Assembly (NCBI GenBank): GCA_049598495.1
Contig: JBMYNR010000011.1
Location: 1 to 46,774, forward strand
From: Opitutales bacterium
GTDB taxonomy: Bacteria > Verrucomicrobiota > Verrucomicrobiia > Opitutales > Coraliomargaritaceae
Reading direction: 5' to 3'
Length of the DNA stretch: 46,774 nucleotides
Shown here: positions 1 to 46,774 of the stretch, one piece after another
Layout: the number at the start of each line of letters is the position of its first letter
Numbering within the stretch: the first letter of the stretch is position 1
The notes under the pieces: model-generated
Database searches by the model: none
What the model saw: the letters and a program-made list of their open reading frames with translations, nothing else
Told to the model about the DNA's origin: nothing
Translations under genes and position numbers: made by a program

Positions 1-130
1 TATCCAGAAAGTTCTCAATCGCGACATCTGGGACGACGTAACGAACCTGCGCCAGCAGGGTCGACGGACGAGCACCTCTGCCTGTTCGTTGCCCTTCACA
101 CGTCGACGCGACTGGCGTCGCATCGCTACA
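1..130. repeat. REPIN-like doublet, copy 1 of a direct repeat with 422-bp offset (truncated by window start)
   Basis: 1-130 matches 423-552 at 125/130 by eye. Holds two inverted REP-like units: GTAA-CGAACCTGC-GCCA-GCAGGGTCG (38-63) and, on the minus strand, GTAG-CGATGCGAC-GCCA-GTCGCGTCG (104-129). Confidence 0.9.
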
Positions 131-141
131 CCCGGCACGAC

Positions 142-176
142 GTAACGAACTTGCGCCAGCAAGGTCGACGCGACTG
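142..176 (+). repeat. Single/collapsed REP-like unit
   Basis: gtaacgaacttgcgccagcaaggtcgacg followed directly by cgactg: the left unit is joined to the right unit at the shared gtcgacg with the spacer deleted. Confidence 0.75.
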
Positions 177-345
177 CAGACAATTCAGATGATCCGGGCA
201 TACGGTGTCGTTTGCCGAACGGCACGTGGCCCGATTCCGACCGCTTGCGCCACCCCTCCGCCGAAGGCGGACATGTCGCGGATCGGTCTTGTCGCCAGCT
301 CGGAACGGCGAGCGCGCCTGATCCCAAACTTGGCTTGCTGCCGGA

Positions 346-552
346 CGCCCTGAAGGGCGCACTCCAACGCTTAGGATGCGTAGAGCTTTGTTGGAGTTCG
401 GCCTTTAGGCCGTCTGATTCCATATCCAGAAAGTTCTCGATTGCGACATCTGGGACGATGTAACGAACCTGCGCCAGCAGGGTCGACGGACGAGCGCCTC
501 TGCCGGTTCGTTGCCCTTCACACGTCGACGCGACTGGCGTCGCATCGCTACA
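346..552. repeat. Composite repeat: GGAG-type REP pair (346-412) plus GTAG-type REPIN copy 2 (423-552)
   Basis: GGAG-TT-CGGCCT-TT-AGGCCG on plus (393-412) and GGAG-TG-CGCCCT-TC-AGGGCG on minus (346-365). 347-510 is homologous to the reverse complement of 15278-15440. Confidence 0.85.
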
Positions 553-663
553 TACCATGATCATCAAAACTACCCTGACCTAACCCAGGAGCCCCCCCTC
601 TCTCTCCGGTGACAAAATAGAGCGTCTATAACGTTTTTGAATCAGCCAAAACGGAAAAACTCT

Positions 664-683
664 TTGACAATTGGCCATATTGT
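664..683 (+). promoter_or_regulatory. Possible -35 element overlapped by a palindromic operator upstream of the GH42 gene
   Basis: TTGACA at 664-669 and dyad ACAAT-TGGCCAT-ATTGT at 667-683; no convincing -10 seen. Confidence 0.3.
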
Positions 684-698
684 TTTTCTTTTTCGAAA

Positions 699-2867
699 AT
701 GGAAGAAGCTAGCCCTTTATTCATACAGCCCGATACTCTCATGCACGGCGCGGATTACAACCCAGAGCAATGGAACATGGATGATGCGATCCTGCGGGAA
801 GATTTTAGTCGCATGCATGAGGCCGGCCTAACCAGTGTTTCCGTCGGCATTTTTTCATGGACCCAATATGAACCGCTGGAGGGACAGTATCGCTTCGACT
901 GGATGGACCGGCTGATGGATCGCATCGCAGAGGCCGGTATGGTCGCATTTCTGGCAACGCCGAGCGGTAGCAAACCGATGTGGCTCTCTGAAAAGTATCC
1001 CGAAATTCGCAGAGTTGACCCCAGGGGCCAGCGCGAACCGAGTGGCCTGCGCCACAACCACTGTCCCTCTTCAACGCTTTATCAGGAGAAAGTCGCTATT
1101 CTAAACGAACGACTTGCGGTGCGCTACAAGAACCACCCGGCACTTGCTCTCTGGCATATCAGTAATGAACTTCAGGGTGAGTGTTTTTGCGAGTCCTGCC
1201 TGCGGCGCTTTCATACTTGGCTGGAGCAACGCTACAGGAGTTTATCCGTACTTAATGAAGCCTGGTGGGCAGGATTTTGGAATCACAGTTTCACGGATTG
1301 GGCACAGATCGACCCCAGAGACAAAAGCATCGACGGTCTTCAGGTAGATTGGAGACGCTTCGTGAATCAACTCCACGTGGAATTTCTGGAAAGCGAAATC
1401 GCTCCTCTCAGGACGCACACGCCGACGATCCCGGTAAGCACTAATTTCATGTGTTTTCACCCGGAGCTTGATTACTGGCGCTGGAGCCAAGTCATCGACA
1501 TTATCAGCAATGATTCTTATCCAAGCTACGATGGATCTCCGGACATGTGGCGCAGCGCAGCCCGCACAGCACTCACCCACGATCTGATGCGTGGCCTGGC
1601 CTCGGGGAAGCCGTGGATACAGATGGAGTGCAGTCCATCTTCCATCAACTGGAAGCCAATCAACAAATTAAAACCCAACGGGGTGCATCTGGCAGAATGC
1701 GCACAGGCGATCGCCCACGGCGCGGACGCGGTGCATTACTTTCAATTTCGTAAGGGGCGTGGAGGCTGCGAGAAATTCCATGGAGCCATTATCGACCATG
1801 ACAGCCGCGAAGACACCCGAGTGTTTCGCGAAGTCGTAGAAGTCGGCAAATGGCTCAAGGGACACGGCCATCTGGTCGGCTCGAAATGTCCACGGGCAGA
1901 GGTCGTTATCCTACATGATTGGGAGAGTCAATGGGCTCTAAACAGCAGCGAGGGCGTGCGGCAACCGAGCGAGCGGTGTCGGGACGGGATGGAGGCTCCG
2001 GACGCCTACCACGAGCTACTCCAGCAACATCATCGAGGTTGGTGGAAACATAGCATCGCCACAGATATTCTCTGGCCCAATGCGGATGATTTCACCGAGC
2101 AGCTCCGTGGCCGCAAAGTTGTGATCGCCGCGACCCTCTATATGCTCGAGAAAACGACCGCACGGATTCTGATGGAATATGTCCGTCGGGGAGGCTGTCT
2201 CATCCTTAGCCATCACAGCGGGGTTGTCGACGCGAGTAACCGAGTAATCCGAAACGGACTCCCAGGGCATTCACTCCATGAAGCTGCAGGGGCGAAGGTC
2301 GAAGAGATCGACGCCCTGTTCGACGGGGAATCACTATTCTTTGAAACATCCGGATTACTTCAAGACTTAGCCAATGAATATCAAATCACACAGGCTTATG
2401 GCCTATTAAAGCTAAACGGTGCCGAGTGTATCGCCTCCCCGTCGTGCGGCCACTGGAAAGGATACCCGATAGCGAGCCACCACCACTGTGATGCCGGAGA
2501 AGTTTTTCTACTTGCAGGCAATTTTTGCGATCGTTTTCACCACGACTTTTCGAATTGGTTGGCAGAGCGACATGCCATCGGAACGGCTCTGGATCAAAGT
2601 TTACCCACTGGTGTTCACGCAAGCATACGTGAGCATGCAGAACAAACCCACTGTATTTTGATCAATTACACGGATAAAGTTCACCGCATCCAATCAATCC
2701 CAAAGATTGAGAAACTCACAGATGTCGAAGGAAATCAGACCGAAGAGCTCGAGCTGCCCCCCTTCGCCGTAAAAGTAATACCTTTGAAAAATTCAACCAA
2801 ATGCAAACGCCCGCCCAAGGGCGAAGTAGCGAACGAGCGTTCGCAGGTTAACTGTCTGACTCCATAA
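699..2867 (+). CDS. Beta-galactosidase, glycoside hydrolase family 42
   Basis: HGADYNPEQW, VGIFSW..EP.EG, acid/base SNE, Zn cluster HNHC/CFCESC, nucleophile QMECSPS, YFQFR..RGG.EKFHGA, plus trimerisation domain. Confidence 0.95.
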   Translation: MEEASPLFIQPDTLMHGADYNPEQWNMDDAILREDFSRMHEAGLTSVSVGIFSWTQYEPLEGQYRFDWMDRLMDRIAEAGMVAFLATPSGSKPMWLSEKYPEIRRVDPRGQREPSGLRHNHCPSSTLYQEKVAILNERLAVRYKNHPALALWHISNELQGECFCESCLRRFHTWLEQRYRSLSVLNEAWWAGFWNHSFTDWAQIDPRDKSIDGLQVDWRRFVNQLHVEFLESEIAPLRTHTPTIPVSTNFMCFHPELDYWRWSQVIDIISNDSYPSYDGSPDMWRSAARTALTHDLMRGLASGKPWIQMECSPSSINWKPINKLKPNGVHLAECAQAIAHGADAVHYFQFRKGRGGCEKFHGAIIDHDSREDTRVFREVVEVGKWLKGHGHLVGSKCPRAEVVILHDWESQWALNSSEGVRQPSERCRDGMEAPDAYHELLQQHHRGWWKHSIATDILWPNADDFTEQLRGRKVVIAATLYMLEKTTARILMEYVRRGGCLILSHHSGVVDASNRVIRNGLPGHSLHEAAGAKVEEIDALFDGESLFFETSGLLQDLANEYQITQAYGLLKLNGAECIASPSCGHWKGYPIASHHHCDAGEVFLLAGNFCDRFHHDFSNWLAERHAIGTALDQSLPTGVHASIREHAEQTHCILINYTDKVHRIQSIPKIEKLTDVEGNQTEELELPPFAVKVIPLKNSTKCKRPPKGEVANERSQVNCLTP

Positions 2868-2884
2868 TAAAACACCCCCTTTTT

Positions 2885-4447
2885 ATGCCGAATACCCCAA
2901 ACAAGCCCCCAAAAACGGCCTCTCCCTGTGCTTCCGAAGTATCTGCCGTATCCGATACTGAAGGACCTGCGCCCTCAGAGCCTTCAAGCACGACAAGAAG
3001 GACGGAGGAGGATGCCGCCGCATCAGTAAGCGGCGAAGTCCCGTCTCGTCTCGTTCCGACCAAAGAACGCATCACTTTTGGCCTTGGTGGCATGACCATG
3101 TTTCTGGGCAATGTCTCCATAGGCGCAACGGCGCAGGCATTCTTCACGATGCTCCTTGGCGTAAGCCCGGCACTACTAAGTATCGCCTTAGCGGTTCCCC
3201 GCCTATGGGATGCATTCACCGATCCTTTGATGGGCCGAATCTCCGACAAATTTCATTCGAAGTTCGGACGGCGGCGCCCTTTCATTTTTATAGGTTCGCT
3301 CATGATGGGCCTAACCTTCGGACTAATCTGGATGGTACCCGCCGAATGGCCCGGAACGAGTATCATGCTCTGGTTTATCATCAGTTCGCTGATATTTTAC
3401 ACCTGCTTCACGGTTTTTTCGGTTCCCTTTACCAGTTTGAGCTATGAAATGACGCCCGACTATACGGAGCGAACCGCGATCATGGGCCATGCCACTTTCT
3501 GGTCGAAGGTTGCCGAATTTGGTTATCAATGGCTCATCCCACTCGGTCTGGGTCTCGCTGGATGGGGCCTCGTAGACAACGATATTACAGGTATCCGAAC
3601 CGTCATGTGGTCGCTTGGATTAATTTTCATGTTCGGATTTGGGGTGATGCCTGCAATTTTCACGAAGGAACGCTATTATGCAGTCAATCTGCGTGAACAA
3701 GCGAGCCACGAGACTTCCCCATTCTGGCGGAGTCTTGGGCAAACTTTAAAAAATAAAGCATTCGTCGTTATCCTCGGTATCGCCCTGCTCCAGATTATCG
3801 GAGGAATGTTCGCCAGCACACTGGATCACTATCTTCTGGTCTACTACATGTTTGATGGCGACATCCTAACAGGTTCGATTTGGAAAGGCTATCTTTCATC
3901 GGCCTACGCAGTATGCGGCTTTATCAGTATCCCGGTCATGGTCTTCCTTTCGAAGCGCTTCGGCAAACGAACCTCCTTACGTATCGTGTTTTGGTTAGTC
4001 ATAATTAATGGAGTGCTGCGGTGGTTTATTTACACCCCGGGGAATCACCCATTCATATTTGCTGATGCAATCATTGGATCGCTCTACTGGATCGCTGTTG
4101 GTACCGTTCAGCCGTCCATGATCGCAGACACTTGCGATGCTGATGAACTAAAATATGGCGAACGGCGCGAGGGCATGTTCAGTTCGATTTTTGGCTGGAT
4201 CACAAAGTGCGCCATCGTACTGGGTATTATGGCTGGAGGGTTTTCCCTATCCCTAGTCGGATTTGATGCTGAACTTGGCGGATCACAAAGTGATTCCGCG
4301 TTCCTGGGGATGCGTCTTTTTATGGTTTTAGGCAGTATCATTCCCAACCTAATCGCCCTCGGGCTTCTCAGTTTATACCCAATCACCAAGGAACAGGCGG
4401 CACGAACCCGTCTAATACTGGAAACCCGAAGAGGCAAAGTGGTTTAA
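2885..4447 (+). CDS. GPH (glycoside-pentoside-hexuronide):cation symporter, MFS/MelB-like
   Basis: RLWDAFTDPLMGRISD, KFGRRRPF, EMTPDYTERT, SMIADTCD.DELK.G.RREG; about 12 hydrophobic segments. The first ~55 aa are low complexity, so the start may be later. Confidence 0.93.
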   Translation: MPNTPNKPPKTASPCASEVSAVSDTEGPAPSEPSSTTRRTEEDAAASVSGEVPSRLVPTKERITFGLGGMTMFLGNVSIGATAQAFFTMLLGVSPALLSIALAVPRLWDAFTDPLMGRISDKFHSKFGRRRPFIFIGSLMMGLTFGLIWMVPAEWPGTSIMLWFIISSLIFYTCFTVFSVPFTSLSYEMTPDYTERTAIMGHATFWSKVAEFGYQWLIPLGLGLAGWGLVDNDITGIRTVMWSLGLIFMFGFGVMPAIFTKERYYAVNLREQASHETSPFWRSLGQTLKNKAFVVILGIALLQIIGGMFASTLDHYLLVYYMFDGDILTGSIWKGYLSSAYAVCGFISIPVMVFLSKRFGKRTSLRIVFWLVIINGVLRWFIYTPGNHPFIFADAIIGSLYWIAVGTVQPSMIADTCDADELKYGERREGMFSSIFGWITKCAIVLGIMAGGFSLSLVGFDAELGGSQSDSAFLGMRLFMVLGSIIPNLIALGLLSLYPITKEQAARTRLILETRRGKVV

Positions 4448-4759
4448 TCGGACTGAGGCCCTCTGGCGCTTAGAAGTTTGAGTTTTTTCGAGGTGCTGGC
4501 TACGATGCAGGTTTTCTAGTGAAGTCGTTATCGCTCATCACTGTCTGATGTTCAATTTTCGTCGGATTGGATCAGTGGACGATGAGCGGTTATCAGCGGT
4601 ATAAAATGCGGCCCATTATGCTAAGCTCCTTTGCCATATGTCCCGGAGCGGCGATGAAGTTTAGGGGTGGCCTCCCTTCGGTCGATTTCGCCTGTGGGAT
4701 TTTTAAACCGCTAAAGGACGCTGAATTTTCGCTAAAAACCGAAGAAGGCAAGACTCGGA

Positions 4760-4866
4760 CCCGGCATCGACTGGGGTCGAACCTGCGCCGTCAAGTTTGG
4801 CGGACAAGCGGTCTCCGTCTGTTCGTAGCTCTGCACACGTCGACGCGAAGGCGTCACATTACTACA
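4760..4866. repeat. Degenerate copy of the GTAG REPIN
   Basis: aacctgcgccg...cggacaagcg...gttcgtagctctgcacacgtcgacgcgaaggcgtcacattactaca aligns with 44-130. Its GTAG supplies the TAG stop (4862-4864) of the convergent kinase-like ORF. Confidence 0.8.
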
Positions 4867-6814
4867 CCGAGTCTGTTAATTCTGTTAATTGGCTGTAACC
4901 GGACAGAGCTGCATATAATGCCGACCGTGAAACAGGTTTCCTGATCTCAGCGTGGATCAGTGGATTTTCACCCTGCGGGTTGGAAGAGATGGAGATCATA
5001 TAAACCTCTATATCCCACAAGGAAGACAAGGCTTCGTGGATTTCTCGGATTTCCTGATCCGCATTCTCCCGATGAGAATCTTCGATTAATACAATCTCAA
5101 ATGCCTGTATTTGAACCATTTCAAGGGCCTCGCTCATGCTTCGTGCCCAAACGGCATGCACACCTGAAAAGTTCATCAACTTATTCAGAAACTTAAAGCG
5201 ACGATAGTCCGGCTCGACAACAAGGATACTCGCGGTCAAATCAAATGATCGAGTGAAACCTGGTGACATTTCAACAGGCACGGTATCCACCCCGCTTTTA
5301 TGTTGAGAAGACTTCACAGTGTTTCGGAGCAAATCAGGCAAACTCAAGTGGGCGCACAGGCTATTCGAATCGGGCGTGCTAAACTCAAACTCCCCACCAA
5401 GTAGTGACACTGAGCGCGCACACAGAAACAGACTTAAAGCCGACGCCCCATAGCTCCCCCAAGCTTGCGATGCCCAGGGATGTTTCAACAGATCTGGATC
5501 GCTATTGACAAAAGCTTCCAGCTCAGCGCCCTTCAAACCGACCCCATTGGCGGACAAAGTAATGCAGTAGGTACGCATTCCAGCAGAATCCAGAGCCGGG
5601 CATATTTTCAAACGTATATGGCCCTTATCTGATATTTGCGCCGTCACATTCAACAGTGTTTTCAATATATGATGTACTCGGATACGATCCGTGTTAATCA
5701 CTGCCGTCTCCATTTCCTCTCCTATCTCGTAATCGAAAGCGACTCCAGCTTTCAGGTAGGGGCTCCATTCAAATTGGCTACAAACATCCTCTACCAACTC
5801 AGCAAGTGGGACCAAGGCTATATTCATCAAGTATTCACCCGATTCGATCTCCGAAAAGTTTAACAGGTCATTGACCGTCTCCAAGATGAGTGCACTGGAT
5901 CGTTTTAAAGCATGCAAATCCTCCCTCTGGTGCTCATCCAATGAAGTCTCTGAAAACAAATCAGTAAAACCCATCATGGCATGCAACTGGGTCTTCAATT
6001 CAGCTGCAATACCTTTGAGAAAAGCACTTTTATTCTGGTCTGAATAGCGCGCATCATCAAAGGCCTTTTGAGTCGATTCCAACTGGCTGAGGAGCGTTTT
6101 CTGTGCACCTAAAATTGTCACATCCGAATGAGTTCCATCCGGGTGAATGAAGGCTCTAAGCGTATTATATCGCTCAAGCATTTTCTTCAATTCGACATCA
6201 TGCAGCCCCTTAACAACAAGAGGAACCGTTCCTCTCTCCGAAATAACCGCATCCATTTTGTGGCCCATTTTCAACAAATCACGATTTCTCCAATATTGGA
6301 GATAAAAATTCCAAATCGAAGCAATTACCAGGAAGACAGAAACCAATGAACCGATGGGCCAAAATATGATGTTTGAGGGCATATTATCGGCATCGAATTG
6401 ATCCTGCACCTCACGCAGCGATGTATTCCAATTTGCAGCGAGTTCATATAAGTTCGAGATCGCATCCGGCCTGTCGCCGGCCTCAGTTAGAACGACGCCG
6501 AAATCATCCAGAAATCGATTATACTCAAAAAGAAGACTCGGCGAAGCATTCATCAAGGGGGACCCTTCAAGCCATGTTCTTCGGGCATCATACCAAAGCA
6601 GGAGAGCTTGACGCTCAGAGACATCACCAGAACGGTACTCCGGTGGAAAAACAGGCACCTCCATCTGTTCAATGGCATGTGCTATTCTGAGTTGCTCAAG
6701 TTGATCATAATGCGCAAATACAGCAGCCATATGATATGCTGCTGTAATAAAAACGCTTAATACTGCACAAATAAAGGCAGCGGAATGACCGTTCTTAAAC
6801 TTCACTTTGATCAA
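4862..6814 (-). CDS. Membrane-anchored hybrid histidine kinase/receiver-like protein with degenerate catalytic motifs (probable pseudokinase)
   Basis: Two TM segments flanking a periplasmic domain; HisKA-like KSAFLKGIAAELKTQLHAMMGF; HATPase-like DRIRVHHILKTLL..ANGVGL; C-terminal REC-like ILVVEPD...IVLIED...IRKPV. TTG start. Confidence 0.85.
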   Translation of the reverse strand: MIKVKFKNGHSAAFICAVLSVFITAAYHMAAVFAHYDQLEQLRIAHAIEQMEVPVFPPEYRSGDVSERQALLLWYDARRTWLEGSPLMNASPSLLFEYNRFLDDFGVVLTEAGDRPDAISNLYELAANWNTSLREVQDQFDADNMPSNIIFWPIGSLVSVFLVIASIWNFYLQYWRNRDLLKMGHKMDAVISERGTVPLVVKGLHDVELKKMLERYNTLRAFIHPDGTHSDVTILGAQKTLLSQLESTQKAFDDARYSDQNKSAFLKGIAAELKTQLHAMMGFTDLFSETSLDEHQREDLHALKRSSALILETVNDLLNFSEIESGEYLMNIALVPLAELVEDVCSQFEWSPYLKAGVAFDYEIGEEMETAVINTDRIRVHHILKTLLNVTAQISDKGHIRLKICPALDSAGMRTYCITLSANGVGLKGAELEAFVNSDPDLLKHPWASQAWGSYGASALSLFLCARSVSLLGGEFEFSTPDSNSLCAHLSLPDLLRNTVKSSQHKSGVDTVPVEMSPGFTRSFDLTASILVVEPDYRRFKFLNKLMNFSGVHAVWARSMSEALEMVQIQAFEIVLIEDSHRENADQEIREIHEALSSLWDIEVYMISISSNPQGENPLIHAEIRKPVSRSALYAALSGYSQLTELTDSV

Positions 6815-6875
6815 GTTAAATAAATATTTCCCTGGACGTTAGAGAGCACGAAAAGTCGGCACCCCTTGGTGATTC

Positions 6876-7418
6876 CTAAGGCATGACAACATCAGCCACT
6901 TCTAGTATCCAATCCTCGCTCTTTTTTAAGGTCGCGACGCGCATCGCCCCTTCCATAGAACAATAGATCATCATCGCTCGTTGATGTGCGTCTACAGGAT
7001 TCAAACAGCTGCCATCAAAAGAAAGAGCTGTTTCGAGCCACCTCACATTCAAGGCCACGAACCTGGAGATTATGCTTCGGGTGTTGGTATCCAGAACATG
7101 TGCCTCACTTGCGAGAACGCCGCAAAGGCAAGCCATACCGCTTGCAGTGTATGCCATATGATAGGCACTGCAATAATGCTGAATCGCCTCTTTCGCCGTA
7201 CGCTTCCGAAATCCATCGACATCCCCCAAGGCTTCAAAGAAACGATCCGCATACCGCTGCGCAACAATTCCAACCAGCGCCTCCTTTGACCCAATGGATT
7301 TCATCATTGTCTCCGAACTCAGCTTCAGACGTTCCGCAATATCGGCCAGCGTGAAGCTGCTGTAGCCACCACGGCGGATATAATCTTCAGCGACATCCAG
7401 TATTTTTTGCTTATTCAT
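6876..7418 (-). CDS. TetR/AcrR-family transcriptional regulator
   Basis: N-terminal HTH KILDVAEDYIRRGGYSSFTLADIAERL...SKEAL; C-terminal CLCGVLASE motif typical of this subfamily. Confidence 0.88.
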   Translation of the reverse strand: MNKQKILDVAEDYIRRGGYSSFTLADIAERLKLSSETMMKSIGSKEALVGIVAQRYADRFFEALGDVDGFRKRTAKEAIQHYCSAYHMAYTASGMACLCGVLASEAHVLDTNTRSIISRFVALNVRWLETALSFDGSCLNPVDAHQRAMMIYCSMEGAMRVATLKKSEDWILEVADVVMP

Positions 7419-7460
7419 AGTTCTACCCCACTCGTTTATTTATCTATATCTCTCATATTT

Positions 7461-9056
7461 TTAAGTTAGCCGAAGGGACGTCGACACCGTCCCGAACAGC
7501 TCGCATTCCGGATGAATCCATCTCTCAGAAGTTCCCTGCATAGCTTGGAAAGCAAAAGACAACGGCAGCTCAAAAATGAACAGAGTCCCTGAATCATCGG
7601 AGCGCCCCACGTATAGATCACCCCCATGCGCCACTGCAATCGACCGACTCACCGTTAGACCTAGACCTGAACCGAACATCTCCGAATTGAGCCGCGCTCG
7701 ATCACTCCGATAGAAACGATCGAATATGAAGGGCAAATCTGAGGGATCAATCCCACCACCGGAATCTTCAACTTCGATACGAAGCGTTCGCCCGTTACTC
7801 TGCAAACGACATAAAATATCACCCTCACTATATTTCAGTGAATTACTGAGTAGATTCATCAGGACCTGTCGAATCCGTGTTCTATCCCCATCCATTCTGA
7901 CATCTTGCATCGGAAGAGAAAGTTCAATATCCACCCCTTTCTCCACTGCTCTCGGCTTAATCATCAAAACAGTCTCTCGAACGAGTGCTTGAATCGACAG
8001 ATTTTCATATTCCAGATAGTCCGCATCCGAATCCAACCTGGCCAACTCGAGTAGATTATCGATGAGACCACACATATGCTGACCCGCAATTTTACATATC
8101 GCCAGACTTTCCCTCTCGCCAGTGCCCAGTTCAGGATTCTCGAGAATCCAATCCAACTCATTGAGTAAAACACTCAATGGTGTCTTCAACTCATGAGATG
8201 CGTCTGAGGTAAATTGAGCTTGTTGATCCAGCGCCGACTGCAACTGTGAAGCCTCCTTCTTTAGTGCAAACACAGGCTGGTTGAAACCCATTCGTTTAGG
8301 CCACATCCCCAATGCTCTGATGCGTAGGGATAAGAAAAAAATGAGTGGCACCCCAGCGATGAAGGCAACATCTCCCATAATAAAGAATGCTGAAAAGACA
8401 TCCCGGGAATCAATATTCCGGATAAGAAAAGGGATCATCGGTAAGATACTGCTGATACAGAATACGGCAGATATCCCGACAAGGAGGGTTCTTAGGTGAC
8501 GGTCCAAACCTGCCCGCCGAATAACTAAGATCAGGCAGCTGAAAAGATAGAATGCCGTCGGTATGTAATAAAACAGACTGAAGCAGCTGATCTGAAATAA
8601 GCTCGAATCCCGCGTAGAAAAAATATGGAGCCAATATCCGATGCCCAATATCCAAACGATACAAATGACAGCCAAGGGAAGAACCAAGCAGTAGACCATT
8701 GAAAAATGGAGCGGCGGAATCCGCAGCAAAAGCCCCATCAATACAATCATCATCAAGCAATGAGCCGCCCACCTCAGTGACGAATCAAGCATGGTAAATC
8801 CGTGGTCTAAAGTGCTACCGGTCGCGAAAGACCATAGAATAAAGAGGATGGATAGCTCATAGATAAGGAAGCAGAGAGCGCACTGAACCATCCGTCTCGA
8901 AGACACAGACCGAGGCGACTCTTCGAACAAAGCCCGCCATGGTGCGCGACCAAGCCATCGCCAGAAGGTAAGTCCCAGAAACAATGCCATCAATGCACCC
9001 ATGCAATGAACTAAAATATATGCCGTTTCTGTCATAGCGGTATGGATCGAGGTCAA
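7461..9056 (-). CDS. Sensor histidine kinase with N-terminal 7-TM (opsin-like) sensor domain
   Basis: Intact H box FTSDASHELKTPL, N box QVLMNLLSNSLKY, G1 DSGGGI, F box IFDRFYR, G2 GSGLGL; seven hydrophobic segments in the first ~245 aa. TTG start. Confidence 0.92.
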   Translation of the reverse strand: MTSIHTAMTETAYILVHCMGALMALFLGLTFWRWLGRAPWRALFEESPRSVSSRRMVQCALCFLIYELSILFILWSFATGSTLDHGFTMLDSSLRWAAHCLMMIVLMGLLLRIPPLHFSMVYCLVLPLAVICIVWILGIGYWLHIFSTRDSSLFQISCFSLFYYIPTAFYLFSCLILVIRRAGLDRHLRTLLVGISAVFCISSILPMIPFLIRNIDSRDVFSAFFIMGDVAFIAGVPLIFFLSLRIRALGMWPKRMGFNQPVFALKKEASQLQSALDQQAQFTSDASHELKTPLSVLLNELDWILENPELGTGERESLAICKIAGQHMCGLIDNLLELARLDSDADYLEYENLSIQALVRETVLMIKPRAVEKGVDIELSLPMQDVRMDGDRTRIRQVLMNLLSNSLKYSEGDILCRLQSNGRTLRIEVEDSGGGIDPSDLPFIFDRFYRSDRARLNSEMFGSGLGLTVSRSIAVAHGGDLYVGRSDDSGTLFIFELPLSFAFQAMQGTSERWIHPECELFGTVSTSLRLT

Positions 9057-9069
9057 TAACTCCGTATGC

Positions 9070-9762
9070 TCAGCAAGTCGGAGCCTCCCTCAAATGGTTG
9101 GCATCCTTAACAAGAAAACCCCTTCCACGATAAGTTTTGATCACATCCTTCCCTAATTTTCTACGAATGTGGAAGACATGCACATGAAGTGTATTTGATG
9201 CACTATCATCATACCCCCCCCTCGATATCGCGTCGAGCAATTGCACTGAAGACACAATTTTATCCGCCTGGGTCGCCAGGTGGAGTAGGATTGAATACTC
9301 TGCGCGCGTCATAGGCACCTCGACCTTCTCAGAAGAAAACACCTTACCTGAGTTCGTATTGATGGTAAAACCATCCATCTCCAACAGTGGATCCGGAGTC
9401 TGGAGTGATCGACGAATCGAAGACCGTACACGCGCCAGCAACTCATCCATCTCGAAGGGCTTCGTCAGATAATCATCCGCCCCCAAATCCAGGCCCCGAA
9501 CACGCTCCGCTACCCGATTCTGCGCCGTTAGCAATAGGATCGGTGTGGAAATCTTTTTACGAACGGCCGCAAGTATCTGCAGGCCATCTACCCTAGGCAG
9601 TGCGATGTCCAGTAGAATGAGATTGTAAGGCCAATTCTGTATTCGGTATAAAGCCTCTTCTCCATCCCCGATATCATCCACGACATACCTCCCCTTTTGC
9701 TTGAGTGCGCGAACGAGTTGCATTCTCAAGACCTCATTATCCTCGACGACTAATACCTTCAT
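9070..9762 (-). CDS. OmpR/QseB-PmrA-like DNA-binding response regulator
   Basis: MKVLVVED, LLDIALP (phospho-Asp), LLLTA, GADDYLTKPF, and winged helix SNTLHVHVFHIRRKLGKDVIKTYRGRGF. Confidence 0.95.
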   Translation of the reverse strand: MKVLVVEDNEVLRMQLVRALKQKGRYVVDDIGDGEEALYRIQNWPYNLILLDIALPRVDGLQILAAVRKKISTPILLLTAQNRVAERVRGLDLGADDYLTKPFEMDELLARVRSSIRRSLQTPDPLLEMDGFTINTNSGKVFSSEKVEVPMTRAEYSILLHLATQADKIVSSVQLLDAISRGGYDDSASNTLHVHVFHIRRKLGKDVIKTYRGRGFLVKDANHLREAPTC

Positions 9763-9771
9763 TATGTGGAT

Positions 9772-9802
9772 ATTATCATATTTTAATTAAATAAACATTA
9801 AG
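9772..9802 (-). promoter_or_regulatory. Putative autoregulatory OmpR-family (PmrA/QseB-type) box plus -10 element
   Basis: Minus strand CTTAAT-GTTTA-TTTAAT (9802-9786), an 8-nt gap, then GATAAT (9777-9772), about 10 nt before the ATG at 9762. Confidence 0.55.
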
Positions 9803-10123
9803 AGGGCGCCCTGTTTTGATTTATTCCTGAAATTACATTTTTTTAACATACACTCCATTCAAGCCACACAGTCTGCCCGGTTACGCGAGGGACAGACGTG
9901 CCCTCTCAAAGAAGGAAGATCATCTGGATGTAGGAAAAATGTATCCCACCTGCTTGAGCCGAAGAGCACGAAGGCACGCTAACTGCCCCCCTCTGCGTTC
10001 TCCCCGATCGATAAAACCGTTGATAATTGATTGACCGACAAGACCACTAGTTCGTTATGTTCGTGTTTATACATTGTCTGCTGCTAACGAATCATCGGTA
10101 GGCGATAACCACACTTTCTCACG

Positions 10124-11443
10124 ATGCATATTCAATCTCTCCTTGCCCTTAGTGCCATCTGTGTAAGCTCCAGCTTATACAGTGGAATCACCGCAGGTCC
10201 GATGCTTACCCATCTTGAAATGCGTGAAGCGAAAATCTGGTTACAAGCCAAGGAACCCTCACTTGTGCGGATCGCCTACTCCGTCGTCGGTCGCGAGGCG
10301 AGCACGGCTTGGAGCACAACTGTCGAAACCGACTCGAACAAAGGGCACACCGCCGTTGTGACTCTGGATCAAATAGAACCCGGACTGCAATATAGCTATC
10401 AGGTGGAAACCAACGGCGTGCTGGCTACTGAGAGCGCTAGTTTTACCGCCCCGGAAAACTACCATGACAAAGCCCCGCCCCCTGACTTCTCAATTGCTGT
10501 GGGTGGTGCGCACTATGCCATGGAAGAGGGTTTTGAACCACCCTACCAAGTGATTGGCGGCGGCTACGGAATCTTCAACACGATTGCGCAATCAGATGCG
10601 AAACTGATGATCTGGGCCGGCAATACGGCGCATCTCCGGGTCAGTGATTGGAATACCCAAAGCGGATTCCTCAAACGCTACTCAAATGCGCGCTCGATGC
10701 CTGAGTTAGCCCCTCTCCTTGCATCGATTCCACACTACGCTGTATGGGGTCGCCATGATTTCGGCGCACCGAAGAGTGGACGGCTTAGCGCCACCCGCAC
10801 AATAGCGGAGACCAGCTTCGAAGCCTACTGGCCTCGCCCAATCGAGGTAGCTCATCTTGAAGGCGTGGCGACTCAGTTTCGCTATGCAGATGCCGACTTT
10901 TTCCTACTCGATACCCAGAGCTATCGCTACGATATGCCTGACTCTCAATCGCGCGTTGAAATTCTAGGCAAACCGCAAGTCGCGTGGCTGCGCCAAGCGC
11001 TGATGCAAAGCAATGCGACCTTCAAGATCATCGTGGCTGGCGCGCCCATCTTGAATCCGGCCAATTCAAGGGAGAATCTCAGTTTTGCCGAGAGTGAGCA
11101 CACCGAGTTTCTACAGATGCTACGCACTGAGAGAATTTCCGGGCTCATCTTCCTGAGTGGCGGCAAGCCATATGGAGAGCTTACCAGACTTGTTCATGCG
11201 AACAGCTACAATCTCTACGACCTGACTCTCGGGCCTATGACGGCAAGCCCATCGAACGAGCAGGAGGAACTGAACTTTTTCAGAATGCCTGGAAGCAGCA
11301 CATTCGAGCGCCACTTCGCCTTGATTGACTTCAGAGGCCCCGAGGAGAACCGCCTGTTAAGGATACGTGTCATGAGTGTGGAAGGGCAGGAACTCTGGAG
11401 CCGAACGATCCCAGCAAAAGATTTGCAGCCTTCGAAACGCTAA
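10124..11443 (+). CDS. Secreted alkaline phosphatase D (PhoD)-like protein with degenerate metal-binding motifs
   Basis: Signal peptide, N-terminal GPM..FN3-like domain, FFLLDTQSYR, LGKPQVAWLRQAL..S.ATFKII scaffold typical of PhoD; ligand positions substituted (see findings). Confidence 0.85.
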   Translation: MHIQSLLALSAICVSSSLYSGITAGPMLTHLEMREAKIWLQAKEPSLVRIAYSVVGREASTAWSTTVETDSNKGHTAVVTLDQIEPGLQYSYQVETNGVLATESASFTAPENYHDKAPPPDFSIAVGGAHYAMEEGFEPPYQVIGGGYGIFNTIAQSDAKLMIWAGNTAHLRVSDWNTQSGFLKRYSNARSMPELAPLLASIPHYAVWGRHDFGAPKSGRLSATRTIAETSFEAYWPRPIEVAHLEGVATQFRYADADFFLLDTQSYRYDMPDSQSRVEILGKPQVAWLRQALMQSNATFKIIVAGAPILNPANSRENLSFAESEHTEFLQMLRTERISGLIFLSGGKPYGELTRLVHANSYNLYDLTLGPMTASPSNEQEELNFFRMPGSSTFERHFALIDFRGPEENRLLRIRVMSVEGQELWSRTIPAKDLQPSKR

Positions 11444-11483
11444 ACCAGACTGGTCATCCAACAACATCGACACACAAATTCCA

Positions 11484-12266
11484 ATGTTCCGACTCAATAA
11501 GGCATCCATTGTGACACGTCTCTGCGCAATCTTCACCATCTTGTTCCTAAGCACAGCTATCCCCATAATAGCCAGTGATGTTATGATGCGCTTCTGGGCG
11601 GAGGAGAACTACCTGCGCCCGATCGGTAGCGATGGCAAACCAATCCCTGAGACATACGCTTTCTACGTTGGGGAATACTATCCAGGTGCTTTTGAGTCCG
11701 AAGCAGAAGCAATACCTTTCGATACCGTAGCGCGTATTCTAGCTAAGGAGCTTGAAAATCAAAACTATGTCATGTCTCCAAATGCTACCGAGGCAGATTA
11801 CATCTTGATCATTCAATGGGGACAGACCACGCCCGAGAGCGAAACGGAAGAACTCGATTTCTCAGTGGGCGATGAAGAGAACGAATGGACGCTCGAAACG
11901 GTCCCAAAAGATGTGAAACGCCGAAATGCACAACTCTTAGGTGCCACCAAAGAGTATAACAGTTGGGGCTCGTCGATCTCCCTCAAACAACAACTTGTCG
12001 AAGAAGCGCTCATCCAAGACCGCTACTTCATCAATCTCTTTGCCGTCTCAATGGACCATCTAAGAAGCCGAAAGGAAAGCGGCGAGAAAATCCGTATAAG
12101 CTGGGAGTGCCAACTGAGTGTCCCGGTCAACGACGACGAGAGCACATCTGCCATGCGCAGAATGGCCGCAGCTGGCAGGACTTACTTCGGGCAGAATATG
12201 CGCAGGCTCACATTCGTGGAGGAAGACCTCCAGGAAGGCGTTGTCACAATCGAGGACATTCGCTAG
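11484..12266 (+). CDS. Hypothetical exported protein (resembles an Opitutae-type family)
   Basis: ATG at 11484 followed by a signal-like hydrophobic stretch; motifs TYAF..GEY, LIIQWGQT, RRNAQLLG, DRYFINL, AG.TYFG. Family resemblance is from recall only. Confidence 0.7.
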   Translation: MFRLNKASIVTRLCAIFTILFLSTAIPIIASDVMMRFWAEENYLRPIGSDGKPIPETYAFYVGEYYPGAFESEAEAIPFDTVARILAKELENQNYVMSPNATEADYILIIQWGQTTPESETEELDFSVGDEENEWTLETVPKDVKRRNAQLLGATKEYNSWGSSISLKQQLVEEALIQDRYFINLFAVSMDHLRSRKESGEKIRISWECQLSVPVNDDESTSAMRRMAAAGRTYFGQNMRRLTFVEEDLQEGVVTIEDIR

Positions 12267-12346
12267 CTAGATTTTGATGAGAAAACGGATACCACGAAGG
12301 CAACACTCGAGTCCGACTCCAAGTAAAGGATGTCATCCATCCATTC

Positions 12347-12377
12347 TTCCAGGGGCATGATTTATGCTCTCTGGGAA
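12347..12377. terminator. Possible stem-loop between the hypothetical gene and ppc
   Basis: ttccaggggcat...atgctctctgggaa imperfect inverted repeat; no clear U-tract. Confidence 0.25.
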
Positions 12378-12471
12378 TACCTCTCTTTCTTGACTGTCCT
12401 CGAAGATCCAATGCAGATTCCGCCCTTCAAGCATACTCGGGGCACCCCGTTTTTCACATCAACAAGTAGAC

Positions 12472-15144
12472 ATGACACAGTCATCCCAAAAAGATTTCCT
12501 CAAGATCGTTGAATCCGGTCTTGCCCAGGTTGAAGAGGAGCACGCCTTCCTAGTCGAAGCCTTCGTGCAGGTGCTGCAAGATGTGGGCGAGGATGCAACT
12601 GCCAGTGCACTGACCGCAGAGATTTCCGGAAAGAATGAAGACCAGCCCTTGAGCGACCAAACTGTTCAGGCGATCTCCTTCACATTCCAACTTCTCAATC
12701 TTGCCGAGGAACATGTGGCCAACAGTGCACGGCGAACTCGCGAATCGATCCAGGGAACCTCTGCTGAACCCGGCCACTGGGGACACTACCTGAAAGGTCT
12801 GAAGGATATAGGCTTTTCGACAAAGGAGGTCCGTGAAAAAATCGCCACGCTGAAGGTCGAGCCGGTCTTCACCAAGCATCCAACCGAAGCAAAGCGGTGG
12901 TCGGTCCTACAGCTCCACCGTGAAATTGTACGTATCCTACGTCACCGCGAGACCGCTCGCACCGAACGCGAATCGGCTCGCTGCGCATCCCTTGCCCGTG
13001 GCGTCATCGAGCGGCTTTGGTTGACCGGCGAAATCAACTTTCAAAAGCCGAGGGTCGAAGACGAACTCGACAATCTTCTCTACTATCTAAGTGAGGTCTT
13101 TCCTTCGACACTCCATCGACTCGACGAAAACCTTCTCAACGCTTGGCAGGAGATCTGGCCCAAAGAGGCTCCACTCAGCGCCAAACAGATGCCCCACCTG
13201 GAATTCGGCTCATGGGTAGGCGGCGACCGAGACGGCCATCCCCTTGTGACTGCAGACGTAACTGCATATACGCTCACCAAGATGCGAAAGACCGCACTGC
13301 GCATTCTAGGTGATCGTCTAAACAAACTCGCCGGACTTCTCTCACTCACCCAAACACATAGCGATTGCCCCAATGAACTGCGCGTCGCACTCGAAGCATG
13401 GGGTGTTATTGAGAACGGGCAAGAGCCTTGGCGTGACTATGCCAAGGCGCTCGCTGAAAGGCTCGACTCGATCAATCGGGCCGAGCTCTACGAAGCCATT
13501 GAAAACCTAGCGGTCTGGCTTGAGTCTGCGAAAGCAGTCCGAACAGCCAAGCATCATGTTCGCCCACTTCTGCGTATTCTCGATACGATTGGCCTGCACC
13601 TTGCACGTACCGATATCCGGCAAAACAGCACCTTTTACGAAAAGGCGCTCAGCCAGATGATGGCCGCAGCCGGAATTCCAAATGCCGAAAACTTCTCCGA
13701 ATGGTCCGAGGACGAGAAGCTCCGCTTTCTCAATCAGGAATTGGCCACTCCTCGACCACTGACTCATGCCTCTATGAATCTTCCCAGAGAGGCCAGCGAG
13801 GCGCGTGATACACTCGGAGTTGTTGCCGCACACATCGAGCGTTTTGGCGCAGATGGCATTGGCACGCTTATTGTCAGCATGACGCGCAATCTCTGCGACC
13901 TACTCACCGTCTATGTCCTCGCAAAGGAAGTCGGTCTGACCCATGAGGACGGGAATGGACTCCGTTGCATACTTCCAGTCGTGCCTCTCCTTGAAACCTA
14001 CGAAGACCTTGAGGGCGGCCCCGCCATCGTCGATGCATTCCTTTCGCATCCATGCACCCGGCGCAGTCTGGATATAGGTGTATCCGGGGCCGAGCCGAGA
14101 ATGATGGTCATGCTGGGTTACAGCGACAGCAATAAGGACACCGGAATTCTAGCCAGCCAATGGGTGCTCTTCAACGCGCAGCAAAACCTTGTATCCGTTT
14201 GCCTGAGACATGGCGTGAAAGCCACCTTCTTCCACGGTCGTGGCGGAACGATTGGCCGCGGGGCAGGACCGACTCACAGGTTTCTCGAAGCACTACCACA
14301 GCAATCACTCGACGGCGGGCTCCGGGTGACGGAGCAAGGTGAAGTCATCGCCCAGAAATACAACACCCCCGCCACCGCAACCGCCAATCTCGAGTGGCTG
14401 ATCGCCGGAAGCTTGGGAGCGCAGATGTTGGCGAGCAAACACCCGATGAGCAATGAAATCAGTGATGCCATGAACTTGATCGTGGCTCACTCGAGGACGG
14501 CCTATCGCGCACTGCTGGATGCACCCGGGTTCATGACCTTTTACCGTCAGGCAACACCGATCGATGCCATCGAACAAAGCCGTATCGGCTCTCGCCCATC
14601 TCGCCGTACCGGGCAAGCCTCACTCGAAGATTTACGTGCAATCCCTTGGGTCTTCAGCTGGAATCAGTCACGATTTTATGTGCCCGGGTGGTATGGAGTC
14701 GGGAGCGCACTCGACGCGCTCGAAGCCACCGGCGCCGAGCCCTACAATTCATTCCAACAGAGTATTCAATCCACAGCTTTTCTTCGATACGTATTTTACA
14801 ATATTGAAAGCAGTCTTTCCAGTTCCGACGAAGACTGGATGCGCACCTACGCCCAACTGGTAAAGGAGGATGACATCCGAGAGCGTCTACTCACGCAGAT
14901 ACTCGATGAACGCGCACGCACCGTGAGGCATCTCAATAAGCTCTTTAAGCGCCCGCTACCGGAACGTCGGCCACGATTCTATCAAACGATAAAGAAGCGG
15001 GAATCCTTACTGAAGCAGCTCCACCGGCGCCAGATCGCACTTCTAGAAAAACAGCGAGCCTTTAAAGAAATCGACTCTGAGACGACCGAACAGCTTCTCC
15101 GGGTGGTCAACGCCATTGCCAGCGGCCTACGGACAACAGGATAA
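12472..15144 (+). CDS. ppc: Phosphoenolpyruvate carboxylase
   Basis: VFTKHPTE, GSWVGGDRDGHP, MLGYSDSNKD, FHGRGGTIGRG, LRAIPWVFSWNQSR, C-terminal IASGLRTTG. Confidence 0.97.
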   Translation: MTQSSQKDFLKIVESGLAQVEEEHAFLVEAFVQVLQDVGEDATASALTAEISGKNEDQPLSDQTVQAISFTFQLLNLAEEHVANSARRTRESIQGTSAEPGHWGHYLKGLKDIGFSTKEVREKIATLKVEPVFTKHPTEAKRWSVLQLHREIVRILRHRETARTERESARCASLARGVIERLWLTGEINFQKPRVEDELDNLLYYLSEVFPSTLHRLDENLLNAWQEIWPKEAPLSAKQMPHLEFGSWVGGDRDGHPLVTADVTAYTLTKMRKTALRILGDRLNKLAGLLSLTQTHSDCPNELRVALEAWGVIENGQEPWRDYAKALAERLDSINRAELYEAIENLAVWLESAKAVRTAKHHVRPLLRILDTIGLHLARTDIRQNSTFYEKALSQMMAAAGIPNAENFSEWSEDEKLRFLNQELATPRPLTHASMNLPREASEARDTLGVVAAHIERFGADGIGTLIVSMTRNLCDLLTVYVLAKEVGLTHEDGNGLRCILPVVPLLETYEDLEGGPAIVDAFLSHPCTRRSLDIGVSGAEPRMMVMLGYSDSNKDTGILASQWVLFNAQQNLVSVCLRHGVKATFFHGRGGTIGRGAGPTHRFLEALPQQSLDGGLRVTEQGEVIAQKYNTPATATANLEWLIAGSLGAQMLASKHPMSNEISDAMNLIVAHSRTAYRALLDAPGFMTFYRQATPIDAIEQSRIGSRPSRRTGQASLEDLRAIPWVFSWNQSRFYVPGWYGVGSALDALEATGAEPYNSFQQSIQSTAFLRYVFYNIESSLSSSDEDWMRTYAQLVKEDDIRERLLTQILDERARTVRHLNKLFKRPLPERRPRFYQTIKKRESLLKQLHRRQIALLEKQRAFKEIDSETTEQLLRVVNAIASGLRTTG

Positions 15145-15277
15145 ACAAATTCGAGGAGCGAGAACCCGGATGCCTGATCAGACGGCTCCTGCTCCCCGAT
15201 CATCAAATCAGACATCCTGATTTCCGATGTTGCCACCAGAGCTTTCCGCATCAAAGCATCGCACCTGAATGGGGTTC

Positions 15278-15440
15278 CGAACAGACGGAAGTGCTTGGCC
15301 GTCGACCTTGCTGGCACAAGCTCGCTACGTTGTGCCGGATGTAGCGATTGAAAGCTTTGTAGAATCGAATCAGACGGCCCAAAGAGCGAACTCCAACAAG
15401 GCCCCACGCATCCTAAGCGCTGGAGTGCCCCCTTTAGAGC
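15278..15440 (-). repeat. Inverted dispersed copy of the composite REP element
   Basis: Reverse complement aligns with 347-510 (ORF track gives ALKGALQRLGCVGPCWSS vs ALKGALQRLGCVELCWSS); lies between convergent ppc and gatB. Confidence 0.88.
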
Positions 15441-15463
15441 CGATTCGAGAGCCAGCCTAGCGA

Positions 15464-15493
15464 TCTGGATTGAGACATGCCTCACAATCCAGA
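15464..15493. terminator. Stem-loop just downstream of gatB
   Basis: tctggattg...caatccaga arms with inner tgag/ctca, about 10 nt after the gatB stop. Confidence 0.4.
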
Positions 15494-15502
15494 CCACCTG
15501 AT

Positions 15503-16969
15503 CTAACCTTCATCAATCAACTTCTTAAGAAGTTCATCGAGCATGGCCGGGTTTGCTTTACCCCTGGTCGCCTTCATGACGGGGCCCTTTAGTGCGTTAA
15601 TCGCCTTAGCGTTGCCGTCTTTATACTGATTCACGGCCTTCTCGTTATTGGCAATGGCATCACGGCAGAGTGCTTCAATTTCATCGGAATCGTTACTCTG
15701 CTTAAGTCCCTTCTTCTCGACAATCACGTCCGGCATCTCACCAGTGGCGAACATCTCGGCAAAAACCTCTTTCGCAATCTGCTTGGAGATAATACCCTCA
15801 TCAATGATCCTAGCGAGCATGCCAACATGTGCTGGTGTGAGTTGACACTCCCCAACACGAAGATCCTGTTCGCCATGCCCAGAGGCATCGGCCAGGTCTC
15901 GAAGTAAGTCGTTGGCCACATAATTCGCGATGAGCTTGGGCGAGTTGTGCGTCTCAAGAGCCGCTTCAAAGAACTCACTAAGCTCACGATTTGGGCAAAT
16001 CACGCTTGTCACCGTATACGGCAAATTGAACTCGGCTTGGAAACGCCGTTGTTTATCAAAGGGTCGCTCAGGTAGTGCGCTCTTAAGCTCATGGACCCGA
16101 TCGCGATCCATTTGCACGGGCATAAGGTCGGGATCCGGGAAATAGCGATAGTCGTGGGCTTCCTCCTTACTGCGGAGGGAAAAGCTCATCCCTTGATCTA
16201 CATCCCAGCGGCGAGTCTCCTGAACAACCACCCCACCCTGATCAAGGATATCAGCCTGACGCTCGATCTCGTATTCAATGGCTGCCCTAACATTGGAGAT
16301 AGAATTTAAATTTTTCATCTCCGTGCGGGTTCCGAGTCGATCACTCCCCCTTGGTTTAAGTGAAACATTAGCGTCGCAGCGCAATTGCCCCTTCTCCATG
16401 TCGCAGTCCGAAACACCCGCGTAGACAATAAGGTTTCGCAGGGCATTCAAAAAAGCGACTGCCTCTGCAGAGCTGTTCATATCGGGCTCCGTAACGATTT
16501 CGGCCAATGGCACACCGGCACGATTAAAATCAATGAGAGTATCAAACGCTTCGTGGGTCAGCTTTCCCGGATCTTCCTCCAGGTGAATGCGGTTCAGTTC
16601 AACCCATCGATGCTCGCCCGCTGCGTTGCGAGCCGCATCAGCAAGCTCGATCTCGACCTTCCCCCCAAAACAGAGTGGCTGTTCGTTTTGTGTCAGTTGA
16701 TAGTTCTTCGGAGAGTCCGGATAAAAGTAGTTCTTCCGGTCCCATTTGCATTCATCCGCGATCTCACACCCAAGCATGAGTCCGAGCTGCACGCACTTCT
16801 CAATCGCCTCGTAATTGAGGACCGGCAGCGTCCCCGGCAAACCAATTACTACGGGGTCAATTAAAGTGTTTGGCTCGGCTCCGTATTCGTAGGGTGCCGA
16901 GGTAAACATCTTTGTGCGTGTCTTAATCTGCACGTGAATCTCAAGTCCAATAACGACGTCGTATTCCAT
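15503..16969 (-). CDS. gatB: Asp-tRNA(Asn)/Glu-tRNA(Gln) amidotransferase subunit B
   Basis: VIGLEIHVQ, DRKNYFYPD, RIHLEEDPGK, EIVTEPD, DYRYFPDPDL. Confidence 0.98.
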   Translation of the reverse strand: MEYDVVIGLEIHVQIKTRTKMFTSAPYEYGAEPNTLIDPVVIGLPGTLPVLNYEAIEKCVQLGLMLGCEIADECKWDRKNYFYPDSPKNYQLTQNEQPLCFGGKVEIELADAARNAAGEHRWVELNRIHLEEDPGKLTHEAFDTLIDFNRAGVPLAEIVTEPDMNSSAEAVAFLNALRNLIVYAGVSDCDMEKGQLRCDANVSLKPRGSDRLGTRTEMKNLNSISNVRAAIEYEIERQADILDQGGVVVQETRRWDVDQGMSFSLRSKEEAHDYRYFPDPDLMPVQMDRDRVHELKSALPERPFDKQRRFQAEFNLPYTVTSVICPNRELSEFFEAALETHNSPKLIANYVANDLLRDLADASGHGEQDLRVGECQLTPAHVGMLARIIDEGIISKQIAKEVFAEMFATGEMPDVIVEKKGLKQSNDSDEIEALCRDAIANNEKAVNQYKDGNAKAINALKGPVMKATRGKANPAMLDELLKKLIDEG

Positions 16970-16990
16970 CTTTGAAAGTGTTTTAGATGT

Positions 16991-17430
16991 CTCACGCGAA
17001 GAACGCAGAGACGCAAAGTTATTCAGGTAGGTTGTTTACTATGCGAGCGATACCCTCCTTCATAAGAGGCGCTCCAAAATTAAGGAGAAAGCCAAGTTTC
17101 TTATCTGTGAGTTTCAGATGCGAAAGTAGCTGCTTGTTATGTGAACGATGAAGTTGTTCGATAGATTTGAGTTCGACGATGACTTTGTCCTGAACGACCA
17201 GATCTGCACGAAAACCCTCATCAAAATACTCACCTTCAAAGTGAATCGGAACCGGCACTTGTCGTAGAACTTTTAGGCCGCGCTTTTCAAGCTGATGGGC
17301 TAAGATCACTTCATAGACATGCTCAAGAAGACCCGGGCCGAGTGCCTGATGGATTTTCACAGCTGCATCTATAATCTCAGCACCTATTTCGTTCTCATCC
17401 ATCTTTGCGTCTTTGCGTTCTCTGCGTGAG
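16991..17430 (-). mobile_element. Putative GxxExxY cassette (IR-ORF-IR, 440 bp) between gatA and gatB
   Basis: 28-bp inverted repeats at 16991-17018 and 17403-17430 (25/28 identical) directly abut the stop and the start codon of the GxxExxY ORF. Confidence 0.7.
17019..17402 (-). CDS. GxxExxY protein (PD-(D/E)XK nuclease-like superfamily)
   Basis: IH..LGPGLLEHVY, FRADLVV..KVIVELKS, QLLSHLKLT..KLGFLLNFG; 127 aa. Confidence 0.95.
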   Translation of the reverse strand: MDENEIGAEIIDAAVKIHQALGPGLLEHVYEVILAHQLEKRGLKVLRQVPVPIHFEGEYFDEGFRADLVVQDKVIVELKSIEQLHRSHNKQLLSHLKLTDKKLGFLLNFGAPLMKEGIARIVNNLPE

Positions 17431-17438
17431 GCGATAAA

Positions 17439-18905
17439 TCAAAGCGTCGGTGTCGCATTATGGTAGTCGTGAGCTTGCTCAAAAGCGCGAGCAACGGCGA
17501 ACATGTCGGCTTCGCCGAAGGCCTTTCCGATAATCTGTAGGCCAATCGGGAGCCCATTCTCTGTGAATCCACTCGGAATCGAGATGGCTGGCAGTCCAGC
17601 GAGATTCACCGAGATGGTGAAAATATCACTGAGATACATCGCCAAAGGATCATCCGAACGTTCGCCTCGATTAAAGGCAGGAGTCGGCGAGGTTGGCGAG
17701 AGAATCGCATCGCATTGCTCGAAAGCTTTTTCAAAATCTCCGAGAATCAAGCGGCGCACCTTCTGGGCACGAAGATAATAAGCATCATAGTATCCCGAGC
17801 TGAGCACATAGGTTCCAAGAATAATACGGCGCTTCACCTCATCCCCGAAACCTTCACCCCTACTTTTACTAAATAAGCTCAGTGCATCCTTGGCCTCTTC
17901 ACTTCGGTGACTGTAGCGTACTCCATCAAAACGGGCGAGATTCGAAGAGGCCTCCGCAGTCGCGACAATATAATACACGGGCACCGCAAGTTCCGAGTTG
18001 GGCAGGGAAATGTCGATTATCTCACAGCCCTGCTTCTTATACCAGTCAATGGCTTGCTCGATATTGGCCTTCACTTCAGGGTCTATGCCCTCTCCGAAAA
18101 ACTCTCTTGGCACGCCCAATTTCCACGGACCCTTCTTCTCTTTAAGAAGCTCCGCGTAGTTGGTTTCGCCCTGAGGGGAAATAGAAGTCGAATCCAAATC
18201 ATCCTTACCAAGCATCGCCTCCATCAGAATCGCAGCATCCTCAACTGTACGTGCAAATGGCCCAACTTGATCAAGAGACGAGGCAAAGGCCACGAGACCA
18301 TAACGGGAGATGAGACCATAGGTCGGCTTCATACCAACCACACCGCAGAGCGCAGCTGGTTGACGAATCGAGCCGCCCGTATCGGTGCCCAGTGTGGCAA
18401 TAGCCTCACCCGCAGCTACGGCGGCCGCGCTGCCGCCGGAAGAACCACCGGGAATCTTTTCCAAATCCCAGGGGTTGGATGTGATTTGGAAAGCTGAGTT
18501 CTCGGTTGATGAGCCCATTGCAAACTCATCCATATTCAAACGTCCGTAAATGATAGCGCCTGCCTCACGAAGCTTGGCGATACAGGTGGCATCAAAGGGC
18601 GATACATAGTTTTCCAGCATCTTGGATGCACAGCTCAGCGGCTGGTCCTTCACAGCGAGTATGTCCTTGATGCCGACCGGGATACCGTCCAAGCGTCCTC
18701 GGCTCTCGCCAGCAGCGCGGCGTGCATCCGAAGCCTTGGCCTGTGCCAATGCATCTTCAGCATCCAAGTGAAGGAAGGCCTTCACCTTGCCATCAACAGC
18801 CGCGGTTCGATCGATCACCGCTTGAGTCAGTTCAACCGAGGTCAACTCACCTGCTTCAAGCGCAGCGGACAACTCGGTGATGGTTTTGAAATAGAGTTTG
18901 GACAT
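17439..18905 (-). CDS. gatA: Glutamyl-tRNA amidotransferase subunit A
   Basis: Amidase signature GGSSGGSAAAV, LGTDTGGSIRQPA, EASSNLARFDG, EVKRRIILGTYVLSSGYYDAYY. Confidence 0.98.
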   Translation of the reverse strand: MSKLYFKTITELSAALEAGELTSVELTQAVIDRTAAVDGKVKAFLHLDAEDALAQAKASDARRAAGESRGRLDGIPVGIKDILAVKDQPLSCASKMLENYVSPFDATCIAKLREAGAIIYGRLNMDEFAMGSSTENSAFQITSNPWDLEKIPGGSSGGSAAAVAAGEAIATLGTDTGGSIRQPAALCGVVGMKPTYGLISRYGLVAFASSLDQVGPFARTVEDAAILMEAMLGKDDLDSTSISPQGETNYAELLKEKKGPWKLGVPREFFGEGIDPEVKANIEQAIDWYKKQGCEIIDISLPNSELAVPVYYIVATAEASSNLARFDGVRYSHRSEEAKDALSLFSKSRGEGFGDEVKRRIILGTYVLSSGYYDAYYLRAQKVRRLILGDFEKAFEQCDAILSPTSPTPAFNRGERSDDPLAMYLSDIFTISVNLAGLPAISIPSGFTENGLPIGLQIIGKAFGEADMFAVARAFEQAHDYHNATPTL

Positions 18906-18924
18906 TTTTCTAAAACTGCGCCTG

Positions 18925-19017
18925 TTAACCGCTGAGTTCGCGGAGAGCGCGGAGTGTAAGAATGAAAAATCTACGTTTGAGTGGGCTCTATGGAGTCTCG
19001 GCGCTCTCTGCGGTTAA
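18925..19017. mobile_element. Empty (ORF-less, MITE-like) derivative of the GxxExxY cassette between gatC and gatA
   Basis: Arms ttaaccgctgagttcgcggagagcgcggag (18925-18954) and ctctatggagtctcggcgctctctgcggttaa (18986-19017) share the CGCnGAGnn periodicity of the cassette IRs; ~31-bp spacer. Confidence 0.65.
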
Positions 19018-19027
19018 TAAACATGGG

Positions 19028-19318
19028 CTATTCTACAACCTTCGGCACAAGGACTTGGTTCTCCCTGTGTTCCGGAGCCATCTTCGTGAGCACCTCCGGG
19101 CCCAAGGTTGCACCGATCTCGTCGCCCTCGCGCCAGACATTGTAGACTTTGTTGGCGTGAGCCATCGGCTCGACCCCGTCGACGTCCACAGCTTTGAGTT
19201 TTTCAAAATAGCCTAAGATATCGTCGAGTTGAGCGCCCAGTTTTGCCTTCCCACCTTCGCTCATATCGAGGCGTGCGAGATTCGCCACGTAGTCGATGTC
19301 CATCTGTGTATTTGACAT
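19028..19318 (-). CDS. gatC: Amidotransferase subunit C
   Basis: IDYVANLARL, QLDDILGYFEKL..VD..GVEP, VPKVVE; sits upstream of gatA. Confidence 0.96.
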   Translation of the reverse strand: MSNTQMDIDYVANLARLDMSEGGKAKLGAQLDDILGYFEKLKAVDVDGVEPMAHANKVYNVWREGDEIGATLGPEVLTKMAPEHRENQVLVPKVVE

Positions 19319-19321
19319 AAG

Positions 19322-19349
19322 AATTTAGAAGTTAGGAGTTGGAATGATA
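19322..19349. repeat. Short 7-bp-periodic tract between pheT and gatC
   Basis: aatttag/aagttag/gagttgg/aatgata. Confidence 0.4.
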
Positions 19350-19393
19350 AAATTACTTAGAGTGAACTTCGGGAAATCTCTGCACCGAATCAA

Positions 19394-21853
19394 TTATTTC
19401 CTGATTTGGTAATCGGTTTTCTCGGTGATCAACGTCTGAATGCCCTCGAAGGCTGCATTGACCTCTTTGTCCTTCAGTGTGCGATCGGCAGCGCGAAAGC
19501 TCATCGTTACGGCAAGGCTCTTCTTACCTGCGGGCAGACCTTCCCCTAGGTAGACGTCAAAAATACGAACGCTTTCACAATCGAACCCCTTGGTAGCCTT
19601 CTTGGCAAATTTGGCGATCTCACGCTCCACATTACCCGCCTGAACAGAGGCGTCTACAATCAAGGCCAGGTCTTTCGCTGATGCCGGCTGATTACTAATG
19701 CCGAGATGGCGCCCGAGTTTGGCCTTACGCTCGAAGAACTTTGGTGTCATCAGGATGGAGCCCGCGATGACAGGCGTCGTCAAGTCCCAGCGATCCTTCA
19801 AAGTAGCTACATTCAAAAGACCACAAGTCGCTTCAAACCCCATCTTTGCGAAATCGCCTGCGTAAGCGGCGTGCCCCCCCTGCCAGAGCTTGCAGTTGTC
19901 GATCGGATGGAAACTGAGTTTATTTGCTGCAGTGCCCGCGATCTCGAGCAGTTCACCGGCAATCGACTTGGCGGTATAGAAATCGGCGAGCTCACGCTGC
20001 CGCCATTCACGGCTGATCTGATCCGCGACAATTACGAAGCCAACCGATATTAGCTCCATCATTTGCCCCTTCACCTGGCGGTAAACATGACCGCGCTCAA
20101 AGAATCGCGTGGCACCGGTTCCTCGGGCCGCATTTAGCTGGAGCACATCGAGGAGTCCGGGTATCAAGGATGGGCGCAAGTGGCTTTGGTCGCTTTGCAA
20201 AGGATTATCAAGCGCGAGCACCTGGTAGTTCTCTTCGCCGAAGAAGAATTTCGTCTCGTCCGGATCACGGAGCGAGTAAAGGAAGGCCTCGTTGAAATTC
20301 TGCCCGGTAAGATAATCGGCAACCGCCTCATTCACAGTGTAAATGCGGTGATCGTCCTCAGATATCCCACGTGCAACGACCTCCGACTCGGGAATCTTGT
20401 CAGTGCCGTAGACGCGCACAAATTCCTCGATCAGATCGACCTCCCTCAACAGGTCCCCTCGGAATGACGGAATGGACACTTCCCAGCGAGTGCCACCAAC
20501 TGCCTTGTCGTGGATCGAAACATCCAAGCCAAGCGATTCGAGTGTGCTCTGAATCTCATCATCACTGACATCGAAACCGATGAAAGCGCGCACCCGATCC
20601 GGATTTAAGATGATCTCAGTCATCGTAGGCGGCTCCGCCCCCACCGAGATCATGTCGCCATCGACCCGACCTCCGGCAACCTCAAGAATAAGATCCGCCG
20701 CTCGCAACAACGCGTAGGTCACTCCCAGGGGGTCCACACCACGTTCGAAGCGATAGGAACTGTCCGAAGACAAGCCGAGTTTACGCGAAGTCGCACGCAC
20801 TGAAGAAGGTGCAAAATAAGCGGCTTCAAGCACAACATCCGTCGTCGAATCGTCGACCTCGGCATCCGACGAACCCATGACACCCGCAACAACGAGCGGC
20901 CGTCCGGAATCTGCAATCACCGCCATGTTTGCATCCAGTGTGCGTTCAACTTCGTCCAGCGTCGTGATCTTCTCCAAATCTTCCGCCATGCGAACGACCA
21001 ACTTGCGACCCTTGATCTTAGCCGCGTCAAATGCATGAAGAGGCTGACAGGTTTCGTGCAGCACATAGTTAGTCACATCGACCACATTATTGATGGATCG
21101 CTGCCCGGTTGCTTCGATCGCATCTTTAAGCCACTTCGGGCTTGGACCAACCTTCACACCCTTGATACAAATTGCGGTGTAATGCGGGCATACTTCGGAA
21201 GCACTCACTTCGACACCGGAAATGAGCGCTTCACCTTCGGATCCGTTCTCTGTGCTCGCCTTGACCTCGGGGTATTTCACCGCAAGTCCGAACTTCGCGG
21301 CCAACTCGCGGGCCACGCCGATGTGGCTCAGCACATCCACCCGATTGGGAGTGATTTCCAGATCAAATACGGTGTCCCCGTCAGCGAACAACTCGTTTAC
21401 CGGCGTGCCCAAATCCGTTCCGGGATCAACAATCATGATGCCGTCGTGGTCCTGACCGATCTGTAGTTCCTTGGCGGAACACATCATACCCGCCGAGGGT
21501 TGTCCTCGAAGCTTGGAAGCCTTGATCTTAAAGTTACCCGGCAGCACCGCTCCGGGGAGCGCCACCATGACCTTGTCGCCTTCCTTAAAATTCTTAGCAC
21601 CACAGACGATATCGTGGACTTCCCCCTCGTTGCCTGTGCTCACCTTGCAACAGCGCAACCGATCGGCATCTGGGTGTTGACCATATTCAATTACCTGACC
21701 GACGACAACATTTTCAAGCTGGGGCGGACCAAGCTTCTCGTGCTCTTCAATATCGAAACCAAGCAGCGGGAGAACCTCGGCCAAGACTTCCGGCGAGTGC
21801 TCAACCGGATCGAGGTCAATGTAGTTTTTGAGCCAATTATAGGAAATTTTCAT
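19394..21853 (-). CDS. pheT: Phenylalanyl-tRNA synthetase beta subunit
   Basis: MKISYNWL, HPDADRL, IVCGAKN, LEITPNR.D.LSHIGVARE, SSYRFERGVD, C-terminal FDX-ACB domain. Confidence 0.98.
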   Translation of the reverse strand: MKISYNWLKNYIDLDPVEHSPEVLAEVLPLLGFDIEEHEKLGPPQLENVVVGQVIEYGQHPDADRLRCCKVSTGNEGEVHDIVCGAKNFKEGDKVMVALPGAVLPGNFKIKASKLRGQPSAGMMCSAKELQIGQDHDGIMIVDPGTDLGTPVNELFADGDTVFDLEITPNRVDVLSHIGVARELAAKFGLAVKYPEVKASTENGSEGEALISGVEVSASEVCPHYTAICIKGVKVGPSPKWLKDAIEATGQRSINNVVDVTNYVLHETCQPLHAFDAAKIKGRKLVVRMAEDLEKITTLDEVERTLDANMAVIADSGRPLVVAGVMGSSDAEVDDSTTDVVLEAAYFAPSSVRATSRKLGLSSDSSYRFERGVDPLGVTYALLRAADLILEVAGGRVDGDMISVGAEPPTMTEIILNPDRVRAFIGFDVSDDEIQSTLESLGLDVSIHDKAVGGTRWEVSIPSFRGDLLREVDLIEEFVRVYGTDKIPESEVVARGISEDDHRIYTVNEAVADYLTGQNFNEAFLYSLRDPDETKFFFGEENYQVLALDNPLQSDQSHLRPSLIPGLLDVLQLNAARGTGATRFFERGHVYRQVKGQMMELISVGFVIVADQISREWRQRELADFYTAKSIAGELLEIAGTAANKLSFHPIDNCKLWQGGHAAYAGDFAKMGFEATCGLLNVATLKDRWDLTTPVIAGSILMTPKFFERKAKLGRHLGISNQPASAKDLALIVDASVQAGNVEREIAKFAKKATKGFDCESVRIFDVYLGEGLPAGKKSLAVTMSFRAADRTLKDKEVNAAFEGIQTLITEKTDYQIRK

Positions 21854-21886
21854 GAAAGATAGATATAACCACTCCAGCGCTTTATA

Positions 21887-22336
21887 AACCGCAGAGAACG
21901 CGGAGAGCGGGGAGAAGAAAGGAGTTATGATTCTGTATGATTATTGACAACTCGACGGATGCCGTCTTTGAGAAGTGGAACGTTGAAATTGATTAGATAA
22001 CCGAGCGTGCAGCCCGAAAGTTTTAAGTAGGTTAAGAGTTGTGCCATGTGGACGTTGTTCAGTTCATCAACCACCTTGAGTTCGAGGATGATTTCATTCT
22101 CTACAATTACATCAATTCTATAGGCTTCATCGATCTCGAGCCCCTTGTAACGAATCGGTTACTTCTTCTGGTCGAACCGCCTTGATACCTTGCAGGTTCA
22201 ATTCGAGAGCCAAGCAAGCCTCGTAGGTGCTTTCCAGAAGACCAGGACCGAGTTCTCGATGCACCTCAATTGCGGCTCCGATAATCTTATCACTTAGTTC
22301 ATTCATTTCTCTGCGCTCTCAGCGTGCTTTGCGGTT
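21887..22336 (-). mobile_element. Second GxxExxY cassette (decayed) between pheS and pheT
   Basis: 30-bp inverted repeats at 21887-21916 and 22307-22336 (25/30). The upstream IR abuts the ATG; the downstream IR lies 8 nt beyond the stop. Confidence 0.7.
21925..22306 (-). pseudogene. Frameshifted GxxExxY protein gene (absent from the ORF track)
   Basis: Manual translation: [45 protein letters not shown], a net +1 frameshift near 22159-22171, then [77 protein letters not shown]. Confidence 0.9.
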
Positions 22337-22349
22337 AAGAAAAGGTATC

Positions 22350-23390
22350 CTACGCAAACTGCTTCAGGAAGCGAACGTCGTTCTGGTAATAATAGCGGAT
22401 ATCATCAACGCCCTGAAGAATCATCGCGATACGTTCGATCCCCATTCCAAAGGCGTAGCCTGTATAAACATCAGGATCGATCCCAACTGCTTTGAACACC
22501 TCGGGATCCACCATGCCGCAACCCATGATCTCGAGCCACTTATTGCTCAGTTTACCGAGATCGGGGGAAAAGAAATCCATTTCGAAGCTGGGCTCCGTGA
22601 ACGGGAAGAAACTTGGACGCAGACGCGTCTTAGCCTTGGGCCCAAAGATGGTTTTTACGAAGTGATCGAGCGTGGCCTTCAGATCGAGGAGTGTGACATT
22701 CTTATCGACGTAAAGCCCCTCAATCTGGTGAAAGTTCGCGCTGTGCGTAGCATCGGGTGTATCACGCCGAAAGCAACGTCCGGGCGCGATGATACGAATC
22801 GGCGGCGCTTCCTTCAGCATCGTGCGAATCTGTACCGTGGAGGTATGCGTACGGAGAAGATATTTCTCGTCACCCTCTTTACCAACGTTGGCAACCGTCA
22901 ACTCATCGGGCAAATAATAGGAATCCTGCATATCGCGTGCCGGATGATCTGAGGGTATATTGAGGGCATCAAAGCAATAGTGTTCAGTTTCCACCTCGGT
23001 CGCCTCGGCAACAGAGAACCCAATCCGGTGAAACAAGCGGACCATCTCCTCACGAACTTGTGCAACCGGGTGAATCGTGCCGCGCTGACTGTCGGGACTC
23101 GGGAGCGAAGGATCAATTGCCGGTCCGAGCTTCGATGCCAATTCAGCAGCCTCTAGACGCTCAATCACCACGGCAAAGCTCAGCTCAACGGCTTTCTTCG
23201 CCTCATTAATCAATTTACCCATGGCTGGCTTATCCTCTCTTGGGACTTCCCCCATCCTCTTCATCGCCTCCGTCAGCCTACCATTCGGACCGGAAATGGT
23301 CGCCTTAAAGGCCTCAAACTCCGCACGCGTTTCAATAGCCGGTGCTTTCTCACCGACACTCGCGACAATTGCGTTTAACTCTTCTTGCAT
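22350..23390 (-). CDS. pheS: Phenylalanyl-tRNA synthetase alpha subunit
   Basis: FDALNIP.DHPARDMQD, LLRTHTS, FHQIEGL, RPSFFPFTEPS, FGMGIERIAM. Start trimmed to ATG 23390 (MQEELN). Confidence 0.98.
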   Translation of the reverse strand: MQEELNAIVASVGEKAPAIETRAEFEAFKATISGPNGRLTEAMKRMGEVPREDKPAMGKLINEAKKAVELSFAVVIERLEAAELASKLGPAIDPSLPSPDSQRGTIHPVAQVREEMVRLFHRIGFSVAEATEVETEHYCFDALNIPSDHPARDMQDSYYLPDELTVANVGKEGDEKYLLRTHTSTVQIRTMLKEAPPIRIIAPGRCFRRDTPDATHSANFHQIEGLYVDKNVTLLDLKATLDHFVKTIFGPKAKTRLRPSFFPFTEPSFEMDFFSPDLGKLSNKWLEIMGCGMVDPEVFKAVGIDPDVYTGYAFGMGIERIAMILQGVDDIRYYYQNDVRFLKQFA

Positions 23391-23618
23391 AGGAATATAA
23401 AAAAATTTCGAATCGGAAAAGGGTTTCAGTCTCAGAGCATTTGTCGAGACGGTTTTCGGAGAAATCCACACGGGGCGGCCATTTCTCTCAACCAGCAGCA
23501 ACCTGATATCTGGCAACTGCGGAATAATTTCCAAGCATCACGATGAGTTGTCGACAATGAGCGCCATATGTTCAGTCATACGATCCGAATAAGTTGATCT
23601 GACTTAAATACTCGAACC

Positions 23619-24341
23619 TTGGCGACCGACGATCATAACGAAAACAAGACCCCCAAGCTGCCGATCATTTACCGGGATGCCGAACTCGTCGCGATCGACA
23701 AGCCCTCCGGATTGCTCGTCCATCGCAGTGCGCTGGATGCCTCGGAAAACCGGATTGCCCTGCAGATCCTGCGCGATCAAATCGGACAGAATGTCTATCC
23801 CTGCCATCGCTTGGACAAGCCTACCGGGGGCGTCCTACTCTTCGCTCTCAATGCTAAAGCTCTAAAGAAAGTTCAACAGCAATTCACTGTCGGCAGCATC
23901 CGCAAGGTATATCACGCACTTGTCCGAGGTTGGGTCGAGACAAGCGGGTGCATCGACTATGCCCTGCGGCACGAAGAGCATCCGAAAAAGGTTCAATCGG
24001 CAGTCACGGATTACAGATGTCTCGGGCGTTCGGTGGTTACCGAGCCGCTTGGCCGCTACACGGAGGCGCGCTTTTCACTCGTTGAGTTGAAGCCCGAGAC
24101 CGGAAGAAAGCACCAACTCCGCCGACACATGGCTCATCTCCGCCACCCGATTCTGGGTGATACCCGCCACGGTGATGGTGCTCAAAACCGTTTTCTAAGA
24201 TCCTACTGCAAGTGCCATTCTCTTATGCTTCGAGCGACAACACTTGAGCTCGAGCATCCGAGCACCCGAATAAAGCTGTGCCTTAAGGCGGAAGCCGACC
24301 CGGTTTTTCAGCGGGTCGCCAAGCGATTACAACTCGTTTAA
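23619..24341 (+). CDS. truC: RluA-family pseudouridine synthase, TruC-like
   Basis: [22 protein letters not shown] (catalytic Asp), [26 protein letters not shown] start; specificity inferred. Confidence 0.85.
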
Positions 24342-24923
24342 AAACGATCTCATTTTCTCGACCGCACGCGCACGGTGACTGAGTCGACTCTTCACCGATT
24401 CCCCCACTTGGCCAAAGGTTTCTTCATAGCCGTCTGGAATAAAGGCGGGATCATATCCAAAGCCCTCGTTCCCCTTCGGTTGATTCGCCATGCGCCCTTC
24501 GCACGCACCGTCAAAGAAACGCTCTTTCCCTGCTGGATCGATCAGACAGAGCACGCAGCGAAAGCGGGCGCCTCTCGCACCCCTGCCGAAATCTCTCATC
24601 TCACGTAAGAGCTTGGAGAGATTCTCCCTATCAGCTGCTCCTTCTCCTGCATAGCGAGCGGAGTAGATTCCGGGCGCGCCGCCGAGGGCATCCACCTCGA
24701 GCCCCGAGTCGTCAGAAACCACCCATGCATACTCGGGAGCTAATTTACGCAGGGCCCTCGCTTTAATTGCGGCATTCGCATCAAAGGTATCACCGTCTTC
24801 CAGCACATGAGGCATACCGCCGCATACTTTCGCCGACCGCACCTCGAAGCCGCAGCCCTTGAGTAGTTGATCGAACTCAGCCACCTTGTGGGCGTTACCC
24901 GTTGCGATAATTAGCTGTCTCAT
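24327..24923 (-). CDS. rdgB: RdgB/HAM1 non-canonical purine NTP pyrophosphatase
   Basis: [44 protein letters not shown]. Confidence 0.96.
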
Positions 24924-26041
24924 GTCGAAATAAAGCCGCGAGTCAGCCGATCCTCTCCATAGTCTTCCACCCGAATATCACGCAGCGAGAAGACCTCGCT
25001 CATTGATTCTGACTTACGTATTGAACCAAGGCCCGGTGCCGCCGCGTCCGACAGCAGCTTAGGTGCTTGATACACGAAAAGATAGTCTGCTAGTCGGTTC
25101 TCGATAACACTGGTTGCGAGGGTCGGCCCGACCTCAACATAAACCCCGAAAATACCCTCTTCGACACAGCGATCTCGTAGGGCCTGCCAATCAAGATGGC
25201 CGTTCGACTCGGGAAGCACCCAGATGCTTATCCCGAGCGACTCTATGTGCTCGCGATGCTCTTCGGCCGCCCAATCCGCACAGAGCACGATGGTTCTTTC
25301 AGAATACGCATCATTGAAGAGATGGAGCGATTCGACTTCGGCAAGCGTTCGTAGACTCCGATCAAAAATGAAGCGAATCGGGCACCAAACCCCGTTCTCG
25401 CGACGGGCCGTGAGGCTCGGATTATCACTGAGGGCAGTCTTCGCGCTAACTGCGATAGCCGGGAAGTAACGCCGCCACCGCATGACATCGAGACGTGCCT
25501 GTTCGCCCGTGACCCATTGCGAATGCCCAGAGGAGGCCGCAAACTTTCCATCCAGTGTGATCGCCATCTTCGCCGCGATGAACGGTTCCCCTCTCAATAT
25601 CCAATGATTAAACACTAAATTTAAATCTGCGCATTCCTTTTCGAGGACACCGTCGACAACCTGAACACCCGCCCCAGAGAGGACATCGAACCCCCGGCCC
25701 CTATGCGCGGGATTCGGATCGCGTGCTCCAACGACCACCGTTGCGACACCGGCATTGATAATCGCACTCGTGCATGCGCCCGTGCGCCCGTGGGTGCTGC
25801 AGGGCTCCAGCGTGACGTAGAGCTCAGCTCCCGGCTTAGGCTTACGACCAAGCTTTTTCAACGCATCGACCTCCGCGTGATCCTCGCCCGCTGCCCGGTG
25901 CCAACCCTCGGCCACCACAGTGTCACCCTCCACTATGATCGCACCCACGATGGGGTTCGGGTGGGTATGCCCCCACCCAAGCTGCGCAAGCTCAATGGCA
26001 TGACGCATGTAGCGTTCATATCTTTGCCCGGCCTGACTCAT
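24920..26041 (-). CDS. ribD: Riboflavin biosynthesis deaminase/reductase
   Basis: [46 protein letters not shown]. Confidence 0.95.
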
Positions 26042-26670
26042 ACTTTGACGAAGGGATTATTCGCTTTCTCATGCGCCACTGTAGTCGTCGGGCCATGACC
26101 AGGGTAGATGGTCGTCGTATCAGGCAGGCTGTAGACCTCGTTGCGAATCGAAGCTTGAAGCACCTCAAAATCCCCACCCGGCAAATCGTAGCGACCGACA
26201 CTACCGGCAAAGATTACGTCTCCAACAACTGCAACGGCCTCGCTCTCCAGATAAACGAGTATGTTTCCGGGACAGTGGCCGGGGACGTGACGAATCTCCA
26301 GAGTCGTATCAAGCAGGTTGAGAATATCACCCCCCGCAATCCAATGGGTAATCGGCACCTCGAATAGCTCCAGGCCGGGAATTGCGTAGCTGGCCATCTT
26401 TGAAGGCGAAGCAAACATCTCGGAGTCGCTCGCATGTCCATAAGTCGGAATACCTGCTGCGGCAAACTTGTGGCCGTCGATTATATGGTCCCAATGCCCA
26501 TGGGTCAAAATCAAGGCCACAATCTTACAGCCATGATGCTCGGCCAACTGCGTCGCCCAATCATAGCTCTGCGCAGGCGCATCAATCACCACACATTCCT
26601 CCAATTCAGGCTCGATCAACATCACCGCATTCGTGCCGATCGGCGGAAGTTCTTGAAACTCAATTATCAT
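26038..26670 (-). CDS. MBL-fold metallo-hydrolase (glyoxalase II-like)
   Basis: THGHWDH, PGHCPG, GDVIF.GSVGR.DLPGG, PGHG. Start at 26670 or 26688. Confidence 0.92.
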   Translation of the reverse strand: MIIEFQELPPIGTNAVMLIEPELEECVVIDAPAQSYDWATQLAEHHGCKIVALILTHGHWDHIIDGHKFAAAGIPTYGHASDSEMFASPSKMASYAIPGLELFEVPITHWIAGGDILNLLDTTLEIRHVPGHCPGNILVYLESEAVAVVGDVIFAGSVGRYDLPGGDFEVLQASIRNEVYSLPDTTTIYPGHGPTTTVAHEKANNPFVKV

Positions 26671-26812
26671 ATGCTGCAGAACATGCATGTCAGTAGGCGC
26701 CTTTCAATCTGGAATCTACCTTATGTGACAGGAGTGGTCGAATCGGGGACCAATCGCCCGCAGGAGACCGTAGATTGACATTCTCCCCATACTCGCCGAC
26801 TCTGTAGGTGAA

Positions 26813-27706
26813 ATGCCGAGGTTTCCGCAGTTTTGTATTCAATACTTGCCCATCATCTTCCTGGGTATGTTGGGGCAATATACGGGGGCACAATCCCTAC
26901 CGAGTGAAAATTCGCTTCAAACGGACAAGCAACTGGTGAGCGAAGCCTATCAACTCTTCGAATCGGGGGAACTCGATGCCGCTCTCACTCAATTCGAGGC
27001 CGCATTGGATAATAACGCGGAGAATCTCTCAGCCCGCATGGGCCAAGCCATGGTATTTTCCGATCTTCAGCACCACGAGAATGCATTCTTATCGTTTGAT
27101 TGTATTGTCCGCCAACACCCAAAGCACGCCTTTGCCTGGAACGGACGCGGATTGGCAGCTTTCAATATGGAGGACTTTGATGAAGCACTCCATTCCTTTC
27201 TCCAGGCCACGACAGAACGACCCGTCAATGGATTTTTCTACGAATCGTTGGCATGGACCCAGATGTGCCGTGGTGAGTATTCGGACGCAGTGAACTCCGC
27301 CAAAATGGCGACGCTGATGTATAACAGGCAACGAGAGAGTTCCGTCTACCCAATCTTGATTGCGTATTTCGCCTATCTCGAGACGGGCGACCGACAGAAT
27401 GCGCAAACGACGTTTCGCTATGCCATACAAAACAAACCTTTAAAGGCTTGGCCTTCGCCGGTGATCGATTATCTCGCAGGTAGTATCAGCGAGTCCGACC
27501 TGATCAGCTCGGTGACCAATACCGCTGAGGAGACCGAAGCACACACCTATATCGGCTTGCACCACCGATCGAAGGACGAAGTCGAGAAGGCGATGCTCCA
27601 TTTGGTTTGGGTTGCCCGCAACGGAGATCCCCGAGTATTTGAGTATACTCTGTCGAGAGCGCTCCAAATTCAAGACGGCATCGCGCTGTTTAGACCCTCG
27701 TTGTGA
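26813..27706 (+). CDS. Exported tetratricopeptide-repeat protein (NlpI-like C-terminus)
   Basis: Signal-like N-terminus; TPR repeats (AWNGRGLA...FDEAL..F..A); C-terminal WP.PVI.YL.G, EAHTYIG, FEY. Confidence 0.8.
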   Translation: MPRFPQFCIQYLPIIFLGMLGQYTGAQSLPSENSLQTDKQLVSEAYQLFESGELDAALTQFEAALDNNAENLSARMGQAMVFSDLQHHENAFLSFDCIVRQHPKHAFAWNGRGLAAFNMEDFDEALHSFLQATTERPVNGFFYESLAWTQMCRGEYSDAVNSAKMATLMYNRQRESSVYPILIAYFAYLETGDRQNAQTTFRYAIQNKPLKAWPSPVIDYLAGSISESDLISSVTNTAEETEAHTYIGLHHRSKDEVEKAMLHLVWVARNGDPRVFEYTLSRALQIQDGIALFRPSL

Positions 27707-28953
27707 CCTTCCGGATGAAGCTGATCGGAACACTGCTCATAGCGACACATCTGCTCACCGCAAAACCTCTCGATCAGATAGAGCCTTGGCGTAGCGCGGA
27801 CGGGCGTCACATAGAAGCCCGTGTTCTCGAAATTGACCCGCATAAAGCCACAGTCCGGATGGAGCGCTCGGACGGCCTCACCTTCACGATCCCCTGGGAT
27901 CGCCTGATCAAGGAAGACATCGAGCGACTACAGAAAAAAGCGAATGGAGCCGCACCGGCTGCGCCAGAAGCCGGTGCGACAGACGATTCAGGTCAAGATG
28001 TCATCGTTTTGCCGGACAAATGGGAGCTGAAAGATGTCCCAATGATCATCCAGAAGGGTAATTTCTGTGTGCCGGCTTCTGCAACAATGATTGCCGGCTT
28101 CCACGGAATCGAGACTGATCAGGATGAAGTCGCTCACCTGTCCTCAGAAATGTCAGCTACGAATCAGGGAACTTACCCCAGTGATATGCTCCTAGCCATG
28201 CACAAGCTCGGCTTTAAGGGAGAATTGCTCAGATGGAAATCGAAGGATGTGTTCTTTAATTCAACGCTCCCGGCCATCCGAAGGGCACTCGTCAAGAAAG
28301 GACCGATCTACATATCCTATCGACCTGGAGTTTTCGGCCAGATGGGTCACGGTTGCGTGATCATCGGTTACAATGATCGACGGGAAGAGATGCACTTCTA
28401 CAATCCCTGGGGAGAGGCGTTCAAAAAGGACTATGCCCGGGTCGCTATCGAAGCCTACGGAGTCGTCTTGATTGACCCACCGATGGCCGCTCCAGTCGCC
28501 ACCGAGCAGTTTGTCCGGGAAATGAAAGCCGTGCTGCCGAAATTCACCGGCAACTTCCTCCAACTCTCCGCGCATCTCAAACAAGCCCATCAAAAACATG
28601 AGCTCGTCTGGTGTAGCCGGCGCGACAAACGCGACGACAGCCGATTCGCTCGAAACACCGCTCGCGAGGACGGACGGAAAATTCTGGAACTGGCATTTGA
28701 ACGGAATCCCGCCGTGATGATCCCCCATAGCAATGACGGTAAAATCCAGAAATACTATTTCGTGACTCGCCCTCCCCAAGGCGGTGCCCGCTTCCTCGTG
28801 CGCGTAATTGACGAGATGGGCTGGAGCGAGCCTGAACTCTACACTCTGGGCAGCTTGACACGCAATTGGGCCAGTTCATTTCCGCTCGAAAACAGCCCAG
28901 GGGAATTTTGGGAATTGCCCATGATCGAGTTGCATCCCACGACAAGCCTGTAA
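27703..28953 (+). CDS. Exported SHD1-domain plus C39-like (papain-fold) cysteine peptidase protein
   Basis: SHD1-like W.SADGR.IEA...L..ED; catalytic-type Q..NFCVPAS, GHGCVIIGY, YNPWG; unassigned C-terminal domain. GTG start. Confidence 0.75.
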   Translation: MTFRMKLIGTLLIATHLLTAKPLDQIEPWRSADGRHIEARVLEIDPHKATVRMERSDGLTFTIPWDRLIKEDIERLQKKANGAAPAAPEAGATDDSGQDVIVLPDKWELKDVPMIIQKGNFCVPASATMIAGFHGIETDQDEVAHLSSEMSATNQGTYPSDMLLAMHKLGFKGELLRWKSKDVFFNSTLPAIRRALVKKGPIYISYRPGVFGQMGHGCVIIGYNDRREEMHFYNPWGEAFKKDYARVAIEAYGVVLIDPPMAAPVATEQFVREMKAVLPKFTGNFLQLSAHLKQAHQKHELVWCSRRDKRDDSRFARNTAREDGRKILELAFERNPAVMIPHSNDGKIQKYYFVTRPPQGGARFLVRVIDEMGWSEPELYTLGSLTRNWASSFPLENSPGEFWELPMIELHPTTSL

Positions 28954-28965
28954 GCCTACTTCACT

Positions 28966-29772
28966 ATGAAATTTCTGGACAAACTCGAGAAGCGCTTCGG
29001 CTTTCTGGCCGTGGCTAATGTCGCCCTCACATTGATCGTTGCCCAACTCTTCATCTATGCAGCCATCTTAATCGGACGAGTCGATATGGCCTCGATCGTC
29101 CTCATTCCAAAAGCTGTTTTCGACGGTGAATGGTGGCGCCTGGCCTCCTTTCTCATCGCCCCGCCCTATGTCGCAGGTACCATGTTTCAGGCACTCTTCC
29201 TCGCCTTCTTTTGGTATATTTTCTGGATGATGAGTCAGAACCTCGAGGCAGCCTGGGGCGTTTTTCGATTCAATGTATACCTACTCGCCACCATCGTATT
29301 CGCTGTGGCCGGAGCATTTGTCGGACAAATCATTTCACCCACCGGCACCATCACGGCCTCAACCACCTTCCTGTATTATTCGCTCTTCTTCGCCTTCGCA
29401 ACCATCAACCCAAATATCCAGTTCCTCATCTTCTTTGTGATCCCGATGAAGGTAAAATGGCTTGCGTGGATTATCCTCGGCTTCGCTTTTCTAGCCTTTA
29501 TCAGTATGCCGAGCATCGGGCACAGAATTGCTTTTGCAGCTCCATTTCTTGGCTATCTGCTCTTCTTCAAGGATGCTTTCAAGCAGTCCGCAGAGAGCCG
29601 AAAACGGCGTGCCCAGTTCGAGAGACAACGCCGCCAATATGCCGATGAAGCCCTGCACACCTGTTCGGTCTGCGGGGCCAGCGATAAGACGCATCCGGAA
29701 CGCGAGTTTCGCTATAAGGTCGTGCCCCGGGATACCGTCTGCATTTGCGAAGTCTGCCGCGAAAAGAAATAG
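28966..29772 (+). CDS. Rhomboid/Derlin-like membrane protein with C-terminal Cys-rich (zinc-finger-like) tail
   Basis: GEWWRLASF, LE..WG.FRFN.Y, F.IP.KVKWL; no GxSG; tail HTCSVCG...CICEVC. Confidence 0.7.
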   Translation: MKFLDKLEKRFGFLAVANVALTLIVAQLFIYAAILIGRVDMASIVLIPKAVFDGEWWRLASFLIAPPYVAGTMFQALFLAFFWYIFWMMSQNLEAAWGVFRFNVYLLATIVFAVAGAFVGQIISPTGTITASTTFLYYSLFFAFATINPNIQFLIFFVIPMKVKWLAWIILGFAFLAFISMPSIGHRIAFAAPFLGYLLFFKDAFKQSAESRKRRAQFERQRRQYADEALHTCSVCGASDKTHPEREFRYKVVPRDTVCICEVCREKK

Positions 29773-29803
29773 AGCGGAGACTCTCGCCTCCGCCCCACGA
29801 CTC

Positions 29804-30181
29804 CTAACTAATCTTGATCTTGCGCGGCTTGACTTCTTCTGCCTTCGGTAGCGTGAGATCCAGCACTCCGTTTTCAACACACGCCTTGATCTTTGACTCG
29901 TTGACGGGAACGTTTAGCCGTAAACCGAGGCGGAAGTCACCATCGGCGATTTCACGCCGAAGCGGGTGCCAACCTTCGGGTATAGCATGGTCCCGCCGTC
30001 CTGTCACAGTGAGGGTGTCTTTCTCAATCGAGATATCGACCTGTTCACGTTCGACTCCGGGAAGGGAGACACGTATGCTGAACGCGTCGTCACTTTCCCT
30101 CACATCATAGCTTGGGCGTTGCCAGCGCTTAGAGCTTGCAGACACTTTGCTTGTGTCAGTGGTTTCTAGTTCTGTCTTCAT
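29804..30181 (-). CDS. Small heat-shock protein (Hsp20/alpha-crystallin)
   Basis: P.YDVRE, LPGV, L.V.G.R, A..ENGVL.LTLPK.EE.KPRKI. Confidence 0.95.
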   Translation of the reverse strand: MKTELETTDTSKVSASSKRWQRPSYDVRESDDAFSIRVSLPGVEREQVDISIEKDTLTVTGRRDHAIPEGWHPLRREIADGDFRLGLRLNVPVNESKIKACVENGVLDLTLPKAEEVKPRKIKIS

Positions 30182-30204
30182 TTCAATGACTCCTGGGTTA
30201 TGTG

Positions 30205-30636
30205 TTATCGGACGTTGATTTGTCTTGGCTTGTGGCTTTCCGCCTTCGGCATCGTGACCATGAGGATGCCATCTTTCATTTCAGCCGAGACCTTTTCGAG
30301 AGCCACACCGTCTGGCACGGAGATCGAACGCTCGAATTGCGTTCGAGAGACTTTCGATTCTTCTTCTGCTTCCTCTTCGCCGGTAATCGTCAGAACGGAG
30401 TTTTCAAGCTCCAGATCTACCTGATCCTTACGGATTCCAGGTAGCTCAAAACGAACATAGAAGTTGTGCTCGTCTTCATAGAGATCCACGGCGGGTTGAT
30501 GATAGCCGACAGTGTCGCCAAGAAAGTCGCCAAGTAGTGACTCAAAGCGCCCAACTGTAGGAGCGCCCAAGTCAAAGAGACGATTGAAGGCGGCCGATGC
30601 CTGCGTTTGCGGATATGCATATCGTATGAGTTTCAT
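30205..30636 (-). CDS. Small heat-shock protein (Hsp20/alpha-crystallin)
   Basis: PAVDLYED, ELPGI, FERSISVP, A..KDGIL.VT.PKAE..KPRQI. Confidence 0.95.
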   Translation of the reverse strand: MKLIRYAYPQTQASAAFNRLFDLGAPTVGRFESLLGDFLGDTVGYHQPAVDLYEDEHNFYVRFELPGIRKDQVDLELENSVLTITGEEEAEEESKVSRTQFERSISVPDGVALEKVSAEMKDGILMVTMPKAESHKPRQINVR

Positions 30637-30678
30637 GGTGATGTTTCCTTTCTTTTACTTTGTGTGCACCTTTAATAA

Positions 30679-30695
30679 TGCATTCGACATGCCAA
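30679..30695 (-). promoter_or_regulatory. Sigma-54 (-24/-12) promoter of the hsp20 pair
   Basis: Minus strand TTGGCATGTCGAATGCA (GG-N10-GC), about 43 nt upstream of the ATG at 30636. Confidence 0.7.
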
Positions 30696-30759
30696 GCACC
30701 CGAAAGAGCATAAGTCACCCTGCATCTGCAACTTGCAAACCTAACGACCTTTTCTTAAA

Positions 30760-30822
30760 GCGCCACATTGGCACAATCCTAGGCACAACTAAACCTACCT
30801 GTAAAATAGTGGCACTATGACA
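30760..30822. promoter_or_regulatory. Candidate enhancer-binding-protein sites upstream of the sigma-54 promoter
   Basis: Dyads GCGCCA-CAT-TGGCAC (30760-30774) and TGGCA-CTA-TGACA (30810-30822). Confidence 0.5.
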
Positions 30823-30835
30823 GACCGAGAAGTGC

Positions 30836-31789
30836 TTAACTCAATACACCAAGCATATAATCCCGCGAAGCCTTCACTTCATCCACGCTCAATGCCGGAC
30901 TTAGCTCGAGAACAAGGGTATGCTCCGGACGGACAAACTCGGAAACCATTTTAAAATCGATTGTGCCTGTTCCCGGCACTTGGTGATCCCGCCCCGCTTC
31001 CGAAACATCATGCAGGTGGAATCCACCAAGTCGTGGGGCCATTTTTTCCAGATGCTTCCGGTGGTCGAGTAAGCCAAGCTGATGCTTAATCTGGGCGTGG
31101 CCGGTATCATGCCAGTAGACAGCAAATTCAGGCTCAGCCAAATCCCGAAGAAAGTCATCGTATTCATTGTCGAGCGGCATTTCCTCCATGCTCTCGCGAT
31201 TCTCGAGGCATAATTGAATCCCACGGGACTTAGCCTCTGGAAGGAGCCGCTTGTAATTGGCCTTGATACGGGGCATCGCACGCTCCGCGTGCTTGCGGAT
31301 TGGCTTCATCGCCCGATCCCGCCTCTTATTGAATGCACGACTTTCAGTGAGCAAATGGGCTGAAATTTCCGATTGATCGATCCACTTCTCCAAGCGGCGC
31401 TCGGCTGACCAAAAGAAAAAGTAAATACTCCCCGAATGCATGACGACGCGCTTAGCCCCCAATCTAGAAGCAAAATCAAGCGTCTGTAGCGAGTAGCGAA
31501 ACCACAAGTCACATTCGCGGGAGTCGACAGAAGAGGGCTCATAAAGGTTAGGAGCGGCATGTTGCACGCTCCCGGGTAAGGGGCAGAAATTGTGCGTAGA
31601 AGAGATTTGCACGATCCCTTCTTCAACTGCTTTAAGGATCCCCGGCACCAGCGAGATACGAATCCCGTGACTCAACTCGATACGCCTGAATCCGAGCCCG
31701 ACCATTTCCTCGACCATTTCGTAGCCATCCGTGTGCCGACCAGAACACCAGCAACTGGACAAAGATAGACGATCGAGTATATTCGACAT
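30836..31789 (-). CDS. Sugar-phosphate isomerase/epimerase-like TIM barrel (AP endonuclease 2 family)
   Basis: IELSHG, STHNFCP, VVMHSG, LENRE, WHDTGHA, HLHDV, DHQVPG.G, LEL.P. Confidence 0.85.
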   Translation of the reverse strand: MSNILDRLSLSSCWCSGRHTDGYEMVEEMVGLGFRRIELSHGIRISLVPGILKAVEEGIVQISSTHNFCPLPGSVQHAAPNLYEPSSVDSRECDLWFRYSLQTLDFASRLGAKRVVMHSGSIYFFFWSAERRLEKWIDQSEISAHLLTESRAFNKRRDRAMKPIRKHAERAMPRIKANYKRLLPEAKSRGIQLCLENRESMEEMPLDNEYDDFLRDLAEPEFAVYWHDTGHAQIKHQLGLLDHRKHLEKMAPRLGGFHLHDVSEAGRDHQVPGTGTIDFKMVSEFVRPEHTLVLELSPALSVDEVKASRDYMLGVLS

Positions 31790-31879
31790 AATTCTCTACA
31801 AAAAATCCCGGCGCGTAACACGCGAACCGGGATAGAGTAAGGCGCAAGTATGAGTCACCCGCAACCTCGAATGAAAAAA

Positions 31880-32080
31880 CTACATATTCGAGTAACGCAC
31901 ACGGAGCATATTATTAAAATCAAGCTCCTTCTTTTTGCGGCGCTTCGCCTGTGCAGGCTTCACGAAATAACGCTTCGCACGAACATCGCGAATGACACCC
32001 TCACGGTCGAGGCGCTTCTTAAGACGGCGGAGCGCACGTTCCATGGGCTCACCCTTGCGGACTTTAACTTCTAGTGACAT
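31880..32080 (-). CDS. rpsU: 30S ribosomal protein S21
   Basis: EVKVRKGEPMERALRRLKK...RYFVKP...RRKK; start trimmed to ATG 32080. Confidence 0.95.
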   Translation of the reverse strand: MSLEVKVRKGEPMERALRRLKKRLDREGVIRDVRAKRYFVKPAQAKRRKKKELDFNNMLRVRYSNM

Positions 32081-32149
32081 ATAAATAAATATTCGGTGTA
32101 TTAAAAAGGCGGTGACCATGCCCGCTGAGGCTTGGCCGTCAACCCTTTT

Positions 32150-33370
32150 TTAACCAAGCGTTAACGACACAACATTCTCGATATGACGGGTATGCGGGAA
32201 CAAGTCGAAGGGCTGAATTCGTGTCATTCGATAGCCGCCCTCGATAAATTCCTTTAGATCTCTCGCCTGCGTCGCCGGGTCGCAGGACACGTAGACCAGG
32301 CGCTTCGGTCTGTATTCGAGCAACTGACGGCGGAAGCTCTCGTCGCAACCCTTCCGGGGCGGGTCGATCACTAGGGCGGTCTCCTCGGGAGGAAATTTTA
32401 GGCCTTTAAAAATTGCCTCGGCCTTTCCGATGACGAAACGTGCGTTGCTGATACCACTAATCTTACAATTAGCCTGCGCCCACCGCACAGCAGGTTCACT
32501 AATTTCAACGCCTGCCACCTGCTCAAAGGCCTTCGCCGTGGATAGCGCGAATAAACCGACCCCACAATAGGCGTCCACCAAATATCGCGCGCCTTCCGCC
32601 GCAGCTTCAGTCGCCACATACTCGACCATGTCAGGAAGAATGTAGGGATTGTTCTGGAAGAATTCTCCCGCTTTGAATTGAAAGGTGACCTCCCCTACTC
32701 GCTCCGAAACAATTTCCTGCGGGTCCGTCACCACTCCTTCAAGGACGTCACGCATCAGGAGCGTGCCTCCTCGCTGCCGGCGTTTTTTGCCCCCGGCTCG
32801 TTTCGCCTCATCACGGGCCTCCGGTAGCGCTGCGTTGATATTCTCCGTAGCAATGGGACAAGCCTCCACGTCAATGATCTGGTTGCGGCGTCCATATTGA
32901 AGGAAACCGATCGGCTGAGAGCCATCACGCTCCGGGCGGTTATAATGCGGTGTGATCTTCGAACGGTAGTGGTAAACCTGAGGCGAGCCATGAGAGAGTT
33001 CGACCGGGTGCTCAATACCACCAAGCTTGGTCATGAGTTCCTCCACATGGCCGGTCTTTTCTCGAAGCTGTCGTGCATAGCTAATGTGCTGGTATTGACA
33101 ACCACCACACTTCGTAAAGAGCGGACACTTTGGCTCAACCCTGTCCGGAGAGGCCTCCAGAATCTCAAGCAGGTCCGCGTCCGAGTAATTTTGGAAGTTC
33201 CGGAAAATCCGCGCGCGCACGCGCTCCCCTGGAATCACGAACGGAACCATCACCACCCATCCGTCAACACGCCCAACCCCGACACCGAGATTGGTTAGGC
33301 TCTCAATCGTCAACTCGAGCTCTTGATGATAATCAAAAGGTTCGGCGACAAAATTTTTTGGCACTTGCAT
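32150..33370 (-). CDS. TRAM-domain RNA (uracil-5)-methyltransferase, RlmD/TrmA family
   Basis: TRAM N-terminus, CPLFTKCGGCQYQ, FFQNN, DAYCGVG, DPPRKG, YVSCDP, DLFPHT.HIE. Start trimmed to MQVPKN. Confidence 0.93.
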   Translation of the reverse strand: MQVPKNFVAEPFDYHQELELTIESLTNLGVGVGRVDGWVVMVPFVIPGERVRARIFRNFQNYSDADLLEILEASPDRVEPKCPLFTKCGGCQYQHISYARQLREKTGHVEELMTKLGGIEHPVELSHGSPQVYHYRSKITPHYNRPERDGSQPIGFLQYGRRNQIIDVEACPIATENINAALPEARDEAKRAGGKKRRQRGGTLLMRDVLEGVVTDPQEIVSERVGEVTFQFKAGEFFQNNPYILPDMVEYVATEAAAEGARYLVDAYCGVGLFALSTAKAFEQVAGVEISEPAVRWAQANCKISGISNARFVIGKAEAIFKGLKFPPEETALVIDPPRKGCDESFRRQLLEYRPKRLVYVSCDPATQARDLKEFIEGGYRMTRIQPFDLFPHTRHIENVVSLTLG

Positions 33371-33431
33371 CCACATGCCCTCCCGTATGCTTAGGCTCCC
33401 TGCAATCCAAAAATTTCCAGCAATCGTATTC

Positions 33432-34268
33432 ATGGAGGAAAAGTATATACAAAGTCGCCAAAACGAGCAGGTCAAAAATCTGGTCAAACTGCGCGAGCGC
33501 AAGCACCGAGACCGGCAGGGGCGCTTCCTCGTCGAGGGTCTACGGGAAATCAGCCATGCCATTGCCGCCGGCTTCGAAATGACTCATTTGTATATCTGCC
33601 CGGAGTTCTTCCCCAGCGATGCGCATACCGAATTCATGAAAGAGGTCGGCAAGTCGGTAACACTTCCGTTCATTCGAATGAGTGAGGATGCCTTTACTAA
33701 AGCTTCGCATCGGGAAGGCCCGGATGGGCTCATAGCGATCGGAATCCAGCAAAGCAATTCCCTTGAAGATCTCGCCCCCGGAGAGGCGCCCCTCCTTCTG
33801 CTCATTGAGGGGATCGAAAAGCCCGGGAATCTGGGTGCGATTCTTCGCAGCGCCGATGGCGCGGGCGTCGACGCCGTTATCTTGGTTGACTGCGTCCTCG
33901 ATCTCTACAACCCGAATGCGATACGTTCCTCACAGGGTCTGGTGTTCGCCCTTCCCGTCGTTGCAGCGGATAGACTCACTCTTTCAGAATGGTTGGGAAA
34001 GCACGGAATCCAGTGTTGCGCAACAACTCCGGACACAGATCAGTTCCACTGGGACATCAATTATCGGGCCGGAACCGCCCTGCTTATGGGTAGCGAGCGT
34101 GACGGCTTGAGCGAATTCTGGCTGGACCGCGCCGAGCAGAAAGTTCGGATACCAATGAAAGGTCAGGCGGATTCCCTCAATGTCGCAGCAGCGGCGGCCG
34201 TATGCCTCTACGAGGCCCGTCGCCAGAGGGACCAGCGCTCCTCCTACAAGCACATTACATTTAGTTAG
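33432..34268 (+). CDS. TrmH/SpoU-family RNA 2'-O-methyltransferase
   Basis: FLVEG.RE, KPGNLGAILRSA, GSERDGL, IPM.G..DSLNVA. Start trimmed to ATG 33432. Confidence 0.94.
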   Translation: MEEKYIQSRQNEQVKNLVKLRERKHRDRQGRFLVEGLREISHAIAAGFEMTHLYICPEFFPSDAHTEFMKEVGKSVTLPFIRMSEDAFTKASHREGPDGLIAIGIQQSNSLEDLAPGEAPLLLLIEGIEKPGNLGAILRSADGAGVDAVILVDCVLDLYNPNAIRSSQGLVFALPVVAADRLTLSEWLGKHGIQCCATTPDTDQFHWDINYRAGTALLMGSERDGLSEFWLDRAEQKVRIPMKGQADSLNVAAAAAVCLYEARRQRDQRSSYKHITFS

Positions 34269-35236
34269 AACCTCTGGGGAGAGCCGTTTCGAGAGCCGCG
34301 CAAGGCTGCTTGGGTATGCCCGTGACCGTTGTTGATATCAAGATAGACCATCCGGTGGTCACTCGCGGTCATCACGCCCGATACATCAGCGATACGCCCG
34401 CTGCCCGCGACAATAGAAGACAACATCACGGGTGAAGCGATAAAGCCGTCGATCAACTCGTAGCGCGACTCCTTCTCATAATAATAGGTCCAGACCTCTC
34501 CCCGACTGTCTGTTGCCCGAACCAGTGAGCCGATCTCCAGATCCCCTCGTCGATAGAAACGTCGAAGCGGTGCACTCTTGGGATGATCATTGAAGTCACC
34601 CGCTATAATATAGTGAGCCTGCCCTGCCTCGTGAGTGCGCTCGATAATACGATTTCGACAGGCCTCCGCCTCTCCCGTGCGACGCATCCGTGATAAAGCA
34701 TCTTCTTTATTGTCCGTATAGCGGCTCTTGAGATGCACCGCAAAGAGCTTGAAGGTGAAACCACCGCCCAGTTCAAAACTCGCTTCCAGCATCCCGCGCT
34801 TCACACGCTCGCGACCTTCGAAATACTTGAAATCAAGATCGCGATGCTTGACCACCTCCATCGGCTTGAGCTTCGACAGAATGGCGAGATGACGGTCGGG
34901 ATCCGTTCCACTCATATGTATCGCCTGAGTATAGTGCTGGCCCTCGCGAGCCAAATCCACCCGCAGTTCTTCAAGAAAATCGACCGTCCCCATCTCCTGG
35001 AGGACCAAAATGTCCGGCTGGACCGAACGAATCACTTGCCTGATCATCGACTTCTCATTCTCGGGCTTAGGGTAAGCTGGGCACCAACGAGGGCCCACGC
35101 TCCGATCCATTACGAGATAGTTTTCGAGATTATAGGTCGCCACCCTTACCCGCTCATCATCCGCCCATACACAGGAGGAAATCGCCGATAAGAGAAGGCA
35201 GAAAAACAGGATACGCTTAAACCGGCGCAAAACCAT
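34265..35236 (-). CDS. Exported endonuclease/exonuclease/phosphatase family protein
   Basis: Signal peptide, ATYNLEN, LVLQE, VHLKS, AGDFND, IDG, SDHRMV. Confidence 0.92.
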   Translation of the reverse strand: MVLRRFKRILFFCLLLSAISSCVWADDERVRVATYNLENYLVMDRSVGPRWCPAYPKPENEKSMIRQVIRSVQPDILVLQEMGTVDFLEELRVDLAREGQHYTQAIHMSGTDPDRHLAILSKLKPMEVVKHRDLDFKYFEGRERVKRGMLEASFELGGGFTFKLFAVHLKSRYTDNKEDALSRMRRTGEAEACRNRIIERTHEAGQAHYIIAGDFNDHPKSAPLRRFYRRGDLEIGSLVRATDSRGEVWTYYYEKESRYELIDGFIASPVMLSSIVAGSGRIADVSGVMTASDHRMVYLDINNGHGHTQAALRGSRNGSPQRF

Positions 35237-35241
35237 TCGGT

Positions 35242-36504
35242 TTAGATGGTAGGTCGCTCCTCCCGCAAAGAGGCTTCCCGCTCTACCAGAGTAGGATGAG
35301 AATAATGGAAACTGCTATAAATCGGGTGCGGCGTCAGATTACTAAGGTTCTCCTTATGCAATTTACGCAGTGCTCTTGAAAGCGGGGCAGAATCGCCCAT
35401 TGCATCCCTCGCAAAGGCGTCGGCTTCATATTCATGCTTTCGAGACAAGCGCGACGTAAGCGGTGAAAGCCAGAAAGTAATCAAAGTAGTGAGTAGCATG
35501 AAGAGTAGCAAAACCGGCACGATCTTTCCGTGTGCACTCGCGTCAAAATAGAAGGCGTCAGTAAACCAGTCAGCATTCGCCAACCAGCCAAGCACCGCGA
35601 ACATACCGAATGAAGTAAGCCCGGAGAGTGCGATCATTTTGGGGACATGTCCTAGTTGATAGTGGCCAATCTCGTGCGCCAATACGGCCTCCAACTCCTC
35701 CTCTTCCATCTGCTCGATGAGAGTATCAAAAAGGACAATACGGCGAAACTTCCCAAAGCCGGCAAAAAACGCATTTGAGTGCCCAGAACGCTTGCTGCCA
35801 TCCATCACGAGTATGGTCTGCGCCTTAAAACCCGTGCGGTCGGCCAAAGCAAATAGGCGGCGCTTAAGCCCCCCTTCCTCCATCGGCTCCAACTTATTAA
35901 ATAGTGGCATGATGAACATGGGATAGACCACCACCATGACCAGTTGGAAGAGGAAGAAAACCGTAAAGCCCCAAACCCACCAAAGCGGCCCTACTGCATC
36001 AACGAGAAAAATCAGAAGCGCGAGCAAAGGATAGCCGATGATGAAGCCAATCACGGCCCCCTTGAGTTTGTCCACCACCCACAACTGCTTCGTGCTCTTA
36101 TTGAAGCCGAAGCGCTCCTCTAGGTTAAAGGTCGACCACCAATCAAACGGGAGGGACGGCAGGCTAAGAATGAGACTCGTTATAAAGAGCACCAAGGCTT
36201 GTCCCCATACACTCATCCCGAACCAAGAGGAAAACAGCTCGTAGAACCACGGCAGGATGCCCAGTAACAGGACAGCCGCCAGAACCACCGCGTTATAGAG
36301 ATCGGACACGATGCCGAAATGCGTCTTTGCCGCCGTATAATCGACGGACTTACGGTAGGTCGGTAGATCCATGAAATCCCGGAAACTATCCGGAACCTCA
36401 GCAGAACGCGCCTTCGCGTAGCGCAGGTTAAGCAGATCCAATGCAATGCTGGCGCCCAACTTAAGAATGAGAAGCAGAACAAAAGTGATTAAAAGAGTAT
36501 TCAT
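35242..36504 (-). CDS. M48 family (Ste24-like) membrane zinc metallopeptidase
   Basis: [42 protein letters not shown]. Confidence 0.95.
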
Positions 36505-36548
36505 GAACAATTCTATGCGTTCAGATGCGGCAAAAGACTAGACAATGA

Positions 36549-36914
36549 CTAGAGGGCCAGTTCCGGGGCATCCTTCCAGAGGCGGTCAAGTCGGTAAAAC
36601 TCACGCTGTTCTTCAGTCTGCAGGTGCACCATAAAATCAAAGGCATCCACAACCAGCCAGCCACTACCGAGAGCCCGGTCTTCTCCGATCAATTGCACAT
36701 CGGCCTCTTTCAGCGCAGCATCGAGCGAAACCTTCAACGCCTTGAGGTGAGGGTCGGAAGTGCCCGTCGCCAAAATCAAATAATCGGTAATCGAGGATTT
36801 TCCGCGAACATCAAGAACCCTGACGGATTCACCTTTTTTATCGTCGATGGCTGCCAGTGCACAACGCATCTGCTCGAAGGTTCGATTCTCCGTTTTCTTT
36901 CCTTTAGTCGTCAT
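36549..36914 (-). CDS. rsfS: Ribosome silencing factor
   Basis: DKKG..V.VLDV...SITDY.ILATG, W.VVD..D..VH, R.FY.L..LW. Confidence 0.95.
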   Translation of the reverse strand: MTTKGKKTENRTFEQMRCALAAIDDKKGESVRVLDVRGKSSITDYLILATGTSDPHLKALKVSLDAALKEADVQLIGEDRALGSGWLVVDAFDFMVHLQTEEQREFYRLDRLWKDAPELAL

Positions 36915-36929
36915 GAATATGGGTATTTG

Positions 36930-37538
36930 TTATTGGGTATAGAGCTGATGGGCGGAAATGAAAGCCTCAACTGATTCCGGCAGCGAGCCAGCTACAGAAT
37001 CGCCATTCGCGAGCCGATCGCGAATGGCGGTGGAGCTATGATCCATCAGAGGGGCGTCGATAAGCCGGAATTTGAGCCCCGAAATATCCGGGGCATGCAC
37101 TGTATGTGCGGGCCGGGCCGACACAGCGAATGTAACTAGCGTTACCATCTCCTCGATCGAACGCCAACAATCTAATTGTTCAAACTGATCAGCACCGATA
37201 ATCCAGAAAAGCTCGGCCTCGGGTTCTCTGGCCCTGTAGTGGCGCACCGTATCAATGGTAAAACTTACACCACCGCGCTCCAGTTCCCATGCATCCACCG
37301 AGAATTGTGGCGCCCCCTCGATCGCCAGGGCCAGCATCTTTAGACGACTAGAGTCGCTGACAAAAGAAAGGTGCCCCTTGAGTGGCGACTGGGCCGCGGG
37401 GATAAATACAAGACGATCCAATTCCAACTGATCAAAAGCCGCCTGCGCAATGGCTAGATGCGCGCAGTGTACCGGATCGAAGGCTCCGCCGTAGAGACCG
37501 ATTCGTTTTTCATTCCGCATTTGTTTCGCTTGAAGCAT
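36930..37538 (-). CDS. nadD: Nicotinate-nucleotide adenylyltransferase
   Basis: GGAFDPVH.AH, SPLK, SFTIDT, WIIGADQ, SSTAIR. Start could be 37520. Confidence 0.95.
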   Translation of the reverse strand: MLQAKQMRNEKRIGLYGGAFDPVHCAHLAIAQAAFDQLELDRLVFIPAAQSPLKGHLSFVSDSSRLKMLALAIEGAPQFSVDAWELERGGVSFTIDTVRHYRAREPEAELFWIIGADQFEQLDCWRSIEEMVTLVTFAVSARPAHTVHAPDISGLKFRLIDAPLMDHSSTAIRDRLANGDSVAGSLPESVEAFISAHQLYTQ

Positions 37539-37639
37539 GGGTGTTTCGTCCTAGGGTGCCTGCATTCCGAACGTGGCACCCCGCTTGAATATAGCCAACA
37601 AAGAATTTAACGGCCCCGATCAATAACAAGAATCCTCCT

Positions 37640-38548
37640 ATGTTCAATTACCTCAGAATTTTTACCATCGGCTTTTGTATGGGTGTCGCTGACCTCATCC
37701 CGGGTGTCTCCGGAGGCACGATCGCCTTTATAAGCGGTATTTACGAGAGCCTCATCAACGGCATCAAGCGTTTCGATTTAAAAAGCCTTCACCTTGCCTT
37801 AAGCTTCAGGATCAAAGAGCTCCGTGAACGCATCCCATTCCTTTTCTTTATCCCCTTGGGCCTTGGGCTTCTGACTGCGGTATTCAGCCTGTCTCACATC
37901 CTCGAATCGCTCTTTGAGACACATCCGGAAAAGCTCTGGGCATATTTCTTCGGCCTGATTCTTGGCTCCATTCTTCTGCTTTTTCAGGAGACCCGGCCAT
38001 GGAACCTTCGTGACACTGTATTCTTCACACTCTCAGCAGTGCTTACCTTCTTCCTCGTTGGTCTGCCGGCGACACAAACACCAGCCTCTCCTCTCTATCT
38101 CTTTCTAGCAGGTTCCATTGCCATCTGCGCTATGCTACTACCGGGAATCTCGGGGTCGTATATTCTCGTGATCCTGGGTAAGTATCAAGAAGTCCTTGAG
38201 ATCATAAACGCACGCGACGTCATCTCCCTCGCCTACTTCATGGCAGGTATGTGCGTTGGAGTGCTCTCACTTGTTCGAATCATCAGCTGGCTGCTCCGGC
38301 GTTTCCGTCACCTAACCATCATCGCACTCACAGGAATCATGGCCGGGGCACTGCGAACCGTCTGGCCCTGGAAGGAACCCGTGACGACACGAATCGACAG
38401 CTCAGGTGCGGTCATACCCCTAATCCAAAAAGGATGTTTGCCGGATAACGGAGGCCAGCTTGCCATCGCCCTACTACTTCTCATAGTCGGTGCGATGACT
38501 GTCATCTTTTTGAGCCGCATGAAGCCGGCCAATGGAAGGAGGCCCTAG
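37640..38548 (+). CDS. DUF368 family membrane protein
   Basis: MG.AD.IPGVSGGT.A.I.GIY, FFGLILGS, CAMLLPGISGS..L..LG.Y, WPW. Confidence 0.93.
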   Translation: MFNYLRIFTIGFCMGVADLIPGVSGGTIAFISGIYESLINGIKRFDLKSLHLALSFRIKELRERIPFLFFIPLGLGLLTAVFSLSHILESLFETHPEKLWAYFFGLILGSILLLFQETRPWNLRDTVFFTLSAVLTFFLVGLPATQTPASPLYLFLAGSIAICAMLLPGISGSYILVILGKYQEVLEIINARDVISLAYFMAGMCVGVLSLVRIISWLLRRFRHLTIIALTGIMAGALRTVWPWKEPVTTRIDSSGAVIPLIQKGCLPDNGGQLAIALLLLIVGAMTVIFLSRMKPANGRRP

Positions 38549-40305
38549 GCCAGATCCCCGAGCGCCTTCAGGCGGAATGCCTCCAGAACCTGCACCACCT
38601 CGCCCGAGTCGCCGATCTGCATGACCTGATCGACCAATGCGACGGCATCCGATTTCTTTATATGACGGATGAAGTATTTCACCTCAGGCAGAAGACTTGA
38701 TGCCAAACTCAGCGAATCCGCTCCCATACCAAGAAGGAGCCCAGCATAAATGGGATCCCCGGCGATCTCCCCGCAAATACTGACCGGCGTATCGCCGGCC
38801 TTGGCCCCGTCAATAATCGCCTTCAAAGTGCGCAGGACAGCAGGATGCGCGGGATCATAAAGATGCGCAACCTCGTCATTTAAACGATCCACCGCGAAGA
38901 GATATTGGATCAGGTCATTCGTTCCGATACTGAGAAAATCGACTTTGGCTGCGAGCAAATCAATGATTATCGCGGCGCTCGGGACCTCGACCATTGCACC
39001 AACCTCGATCTTCTCGTCGAAGGATACACCCTCATCGCGTAAATCTTGCTTCACTGATTCGAGTATCCCGTTCGCTTGATCCAATTCACCGATTCCGCTA
39101 ATCATCGGATACATGATCTTCACATTGCCGTGATCACTTGCTCGTAGGATCGCACGTAACTGAGTCTTGAAGATGGCTTCATTCCCAAGGCAAAAGCGGA
39201 TGGCTCGAAAACCCATAAAGGAGTTATCCTCTTTCACGCTCTCGTCGCCGATTGTTTTATCACCGCCAACATCCAGAGTTCGGATAATCACCGGCTTGGG
39301 GCCCGCAGCTTCAACCACTGCGCGATACTCATCGTATTGAACAGACTCCGGAGGATAACCGTGGTGCCGTAGAAAGATCCCCTCCGTGCGAAATAGTCCA
39401 ACGCCTTCCGCATGCATCGCGTTGGCATGCTCCATTTCCTGCGAACCATCGACATTCGCCATCAGGTGAATAGAAGAACCATCCAGTGTATATGCAGGTT
39501 CCGAGATAAACGCTTGAAAGGTATCGTCGCGCTTCTTTCGCTCGATCGCCAGCTTTCCGTATTTGTAAAGTCGCTCCTCCGAGGGATTAATCACGACAAT
39601 CCCTTCGTAACCATCCACGAAAATCTGGTCGCCATTGTTGATTTTCTTCGTCGCATCATGCGTCCCCACAACCGCAGGAATCCGCAGTGATCGCGCCATA
39701 ATCACCGAATGACTGGTCTTACCACCACTGTTGGTAACGAATCCAAGTAGTTTGTTACGATCTAGGTCCGCCGCGTCAGACGGGGAGATATCCTCGGAAA
39801 TTATGATGCTCTCCGTCGCAAGATGGCCGAGATTCACCTTCTGCATGCCGATCAGGTTGTGCAGCATTCGGCGCGAAACATCGCCGATATCCGCCACCCG
39901 CTCACGAAGATACTCATCCTCCATCGAGCGAAAGAATGAGATATAGCGCTGCGCCACATTGTTGTAGCAATACTCAATATTCTTTTTGGAGTTTCTGACT
40001 TCAGCAGTCACCTCGTCGAGCAACGCATGATCCTCCAACACTAACAGGTGTGCATCAAAGATGCCCGCCTCACCCTCTCCCAGACTATTGGCAATCTGGT
40101 CGCGCACCTCGGTGATCTCAGCTCGCGTCTCGAGTATCGCTTGATCAAACCTCCCTAATTCAGCATCGATCTTGTCCTCAGGGATATCGTAACAGGGGAT
40201 ATCCAATTGCTTTTGCAGGTAGACAATTGCTGCCCCATGCGCAACGCCGGGAGAGGCAGCGATGCCTTTTAGGATAATCTCTTCTTTATTGTTTTCCTGC
40301 GACAA
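38545..40305 (-). CDS. ptsI: Phosphoenolpyruvate-protein phosphotransferase (PTS enzyme I; no GAF domain; often labelled ptsP)
   Basis: GIAASPG, TSHSVIMARS (phospho-His), GVGLFRTE, IRTLDVGGDK, SIGTNDL.QY, CGEIAGD. TTG start. Confidence 0.95.
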   Translation of the reverse strand: MSQENNKEEIILKGIAASPGVAHGAAIVYLQKQLDIPCYDIPEDKIDAELGRFDQAILETRAEITEVRDQIANSLGEGEAGIFDAHLLVLEDHALLDEVTAEVRNSKKNIEYCYNNVAQRYISFFRSMEDEYLRERVADIGDVSRRMLHNLIGMQKVNLGHLATESIIISEDISPSDAADLDRNKLLGFVTNSGGKTSHSVIMARSLRIPAVVGTHDATKKINNGDQIFVDGYEGIVVINPSEERLYKYGKLAIERKKRDDTFQAFISEPAYTLDGSSIHLMANVDGSQEMEHANAMHAEGVGLFRTEGIFLRHHGYPPESVQYDEYRAVVEAAGPKPVIIRTLDVGGDKTIGDESVKEDNSFMGFRAIRFCLGNEAIFKTQLRAILRASDHGNVKIMYPMISGIGELDQANGILESVKQDLRDEGVSFDEKIEVGAMVEVPSAAIIIDLLAAKVDFLSIGTNDLIQYLFAVDRLNDEVAHLYDPAHPAVLRTLKAIIDGAKAGDTPVSICGEIAGDPIYAGLLLGMGADSLSLASSLLPEVKYFIRHIKKSDAVALVDQVMQIGDSGEVVQVLEAFRLKALGDLA

Positions 40306-40364
40306 AACAAGGCGGTATCAACTTAGATTGGGCGTAAGAATGCCCCTACACTCAGAGAATCCAT

Positions 40365-41243
40365 TCAGATAACTGAACTTTCAATAAAAAATATGCTCTT
40401 CCCGAGCGCCTCCATGCATAGCTGCCTCATAGCTCTCAGCTCTTCCTCTCCGTCGACCAGCGCGAAGCAGCAACTCCCGGTCCCACTCAACAGACAGCGA
40501 TGACCATTGGCCCGAAGCATCTCAAGGAGGCACGGAATGGCCAGATATTTTCGCCCGACTGCCTCCTCAAAACTATTGAAGAGCAAATCCGCAAGCCCGC
40601 CGGTTTGTCGAAAAGCACTCAGACGCGCCGAAGCGAGGTCGGCCGAAGAATAAAATTTGGGTGCCCGCCGAAGGAGTTCGCCATAGGCCCATGCGGTGTT
40701 GATGGAGAAATCAGGCTTAAAAAGAGCCACCTTCTGGCCACGAATACGGGCTAGAAGTGATTCTTCTAACGGCTCCAGGATCTCACCACGGCCAGTCATG
40801 ACCGTCGCCAGAGAATCGATAAAAAGCGGACAATCCGAACCCAAGCGTGCTGCGACTTCGACCAGCGAAGACAGCGGCAAGGGCCGCCCCAGCAACTCAT
40901 TCATCGCCTTCAGGGCGACTGCGGCATTACTGCTGCCACCACCCAAGCCGGCACCCATGGGAATACGTTTCTCGAGATCAAAATGAAAATAGACAGACTC
41001 ACCGATTGTTTCTCGAAAGACATGTGCCGCACGGATGATCAGATTCTCCTCGGCGCTGGGCACCTGCACATCATCACAATGCAGACAGTCCACACCATTC
41101 CCAGCCAGGCCGACTGTCAGACGGTCGCCAAAGTCCAAGGGCGCCACCAATGATGTCAGTTCATGAAAGCCATCCTCCCGTTTACCGTGCACGGATAACA
41201 TGAGGTTGATTTTCGCAGGGGAATGTAGGGACAGAGATTCCAT
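40365..41243 (-). CDS. ispE: 4-diphosphocytidyl-2-C-methyl-D-erythritol kinase
   Basis: SPAKINL.L, GFHEL, KRIPMGAGLGGGSSNAA, LGSDCP, LSGTGS. Start trimmed to ATG 41243. Confidence 0.95.
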   Translation of the reverse strand: MESLSLHSPAKINLMLSVHGKREDGFHELTSLVAPLDFGDRLTVGLAGNGVDCLHCDDVQVPSAEENLIIRAAHVFRETIGESVYFHFDLEKRIPMGAGLGGGSSNAAVALKAMNELLGRPLPLSSLVEVAARLGSDCPLFIDSLATVMTGRGEILEPLEESLLARIRGQKVALFKPDFSINTAWAYGELLRRAPKFYSSADLASARLSAFRQTGGLADLLFNSFEEAVGRKYLAIPCLLEMLRANGHRCLLSGTGSCCFALVDGEEELRAMRQLCMEALGKSIFFIESSVI

Positions 41244-41341
41244 CTTAAATACATGATTGAAGCGAAAAGTCCTTCCCTGCGCCATGAAATTTTCTTTTTT
41301 TGCACTTTGCCAAAGAGGATTCAGCCTTTCTAGTCTGCTGT

Positions 41342-42043
41342 ATGTCTCAGCAACCATGCCAACTCATCCTCGCTCTCGACTTTGAAACACGTGAGGAAGC
41401 ACTCGCCATGCTCGATCGTCTCGGCGATTCCCTCAAATGGGTAAAGATCGGTCTTCAATTATTCACCGCTTATGGCCCCGACTTTGTTCGAGAGGTATCC
41501 GCACGCGGCTATCGTGTGTTTCTCGACCTGAAATTACACGACATCCCAAACACAGTCGCTAAGGCCGTCCAGAGCATCGCATCGCTCTCTGTCGATTTAT
41601 TGACACTACATGCGAGCGGGGGCAGCGAGATGATGGAATGGGCTGAAAAGGCACGCGCCGACTACGCACCGGATTTGAAACTACTCGCTGTGACTGTATT
41701 GACGTCGATGGATGAAGTACAGCTGCGTTCGCTCAATGTGAATGCGACACCGGAGGAACAGGTCATCCATCTCGCCGACCTCACCATACGGTCCGGAATT
41801 CAGGGCCTCGTTTGCTCTTCGCTCGAGCTTGAGCCACTACGCGCCCGTCTCGGGAAGGACCCGATCATTGTCACCCCTGGCATTCGTCCGGCCGGCAGTG
41901 CGGCAGACGAACAGAAGCGTATCATGACCCCGACTGCGGCCGCAGCGGCCGGTTCCAGTTTTATTGTCGTCGGCCGCCCGATTCTCCGAGCCGATGACCC
42001 CGCAGCCGCCGCCAAGGCGATCCAAGCAGGATTGATTCAATAA
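41342..42043 (+). CDS. pyrF: Orotidine-5'-phosphate decarboxylase
   Basis: ILALD, KIG, FLDLKLHDIPNT, VTVLTS, TPGIR, VVGRPI. Start trimmed to ATG 41342. Confidence 0.97.
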   Translation: MSQQPCQLILALDFETREEALAMLDRLGDSLKWVKIGLQLFTAYGPDFVREVSARGYRVFLDLKLHDIPNTVAKAVQSIASLSVDLLTLHASGGSEMMEWAEKARADYAPDLKLLAVTVLTSMDEVQLRSLNVNATPEEQVIHLADLTIRSGIQGLVCSSLELEPLRARLGKDPIIVTPGIRPAGSAADEQKRIMTPTAAAAAGSSFIVVGRPILRADDPAAAAKAIQAGLIQ

Positions 42044-42083
42044 TCCGGCGGGCATTGATCCGTCGAAGCCGCCGCCAGAATAC

Positions 42084-42791
42084 ATGAAAAGTGCTGCCAT
42101 ATTTCTAGCCGCCGGATGCGGTAGCCGCATGCGGGGCCGCGTCGACGACAAATCGCTGGCCCTGCTAAACGGCAAACCGGCGATCGTTTACAGTCTCGAG
42201 GCATTTTCGGGTTCGGAGATCGTGGATCACTATATCGTCGTCTATCGCGATAATGTCCAAAGATCCCGGATCGAAGCGATCATTCAGGAATACGGGCTCG
42301 AAGAGCTGAGTTTTCAATGCATCCAAGGCGGTTCTGAGCGACAACTCTCCGTTGCCAATGCGCTCGAAGCCATTCCCGAGGACTGCGAATACGTCTTTAT
42401 TCACGACTGCGCACGCCCTTGTATTCATAGTGGCGCCCTTGCGGAATTACATACCGCCGTTCAGGTGGATCAGGCTGCCTGCCTGGCCCACCCCGTCTCG
42501 GATACCATCAAACGTGCCGCCACTCAGGGCGACCTCCGACGACAGAAACTTGAGGATCTTGACCGGAGCCGACTCTGGGCGATGGAGACACCGCAGGCAT
42601 TTGCATTGAAGTCGATTCGTGAAGCCTATCAAAAGGTCATTCGGGACGGACTCAGCGTCACCGATGATGCAGCCGCCGCCGAGACGATTGGACTTCGGAC
42701 GACCCTAGTGCCCAACAATCGGCCCAACCCGAAGCTCACCACGCCCTCAGATCTGGATTACATCGAGCATCTCCTGAGCTCAAATACCTGA
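42084..42791 (+). CDS. ispD: 2-C-methyl-D-erythritol 4-phosphate cytidylyltransferase
   Basis: LAAG.GSRM...K, GG.ERQ.SV, IHDCARP, DTIK, ETPQ.F, TDDA, N.KLTTP.D. Confidence 0.95.
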
Positions 42792-44692
42792 TGTCTCTGC
42801 TCTCCTATCGCAATCTGACTGTTTCCTTTGGTGGCCCAAAACTCCTCGATAATGCCGGCCTCACAATCGCCAAGCAGGAACGAGTCTGTCTGCTGGGTCG
42901 AAACGGCGAAGGAAAGTCGACTCTTCTCCGGATTATCAACGGCGAAGTCAAACCCGACGGCGGGGAGGTAGAAGCCGCGCCGGGCCTTCGGGTGAGAAAG
43001 CTCGATCAGGAAATACCCGACGACATCCACGGCAGCGTTTTTGAAGTGGTCGCAGCGGGCCTTGGCAAAGCGGCCGAGACGATCGCACAGTATCACCACC
43101 TTCTCCACGAACTGGCGGAACATCCGGAAGATGCAACAATCGCCGAGCGGCTCGACACCCTCCAACACACACTGGATCAGACCGATGGCTGGGCGCTTGA
43201 ACATAGGGTCGAAAATATACTCCAACGTGTTGAACTCGATGGCGAGGCCGAGTTCGACGCCCAATCGGGCGGAAACAAACGCCGCGCCCTCCTCGCCCGA
43301 GCCCTTGTCGCCGAGCCCCACATCCTCCTGCTCGACGAACCGACCAACCATCTCGATATCCCGGGCATTCAATGGCTCGAGGAGTTTCTACGAAAGTCCG
43401 ACATTGCCCTACTCTTCGTTTCGCATGACAGGGCTTTCATCAAGCGGGTGGCCAACCGAATCATCGATTTGGACCGAGGCCAACTAAGTTCCTGGTCCTG
43501 CGACTACGAGACCTACCTTATGCGAAAGGCGGACCTACTCTCGGGCGAAGCAAAGCAGAATACCGTCTTCGATAAAAAGCTCGCCGAGGAAGAGGTTTGG
43601 ATACGCAAAGGGATCCAAGCACGCCGCACCCGTAACGAGGGACGGGTGCGCGCCCTCAAGAAGATGCGCGAAGAACGGGCAGCCCGACGGGACTCACAAA
43701 AGAGAGCCAAGCTGGATCTCAATGACGCGCAACTCTCCGGCCGAAAAGTCATCACAGTCGAAAACCTCAGCTACCAATGGAACGACCAACCTCTTATTCG
43801 AGACTTCAGCACGAAGATCTGGCGCGGAGATAAAATTGGCATCGTTGGCCTCAACGGCTCGGGGAAGACGACCCTACTCAAACTCCTTTTGAAGCAACTT
43901 ACTCCAGAGAGCGGTGACGTGAGCCATGGCACCAAACTGGAGCTTGCCTATTTTGACCAACATCGCGCTCAGCTAGATGAAAAGCTCACCGCGATGGAGA
44001 ACGTCCATCCCTACGGAGATACTATTACGATCAACGGAAAACCGAGGCATATCCTGAGCTACCTACAGGACTTTCTCTTTACTCCGCACACCTCCCGATC
44101 CCCCATCACCAAGCTCTCGGGCGGGGAACGCGCCAGGCTTCTTCTTGCCCGCCTCTTCCTCCAACCCGCCAACGTGCTCGTTCTGGATGAGCCGACCAAC
44201 GATCTCGATATCGAAACCGTCGAACTCCTTGAGGAGCGATTACTCGAATATCAGGGCACCCTACTACTCGTCAGCCATGATCGGAGTTTCCTCGAAAACG
44301 TTGTCACCAGCACAATCGCACTCGAAGGCGACGGCGTGGTGAATGAATACGTCGGCAGCTGCGACGAATGGCTGAAGCAACAATCGCTCAAAACAAATTT
44401 TAAAACCCCCAGGAAAAAGGCGCCAACTCAACCACTCATCGAGAATACAACTCAACAGAAAGCGCCGCCACGGCGAAGCTTGTCCAACAAGGAGCGCGAA
44501 GCCCTCAAGTCATTGCCAGGGCATATCAAGGCGCTCGAGGGGCAACTCGAAACCCTTACCGAGAAGATGTCGACTCCGGAGTATTATCAGGACTCTGAGA
44601 ACGACCCCGTCAAAGATTCTCAAACCATCGAATCCCTCGAAACCGAGATTCTAGAATCCTACGAACGTCTCGAAGAACTCGAAGCTCTCTGA
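42791..44692 (+). CDS. uup: ABC-F family ATPase, Uup-like
   Basis: Two ABC domains ([18 protein letters not shown] and [18 protein letters not shown]), linker [22 protein letters not shown]-terminal coiled coil. Confidence 0.9.
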
Positions 44693-44816
44693 ACGTCCAA
44701 CTTCGTTCCGAGCGAGCGACAAGACCGGGCGCGGAGCGAACCGGATCACGCTCAACATTGAATATCGAATGAGCCATACTCACCAATCAACATGGGACGT
44801 TCAACGCTCGATGTTC
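44691..44816. repeat. 7-bp-periodic inverted-repeat element with a nested ~44-bp insert
   Basis: Left arm gaacgtc/caac..[insert 44702-44745]..tcacgct/caacatt/gaatatc; right arm gacgttc/aacgctc/gatgttc (reverse complement gaacatc/gagcgtt/gaacgtc). Confidence 0.65.
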
Positions 44817-44839
44817 CTCCTACACGTATCGCGCTCTTC

Positions 44840-44940
44840 TCGTAGAACGCTGACGACAGTCAGTGTTACTCCGCTTGCCTTGATCGTGAGCCTTTCGAAC
44901 GGTCAAATGCCCCACAACGACTGTCGTCGTCGTGCTACGA
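44840..44940. repeat. GTAG-type REP doublet (REPIN), second sequence class
   Basis: GTAG-AACGCTGAC-GACA-GTCAGTGTT (44842-44867, plus) and GTAG-CACGACGAC-GACA-GTCGTTGTG (44938-44913, minus). Confidence 0.8.
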
Positions 44941-45069
44941 AATACCCTTACGACGTGTCGGTAACTGCAGCCGAGTCATTACAGAACACGAACCTGAAGC
45001 ACCTTACCTATGACACTAAAGTTGCGTAAAAGGTAAACATGGCGATAACGTTTTCGTCGATACAAATTA

Positions 45070-46365
45070 ATGGACACTTTCCACTCTCGAAACTCCAATC
45101 CTCATTACGACAATCGCATCGCGATTGTCGGAGGCGGCGCTGCCGGTTATTTTGCTGGCATCACTGCAGCGGAAGCCAACCCCTCGGCACGGGTCACCAT
45201 TTACGAACAGGGCAGGCGCACCCTACAGAAGGTGAAAATCTCCGGTGGCGGTCGCTGCAACGTCACCCACAGCTGCTTTGACCCAGCCAAGCTGGCGACC
45301 CACTACCCCCGAGGATCCAGAGAGTTGCGGGCCGCCTTTCATCGCTGGCAACCACAGGATACCGTTGATTGGTTTGCACGGCGCGGGGTCGAAATCAAGG
45401 CTGAGCCCGATGGACGAATGTTCCCCACGACCGATGACTCGCAGACTATCATTGATTGCTTCCAGACGGCCGCCAGAAAGGCGGGCGTCCAGCTTCGGAA
45501 GGAGTGCGCACTCAAGTCACTTTCCTCCCACCACTCTCCACTCCCTACTTTCAGCCTTCATTTCGCCAACGGCGAAACCCTTCAGGCTGAAAGGGTTCTC
45601 ATCGCAGCGGGTTCGCTTAAGGCCTCGCCCTTAAGCCGAAGCCTTGAAGCGCTCGGCCACACCGTCACCCCTCTGGCTCCCTCGCTTTTCGCCTTCAACC
45701 TCACGGACAAACGCACGCACGGCCTCGCCGGACTCTCCGTCCAGGATGCCGCCGTATCCCTCATAGGGGCGTCGCTCGCGGCGCCCGGCAGACCCCAGGG
45801 AAAATCCACCCAACGCGGCCCTATTCTAATCACCCACCGCGGCCTCAGCGGCCCGGCCATACTCCGCCTCTCCGCATGGGAAGCCCGCGCTCTACAGGAA
45901 CGAAAATACCATTTCGATATTCGGATCAACTGGCTCGGTGATGTATCCGAAAATCACTTACGCGATCAGTTCAACCGGCTTCGCAAGGGTAAGACGCAAG
46001 TTAAGACAAAGGTCTTGGAGCAAATACCCCGCCGCCTTTGGGAGCGACTGCTTGAATATGTCGGCATTGCCGACGAAACCAAGTGGGCGCAACTCCCCAA
46101 AGAAAAGGAGGCCGCACTTGTTCGTGAGCTTATCGACGGGCACTACTCGGTTCAGGGGAAGACAACCAACAAGGATGAGTTCGTGACCTGCGGCGGCGTC
46201 AGTTTGAAGGAGATTGATTTCAAGACCATGGAGAGCCGCCTCGTGCCCGGCCTTCACTTCGCGGGGGAATGCCTAGATATCGACGGCATCACCGGCGGTT
46301 TCAATTTTCAGGCCGCTTGGACGGGCGGCCGTCTTGCAGGCCTCGCGATGGCAGGGGTTGATTAG
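45070..46365 (+). CDS. HI0933/BaiN/YhiN-family flavoprotein oxidoreductase
   Basis: IVGGGAAG, KVKISGGGRCNVT, GRMFP, ITH.GLSGP, FVTCGGV, GE.LDIDG.TGGFNFQAAW. Confidence 0.95.
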   Translation: MDTFHSRNSNPHYDNRIAIVGGGAAGYFAGITAAEANPSARVTIYEQGRRTLQKVKISGGGRCNVTHSCFDPAKLATHYPRGSRELRAAFHRWQPQDTVDWFARRGVEIKAEPDGRMFPTTDDSQTIIDCFQTAARKAGVQLRKECALKSLSSHHSPLPTFSLHFANGETLQAERVLIAAGSLKASPLSRSLEALGHTVTPLAPSLFAFNLTDKRTHGLAGLSVQDAAVSLIGASLAAPGRPQGKSTQRGPILITHRGLSGPAILRLSAWEARALQERKYHFDIRINWLGDVSENHLRDQFNRLRKGKTQVKTKVLEQIPRRLWERLLEYVGIADETKWAQLPKEKEAALVRELIDGHYSVQGKTTNKDEFVTCGGVSLKEIDFKTMESRLVPGLHFAGECLDIDGITGGFNFQAAWTGGRLAGLAMAGVD

Positions 46366-46539
46366 GCTGGCCGCCATTGCTCTTGCCAGGTCGGCATCGC
46401 TCACTAACTTTGCGTGAGAATTACCAACAAGAAGACCAACCCCAAGAGATAGAATGCTATCGACGAGCGCGGGGCTCACGCGGAAACAACTGACGCAAGG
46501 CAGCAAAGTAACCACGCCGTAACCAAAGAAGTTGCCCCC

Positions 46540-46774
46540 ATGAAAATACTCGCCGACTTCAAGAAATTCACCCTACGGGGTAACCTGATCGACCTTGCCA
46601 TCGGCTTTACGGTCGGGGCGGCCTTCACCACCGTGGCGAAATCATTGGTCAATGACATCATCATGCCGCCGATCGGTTGGCTGATCGGACGGCAGGACTT
46701 TTCCGATCTCTTCTTCATTATCCCCGGGACTGCCCCCGCGGATCTGACGATTAAGACGCTGGAACAGGCCCGGG
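46540..46774 (+). CDS. mscL: Large-conductance mechanosensitive channel (partial, runs off the window end)
   Basis: Manual translation MKILADFKKFTLRGNLIDLAIGFTVGAAFTTVAKSLVNDIIMPPIG...DFSDLF. Confidence 0.95.
   Translation, partial: MKILADFKKFTLRGNLIDLAIGFTVGAAFTTVAKSLVNDIIMPPIGWLIGRQDFSDLFFIIPGTAPADLTIKTLEQAR

Follow-up and report, generated by a model that had tools for sequence, protein, structure and literature searches.

What occupies the gene junctions of the pheS-pheT-gatC-gatA-gatB operon in a contig of an Opitutales bacterium (assembly GCA_049598495.1, contig JBMYNR010000011.1; the whole stretch of 46,774 nucleotides is referred to as the window), and how did it come to lie there? 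The operon is on the minus strand, its gene names were confirmed, and its features are listed in Table 1. Three of its four junctions carry a pair of inverted repeats (arms), as had been predicted from the sequence, but the prediction that the three pairs are related held only in part: the gatA/gatB arms (28 nt, 89% complementary) are of one type (A), while those at gatC/gatA (82% complementary over 22 nt) and pheS/pheT (21885-21912 and 22311-22338, 22 of 28 positions matching) match each other and form a second type (B). The contents of the pairs were as originally predicted, with an intact GxxExxY gene between gatA and gatB, a frameshifted and diverged paralogue (44-46% identity to the gatA/gatB gene) that also contains a stop between pheS and pheT, and no gene between gatC and gatA, where the arms are 49 nt apart or, if taken as about 31 nt long, enclose a loop of about 31 nt (RNA fold z = -3.3 for this pair). 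The protein of the pheS/pheT paralogue is about 90% identical to intact copies found at gatA/gatB of relatives. Compared by eye, the periodic tract at the fourth junction looks like a 3' arm belonging to a PF05635 cassette found at another place in this genome. A weak test for a sigma-70-like site on the sense strand of the cassette found none.

Table 1. Positions of cassette-related features in the window and of PF05635 matches in the source genome.
Feature	Position	Strand	Remark
3' arm, type A, three CRCnRAG words	16991..17018	-	ends 21 nt ahead of gatB ATG
Intact GxxExxY gene, 127 aa, PF13366/TIGR04256	17019..17402	-	gatA/gatB junction; profile match
5' arm, type A	17403..17430	-	abuts cassette ATG; 8 nt past gatA stop
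gatA 3' tail, exchanged along with the junction	17439..17475	-	comparison of alleles
Type-B arm pair without gene, gatC/gatA	18925..19017	-	arms 18925-18946 and 18996-19017
7-mer periodic tract preceding gatC (fourth junction)	19320..19347	-	likely 3' half arm of a PF05635-type cassette
3' arm, type B, pheS/pheT	21885..21912	-	inverted repeat
Broken GxxExxY paralogue, pheS/pheT	21925..22306	-	+1 insertion near 22170; stop at 22159-22161
5' arm, type B, pheS/pheT	22309..22338	-	11 nt past pheS stop
PF05635 matches, source genome	C42:11555, C21:13786, C60:346, C31:5226, C23:838, C15:17779 and others

The protein encoded at gatA/gatB scored above the cut-off of the PF13366 profile, which was its sole domain match; the profile search found no HUH, Y1 or DDE domain. 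In line with the small PD-(D/E)XK-like protein that had been anticipated, its predicted structure (pLDDT 95) has a PD-(D/E)XK fold, and RecB-type motifs are present in 180-184 of 184 family sequences. The best structural matches are modest (Cas4 SSO0001, E = 2.6e-3; 3ijm, VIA Z 8.5, rmsd 3.4, 101 aligned), an ESM Atlas search returned matches solely from the GxxExxY family itself, and no solved structure of a close relative was found. Conservation among the 184 sequences is nearly complete at E27 (184), D67 (183), E77 (182), K79 (184), Q91 (180) and Y95 (173), residues that correspond to the four motifs defining RecB-like nucleases in the part of PMC2602864 that describes them, and these near-invariant motifs make the GxxExxY protein a predicted RecB-like PD-(D/E)XK nuclease. 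The window protein keeps E27, D67, E77, K79 and Q91; its codon 95 (17118-17120) encodes histidine in place of the usual tyrosine, giving a QxxxH motif seen in 6 of the 184 members. As in Cas4-like RecB nucleases the four defining motifs are present (PMC2602864, in part), whereas the GxxExxY protein stands alone at 127 aa and has no invariant cysteines. Identity as a junction resolvase was considered and rejected, the match to T7 endonuclease I reaching only E = 0.58 and Hjc folds Z 5-6, neither of which singles it out; the literature gives the function of PDDEXK_3 as 'Unknown'. Seven of eight type-B proteins are mutually 83-98% identical (the eighth 72-76%) although about half of the synonymous sites differ, so that, judged from these alignments, purifying selection on them is as strong as on GatA and GatB.

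Each arm is built from words of the consensus CRCnRAG, three of them in 139 of 210 arms, spaced by 8 (155 cases) or 9 (105 cases), so the predicted period of about 9 was partly right. An inverted-repeat score of at least 16 was obtained for 90 of 138 family genes, compared with 1 of 500 other ORFs of the genome and 34 of 600 mismatched flank pairs, and after further loci had been added, such arms were found at 109 of 184 GxxExxY genes from many phyla, a sample in which the subfamily of the window gene is over-represented because 80 loci were chosen for likeness to it. GxxExxY genes thus do not generally lack such repeats, nor are the repeats as frequent beside other genes, the two outcomes named beforehand as speaking against the original prediction, and gene plus arms behaves as a family-wide unit. 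The source genome (1.75 Mb) has 13 profile matches at 10 GxxExxY loci (6 intact, 4 broken); an arm pair is visible at nine of the ten, with a different sequence at each, and at nine both neighbours are co-oriented, as expected from the predicted placement in housekeeping junctions. Outside the pheST-gatCAB operon, both neighbours are co-oriented for only 56 of 96 armed cassettes, as judged by crude ORF calls. No common functional neighbourhood was found around the ten divergent paralogues of the source genome. The gene is present in 148 of 301 genomes sampled from the order, with up to about 10 copies per genome, and occurs in many phyla; among mobile replicons, carriers amount to 7 of 72,556 plasmid records, 0 of 50,697 phages and 7 viral contigs with another subfamily. 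A search of Rfam gave nothing credible. In the 105 cassettes with parsable words, the word-final G is present in 87 of 87 members of the GPG subfamily compared with 2 of 18 others; since this coupling is a single deep split on a quick protein tree with intermixed phyla, it indicates joint inheritance and not recognition.

The gatA/gatB junction differs even among close relatives. In 16 genomes of the genus, 4 carry a full cassette (two of each type), 1 carries arms around another insert and 11 have 2-66 nt, so that the cassette is not a fixture of this junction in all relatives, which had been named as a possible refutation. Fourteen metagenome loci, retrieved with a 26-nt pattern that lies immediately 5' of the gatA tail, brought in additional forms: empty, nested or with other cargo. 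Site fidelity also occurs, another genus having full cassettes at all three junctions. One cross-genus pair shares 66 identical nt spanning stop, arm and ATG at the same junction, with fewer synonymous differences in the cassette (29/93) than in the host genes (412/698, p = 4e-7), pointing to a recent transfer at that junction; most other pairs have no such sign. For most type-B pairs cassette divergence equals host divergence, which suggests long residence.

Alleles from natural populations were obtained from contigs of 4 of 22 listed seawater runs, which could be placed on the operon. The intact gatA/gatB gene was present in X4 (which may be the window's own source) and X6. In X7 and X13, from two studies, a 321-nt internal deletion (17050-17370) leaves both arms in place, one 9-nt unit of the 5' arm being lost as well; the sole empty derivative seen forming thus arose by internal deletion, and the expectation that empty derivatives are left behind was borne out in this form. 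At pheS/pheT, X13 has a cassette-free allele (one contig, one run) in which the 497-nt insert is replaced by about 13-14 other nucleotides from stop codon to ATG, with no target duplication at this site. Further alleles replace 16970-17475, including the last gatA codons, and 18828-19070, with short anchors, and one 7-nt unit of the tract preceding gatC has been lost in two populations. None of the four runs reverts the +1 insertion of the pheS/pheT copy while the stop is missing in three of the four, indicating stepwise decay. On a 3.3-kb contig of X4, three of four differences lie within 7 nt of the gatA tail. In-frame read-through of the inserts holds for the population deletion and for two duplications (the latter judged by eye), but was rejected as a rule, as it fails for the empty gatC/gatA element and for another deletion.

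Comparison of alleles at one junction revealed no intergenic DNA in common. Their breakpoints coincide with the stop and the start codon or fall 20-55 nt deep in the upstream gene, and whole-junction replacement among close relatives takes along 20-55 nt of that gene's tail. In 16 close pairs (gatA body identity 91-100%), identity over the last 30 nt of gatA was 60-70% where the junctions differed (5 pairs, 2 independent events) and 83-100% where they were alike (11 pairs); a wider tail control gave 1/86 as against 5/16, the control including non-genes. At leuB/alaS, where the flanks are 97-98% identical, a GxxExxY cassette in one genome stands against a PF05635 cassette in its sister genomes, a difference that extends to the leuB tail. 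Synonymous conservation peaks beside the junction (gatB codons 1-10, 0.73 compared with a mean of 0.49; gatA codons 461-470, 0.60 compared with 0.45), which is only suggestive because an internal gatA window scored higher. The position of the breakpoints makes recombination by the host, with conserved coding DNA as its anchor, the preferred reading of how alleles are exchanged within a junction.

When different junctions are compared, homology ends at the outer arm ends. Shared flank k-mers in 104 cassettes did not exceed the control, giving no sign of a target-site duplication, and among 194 cassettes no near-identical copies were found at unrelated loci other than tandems and passengers of a MITE. 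This MITE (G016, loci L162 and L168-L171) has terminal repeats of about 25 bp and 9-bp target duplications, and has spread a GxxExxY cassette, mostly in deleted form, to several loci; the near-identical dispersed copies of that genome, at one point considered as transposition of the cassette, are really the MITE that captured it. Both cassette families show tandem duplications that comprise an arm, the ribosome-binding site and the first codons of the gene behind it, and in G323 two paralogues (L196 and L205) that are about 80% identical overall are identical over about 60 nt in the 3'-arm region, suggesting conversion between arms; together the duplications and this identical region point to breakage or conversion at the arms.

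The source genome also has nine matches to PF05635, the IVS four-helix protein (L271-L279), and most of these genes lie at operon junctions between inverted arms of 7- to 12-mer periodicity. Their cargo is no nuclease, and such cassettes use the same junctions and swap with the same tail signature; in one close pair, what came in may be a 7-mer hairpin without a gene. Host recombination alone can therefore give the swap pattern. No description was found in the literature on the four-helix protein and repeats. With regard to expression, the stem predicted for the mRNA would bury the AUG of the cassette and leave the start of the next gene free, and the 5' arm ends at most 12 nt from the gene start in 50 of 90 cassettes. 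There was no excess of G-U over A-C on the sense strand (72 vs 81); paired units are more alike than unpaired ones, a comparison biased by the arm-picking procedure.

We read these units as arm-bounded single-gene cassettes that sit in the stop-to-start gaps of operons and are exchanged whole, with a predicted nuclease that likely binds its own arm words and breaks the DNA there, a reading to which we assign a probability of roughly 0.42. The unit consists of arm, gene and arm, co-oriented and with no promoter-like site found on its strand; its alleles share neither intergenic DNA nor a target duplication and break at stop or start codons or in the upstream gene, 20-55 nt deep. They would be copied when the host recombines incoming chromosomal DNA by homology, with the closest conserved stretches of coding sequence as anchors. 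The protein may read the three CRCnRAG words of each arm in double-stranded or cruciform DNA and nick or cut nearby; because it would bind and break its own arms, the junction would become a recombination hot spot, with more exchange at arm-bearing junctions and, rarely, movement of a unit to another junction. Arms predicted to pair in the mRNA would bury the gene's own start and limit expression. Copies decay through frameshift, stop and internal deletion, and the empty arms left behind are replaced or nested in by other cassettes. A nuclease acting on its own arms at the DNA level is proposed as the trigger in view of the retained catalytic site, the conservation of the word in different phyla, the lack of an RNA-strand bias among mismatches and the clustering of rearrangements at the arms. 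Against this reading counts above all that the non-nuclease PF05635 cassettes swap in like manner. The equal divergence of cassette and host in most type-B pairs, the single contig behind the cassette-free pheS/pheT allele and the share of co-oriented neighbours outside the operon also speak against it, cutting its own arms alone does not favour the full allele, and the word-protein coupling loses weight as support for recognition since linked inheritance explains it.

The cassette might instead be passive cargo, moved only by homologous or homology-facilitated illegitimate recombination of the host, with a nuclease that serves the host in defence, as a toxin or in repair and arms that act as operators or as a throttling RNA stem. 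We consider this unlikely but give it real weight because the non-nuclease PF05635 cassettes swap in the same way; segment replacement is also common in bacterial microdiversity, according to part of PMC2884548, and the protein is conserved as strongly as GatA and GatB. Such a role fits poorly with the 4 of 10 broken genome copies, with populations that lose the gene yet keep the arms, and with ten divergent paralogues, with arms of their own and no common functional neighbourhood, in a genome of 1.75 Mb. Improbable, in our view, is an RNA-level intervening sequence, in which pairing of the arms in the polycistronic mRNA would let RNase III remove the unit, as it does with 23S rRNA IVSs, and RNA would be the substrate of the protein. 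A 28-bp terminal stem around an ORF recalls the Coxiella IVS, and the 23S rRNA IVSs, as far as described in a portion of PMC4990558, share with the cassette a single ORF in a stem of about 28 bp (predicted here), patchy distribution, horizontal gain and ORF decay; their cargo family builds the sister cassettes at the same operon junctions, and the greater likeness of paired units, with its bias from arm picking, would fit as well. The missing G-U excess and the RecB-type motifs, which indicate DNA, argue against it, and movement is left unexplained; moreover, the cassette lies between protein genes and has a PD-(D/E)XK cargo (PF13366) and periodic word-array arms, PF05635 cargo being confined to the sister cassettes.

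Two further explanations rely on the protein for movement. Transposition of the RAYT or IS kind, with excision and insertion of the arm-bounded unit and amplification of empty copies, would account for homology between junctions that stops at the outer arm ends and for one other arm type at about 20 genome sites in mosaic clusters, and RAYT/REP/REPIN systems, as outlined in part of PMC3116915, likewise tie a nuclease-type gene to its own inverted repeats and include gene-less intergenic hairpins. We regard it as quite improbable: target duplications and recent dispersed copies were lacking in the 104 and 194 cassettes surveyed, no HUH or DDE domain was found, the arms enclose the gene, and the arm types of the window are not amplified, only about five further similar sites having been noted in the genome by eye. 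The original suggestion of a mobile or selfish cassette is thus upheld for a mobile, family-wide unit with empty derivatives, whereas the RAYT/REP mode is not upheld for these arms, whose empty form results from internal deletion and whose breaks lie in flanking coding DNA; insertion sequences and MITEs differ in two respects, target duplication and near-identical copies at unrelated loci (tandems and MITE passengers aside). Classical intronless homing, in which the nuclease cuts a cassette-free allele in the flanking gene and the unit is copied in with co-conversion, appears very improbable to us. The co-converted coding flanks that mark homing endonucleases are found here, and the T4 seg/mob genes, in the portion of PMC2988022 devoted to them, are also promoter-less intergenic nuclease genes between conserved genes with co-converted flanks; the cassettes differ in being chromosomal, with many paralogues, cognate arms, short tracts and proteins about 90% identical at unrelated junctions, and 127 aa would leave little room for long-site recognition, nor does homing explain the arms.

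The unit is built like an ORF-bearing 23S rRNA IVS and inherited like a free-standing homing endonuclease, and lacks the transposase domain that defines RAYT/REPIN systems as well as the target duplication and dispersed copies that define insertion sequences. Within a search confined to freely accessible articles without supplements, no description of the arms was found in literature on GxxExxY, PDDEXK_3, PF13366 or TIGR04256, and the cassette is likely a selfish element, hitherto undescribed, whose spread relies on recombination by the host. More tentatively, it may represent a new class of selfish chromosomal element in which a 127-residue nuclease reads and breaks its own three-word arms and drives host recombination into operon junctions across many phyla, in competition with the IVS four-helix family. 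If the nuclease drives exchange, it would be among the smallest sequence-directed nucleases, and the cassette would spread selfishly by a new route, altering the C-termini of essential proteins as it does so. What the window contributes are the population alleles and the swapped gene tails; since the data now define the unit, its candidate binding word, a measurable conversion tract and, from one natural population, exact alleles of the full, deleted and empty kinds, the mechanism is directly testable.

Several other arrangements were observed. Another arm type of the family occurs at 4530-4800 of the window and at about 20 genome sites in mosaic intergenic clusters, and the same dispersed arm type is repeated at neighbouring junctions around tmk (contig C46 of the source genome). 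Arm pairs at L184, L042, L188 and L047 enclose other cargo, namely an unrelated short ORF, an insert resembling REP or a further arm pair whose type differs, and downstream of a gene at L107 (3245-4850) lie its own 3' end in several tandem copies plus a 5'-type arm. At gatA/gatB of L182, L190 and L195, one or two extra units come after the full cassette. Each comprises gatB's first 78 nt, an empty hairpin and a ribosome-binding site, and stays open in frame as far as the arm end; the loops vary from unit to unit.

Follow-up and report, generated by a model that had tools for sequence, protein, structure and literature searches.

Between gatA and gatB of an Opitutales bacterium lies a small nuclease gene which is enclosed by a pair of inverted repeats, here called arms. 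It is one of several cassettes that related genomes carry interchangeably at such gaps. We give about an even chance to the explanation that this cassette persists as selfish DNA, with a nuclease that would recognise its arms at the DNA level and drive a homing-like replacement of the rival allele. The observations behind it are the anatomy of the cassette, intact catalytic residues, purifying selection and clades that are tied to junctions. To these are added the varying occupancy of orthologous gaps, copies that are decayed or have lost the gene, patches of altered host sequence at swapped gaps and the lack of a wobble bias on the mRNA strand.

The gatA-gatB cassette and its nuclease

The window, i.e. 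the whole stretch of 46,774 nucleotides that was analysed, contains the features listed in Table 1. Profile matches located gatC, pheT and pheS upstream of the gatA-gatB pair. The inverted repeats described in the initial annotation are real: arms of 28 nt, 25/28 (89%) complementary and 384 nt apart, are in contact with ATG (17402) and TAA (17019) of the minus-strand ORF, i.e. with zero spacer. As was also stated there, the gatA stop (the gene ends at 17439) is 8 nt beyond one arm, the gatB start (16969) is 21 nt beyond the other, and no target-site duplication is visible at this cassette. On the mRNA strand the three differences between the arms are two A·C mismatches and one G·U pair. The RNA duplex of the antisense strand is slightly more stable (-45.9 vs -42.6 kcal/mol for the mRNA strand). 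Single arms barely fold alone (-2.4 and -6.0 kcal/mol); each pairs only with the other arm. This arm type is represented by just two arms in the whole genome. A weak look-alike (74% over 27 nt) at 9980-10006 of the window stood alone, with no partner seen. A scan for promoters and terminators in 16900-17560 yielded no promoter-like and one terminator-like site, the same as in shuffled sequences, and an Rfam scan of 15200-22500 had no match at the gathering score and one chance match far below it.

Table 1. Cassettes, doublet and host genes in the window (positions of the whole stretch).
Feature	Position	Strand	Remark
gatB	15503..16969	(-)	downstream host gene
3' arm	16991..17018	(-)	reverse complement of 5' arm (25/28), begins right after TAA
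GxxExxY PD-(D/E)XK nuclease gene	17019..17402	(-)	127 aa, intact
5' arm	17403..17430	(-)	head plus three phased 8-9-nt purine-rich boxes, abutting ATG
gatA	17439..18905	(-)	upstream host gene, amidase family
Gene-less doublet	18925..19017	(-)	second arm type (TTAACCGC head), gatC-gatA gap
3' arm of second cassette	21887..21914	(-)	
Second GxxExxY gene	21925..22306	(-)	frameshifted by one extra base
5' arm of second cassette	22307..22338	(-)	pheS-pheT gap, TTAACCGC type

The ORF encodes a GxxExxY protein with full-model matches of 137.8 bits to TIGR04256 (cut-off 35) and 134.6 bits to PF13366 (cut-off 22). Profile searches returned only these two and no transposase family. E27, D67, E77 and K79, which constitute the catalytic pattern E...D...ExK, were invariant in 35/35 aligned sequences. 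The folds closest to an AF2 model of the protein (pLDDT 94.9) were Cas4, the Holliday-junction resolvase Hjc and restriction endonucleases; the structural matches were middling (best Z 8.4, rmsd 3.5, 101 aligned). Foldseek with the model gave no match at E<=0.001, and a search of the PDB by sequence gave no real relative. Judged by the modelled fold and the catalytic residues the product belongs to the PD-(D/E)XK nucleases. The initial annotation had correctly read QLLSH in this copy and contrasted it with a usual QLLTY. The histidine is not peculiar to it: because H occurs at that position in 3/34 other aligned homologues (L167, L023, L025), QLLSH is a natural variant, and we have ruled it out as a sign of a broken enzyme.

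The nuclease genes are under purifying selection (pN 0.03-0.28 vs pS 0.62-0.92 in 16 pairs). Synonymous sites were saturated in all 16 pairs and generally diverged as much as those of the flanking genes or more. Thus, no recent transfer was caught among these pairs, and a recent horizontal transfer between cassette carriers, which had been considered, was not borne out. Long vertical residence with repeated loss fits the saturation equally well. GxxExxY was found in 38/61 genomes searched and none was found in 23/61; viral contigs had two weak partial matches. Some matches lie inside open frames of 254-285 aa and are possibly fusions (G005:C97, G007:C1:5330251, G021:C32:162645, G030:C54, G029:C26:152272 and G041:C380). 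PF13366, or PDDEXK_3, is given as of unknown function in the text available of PMC3424549. In the literature other than subscription journals and supplements, GxxExxY appeared only as a passing annotation, TIGR04256 was absent and no paper was found on this GxxExxY nuclease-plus-arms system.

The arms in the genome, in the family and in the mRNA

The 'other copy' of the gene to which the initial annotation referred is present in the pheS-pheT gap (21925-22306), yet it is frameshifted. The extra base, near nt 134-135, may indicate decay or an assembly error. The DNA of this gene is 72-79% identical to TTAACCGC-type genes at gatA-gatB of four relatives. Either strand of the gene-less doublet at 18925-19017 can fold (z -3.3 and -3.0). 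The 1.75-Mb genome (G000) has 10 GxxExxY loci, 6 intact and 4 broken, and 9 TIGR02436 matches. A census of ATG-started ORFs of at least 100 aa for inverted repeats with a score of at least 30, within 45 nt of both ends, identified 8/2399 ORFs, i.e. five GxxExxY genes or remnants, two genes for four-helix-bundle proteins (TIGR02436) and one other gene. Because so few ORFs are flanked in this manner and five of them are GxxExxY genes or remnants, the arms around the gatA-gatB gene are not a product of chance. A further dispersed repeat family, which resembles REP or MITE elements and is not related to the GxxExxY arms, has 130-nt copies at 1-130 and 423-552 that share 96% identity. It is spread over positions 1-552, 4778-4848 and 15278-15440, with inverted copies downstream of gatB.

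Pooling the loci from the genome, metagenome and relative searches resulted in 177 distinct full-length genes. Inverted arms were present in 114/165 loci with 130 nt of flank, compared with 0.7% of shuffles; 51/165 loci had no arms within 130 nt. The arms differ among clades and share the same build, a head followed by about three phased 7-9-nt boxes, and the arm type goes with the protein clade as judged by eye from the tree. From the phased boxes and this correspondence with the clades we infer that the arms are candidate binding sites of the nuclease. Exact contact at both ORF ends is rare and not the family rule. Of 171 loci examined, 45 made up a strict set aligned without gaps, with start codons assigned by script; both arms were within 2 nt of the ORF in 6/45 and both at zero in 1/45. 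Regarding orientation, 52 of 107 distinct loci have inward arms as here, in 13 the nearest arms are reversed, 11 are ambiguous and 31 have other patterns, mostly one-sided; several of the 13 reversed loci are doublets on each side of the gene. A count of co-orientation (40/91) was crude and unreliable and was set aside. In several gatA-gatB alleles the right arm is followed downstream by what may be a 3' end tag; we discarded it as an end of the element as only 3/60 cassettes have it, all at gatA-gatB. At one locus, L044, GxxExxY cassettes with internal deletions are arrayed in tandem, and each of them has both arms.

The initial annotation had understood the arms as a stem in the operon mRNA which loops out the ORF, sequesters its start, brings gatA and gatB back together and may allow excision at the RNA level. 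Such a stem can form. MFE and centroid structures of 16960-17460 both include it, with a z-score of only -2.1 for the fold of the whole region. The initiation region is predicted to be buried, as claimed: the mean unpaired probability of positions -20 to -1 dropped from 0.31, computed without the 3' arm, to 0.06 with it. The host genome encodes an RNase III. A Shine-Dalgarno-like word precedes just 46/534 long ORFs of the source genome, and an argument from Shine-Dalgarno sequences is weak here. In one metatranscriptome (share 0.05, contigs) we found eight short pieces, one of them 170 nt on the ORF, and no joints or ends, which is too thin to judge processing.

If selection acted on a stem in the mRNA, G·U pairs should outnumber A·C mismatches on the coding strand. 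In a strand-neutral alignment the arm mismatches on the mRNA strand were 164 G·U to 183 A·C (p 0.33). The ratio was 26:31 in the strict set, where the G·U share had a 95% interval of 0.32-0.59. The 24 loci whose arms are no farther than 15 nt away had 16:20, and 11 gene-less doublets had 14:23. By comparison, the acceptor and T stems of 33 tRNAs of the source genome, used as a control, had 27:0. Hence no tally contains a G·U excess on the mRNA strand, and this speaks against arms that are selected as an mRNA stem. Given that the loci share ancestry and that flanking columns were counted in the loose set, weak selection on mRNA pairing of the arms may be compatible with these tallies. Compensatory changes between arms, which would be expected of a maintained stem, do not appear to have occurred steadily. 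In one arm class the partner arms of an element were indeed more alike than arms of different elements (0.86 vs 0.54, n=9). In two junction-faithful classes, compared ungapped, the likeness of left arms to each other exceeded that of left arms to their own right arms (0.86 vs 0.74, n=3; 0.74 vs 0.52, n=4). As the left arms are closer to other left arms in these two classes, arm pairing is not continuously repaired. Now and then one arm may have been copied onto its partner at the DNA level, which would account for the likeness of partner arms without steady compensation.

The idea that the stem reunites gatA and gatB is not supported either. According to the sections available of PMC4990558, excision of 23S rRNA intervening sequences (IVS) by RNase III leaves the fragments unligated. 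An excision of this type would therefore cut the gatCAB message and not rejoin gatA and gatB. Moreover, there is no fixed spacing to restore since the gatA-gatB gap measures 2-93 nt in 16/27 relatives and 118-538 nt in 11/27. The rarity of contact at both ORF ends and the reversed arms of 13/107 loci likewise count against the RNA-level reading. The likeness to ORF-bearing IVS, also drawn in the initial annotation, stands in part. Cassettes with a 23S-IVS-type protein (PF05635/TIGR02436) and inverted arrays occupy the same kind of junction, and because of this the likeness is more than skin-deep. It breaks down insofar as the cassette is not in rRNA, the protein family differs and the wobble signature of an RNA strand is missing. 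If the cassette is selfish DNA, the mRNA stem is a by-product which probably damps translation of the nuclease. Such damping is a plausible side effect, given that the host encodes an RNase III and that the stem is able to form and is predicted to bury the start. Excision of the cassette from RNA is unlikely.

Exchange of cassettes at operon junctions

Thirty loci were taken for a comparison of the gatA-gatB junction. Both genes were present in 28, and 27 relatives were counted. A full gene with the arm type of the window was present in two relatives (two further cassettes of this type are L007 and L167). The second arm type accompanied a full gene in four and an internally deleted gene in one, four relatives had gene-less doublets of three arm types and the 16 with short gaps had none of these arms. 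A third type of cassette was in the gatC-gatA gap of 4/20 relatives, and several pheS-pheT gaps contained doublets. The gatA-gatB gap of L062 (G006) has a total of 320 nt in which a different, G+C-rich hairpin is nested in a gene-less TTAACCGC doublet. The states of the gaps are scattered across a host tree which is itself poorly resolved. It was built from gatA/gatB pieces, has 4/24 strong branches and was used only for the kinship of G005, G018 and G007.

Cassette lineages are largely faithful to their junctions. Among the 177 proteins the closest neighbour was located at the same junction for 29/32 junction-labelled genes. Labels were assigned to genes upstream of gatB, gatA, ahcY, purM, alaS, pheT and one unnamed gene; the names ahcY, purM, alaS and leuB rest on Pfam matches. 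The TTAACCGC lineage is at three neighbouring gaps and 3/32 genes break junction fidelity. Thus, the spread to new sites calls for a second route that is used more rarely.

The near-identical sister genomes of G005 are G007 and G018, with gatA mostly 90-100% identical per segment compared. At gatA-gatB, G005 has a GxxExxY cassette whereas G007 and G018 have a short hairpin of another repeat, the outer 3' end of which survives in G005. At leuB-alaS, G005 has a GxxExxY cassette whereas in its sisters inverted heptad arrays enclose a gene for a 23S-IVS protein (PF05635). At each of the two gaps G005 and the sisters differ at 10 positions within the final 36 nt of the upstream gene. Further upstream the differences are 13-16/363 (gatA) and 13/459 (leuB, beyond the last 60 nt), i.e. 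about 3-4%. Thirteen control gene ends had 0-3 differences; only three of these compare G005 with its sisters. The start of the downstream gene was unchanged at both swapped gaps and no target duplication was seen there. The change of the gaps is best described as allele replacement by recombination in the flanking genes, as judged from these alignments of two junctions in a single trio of genomes. The direction of the swap in G005 may have been either way. Four further junctions had no usable orthologous pair and three more were not clean swaps.

At a third gap, beside a nitrogenase-family gene, the first codons were changed where a four-helix-bundle cassette and another hairpin alternate. 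This one gap has three states (L301 vs L328 and L325): the four-helix-bundle cassette in G005, a deletion leaving part of the 3' arm in G018, and a different hairpin plus changed first codons in G007. In another set (L291 vs L318 and L319) G018 and G005 share a deletion within a four-helix-bundle ORF, with the arms kept, and the ORF is intact in G007. At leuB-alaS of G018 (L271:1270-1510) the 3' arm of the four-helix-bundle cassette and the alaS start are accompanied by two more tandem repeats.

These patterns suggest the following course of events. The nuclease would recognise its own phased arms in DNA. It would cut either there, with the arms folded back or extruded as a cruciform, or in the rival allele, and repair by way of the flanking homology would then copy the cassette together with a few host codons. 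Once a junction is saturated the gene would decay to a doublet, and rarely a cassette lineage would reach a new gap. We infer that the enzyme would cut DNA and that this cutting, instead of passive recombination, would drive the swaps. Replacement of a patch is also expected from passive recombination of a non-homologous insert.

Known systems and competing explanations

On the features tested, the cassette is outside Ssn, REPIN-RAYT, IVS and insertion sequences. By analogy it may work most like Ssn-SRM (PMC11893778) and the free-standing phage homing endonucleases (PMC2988022), as far as the parts available of these two sources describe them. Ssn nucleases cut ssDNA at their flanking repeats, and the phage enzymes move by intronless homing with co-conversion. 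With the Ssn system (NTS/SRM), as portrayed in the accessible text of PMC11893778, the cassette shares a small single-domain nuclease gene between cognate repeats that vary with the protein (here at the 114/165 loci mentioned) and gene-less repeats elsewhere. In contrast, Ssn is a GIY-YIG enzyme (cd10448) and each SRM is its own hairpin, whereas the protein here is of the PD-(D/E)XK and not the GIY-YIG type, and each arm is a phased array of direct repeats with a low copy number. Free-standing endonucleases of the T4 type, in the portion of PMC2988022 consulted, are likewise intergenic between conserved genes, patchy and associated with co-converted flanks, and their start can be buried in RNA structure. 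The GxxExxY cassettes also are intergenic and patchy with co-converted flanks, the latter at two junctions of one genome trio. Unlike the phage GIY-YIG or HNH enzymes, for which that portion describes no terminal arms, they are chromosomal, bounded by arms and leave gene-less doublets.

With the 23S rRNA IVS, as presented in the part available of PMC4990558, the cassette has in common an ORF inside a terminal stem of about 28 bp, and in sister genomes PF05635 cassettes of the IVS type, with inverted heptad arrays, are found at operon junctions of the same kind. Unlike an IVS it is between gatA and gatB and not in an rRNA helix, and its ORF has no PF05635 match. REPIN-RAYT (PMC3116915, in its accessible text) is similar in that extragenic, gene-less inverted doublets are linked to a nuclease gene; here such doublets are the one at 18925-19017 plus 10 more in relatives, and some GxxExxY loci have doublets on both sides of the gene. 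However, RAYT is an HUH tyrosine transposase and REPs are palindromic with hundreds of copies; the GxxExxY cassettes have neither an HUH Y1 transposase nor high-copy, self-palindromic units. An insertion sequence or MITE does not agree with the missing target-site duplication at gatA-gatB and the patch replacement at two junctions.

Other explanations have to be weighed against homing-like replacement. A nuclease kept for some benefit to the host in the manner of Ssn, which would cut arm-bearing incoming or misplaced ssDNA or bind the arms as operators of its own gene, and travel passively by ordinary recombination between the conserved flanking genes, appears rather unlikely to us. The strong purifying selection, the saturation of synonymous sites and the long stay at a single junction are in keeping with it. 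The gene-between-repeats layout is that of NTS-ssnA-NTS, which restricts transformation (according to the text seen of PMC11893778), and patch swaps need no drive. Yet decay is frequent (4/10 loci are broken in the source genome), gene-less remnants are at the same gaps, no GxxExxY was found in 23/61 genomes, and because there are only two arms of the gatA-gatB type genome-wide, little substrate is on hand for a genome-wide role. Still less probable is selection of the arms as an mRNA stem that hides the start of the nuclease gene and, as in ORF-bearing 23S IVS, is a substrate of RNase III, so that the insert is silenced. The stem in MFE and centroid, the predicted burial of the initiation region, the RNase III gene, the junctions shared with PF05635 cassettes and the one class with more similar partner arms (0.86 vs 0.54, n=9) would be in agreement with it. 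So would, in the parts available of either source, the 28-bp terminal stem of the Coxiella IVS (PMC4990558) and the hairpins which cover ribosome-binding sites and repress free-standing endonucleases of T4 (PMC2988022). It is opposed by the absence of a G·U excess in every tally, the closeness of left arms to other left arms in two classes (n=3, n=4), IVS excision without ligation and the reversed arms in 13/107 loci.

Very improbable, and already largely refuted, is a small insertion sequence of the ordinary kind that has MITE-like derivatives and reaches many sites by cut-and-paste. It could account for terminal inverted repeats with phased boxes, for gene-less doublets and for one lineage at three neighbouring gaps. 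However, it is at odds with the lack of a target-site duplication and of a second copy of the gatA-gatB arm type in the genome, with clades that stay at one junction, with swaps that alter flanking codons and with the profile searches, in which no transposase family matched. Returning to homing-like replacement, a broader proposal is possible, and we advance it tentatively. The gene junctions of housekeeping operons might be a contested niche of bacterial chromosomes, in which unrelated arm-bounded cassettes, i.e. the GxxExxY nuclease, the 23S-IVS four-helix-bundle protein and REP-like doublets, home in and displace one another by patch recombination, each GxxExxY clade with its own phased repeat and junction. 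As part of the same tentative proposal, GxxExxY might be a large family of arm-recognising DNA nucleases of about 125 aa that carry out chromosomal intronless homing and mark themselves by their arms.

PF13366/TIGR04256 is a widespread family without a described function. The arms supply each clade with a candidate substrate and thereby suggest a first assay, which in view of the strand test would be directed at DNA instead of RNA processing. Homing-like replacement, if true, would explain why hairpins and small hypothetical genes accumulate in tRNA-synthetase and amidotransferase operons. It would also mean that swaps can change the codons at the end of essential genes, and the family would offer many very small nucleases that differ in their recognition repeats.
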